Shown piece after piece: positions 1 through 12,282 of a DNA stretch of 12,282 nucleotides. The notes under the pieces were generated by a model. The model made no database searches and was not told the origin of the DNA. It worked only from the letters and a program-made list of their open reading frames with translations. The number at the start of each line of letters is the position of its first letter. Positions within the stretch are counted from its first letter, which is position 1. The DNA lies in contig JAFGOA010000072.1 of assembly GCA_016926735.1 (NCBI GenBank), positions 1 through 12,282 on the forward strand, given 5' to 3'. A program made the translations under genes and the position numbers. The stretch comes from Promethearchaeota archaeon. Lineage in GTDB: Archaea; Asgardarchaeota; Lokiarchaeia; Sigyniarchaeales; SOKP01.

Positions 1-6
1 AAATAT

Positions 7-36
7 AAAAGATTTTATAAAATATTAAAATCTTTT
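7..36. promoter_or_regulatory. 11-bp perfect inverted repeat overlapping a BRE/TATA-like element upstream of the Rab-like GTPase gene
   Basis: AAAAGATTTTA (7-17) and TAAAATCTTTT (26-36) are separated by 8 nt. TTTATAAA (14-21) is preceded by purine-rich AAAAGA. The AT-rich background raises the chance of coincidence. Confidence 0.35.
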
Positions 37-97
37 TCAAATGATATACCATTTTATTTTTAAATTAAAATTGTTATTTTAAGGGATTTATTCTTCG

Positions 98-625
98 ATG
101 AATCAATTAGCGCTTAAATTAATCACAATAGGGGATGGAGGAGTTGGAAAGACTACATTACTTCATAGATATGTTGAGGGTAATTTTGTAGATACTACAA
201 CAATGACAATTGGAGTGGAATTTCTTGTTAAAGAAATACAAATAGGCGATACGTTATGTCAATTAAATTTATGGGATATTAGTGGTCAAGAACGTTTTTT
301 TTTTATGGTTGATAAATATATGCGAGGTGCAAGTGGAGCACTATTATTATTTGATATAACTAGCATGAGAAGTTTTGTGAATTTAGGAAAATGGGTAAAA
401 ATTGTAAGAGAACATAATACGTTACAAGAGGACATACCAATTGTTCTAATCGCTGCTAAATGTGATTTAGAGGAATTCTCAATGGTAGGTGATGTACTTG
501 CTAAAAAAGCTCAAGAAAAGATAAATTTAACAGATTATATTAAAACATCCTCAAAATCGGGGCTGAATGTGGATTTATCGATTGAAACATTAGTGAAAAA
601 TATACTTGAAAAACGAGAATCATAA
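98..625 (+). CDS. Rab-like small GTPase (Ras superfamily), 175 aa
   Basis: G1 GDGGVGKT, G2/RabF1-like TIGVEF, G3 WDISGQE, RabF4-like YMRGASG, G4 variant AKCD, G5 TSSK. It has no C-terminal Cys prenylation motif. AAGGGA lies at 81-86 upstream. Confidence 0.95.
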   Translation: MNQLALKLITIGDGGVGKTTLLHRYVEGNFVDTTTMTIGVEFLVKEIQIGDTLCQLNLWDISGQERFFFMVDKYMRGASGALLLFDITSMRSFVNLGKWVKIVREHNTLQEDIPIVLIAAKCDLEEFSMVGDVLAKKAQEKINLTDYIKTSSKSGLNVDLSIETLVKNILEKRES

Positions 626-689
626 AAAATATATTAGTTTTGGCTCTTAAAGATAAGATTAAAACCTTTATAACGCGTTAAGTTATATC

Positions 690-1655
690 TTAAGAATTTA
701 TCAATACAATAACTTTAGATAAACTGAGAATAATAATTAATATAGTAAAAGCAATAAAACCAACAAGAAAAAATAATGGATTTCCTTTTTCTTTTTCGGG
801 AATAATTTCTCGAATAATTGTATATAAGATTACCCCAGAAATAAATGAAAATAAGATATACATAAGTTCTAAGTTTACATTAAAAAATATAACAACGAGA
901 AAACCAATTCCAATTCCTATAAGCGGTGATGAGCATAATATTAGCTTATTAGAATGAGTTTCTTCATAATCAAAATTAATATCTAAATCTGTAAAGATTG
1001 TATGTTTACCTATAAGTCTATTTGAAATGATGATTCTGAATAATGCAAATATATAAAATAATATAGCATCAACCAACTCAATAAAAATTAAGCTAATCAA
1101 AATTAATCCAACAAGAAAATGGTATAGAAAATTAGTAAAAAATCTTAGTTCTTCTATATTTTTATTAACATGATCATGGATTTTCTTTTTCAATTGGTTT
1201 ATTTGGAATTTTATTGAAGTACCTTGATTATGAAGATCTGTTACTACACTCCCGAGGTCTTTAAGCACCTCAATATCCAATTTTTCGTTCATTATTTCTC
1301 TATTAATTATATTTTCAATATTATCCTCAACAGTATTTAAATTCTTTTCCATATTTATCAACTTTCTAACCTTTTTCTGAGCATTACTCTCAACTCTTTG
1401 AAGAATAAATTTCTCACTTACATGCATAAAAGAGAATCCAATCAATACAAAAAGATATTCTAAAAATTCTAAGCCCAAAGGGTATTCAGGTATTTTTTTC
1501 GAGATTTCTGGTAGTACTACTAAGAAGAAATAAGAAACGGAGATACCTGCAATTAAAGATATTGGTAAAATAGGATGTTTATGATCATAATAATCAGAAA
1601 TAAAAAAAGTAATGCCAAATATTAATACTATAAAAAATAAATAATAATTTTCCAT
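690..1655 (-). CDS. ZIP (Zrt/Irt-like) family-related multi-pass membrane protein with a long coiled-coil loop, 321 aa
   Basis: About 8 hydrophobic segments. ZIP-like TM2 motif AGISVSYFFLVVLPE, TM3 GFSFMHVSEK, and C-terminal FISGVILYTIIREIIPE followed by a final TM. TM4/TM5 metal ligands are degenerate. Confidence 0.7.
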   Translation of the reverse strand: MENYYLFFIVLIFGITFFISDYYDHKHPILPISLIAGISVSYFFLVVLPEISKKIPEYPLGLEFLEYLFVLIGFSFMHVSEKFILQRVESNAQKKVRKLINMEKNLNTVEDNIENIINREIMNEKLDIEVLKDLGSVVTDLHNQGTSIKFQINQLKKKIHDHVNKNIEELRFFTNFLYHFLVGLILISLIFIELVDAILFYIFALFRIIISNRLIGKHTIFTDLDINFDYEETHSNKLILCSSPLIGIGIGFLVVIFFNVNLELMYILFSFISGVILYTIIREIIPEKEKGNPLFFLVGFIAFTILIIILSLSKVIVLINS

Positions 1656-1868
1656 GATTCTTTAAGCAGAATAACTATTAGATATACCATAACATATTTT
1701 TAATTGGTAATTTCTATTGAGAAATTTTTTGAAATATCGATACTAATTAGTATATATTATTAATCTAATAATTATAGGTTCTATCATTTTAATCTTTTTT
1801 AGTATATTAAATATTTTTAAATTCATTTATTTTTTTAGATTTATCATTATTTTTTTAAAATAATAATT

Positions 1869-2783
1869 ATGACTAGATTTTTTATAATCTCTTCTTCAGA
1901 AGATAAAGCTTCTATTAATATAAGGAATAATTTTATTAATTCTAATATTTTCAATTTTGAAGTAACTAATTATGATTGGGAAGGAAATGCGATTCAACAA
2001 TTAAAATCTATTTCATATTTAGATAATAACAAATCGAAATTTCTGGAGAATAATGAAATCTTTTTAGGATTAACAGATAAACCTTTAGTTTTCCTCAATG
2101 ATATCAATTTTCAAGAAAAAATAATAGATCCCGACATTTTAATAATTGCAAGTAGACATGTTTCCAAAACAGAAAGACCTGCATTTTTAATACACCCAAC
2201 AGGAGTATGGAATGATAATACAGATTTTGGAGGATCTCCAAAACAACTCTCTTATACTAGTGCAATATTGCTAAAAGCTGGTTATCTTTCAATAAAAAAG
2301 ACCGTAAATGATTCAGAAATGTCAACTTATTCTTCAGATTTAGAAGTGTCGCATCATGGACCAACTAACCTTGATAAACCATTAGTTTTTATGGAGCTTG
2401 GAAGTAAATTAAAGGAATGGAATAATATAATTGCAGGTAAAATAATTGCCTTATCAATAATGAGAACTCTGATAAAATATGAGAGGTTAAAACTTGAAAA
2501 TTCCCAAGAAATAGGAGTTGGTTTTGGTGGAACACACTATGCTCCTCAATTTCAGAAATTAATAGAAAAAAAAGATATTTCAGTAGCACATATATGTCCA
2601 AAATATTTTATTTCTTCTTTAAATAAAGATTTAATTGATCAAATGATTGATAAATGCATCGAAAATGTCAATTATTTTATAGTAGATTGGAAAGGTCTAA
2701 ATTCAGAAGATAAAAAGTATCTTCTTCCTATGTTGGAGGAATATGATATTCCTACTAAGAAAATAAAAGATTTTTCTAAATAA
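1869..2783 (+). CDS. dtdA: D-aminoacyl-tRNA deacylase, archaeal/plant DTD2 (GEK1) type, 304 aa
   Basis: Family motifs: S..D.AS.NI at the N-terminus, IIASRH, HPTG, LEVSHHGPT, FMELGS, GFGGTHYAPQF, HICPKY, VDWKG. Confidence 0.93.
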   Translation: MTRFFIISSSEDKASINIRNNFINSNIFNFEVTNYDWEGNAIQQLKSISYLDNNKSKFLENNEIFLGLTDKPLVFLNDINFQEKIIDPDILIIASRHVSKTERPAFLIHPTGVWNDNTDFGGSPKQLSYTSAILLKAGYLSIKKTVNDSEMSTYSSDLEVSHHGPTNLDKPLVFMELGSKLKEWNNIIAGKIIALSIMRTLIKYERLKLENSQEIGVGFGGTHYAPQFQKLIEKKDISVAHICPKYFISSLNKDLIDQMIDKCIENVNYFIVDWKGLNSEDKKYLLPMLEEYDIPTKKIKDFSK

Positions 2784-2795
2784 AATTTATATTTT

Positions 2796-3665
2796 TTAAG
2801 CTGAATCCTCTTTTATTTTCTCATAATATTTTACTAGATTCTTAAAAACAAATTCAGTAGGTCCAAATCCTTGAGTAGCTGATCTTGATAGAACTTTTTG
2901 CAGGAAATCTCTATATTCCATATCCATACCAGGAGTTATATTTAATTCTCTAATGTTATAAAAACTTCGCCAAAAATTTGTTGGCCAAAGAATCATTTGA
3001 TAGAGATCTTTATTATAGATTTTCTCTCCTTCTTCACTTAATTTTATTTCTGTTTTAAGTCTATAGTAGAGACCTCCATCTTGTTCTTCAATAGATATAA
3101 TACCATCTATTTCAATTTCTTTCATTACATTATGTATATTTTCGAGGGTTAATTCATTGTCAAAGATCTTATTCATATTATCAAGAATGCTTTTATCATT
3201 CTGACCTTTCAGTTTTAATAATACATAATTTCGTGCAATTACATTGTATTTTAAAGGAATGGTTTGATGATCTAATTTATTATATTGAATTAGATTACCC
3301 AATACTTCCTTTGCAACCAAATATTTTATTTTTAATTGATCTTCTTCTGAATATTGTTGCTTAAAATCACTACTATTAAAATATAAATTATATAATGTTT
3401 CTGTCAACACTTTAATGGAATAAAATCCATCAATAACTGCTTGAGATACAATTTTTAGAGTATTGATTCTATTATCAATATCTCCTAAAAATTTTTCAGT
3501 ATCAACGGGAATTATTCTTACTAAATGAGGTTTGATATTAACACCACCAAGAAAATCATTCCATTTTTGTTGAAATCTAAAAGTTTGTGATTTTGAAAGA
3601 CTTGATAGTTTTTTAACAATTTCAAGGAGTTTATTTAAGAAATCTTTTTTAGAGAGTTCTGTCAT
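2796..3665 (-). CDS. Hypothetical protein with a probable internal winged helix-turn-helix, 289 aa
   Basis: Long ORF in very AT-rich DNA. Residues ~140-205 show a helix-helix-helix-beta-hairpin pattern (LTLENIHNVMKEIEIDGIISIEEQDGGLYYRL). I do not recognise the family. Confidence 0.75.
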   Translation of the reverse strand: MTELSKKDFLNKLLEIVKKLSSLSKSQTFRFQQKWNDFLGGVNIKPHLVRIIPVDTEKFLGDIDNRINTLKIVSQAVIDGFYSIKVLTETLYNLYFNSSDFKQQYSEEDQLKIKYLVAKEVLGNLIQYNKLDHQTIPLKYNVIARNYVLLKLKGQNDKSILDNMNKIFDNELTLENIHNVMKEIEIDGIISIEEQDGGLYYRLKTEIKLSEEGEKIYNKDLYQMILWPTNFWRSFYNIRELNITPGMDMEYRDFLQKVLSRSATQGFGPTEFVFKNLVKYYEKIKEDSA

Positions 3666-3771
3666 ACAATGTGAACCTAAAATTAAGTTTGTAATTATAA
3701 AATAATATATTTTTAATAAATATTAGTTTAGTTATTTAATGTTTAAAATTCATTGTAAATAAATATAGAAT

Positions 3772-4959
3772 TTAAGTGAGATTTTCTAATATCTTGAGAA
3801 CTGTTGCAACTTGATCATCGTTTATAACTAAAGGAGGTAGAATTCTAATGGTAGATAATCCAGAATTCAATAATAACAAAAAGTTATCTTGAGCCTTTTT
3901 AATTAATTCTCTTACTTTCATTCTATAATCGATTCCAATCATTAATCCTTTACCTCGAACTTCTCTTATTAATTTATTATTATTTTCTGCTAATTCTTTA
4001 AGAAAATTAAACATTTTTTTGCCTTGTTTTGCTGAATTTTCAACCAATTTCTCTTGTTCTATAATTTCTATAGTTACATTTGCAGCCGCACATACAAATG
4101 GATTTCCTCCAAATGTAGTAAAATGCTCACCAATTTGTATTTTATTAAATAATTCTTCAGATGAAATAGTAGCACCCATAGGTAGCCCTCCAGCTATTGC
4201 TTTTGCCATACATACTATATCAGGGACAATCTCATAATGCTCATAAGCAAAAAGTTTTCCAGTTCTTCCGAAACCTGTTTGAACTTCATCATCAATCAGA
4301 ATAAGATTTTTTTCATTACATAATTCCTTTAATTCTCTTACAAAATCATAAGGTGCAGGATATACACCACTTTCCCCTTGAACTAGTTCAATGATAACTG
4401 CTATTGTATTTTCATTTATTAAATCTTTAACTGAATCTATATCTCCAAAGGAAGCAAATTTAACATTTGGTGTTAACCAAGAGAGAAATGGTTTTCTATA
4501 TCTTAGATTAAAGGTCATATTTAAAGCTCCTAAAGTTCTCCCATGAAATGCTCTCTTAAATGCAATTATCTCTGGTTTTTTTTTATCTCTATTTACAGCA
4601 AGCGCTAACTTTAGAGCCGCTTCTACAGCTTCTGTTCCACTATTAGAGAGAAAAGTTTGATTTAGGGATTTTGGAGTAATTTCAGATAATTTCTTAAGCA
4701 GATTATATCTAACTTCATTGGGATATCCTGGCGGAATCATAATCAAATCATCCAATTGTTTTTTTAGAATTTCAATATATTTTGGATGAGAATGCCCAAT
4801 ATTTAATACAGCATGCCCTGTTTCACAATCAATATATTCATTTCCTTTATTATCATAGAGGATTGCACCTTTACCTCTCGTTATAATAAAATCTTTTTTT
4901 TGAAATAATTTTGAATGATAATATTGTTCAAAATTAATCATATTCATATTATTTGACAT
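3772..4959 (-). CDS. Class III PLP-dependent aminotransferase, ArgD/LysJ-like (acetylornithine or [LysW]-aminoadipate-semialdehyde transaminase), 395 aa
   Basis: SGTEAVEAALK, FHGRT, ELVQGESG, DEVQTGFGRTG, PLP lysine in MAKAIAGG, TTFGGNP, VRGKGLMIG, IRILPPL. ArgD versus LysJ cannot be resolved by eye. The start could be Met1, Met5 or Met7. Confidence 0.9.
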   Translation of the reverse strand: MSNNMNMINFEQYYHSKLFQKKDFIITRGKGAILYDNKGNEYIDCETGHAVLNIGHSHPKYIEILKKQLDDLIMIPPGYPNEVRYNLLKKLSEITPKSLNQTFLSNSGTEAVEAALKLALAVNRDKKKPEIIAFKRAFHGRTLGALNMTFNLRYRKPFLSWLTPNVKFASFGDIDSVKDLINENTIAVIIELVQGESGVYPAPYDFVRELKELCNEKNLILIDDEVQTGFGRTGKLFAYEHYEIVPDIVCMAKAIAGGLPMGATISSEELFNKIQIGEHFTTFGGNPFVCAAANVTIEIIEQEKLVENSAKQGKKMFNFLKELAENNNKLIREVRGKGLMIGIDYRMKVRELIKKAQDNFLLLLNSGLSTIRILPPLVINDDQVATVLKILENLT

Positions 4960-5055
4960 AACAGAATTTTAACCTTTTTTGCTTTAATTAATAATAATTA
5001 AAATTTTTAAATCCATTAATTCTTATTGATTTTAAGACCTATTCTAAACTAAAAA

Positions 5056-5286
5056 ATGAATAATGATAAATCTAAAATTATATCATTTGGAACTAATATT
5101 GAAGAGGAAAATTTCGAGATTCTAATATTATTAGAGAATCTTTTGACAATTAACAAAAAACTAAAAATTTAGCAGAAAAAATCGTTTTAAGAAAACTCCA
5201 ATATATATCTTGACTAGGGTTAGAATATTCATATCCTAAAAGCTTTAGAAGATATTCTATGTTTAATAGAAATCAAAAAGATATAG
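5056..5286 (+). pseudogene. Probable decayed fragment of a GlmS-like (SIS domain) gene
   Basis: A 38-aa ORF spans 5056-5172. After frameshifts at A-runs the sequence reads KNLAEKIVLRKLQYIS*LGLEYSYP (5163-5237) and then ALEDILCLIEIKKI* (5242-5286). This resembles the GlmS consensus ...LAEK....FLGRG..YP.ALEGALKLKEISYI. Confidence 0.45.
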
Positions 5287-5377
5287 TGATACAAAAATAC
5301 TGTAAAGTTTAAACGATCTTTATTATTAATATTAAATATAAATTAAGCAATTTAATTTCTTAACAAAAAAGAATAAT

Positions 5378-5758
5378 ATGCATATAGATCATTTTGCTGT
5401 TTGTGCTAATTCTGAAGAAGACAGTGATGTTTTTTTTATTCAATTATTAGGTTTGAATAAAATAAGAAATTTTCATGTTTCCTCAAATTTAATGAAAGAA
5501 TTTTTTGGAATAGAAAAAAATCAACAAATTATAAGATATGAGAACGAAGATTTATCTGCAGAGGTATTTATAACGGGAGATAATAGTAGCTCTAATGATT
5601 TATTAACCCATCAATGTTTGGTAGTAAATGAGAGAGATGAATTTCTTAATAGGGCTATTGAATTGGGATATAGGACAACGAAGGTAATGAGAGAAGAAAA
5701 TAATTCATATTACCTTTTTATTAGAGATGATTATGGAAATATATATGAAATTAAATAG
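5378..5758 (+). CDS. VOC (glyoxalase/bleomycin-resistance) family protein, 126 aa
   Basis: Paired beta-alpha-beta-beta-beta pattern: IDHFAV...FFIQLLGL, AEVF, THQCLVV, LFIRDDYGNIYEI. Putative metal ligands are H5, E62, H78 and E124. Confidence 0.88.
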   Translation: MHIDHFAVCANSEEDSDVFFIQLLGLNKIRNFHVSSNLMKEFFGIEKNQQIIRYENEDLSAEVFITGDNSSSNDLLTHQCLVVNERDEFLNRAIELGYRTTKVMREENNSYYLFIRDDYGNIYEIK

Positions 5759-5845
5759 TACTTTTAAAAATAAAACAAATCTTTTATTATACCATATTTT
5801 TATAATAATAATAAAGGCAAACCAGATCCAAAGGGAAGATTAAAC

Positions 5846-6640
5846 ATGTCTTGTATATACAAGTATAAGGTTTTAATTGGAGGATTGCAGAATCTAGGGA
5901 ACATACCTTTTTTAGAGAGTACTGATCTCGAGAAACGAGATTTTTTACATATAGGAATTTCAATTAAACCTATTGAATGTTTAACAAGCCTTGATGAATC
6001 ATATCTATTTATTTTTTGGTCTCTTAGTCGAGCAAAAAAATTTGAATTTATGAATTCTTCTTTTTGCTATGGTGCTCGTGGAGCAATTTTATGTCTTGAT
6101 AAATCTGATAGAAAATCATTAGAGGATGTTTATTATTGGATAGATCTCATCAGATCAACAATAACTCAAATACCAATAATAATAGTAGTTTATCAATCAA
6201 ATCCTGAACAAGATGAAATTTCTGAAGAGGAAACTAATAATATAATAAATAATCATGACTTAAAGCATTATAATTATCTCTCTCATAACAGAAATTTAAA
6301 CCAAATAAAAAAAAATGAATTTTTTAGATTTCTGATACTAAATTTAAGTTTAGATCCATCAGAATATAAAGAAGATTTTACAATAATTTTCCCTACAGAA
6401 GAAAAAAAATTTTTGCAGTTTTCAGATAACTATCTAATATGTCCAATATGTAAAAAGAAAAATCATATTCATAATCTAAAAGAATTTTATTATAGCAAAA
6501 ATCCTGAACTGGTGAAGATAAAAGAAAGATTTTTAGAAATTCAAGAACAAAAAACTGATACTAATAAGTTAATATTAGAAAGAGTTAAATTTGGTATCTT
6601 ATGTTGTAATTGTTATAAAACGTATTATAAAAAAATATAG
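5846..6640 (+). CDS. Degenerate Rab-like GTPase domain (pseudo-GTPase) fused to a C-terminal Cys4 zinc-binding module, 264 aa
   Basis: The scaffold is retained (YKYKVLIGG, IGISI, FIFW, FCYGARGAILCLD, SLEDVYYWIDLIR, IPIIIV) but G1, G3 and G4 are lost. The C-terminus carries CPIC (199-202) and CCNC (253-256). Confidence 0.8.
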   Translation: MSCIYKYKVLIGGLQNLGNIPFLESTDLEKRDFLHIGISIKPIECLTSLDESYLFIFWSLSRAKKFEFMNSSFCYGARGAILCLDKSDRKSLEDVYYWIDLIRSTITQIPIIIVVYQSNPEQDEISEEETNNIINNHDLKHYNYLSHNRNLNQIKKNEFFRFLILNLSLDPSEYKEDFTIIFPTEEKKFLQFSDNYLICPICKKKNHIHNLKEFYYSKNPELVKIKERFLEIQEQKTDTNKLILERVKFGILCCNCYKTYYKKI

Positions 6641-6658
6641 ATTATATTTAGCTAGCTT

Positions 6659-7075
6659 TTAATCAATAAATCCTGCTTCTTGTAAGATTTTTTTATGATC
6701 AAATGCTAGGGCCACTTTGGATAAATCATTTAAATGTATAAGTCTTATTTTTTTAGCATCATCCATTGCTTTAGGTTTTTTTATATAGTTTTTTGGTTCA
6801 CATAAAAAAGTTATAGAAACAGTATGTCCTCTTGGATCACGATTTGGATCAGAAAAAACACCGATCAGTTCAATAATTTTTACATCAATATTAGTTTCTT
6901 CTTTAGCTTCTCTAATACAAGCATTTTCTACAGATTCACCAAGATCTACAAAACCTCCAGGTAAGGCATATTCTCCTTTAAATGGAGGATTACCTCTTTG
7001 AATCAATACAATCTGCTCATCCTTATAAAGAATTATTGCATCAACTGCCAATAAAGGAGTGGTTGGTTTTGTCAT
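6659..7075 (-). CDS. Nudix hydrolase, ADP-ribose pyrophosphatase-like, 138 aa
   Basis: Nudix box GGFVDLGESVENACIREAKEETNI, plus the RDPRGH and LAFDH motifs of the archaeal ADPRase/NrtR-like subfamily. It starts 1 nt after the alaS stop (TAA-T-ATG). Confidence 0.93.
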   Translation of the reverse strand: MTKPTTPLLAVDAIILYKDEQIVLIQRGNPPFKGEYALPGGFVDLGESVENACIREAKEETNIDVKIIELIGVFSDPNRDPRGHTVSITFLCEPKNYIKKPKAMDDAKKIRLIHLNDLSKVALAFDHKKILQEAGFID

Positions 7076-7076
7076 A

Positions 7077-10031
7077 TTAGATAAATATTATTTTATTTAG
7101 ATATGTAATAATAACTTCAGTACTTAAATCTATTTTAGGTATAAAACCTTGTCCAAAATCTTTTATGCCCCCTCCTTTACCTTTATAATTTTCTACACAT
7201 TTTTTTATAACATTTCCTAAGTCTAGATCTATTTTCTCTTTTGGTTCAGGTCCCATCATACCCATAATTAAAATTCCCTTATCAATTTGATTTATCAAAA
7301 TTGAGATTGAATTTGGTTCGATTTTTAAAATATTTTGATTGATATTTTTAAGATCTTCTTTTGAAAGTTTTTCAAAAATACCAATAACAAATTTATATCC
7401 TTTATAATCCGTGGCATTGGATAATAGATTATTTAGATGTTCTTCGTTTAGAATTTTTTCAACTTTCTTTAATTTGTTCTTCGAATTTTCCCATTCATAA
7501 TAAATCTTTTGTATTTTCTCAATTAATCCATTATAATTAACTCCTAAAATTTCAGATAATTTTGTTAAATTATCTCCTTTGAATTTATCAGTGGAGTTTA
7601 GAATTAAATCATTATCATTCACCTTTCCTGATGATAATGATTTTTTTATATTTTTCCATTTAATTAATAACTCGGAGACCCTACCAATTATTTCTTCTTC
7701 ATTTACATTTAATAATGATTTTATCTCACTAATTATCATTATTTTTTTATTTATTATTTGTTCTGAAGCATTTCCAGCAGTAAAAACTATTCGAACTACA
7801 CCATCTTGTATTTTTTGTGATTTAATAATTCGGATCTTTCCTGTTTCTTTTGTGTTATTAAGATGTGTTCCACCACAAGCTTCAACATCTATTCCCGGAA
7901 TTTCAACAATTCTCAATTTCTTTCCTGGAACCGCTCCTCCTTGATAAATTTGCATTCCATATTCCCGTTCTGCATCAGAACGTGGTATAAATTTAAGATT
8001 AAGATCAATTGCTAAATTAACAATTTCGTTTGCTTTTTCTTCAATTTTTTTTAATTGATGATTGCTAAGTTGTTCATAATGTGTAATATCTAAATGGGAA
8101 TTTTTTAGAGTTTTTTTAGCGCCTGCTTGATTTATATGATTCCCTAAAATTTTTCGCGCAGCAGCATTGACTATATGCGTTGCTGTATGATGTTGTGTTA
8201 GTTGTTTTCTCCATGATTTATCAACTTCAATATTGACTATTTCTGATTCCTTGAATTTTGGTTTTTCATTTAATAAATGAATAACATGATTTCCTTGTTT
8301 AAACACATTATCAAATTTTTGATTATTAATCATACCAATATCATGTAATTGTCCACCAGAGGTAGGATAAGCAACAGATTGATCTAATATCACATTATTA
8401 TCAATTATTTTAAGGACTTTTCCTTTATTTTGCGTTTTCGTATAATCAGAATAAAATAAAGGTATGGTTTCTGGAACACCTTCTAAATTCAGTTCTATGG
8501 CTTTTTTTGTAGCATGTTCCTGTTCTTTTCGATCATGTCTTTCTAGAACCAGATTGTAGAAGTTATCCGGTATTTTAATATTAGTATTATATTTTTTTGC
8601 AGTTTCTTTCACCATATCTGGACTTATTCCATTAGAATCATACATTTCAATTAGTAATTCAGTATTTATTTCTCCTTTTCGTAAAATTCGTTCTAATATT
8701 TTATTAGCTTTCTTTTTTGTATTATTATATTTTTTTTTTTCTACTTCAAGAATTTCTCTAATTTCATCAAGATTTTTGGATAACTCTGGAAACATACCTT
8801 TTAGTTCTTCAGCATGCCATTCACAAATATTAGCTATATCAATATTCCAATTAAATCTATCAATAAATCCAATAGCTCTTCTATAAATTACTCTTAAATT
8901 ATATCCTCCACCTACATTTGAAGGAAGTTTACCATCATGAATAGCAAAAAGAAGAGTTCTAGCGTGTTCCGCAATAGAATATAAACCCATCATAGGAAGA
9001 ATTTTACTTTTTAGGGTATTAATTGGGATATTTAGTTCATCTGATACTCGTTGCCAAGCTAAATCCATATCATCAACTTCATCAGCATTAAGATATGCTG
9101 AATATCTAGAGAAATTTTTATATAGATCTAAATCTAAATCAATCTCAGTAATTTTTCTTAATTTAGATAATACTTGAGGAAATGTTGCTTCATACATATT
9201 TGGTGTTCCTTGAGAAAACCAGGCTACTCTTTCTTGACCCAATCCCATATCAAGAACTTTTAATTTTAATTCTTTAGGTCCTTGCTGAGTTTGTTCGAAC
9301 ATGGTATAAACTTGATTAAATAGTTCCACCCCTCGACTAAAAAATTCTAAACTACATCCAAAGGATCCTCCTCCTGCCCAGGAGTCCTCATGAATTGTAA
9401 TTTCCTCTTTAGATAATCCAACTCCCTCACTAATAAAGTCATGCATATCAATAAAAAGTTCTCCTTGATTCCACTCATTAGGAGTCATAAAAGCATGTTG
9501 TCCAATCATTATAAAGCCACAAGCATGAGACCCTGTTAATCCTACATTTTCAATATCATTAAATCTCAGACAAAATTGAGGAATTATTAGTTTTTTTGCA
9601 GGAGGTTCCATTTCACCTGCAATTACATATGGTTGAAACGCTGATATTGAAGCTATTGTAAACTCAGAAGTAGGATTCCATCTAGCTACACTTGGATATC
9701 TCTTAATTGGTACATATCCTCTAGGTTCTAATATTTCAACAATTTTTTTCCATACATCTGTATATGATAATGTTATTTTTGAGGGATTATCAACAACAAC
9801 TTGAAATCCTCCAGAACACATTGGATCTCCACATACTTTGCGATTAATATGAGTTGTCCAAAAAAAAGTACCACAAGAAACACATTCCTTTCGCATATAT
9901 CCTAATTCATTTAGCTCTTTTGTAGGAAAATATTTTTCTGGTTCAATTGAAGCGATTTTTTTAAAAACTTTTTTAAGTTCCTTGTCTGTCTTACAATTTT
10001 TAAGTAGAATTATATTTTGATCAGAAAGCAT
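7077..10031 (-). CDS. alaS: Alanine--tRNA ligase, archaeal type, 984 aa
   Basis: N-terminal CVSCG...CGDPMC cluster, ARW, IASISAFQP, motif 2 region CLRFNDIENVG, motif 3 DMGLGQER, PSNVGGGYNLR, editing motifs HHTATH and EACGGTH, and C-Ala GKGGG...GQG. Confidence 0.98.
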   Translation of the reverse strand: MLSDQNIILLKNCKTDKELKKVFKKIASIEPEKYFPTKELNELGYMRKECVSCGTFFWTTHINRKVCGDPMCSGGFQVVVDNPSKITLSYTDVWKKIVEILEPRGYVPIKRYPSVARWNPTSEFTIASISAFQPYVIAGEMEPPAKKLIIPQFCLRFNDIENVGLTGSHACGFIMIGQHAFMTPNEWNQGELFIDMHDFISEGVGLSKEEITIHEDSWAGGGSFGCSLEFFSRGVELFNQVYTMFEQTQQGPKELKLKVLDMGLGQERVAWFSQGTPNMYEATFPQVLSKLRKITEIDLDLDLYKNFSRYSAYLNADEVDDMDLAWQRVSDELNIPINTLKSKILPMMGLYSIAEHARTLLFAIHDGKLPSNVGGGYNLRVIYRRAIGFIDRFNWNIDIANICEWHAEELKGMFPELSKNLDEIREILEVEKKKYNNTKKKANKILERILRKGEINTELLIEMYDSNGISPDMVKETAKKYNTNIKIPDNFYNLVLERHDRKEQEHATKKAIELNLEGVPETIPLFYSDYTKTQNKGKVLKIIDNNVILDQSVAYPTSGGQLHDIGMINNQKFDNVFKQGNHVIHLLNEKPKFKESEIVNIEVDKSWRKQLTQHHTATHIVNAAARKILGNHINQAGAKKTLKNSHLDITHYEQLSNHQLKKIEEKANEIVNLAIDLNLKFIPRSDAEREYGMQIYQGGAVPGKKLRIVEIPGIDVEACGGTHLNNTKETGKIRIIKSQKIQDGVVRIVFTAGNASEQIINKKIMIISEIKSLLNVNEEEIIGRVSELLIKWKNIKKSLSSGKVNDNDLILNSTDKFKGDNLTKLSEILGVNYNGLIEKIQKIYYEWENSKNKLKKVEKILNEEHLNNLLSNATDYKGYKFVIGIFEKLSKEDLKNINQNILKIEPNSISILINQIDKGILIMGMMGPEPKEKIDLDLGNVIKKCVENYKGKGGGIKDFGQGFIPKIDLSTEVIITYLNKIIFI
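7455..7733 (-). repeat. Tandem duplication (55-aa period) of the helical linker module in the AlaRS C-terminal region
   Basis: ISEIKSLLNVNEEEIIGRVSELLIKWKNIKKSL (from residue 767) aligns without gaps to LTKLSEILGVNYNGLIEKIQKIYYEWENSKNKL (from residue 822). There are 8/33 identities including the Trp, and the hydrophobic pattern is conserved. Confidence 0.65.
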
Positions 10032-10184
10032 AATTATCTAGCAATTGCTATCACTAATTTATAATGAAGTTAATTCATCTTATCCTAAAATTATTTTGAT
10101 TTTAGGTTTTATCTTATAATTTTTAAATAAATGTGCTATATTGTCCATCTATTTTTAGCTAATTATAAAATTTATTTTTAATAG

Positions 10185-10213
10185 GACCAATGGTCTAAAA
10201 CCATTTATATTTA
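10185..10213 (+). promoter_or_regulatory. Candidate promoter of the ABC operon: palindrome GACCAATGGTC immediately upstream of a BRE/TATA
   Basis: GACCA-A-TGGTC (10185-10195) is a GC-containing dyad in an otherwise AT-dominated spacer. It is followed by AAAACCA and TTTATA (10204-10209). Confidence 0.45.
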
Positions 10214-10267
10214 CAATATAACTTATCAATCTAAATTAAAAATATTTAAAATACAATCAAAAAATAG

Positions 10268-11338
10268 GTGATACGAAATTTGTCAGAAACATTATTAAGA
10301 TTAAAAGATCTAAAGAAAGATTTTGGAAATTTCACAGCTGTCGATAAAATAAATTTAGATATATATGGTGGTGAAGTAATTGGATTTGTTGGTCCTAATG
10401 GCGCTGGAAAAACAACGGTCATAAAAATGATTGCTAGATTAATAAAACCCACGTCAGGTAAGATTTTTGTTCAAAATACTAAAGGTGAATTAGTAGATTT
10501 AAATTCTAAATTAAATATATTTAACTATTTTGGATTTTTAATTGACCAGCCTTTTTTTTACAAGGATACAACTCCCAAAGAAATATTAAAATATTTAGCA
10601 AAAGTACAACATTATCCTAAAAAGGATATTAATGAAAGAATTGATGAGTTATTGAAAAAATTCAATCTTTTTCGTTGGAAAGATAAAAAAATAAAAACAT
10701 TTTCAAAAGGAATGAAACAAAAATTAGGAATTGCTCAAACTCTTTTAATGGATCCAAAAATTATTATTTTAGATGAACCTCAATCAGGTTTAGATCCAAA
10801 AGCAAGGATAGAAATAAGAAAATTACTCAAAGAACTTCAACTTAATGGTAAAACTATTTTTGTAGCTTCTCATTTACTTCATGAGATATCCGAAATATGT
10901 GATAAAATAGCATTAGTAAACAAGGGAAAAATTATAGCTTTTAATACAATTGAAAATTTGAAAAGGAATCTAAAAACAAATATAATAGAATGCCAACTCC
11001 TTGAACCTATTAAAGACAAAAACGTTATTGATATGATGATAGATTTACTTTGTCCTTATTTAGATATGAATGTTACAACTGAATTAGGAATTAAACCAAT
11101 AGTCTTTAATTCAAATAATTATGATCTAGGAATTTATTTCGATGGAACCAAGGAATCAATGAGTGAAATATTAGATATTATAACTACTAAATTTAGATCC
11201 GAGATGAAATTAGTTTCATTTGCTCAACAACGTACGTCTCAACTTGAAAGAATATACACAGAACTATTAAATGAATATGATGATAATTCTTCATCAATAA
11301 TAACAAGTGAAGGTGATAATATTGCAATTGCTCGATAA
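10268..11338 (+). CDS. ABC transporter ATP-binding protein (ABC-2/multidrug exporter type); true start probably TTG at 10280
   Basis: Walker A GPNGAGKT, signature FSKGMKQK, Walker B IIILDEP, D-loop SGLDP, H-switch ASHL, and a C-terminal accessory domain ending LERIYTEL. The called GTG lies inside an AGGTGAT RBS (10266-10272), 7 nt before an in-frame TTG. Confidence 0.95.
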   Translation: MIRNLSETLLRLKDLKKDFGNFTAVDKINLDIYGGEVIGFVGPNGAGKTTVIKMIARLIKPTSGKIFVQNTKGELVDLNSKLNIFNYFGFLIDQPFFYKDTTPKEILKYLAKVQHYPKKDINERIDELLKKFNLFRWKDKKIKTFSKGMKQKLGIAQTLLMDPKIIILDEPQSGLDPKARIEIRKLLKELQLNGKTIFVASHLLHEISEICDKIALVNKGKIIAFNTIENLKRNLKTNIIECQLLEPIKDKNVIDMMIDLLCPYLDMNVTTELGIKPIVFNSNNYDLGIYFDGTKESMSEILDIITTKFRSEMKLVSFAQQRTSQLERIYTELLNEYDDNSSSIITSEGDNIAIAR

Positions 11339-12191
11339 GAAAGAGTTATATATGATATTAGAGGAAAAAAATAAGATCTATTTATCATTAAAAGAAATTT
11401 ATACAACAATCATTTTTGAGTTAAAAAGACAATATAAAATATTTTTAGGATTCACTATAACATCTATACTATTTGCATTTTTATTAAGTATTGTTCCATA
11501 TACTTTAATACCGGATTATCCTTTACCAGAAACACAAGCTGATTATTTTAGGGAGGGACTTCAATTTTTTACAATAATAGTTACAGTTGCGGCATGTCTC
11601 TTTTTTGGTAATCTTATTTGTTCGGAATATAGTAATAAAACAGGATATATTCTTTTTCCTATAATAAAAAAACAAAAATTATTCATTGGGAAATTTATCG
11701 CATGTCTAATATATATTTACTTGATAATTGGCGTTTTTTATTTAATTCTTGGTTTAGCAGGATTAACTTTCTATGGTGAATTAATAGATCTTTATTATAT
11801 CAGTTTAGGAATTGCATTGTTTTGGACTATATCGATGTGTTGTTTTATAACATTTTTGAGTTCATTTATGAAAAACACAACTCTAACTATTATAACGTCA
11901 ATTACATTCTTATTAATAGGAGATCGGATTATTGGTTTGCTTCTTAGTCTTATTGCACCTGAATTTGAACCGTTTTATTCTTTAAATTATGCTTCAAATA
12001 TTTTAATATATATCTTTGAAGATGATTTTCTTCTTGGAACGATGATTAGATATCATGAACAATTTAGGATGGGTTATGAAACAATCACTTGGATAACTCC
12101 AACAATAGAGGCAGGATTAATAATAATAATCTCTTATATAGGATTAAGTTTGATTTTAGCCTTCTTCTTTATAAAAAGGAGACAACTATAA
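11307..12191 (+). CDS. ABC-2 type transporter permease; true start probably TTG at 11322 or 11328, or ATG at 11352
   Basis: About 6 TM segments, the ABC-2 motif ICSEYSNKTGYILFPIIKKQKLFIGKF, and a C-terminal FIKRRQL. It overlaps the ATPase gene end. AGGTGAT lies at 11311-11317. Confidence 0.92.
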   Translation: MKVIILQLLDKKELYMILEEKNKIYLSLKEIYTTIIFELKRQYKIFLGFTITSILFAFLLSIVPYTLIPDYPLPETQADYFREGLQFFTIIVTVAACLFFGNLICSEYSNKTGYILFPIIKKQKLFIGKFIACLIYIYLIIGVFYLILGLAGLTFYGELIDLYYISLGIALFWTISMCCFITFLSSFMKNTTLTIITSITFLLIGDRIIGLLLSLIAPEFEPFYSLNYASNILIYIFEDDFLLGTMIRYHEQFRMGYETITWITPTIEAGLIIIISYIGLSLILAFFFIKRRQL

Positions 12192-12193
12192 TA

Positions 12194-12206
12194 TTTTTTT
12201 TTTTTT
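12194..12206 (+). terminator. Oligo-T tract, probable archaeal intrinsic terminator of the ABC operon
   Basis: A T13 run begins 3 nt after the permease stop codon. Confidence 0.6.
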
Positions 12207-12282
12207 CTTCCTTAATACAAATTAAAATCATAAGAATATTTATTATATATCATTAATCTTCATAAATATAAATATAATATTC

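Follow-up and report, generated by a model that had tools for sequence, protein, structure and literature searches.

The window, a 12,282-nucleotide stretch of Promethearchaeota archaeon DNA with a G+C content of ~25%, holds a gene that we call GZ here, for a Rab-like G domain with a C-terminal Cys5His module (Table 1). Because stop codons are frequent at this base composition and homologues exist, the open reading frame at positions 5846–6640 is not a product of chance. Homologues share 95, 72, and 58% identity with it, 393 were found in a representative library at E ≤ 0.001, and the start codon aligns with theirs. The full-length AF2 model reached a pLDDT of 85.9 and a pTM of 0.80. Two metatranscriptome runs belonging to the study of the likely source contained next to no words from the window, and no RNA dataset was listed for positions 5300–6700.

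Table 1. Coordinates of GZ, its parts, and its two neighbours within the window.
Feature	Position	Strand	Remarks and basis
VOC (glyoxalase-fold) gene, upstream, co-directional, conserved neighbour	5378..5758	+	Upstream in 19/20 loci
GZ, whole gene	5846..6640	+	264 aa plus stop, ATG start; Rab-like pseudo-GTPase domain (judged by sequence), linker, Cys5His module
Ras/Rab-fold domain without nucleotide-binding motifs, aa 1–168	5846..6349	+	Pfam Ras; Foldseek PDB
Degenerate G1/P-loop, GGLQNLGNI, aa 12–20	5879..5905	+	Same-position orthologues: GGxxxSGK[TS]
His35 at the aligned switch-I Thr	5948..5950	+	Alignment
Degenerate G3, WSLSRA, aa 58–63	6017..6034	+	Without Asp, Gly, Gln; Trp58 family-invariant
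Degenerate G4, YQSN, aa 116–119, for [NT]KxD	6191..6202	+	Orthologues: GTKxD
Acidic linker, aa 169–186	6350..6403	+	1 K/R, 6 D/E; AF2 model
Cys5His helical module, aa 187–264	6404..6637	+	Invariant residues, separate AF2 model, own-genome hmmsearch
First putative ligand cluster CPICKKKNH, aa 199–207 (C199, C202, N206, H207)	6440..6466	+	
Second putative ligand cluster CCNC, aa 253–256 (C253, C254, C256), at start of last helix	6602..6613	+	
NUDIX hydrolase gene, downstream, convergent	6659..7075	-	Pfam NUDIX 84.9 bits; 16/20 loci

The original prediction placed a Rab-fold scaffold in residues 1 to ~168, and this was borne out. Pfam Ras matched aa 64–144 with 27.0 bits (cut-off 21.6), and Roc scored 25.7 bits, slightly below its cut-off of 27. 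Strands and helices of the modelled G domain follow the order E-H-E-E-H-E-H-E-H-E-H, that of the Ras-like six-stranded alpha/beta fold. A Foldseek search of the GZ model against the PDB returned 1535 matches at E ≤ 0.001, led by Rab11a, Rab27a, Rab8a, and Ran, with Rab11a (6ixv_E, E = 4e-10, TM-target 0.75) the best of them. The alignment proposed between GZ and the intact GTPase at positions 98–625 was also recovered by BLASTP (28% identity over 69 aa, E = 2e-9). This genome contains 31 Ras-superfamily matches at E ≤ 10.

Within this fold, every motif replacement that had been reported was present at the residue given. The G1 motif GxxxxGK[ST] is absent, both from GZ and from all nine rows of its clade in the tree described below. 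The switch-I Thr of G2 is absent, His35 aligning with the Thr of T-I-G in the window's canonical GTPase. DxxG(Q) of G3 is likewise absent (WSLSRA for WDxxGQ), as is [NT]KxD of G4, and the site aligned with the SA[KL]-type loop of G5 reads YLSHN and lacks that motif. AF2 confidence was lowest in the P-loop region, where the 10-residue blocks spanning residues 11–40 stood at 78, 62, and 73. With G1 Lys/Ser, G3 Asp, G4 NKxD, and G5 all gone, guanine nucleotide binding has been lost, judged by sequence, and GZ appears to be a nucleotide-free pseudo-GTPase that retains the G fold. Some of these losses extend across a wider subfamily of 33 rows, in which Thr occupies the switch-I column in only one row and a gap in 10, some of which read [TS]P-IG and may hold a displaced switch-I Thr. 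The DxxG Gly of G3 and the catalytic Gln each occur in 1 of the 33 rows; most motif-bearing family members are without these two residues as well.

Whether homologues keep intact G1–G5 motifs was a question posed with the original prediction, and the answer is mixed. Among 20 loci, the order VOC, GZ, and convergent NUDIX was found at each one with enough flank (VOC 19/20, NUDIX 16/20). Among the 23 GZ ORFs from these loci, 14 carry GK[ST], 12 of them together with WD and TKxD, whereas nine carry none of the three. The motif-less state is common to nine proteins from two genera, the window's own and a neighbouring one. Because same-position orthologues in other genera have GK[ST], WD, and TKxD, the loss occurred in the window's lineage. 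We then placed these ORFs in a 53-row tree with the motif columns removed, together with 30 of 150 listed representatives, hand-picked for a length of ~250–290 aa and the presence of both domains, so that neither fragments nor longer forms were included. The window's row fell within a clade of nine rows (99% support), all motif-less, nested in the 33-row subfamily (100% support), where 17 rows have all three motifs, four have part of them, and 12 have none. Complete motif loss corresponds to four changes on this tree, at least three of them forced by well-supported branches, which puts the number of losses of the nucleotide-binding motifs within the family at three or more.

Regional conservation, taken as mean pairwise BLOSUM62 scores, was compared between the nine motif-less rows and 17 motif-bearing rows. 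Motif-less rows scored lower than motif-bearing rows at the P-loop (1.66 vs. 3.58), G4 (1.77 vs. 3.11), and G5 (-0.02 vs. 2.62), and higher at b3 (4.88 vs. 3.80) and a1/switch I (3.00 vs. 2.07). Scores were similar at b2 (3.51 vs. 3.66) and across the Cys5His module (2.89 vs. 2.79). We estimated dN/dS with NG86, uncorrected for the strong A+T bias, and only two pairs were unsaturated (dS 0.17 and 0.18), the others ranging from dS 0.6 to >5. Between the window gene and its 95%-identical orthologue L009 (dS 0.17), omega was 0.127 overall, 0.124 in the G half, and 0.117 in the module half. Omega for GZ lay at 0.12–0.20, and for motif-bearing pairs at 0.06–0.17. Both halves of GZ are under purifying selection, in agreement with the earlier view that the gene is maintained and not decaying.

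The C-terminal part of GZ is an undescribed module of ~80 aa in which five Cys and one His never vary (CPxC-x3-NH ... GIxCCxC). The Cys/His spacing first reported (C199, C202, H207, C253, C254, C256) was found at exactly those residues, and 10 columns are invariant in 39 sequences, including these six as well as P200 and G250. The module runs through a helix, the CPxC knuckle, three helices, GI[LP]CCxC, and a terminal helix, and its separate AF2 model had a pLDDT of 82.3. Bridge residues flank CPIC and a helix starts at 254, a secondary structure compatible with a treble clef or zinc ribbon. The module profile matched its own genome at E = 6e-30 (hmmsearch), and a regular expression for the module matched 105 of the 154 proteins in our set. 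When 22 module proteins were searched against Pfam-A, no family drew more than one of them at E ≤ 0.05; Rad50_zn_hook (E = 0.038) drew one, below significance, and none of the Fe-S families was matched. NCBIfam gave zero families for P0001 and for one stand-alone module protein. Foldseek, which had been suggested for the halves of the model, assigned the Rab/Ran fold to the G half and matched the module half to no PDB fold. Profile comparisons with the Rad50 zinc hook 1l8d (E = 0.077) and TFE (E = 0.083) gave weak values, the former below significance. The C-x2-C-x3-N stretch presumably resembles the RanBP2-type finger consensus, and a search for this finger in the module gave no Pfam match. 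Nucleic-acid binding by charge was considered and rejected, because net charge varied from -8 to +14 (mean +3.2) among 105 modules and there was no consistent basic character.

The same fusion was found in other Asgard proteomes, as had been proposed for a check. Of 400 Asgard genomes, 127 carry the module. They include 123 of the 134 genomes of a single Lokiarchaeial family, 1 of 14 and 2 of 4 genomes of two further families (f3 and f4), and none from other families of the phylum. The module also exists as a stand-alone protein that is near-universal in the same Lokiarchaeial family; in the window's own genome this protein is encoded on contig C228 at 29163–29654, minus strand. Pfam Ras was detected in 8 of 10 long module-bearing proteins, the module lies N-terminal to the G domain in P0078, and tails of 40 aa or more follow it in P0087 and P0074. 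Since the module is seen almost solely joined to Ras-like domains, before or after them, or as a free-standing protein, it is probably a small-GTPase-associated interaction domain. At 19 of 21 loci, the gene immediately upstream of the stand-alone paralogue encodes an HdrA-MvhD-type Fe-S flavoprotein; DUF711 was found at 13 of the loci and a gelsolin-domain protein at 12. DeoC aldolase and HEAT protein genes are also found there. These neighbours, some metabolic and some cytoskeletal, do not point clearly to a function.

The neighbours of GZ itself were also conserved in position. Pfam Glyoxalase scored 17.9 bits on the VOC gene, below its cut-off of 20.6, and residues H5, E62, H78, and E124 were invariant in 19 VOC sequences; the 20th locus has no upstream flank. 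In genus g11, which lacks the fusion, the VOC and NUDIX genes are directly adjacent in three of five genomes. GZ is therefore an insertion or a deletion within a conserved backbone, and we dropped this synteny as a pointer to its function. A complex prediction for the VOC neighbour and GZ (score 0.00, mark 0.32) speaks neither way.

Taken together, we consider it fairly probable that GZ is a lineage-specific Lokiarchaeial protein in which a Rab-like, motif-less pseudo-GTPase acts as an adaptor and carries a putative metal module. The module would bind a structural metal, most simply Zn via C199, C202, C253, and C256, and H207 and C254 would be left over for a second role. GZ would be a constitutive, nucleotide-independent adaptor whose partners contact the metal module and the still conserved interswitch face, made up of b2/b3 and the switch-I-equivalent stretch. 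A permanent pairing of G domain and module within one molecule would account for the G domain having done without nucleotide binding on several occasions. The original interpretation is supported in part. The comparisons above show the fold of GZ, its motif loss, its positional orthology to motif-bearing genes, the selection on it, and the distribution and novelty of its module, whereas we infer the metal binding, the adaptor role, and the surfaces used.

Other explanations start from the same observations. The loss of all catalytic motifs could mark an incipient pseudogene, still open by chance, although omega values of 0.12–0.20, a frame that is unbroken in all four genomes from the window's genus and in the neighbouring genus, and 264 codons open at such low G+C make this hardly credible. 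Moreover, the motif-less state is itself conserved, uniformly so across the nine-row clade, and YQSN is invariant among the four closest sequences. Alternatively, the G domain might be an atypical enzyme or switch, in which non-canonical or migrated residues still hold a nucleotide or a different phosphorylated ligand. The available text of PMC10211241 describes pseudoenzymes with migrated catalytic residues, and the motif-less clade conserves G12, G13, and an IPF stretch where the P-loop ends. Still, GZ has at once lost the G1 Lys and Ser/Thr, the G3 Asp, the whole of NKxD, and G5. No other part of the domain is less conserved in this clade, or less confidently modelled, than these motif positions, so we judge residual binding very improbable. 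The gene order, kept across genera while the outer flanks change, and the co-directional VOC gene 88 bp upstream in the window would fit a role for GZ as a subunit that regulates or scaffolds the VOC enzyme or the NUDIX hydrolase. This seems quite improbable, however, given that the g11 genomes show the VOC-NUDIX linkage to be independent of GZ, the convergent NUDIX gene cannot be co-transcribed with it, and intergenic gaps of ~90–170 bp across loci leave room for separate promoters.

The module invites two further alternatives. It could hold a redox- or metal-sensing cofactor ([2Fe-2S], [4Fe-4S], or binuclear) instead of a structural zinc finger, which would make GZ a sensor and not a passive adaptor. 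Six invariant ligand-type residues are two more than one Zn site needs, an Fe-S or binuclear site agrees with the data as well as a single Zn site does, and the stand-alone paralogue follows an Fe-S flavoprotein gene. However, that neighbourhood belongs to the paralogue and not to GZ, the Fe-S families in Pfam gave no match, and the AF2 secondary structure places the CxxC-spaced pairs C199/C202 and C253/C256 at a hairpin and a helix start. Cys4 zinc sites usually show two such pairs in this arrangement, and we regard a sensing cofactor as unlikely. This explanation overlaps with the adaptor reading rather than excluding it. A Rab-like fold with cysteines 8–11 residues from the C-terminus also raises the idea that CCxC marks the protein for lipidation or membrane anchoring, as the CC/CXC prenylation motifs do in eukaryotic Rabs. 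Yet the three Cys and the CPxC-NH ~50 residues upstream behave as one invariant, co-varying set, CCxC sits at the start of a confidently predicted helix, and relatives place the module before long tails or at the N-terminal side, all of which render this explanation highly implausible. Because the available text of PMC10933270 reports that no C-terminal cysteines were found in MKD1 GTPases, a lipidated case would be notable.

Returning to GZ as a nucleotide-independent adaptor, a more far-reaching version, which we hold tentatively and on balance doubt, would make the module a lineage-specific domain that binds small GTPases as an effector or regulator and whose near-universal stand-alone form acts in trans. 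Fusion to a Rab-like G domain would have turned the two into a permanent intramolecular GTPase-effector pair. The gamma-phosphate sensors (switch-I Thr, DxxG Gly, and Gln) would have become dispensable first, in nearly the whole subfamily, and nucleotide binding itself second, with its repeated losses. If true, the family would provide a natural series of steps in archaeal relatives of eukaryotes, beginning with a switch, passing through a nucleotide-bound scaffold, and ending with a nucleotide-free pseudo-GTPase.

PseudoGTPases have so far been treated as a eukaryotic theme, and the two papers found to pair "pseudoGTPase" with "archaea" are general pseudoenzyme reviews. Here, an Asgard Rab-like protein has a motif-less G domain under selection while its orthologues at the same position in sister genera retain G1, the G3 Asp, and G4. 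Such matched natural pairs could be used to ask what role a G domain has once nucleotide binding is gone, and the order of losses, with sensors first and binding later, could be dated. The work also defines an undescribed Cys/His domain, nearly confined to one Lokiarchaeial family and tied to small GTPases by fusion, which offers a concrete starting point for finding what the many GTPases of Asgard archaea interact with.

Among known systems, GZ shares its G-domain fold with eukaryotic Rab and Ran proteins (Rab11a 6ixv_E, Rab27a 3bc1_E, Rab8a 6whe_A, and Ran; Foldseek E = 4e-10 to 5e-9, TM-target up to 0.77) at a sequence identity of 11–19%, and is recognisably Ras/Roc-like in sequence across b3 to b5. 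Unlike them, it lacks all of G1–G5 and has an extra ~80-aa Cys5His domain. Strict Rabs carry a CC/CXC prenylation motif at the extreme C-terminus and RabF motifs, whereas GZ has no terminal prenylation motif, its CCNC lying 8 residues before the end and inside the folded module. The module may resemble treble-clef and zinc-ribbon fingers and the Rad50 zinc hook in its predicted CPxC knuckle, short helix-flanked hairpin, and second Cys pair at a helix N-terminus. In the Rad50 hook, CPxC lies at the apex of an antiparallel coiled coil and Zn is shared by two chains, whereas the module has a second Cys cluster of its own and is not a hook in this sense. A G domain, or a G-domain binder, is likewise combined with a Cys-rich metal site in RsgA/YjeQ (C-terminal zinc finger), archaeal eIF2-gamma (zinc ribbon), and zinc-containing Rab effectors of the rabphilin/Slp type, but these involve other GTPase classes and other zinc folds, and no match to GZ was seen.

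GZ belongs to the same Ras-superfamily expansion as the multidomain small GTPases of Asgard archaea, where lineage-restricted fusions are typical. The available text of PMC10933270 lists G+roadblock, G+longin, and "G+? domains of unknown function", and that of 10.1101/2020.10.19.343400 notes domain shuffling. The supplementary "G+?" and asCOG lists of both sources lay outside our search, which found no published description of a G domain joined to a Cys module, in line with the initial remark that the architecture was not recognised as described. In GZ, the partner is neither roadblock nor longin, it has no Pfam or NCBIfam model, and the G domain looks catalytically dead.

The class i nucleotide-free pseudoGTPases of eukaryotes include CENP-M, p190RhoGAP pG1/pG2, and the dynein light intermediate chain. 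None of these was among the Foldseek matches listed for GZ. As in GZ, the G fold was kept as a scaffold, under selection, after the motifs had been lost. GZ differs in being archaeal, Rab-like, and fused to a putative metal module, and because its same-position orthologues retain G1, the G3 Asp, and G4, the transition is visible within one gene family.

The ORF under study (GZ) joins a Rab-like G domain (aa 1-168) through a linker to a Cys5His module (aa 187-264), and every residue that the original prediction had quoted from it was found in its place. The G domain has a Rab fold but no nucleotide motifs: each motif tested for an active Ras-superfamily GTPase was absent, and the prenylation feature of Rab membership was also missing. 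Pfam Ras was matched by residues 64-144 (27.0 bits, cut-off 21.6), and the alignment claimed with the canonical GTPase at the start of the window proved real (BLASTP, 28% identity over 69 aa, E 2e-9). That GTPase is one of 31 Ras-like matches (E ≤ 10) in the 3.88-Mb genome. An AlphaFold2 model of GZ, built from a 39-sequence alignment of fusion proteins (A2), reached a mean pLDDT of 85.9 and a pTM of 0.80; its sole weak stretch was near the degenerate P-loop, helix 1, and switch I (78, 62, and 73 in the 10-residue blocks of residues 11-40). Foldseek returned 1535 PDB matches at E ≤ 0.001, led by Rab11a (6ixv_E, E 4e-10, TM-target 0.75) and then Rab27a, Rab8a, and Ran. The N-terminal half therefore models as a Ras fold, as anticipated, and Rab and Ran appear from the model to be structurally nearest.

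Features of the window, sequence elements of GZ, and the second module gene of the same genome
Feature	Position	Strand	Details
Canonical GTPase, all motifs	98-625	+	Pfam Ras 151 bits
Hydrophobic ORF, coiled-coil-like insert	690-1655	-	321 aa; no Pfam match at E ≤ 0.1
D-aminoacyl-tRNA deacylase domain protein	1869-2783	+	Pfam 188.7 bits
ORF	2796-3665	-	289 aa; no Pfam match at E ≤ 0.1
Class-III aminotransferase	3772-4959	-	Pfam 376.7 bits
GZ	5846-6640	+	264 aa, ATG start; window ~25% G+C
GZ P-loop position			GGLQNLGNI; no GK[ST]
GZ switch-I Thr column			His35 (aligned)
GZ G3			WSLSRA in place of WDxxGQ
GZ G4			YQSN in place of NKxD
GZ G5 position			YLSHN
GZ first Cys cluster	aa 199-207		CPICKKKNH
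GZ second Cys cluster	aa 253-256		CCNC
ORF, alanyl-tRNA synthetase-like by eye only	7077-10031	-	984 aa
ABC ATPase overlapping 294-aa membrane ORF	10268-12191	+	
Stand-alone module ORF, outside the window	C228:29163-29654	-	164 codons; hmmsearch E 1.6e-21

A word-indexed search with GZ found only three close relatives (95, 72, and 58% identity), one of which NCBI annotates as a hypothetical protein from a Candidatus Lokiarchaeota archaeon. An exhaustive search of representative proteins gave 393 at E ≤ 0.001, 75 of which also passed E ≤ 1e-10. Six-frame searching of 161 genomes of the class gave full-length matches (23-57% identity) in many genera of f1, the window's family, with E-value cut-offs whose weak end mixes true family members with generic GTPases. 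All 20 fetched loci carried a GZ-family gene in the identical place, with a co-directional VOC (glyoxalase-fold) gene upstream in 19 (the 20th begins at a contig end) and a convergent NUDIX gene immediately downstream in 16. Because of this shared position, we regard these genes as positional orthologues. Three loci (L016, L019, and L020) held tandem duplicates between VOC and NUDIX, both copies with G1, WD, and TKxD. Whether homologues have intact motifs, a question raised by the original prediction, received a divided answer: 14 of the 23 locus ORFs had GK[ST], 12 of these with WD and TKxD as well, and nine lacked all three motifs: the window's own, those of its three congeners, four from genus g13, and one from g7.

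We built a maximum-likelihood tree (IQ-TREE quick, LG+G4, motif columns removed) of 53 rows of our choosing: the 23 locus ORFs and 30 representatives of ~250-290 aa with both domains, excluding fragments and longer forms. In this tree, calculated without bootstraps, GZ fell within a clade (99% support) whose nine rows all lack the motifs. A 100%-supported subfamily of 33 rows encloses that clade, with all three motifs in 17, some in 4, and none in 12. Complete absence takes four changes on the tree, and well-supported branches force at least three of these. Since the motif sequences agree with the universal GTPase consensus, we infer that the changes were losses. The DxxG Gly and the catalytic Gln each occur in only 1 of the 33 rows, as does the aligned switch-I Thr, whose column is a gap in 10; some of the gapped rows read [TS]P-IG, possibly a displaced Thr. 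With these sensors so scarce, the whole subfamily looks like a nucleotide binder without canonical gamma-phosphate sensors. The window clade would stand one step beyond, having lost nucleotide binding itself. A second, non-syntenic fusion branch in A2 (e.g., P0015, P0019, P0023, P0029, P0037, P0058, and P0067) shows the opposite mosaic, with the switch-I Thr kept, GK[ST] lost, and NKxD mostly lost; P0029 has a full WDIGGQQ.

Both halves of GZ are under purifying selection. Against its 95%-identical orthologue (dS 0.17), the one unsaturated pair on which the window-clade estimate rests, the whole protein gave a Nei-Gojobori dN/dS of 0.127; taken separately, aa 1-168 gave 0.124 and the remainder 0.117. 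Values against the 72 and 58% orthologues were 0.12 and 0.20, with dS saturated (~1.5). Motif-bearing pairs gave 0.06-0.17, including 0.108 for one unsaturated pair (dS 0.18); the motif-less G domain is therefore constrained as much as its motif-bearing, live-looking counterparts. By mean pairwise BLOSUM62, the nine motif-less rows were relaxed compared to the 17 motif-bearing rows at the P-loop (1.66 vs 3.58), G4 (1.77 vs 3.11), and G5 (-0.02 vs 2.62). They were not relaxed at interswitch strands b2 (3.51 vs 3.66) and b3 (4.88 vs 3.80), helix 1/switch I (3.00 vs 2.07), or the Cys5His module (2.89 vs 2.79). The interswitch face has thus been retained, in support of the proposal that the effector-facing surface was kept.

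The module is a conserved unit tied by fusion to small GTPases. Across the 39 fusion proteins, G37, W58, C199, P200, C202, H207, G250, C253, C254, and C256 are invariant and F192, N206, L211, and I251 nearly so. A separate AlphaFold2 model of aa 170-264 (pLDDT 82.3) runs from a helix through a short hairpin with CPIC, three helices, and a loop to a last helix starting at CCNC. The two CxxC-spaced pairs, C199/C202 and C253/C256, are most simply read as a candidate Cys4 site; two more invariant residues of ligand type, H207 and C254, are not part of these pairs. No known relative was found: among 22 module proteins, no Pfam family turned up more than once, NCBIfam gave no match, ESM Atlas none that was usable, Foldseek a best E of 0.71, and a PDB profile search a best E of 0.077 (Rad50 zinc hook).

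Within the phylum, the module was present in 127 of 400 genomes (f1, 123/134; f3, 1/14; f4, 2/4; other families, 0). A Ras-like domain precedes it in proteins of ~250-290 aa and in others of 300-480 aa whose linker is longer; of ten such long forms tested, eight had Pfam Ras. In P0078 it lies before the G domain, and in proteins of ~120-200 aa it stands alone, after a conserved helix, SLR[DE]EMLxELxRL. Nearly all f1 genomes have the stand-alone form, and this extends to genus g11 (47/54 genomes), where the fusion is absent. Among 13,036 ORFs of the window's genome, hmmsearch found exactly two modules, GZ and the stand-alone copy on contig C228, which follows a SLREEMLTELDYLK-type helix. Around this copy and those of L028-L047, an HdrA-MvhD-like Fe-S flavoprotein gene lay upstream in 19 of 21 loci, DUF711 occurred in 13, and a gelsolin-domain protein was nearby in 12. 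Some module proteins contain the helix motif, [SN]LR[DEQ]EM[LI]xELxRL[RK], in two or three copies (P0117, P0123, P0136, and P0151 noted); it follows the module in P0136, and in P0151, a long fusion, it lies between G domain and module. A role as a short binding motif in its own right is possible.

We propose that GZ acts as a nucleotide-independent adaptor whose module would bind metal and mediate protein contacts. Permanent pairing of module and G domain could make nucleotide control dispensable, and the repeated motif losses would follow from that freedom. Redox or Fe-S sensing by the module is unlikely, although compatible with an adaptor role. That GZ works with VOC or NUDIX is decidedly improbable. 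The VOC neighbor is probably an active metalloenzyme, since H5, E62, H78, and E124, the usual VOC metal ligand set, are invariant in 19 sequences. However, in three of five g11 genomes (L048, L049, and L052), VOC and NUDIX converge side by side with no fusion gene, so the older backbone has either gained or lost the fusion gene, and we rejected the neighborhood as a pointer to function. In L050 and L051, NUDIX is also absent at that place. The deacylase-domain, aminotransferase, synthetase-like, and ABC ATPase genes of the window are ordinary housekeeping genes.

Residual, non-canonical nucleotide binding by GZ would be more surprising still. There is very little likelihood that CCxC is a Rab-like lipidation tail, as relatives have at least 40 aa after it or carry the module N-terminally. 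Decay into a pseudogene is barely credible given the low dN/dS against the 95% orthologue and the well-supported motif-less clade of the quick tree.

Asgard multidomain GTPases are known: PMC10933270 counts 74 small GTPases in MKD1, “G+?” architectures among them, and preprint 10.1101/2020.10.19.343400 notes lineage-restricted domain shuffling. Literature searches found no description of the GZ architecture, the module, or an archaeal pseudoGTPase clade, but supplements may list the architecture. Eukaryotes have nucleotide-free pseudoGTPases in CENP-M, the p190RhoGAP pG domains, and the dynein light intermediate chain (LIC). By analogy, GZ may work in a similar mode.
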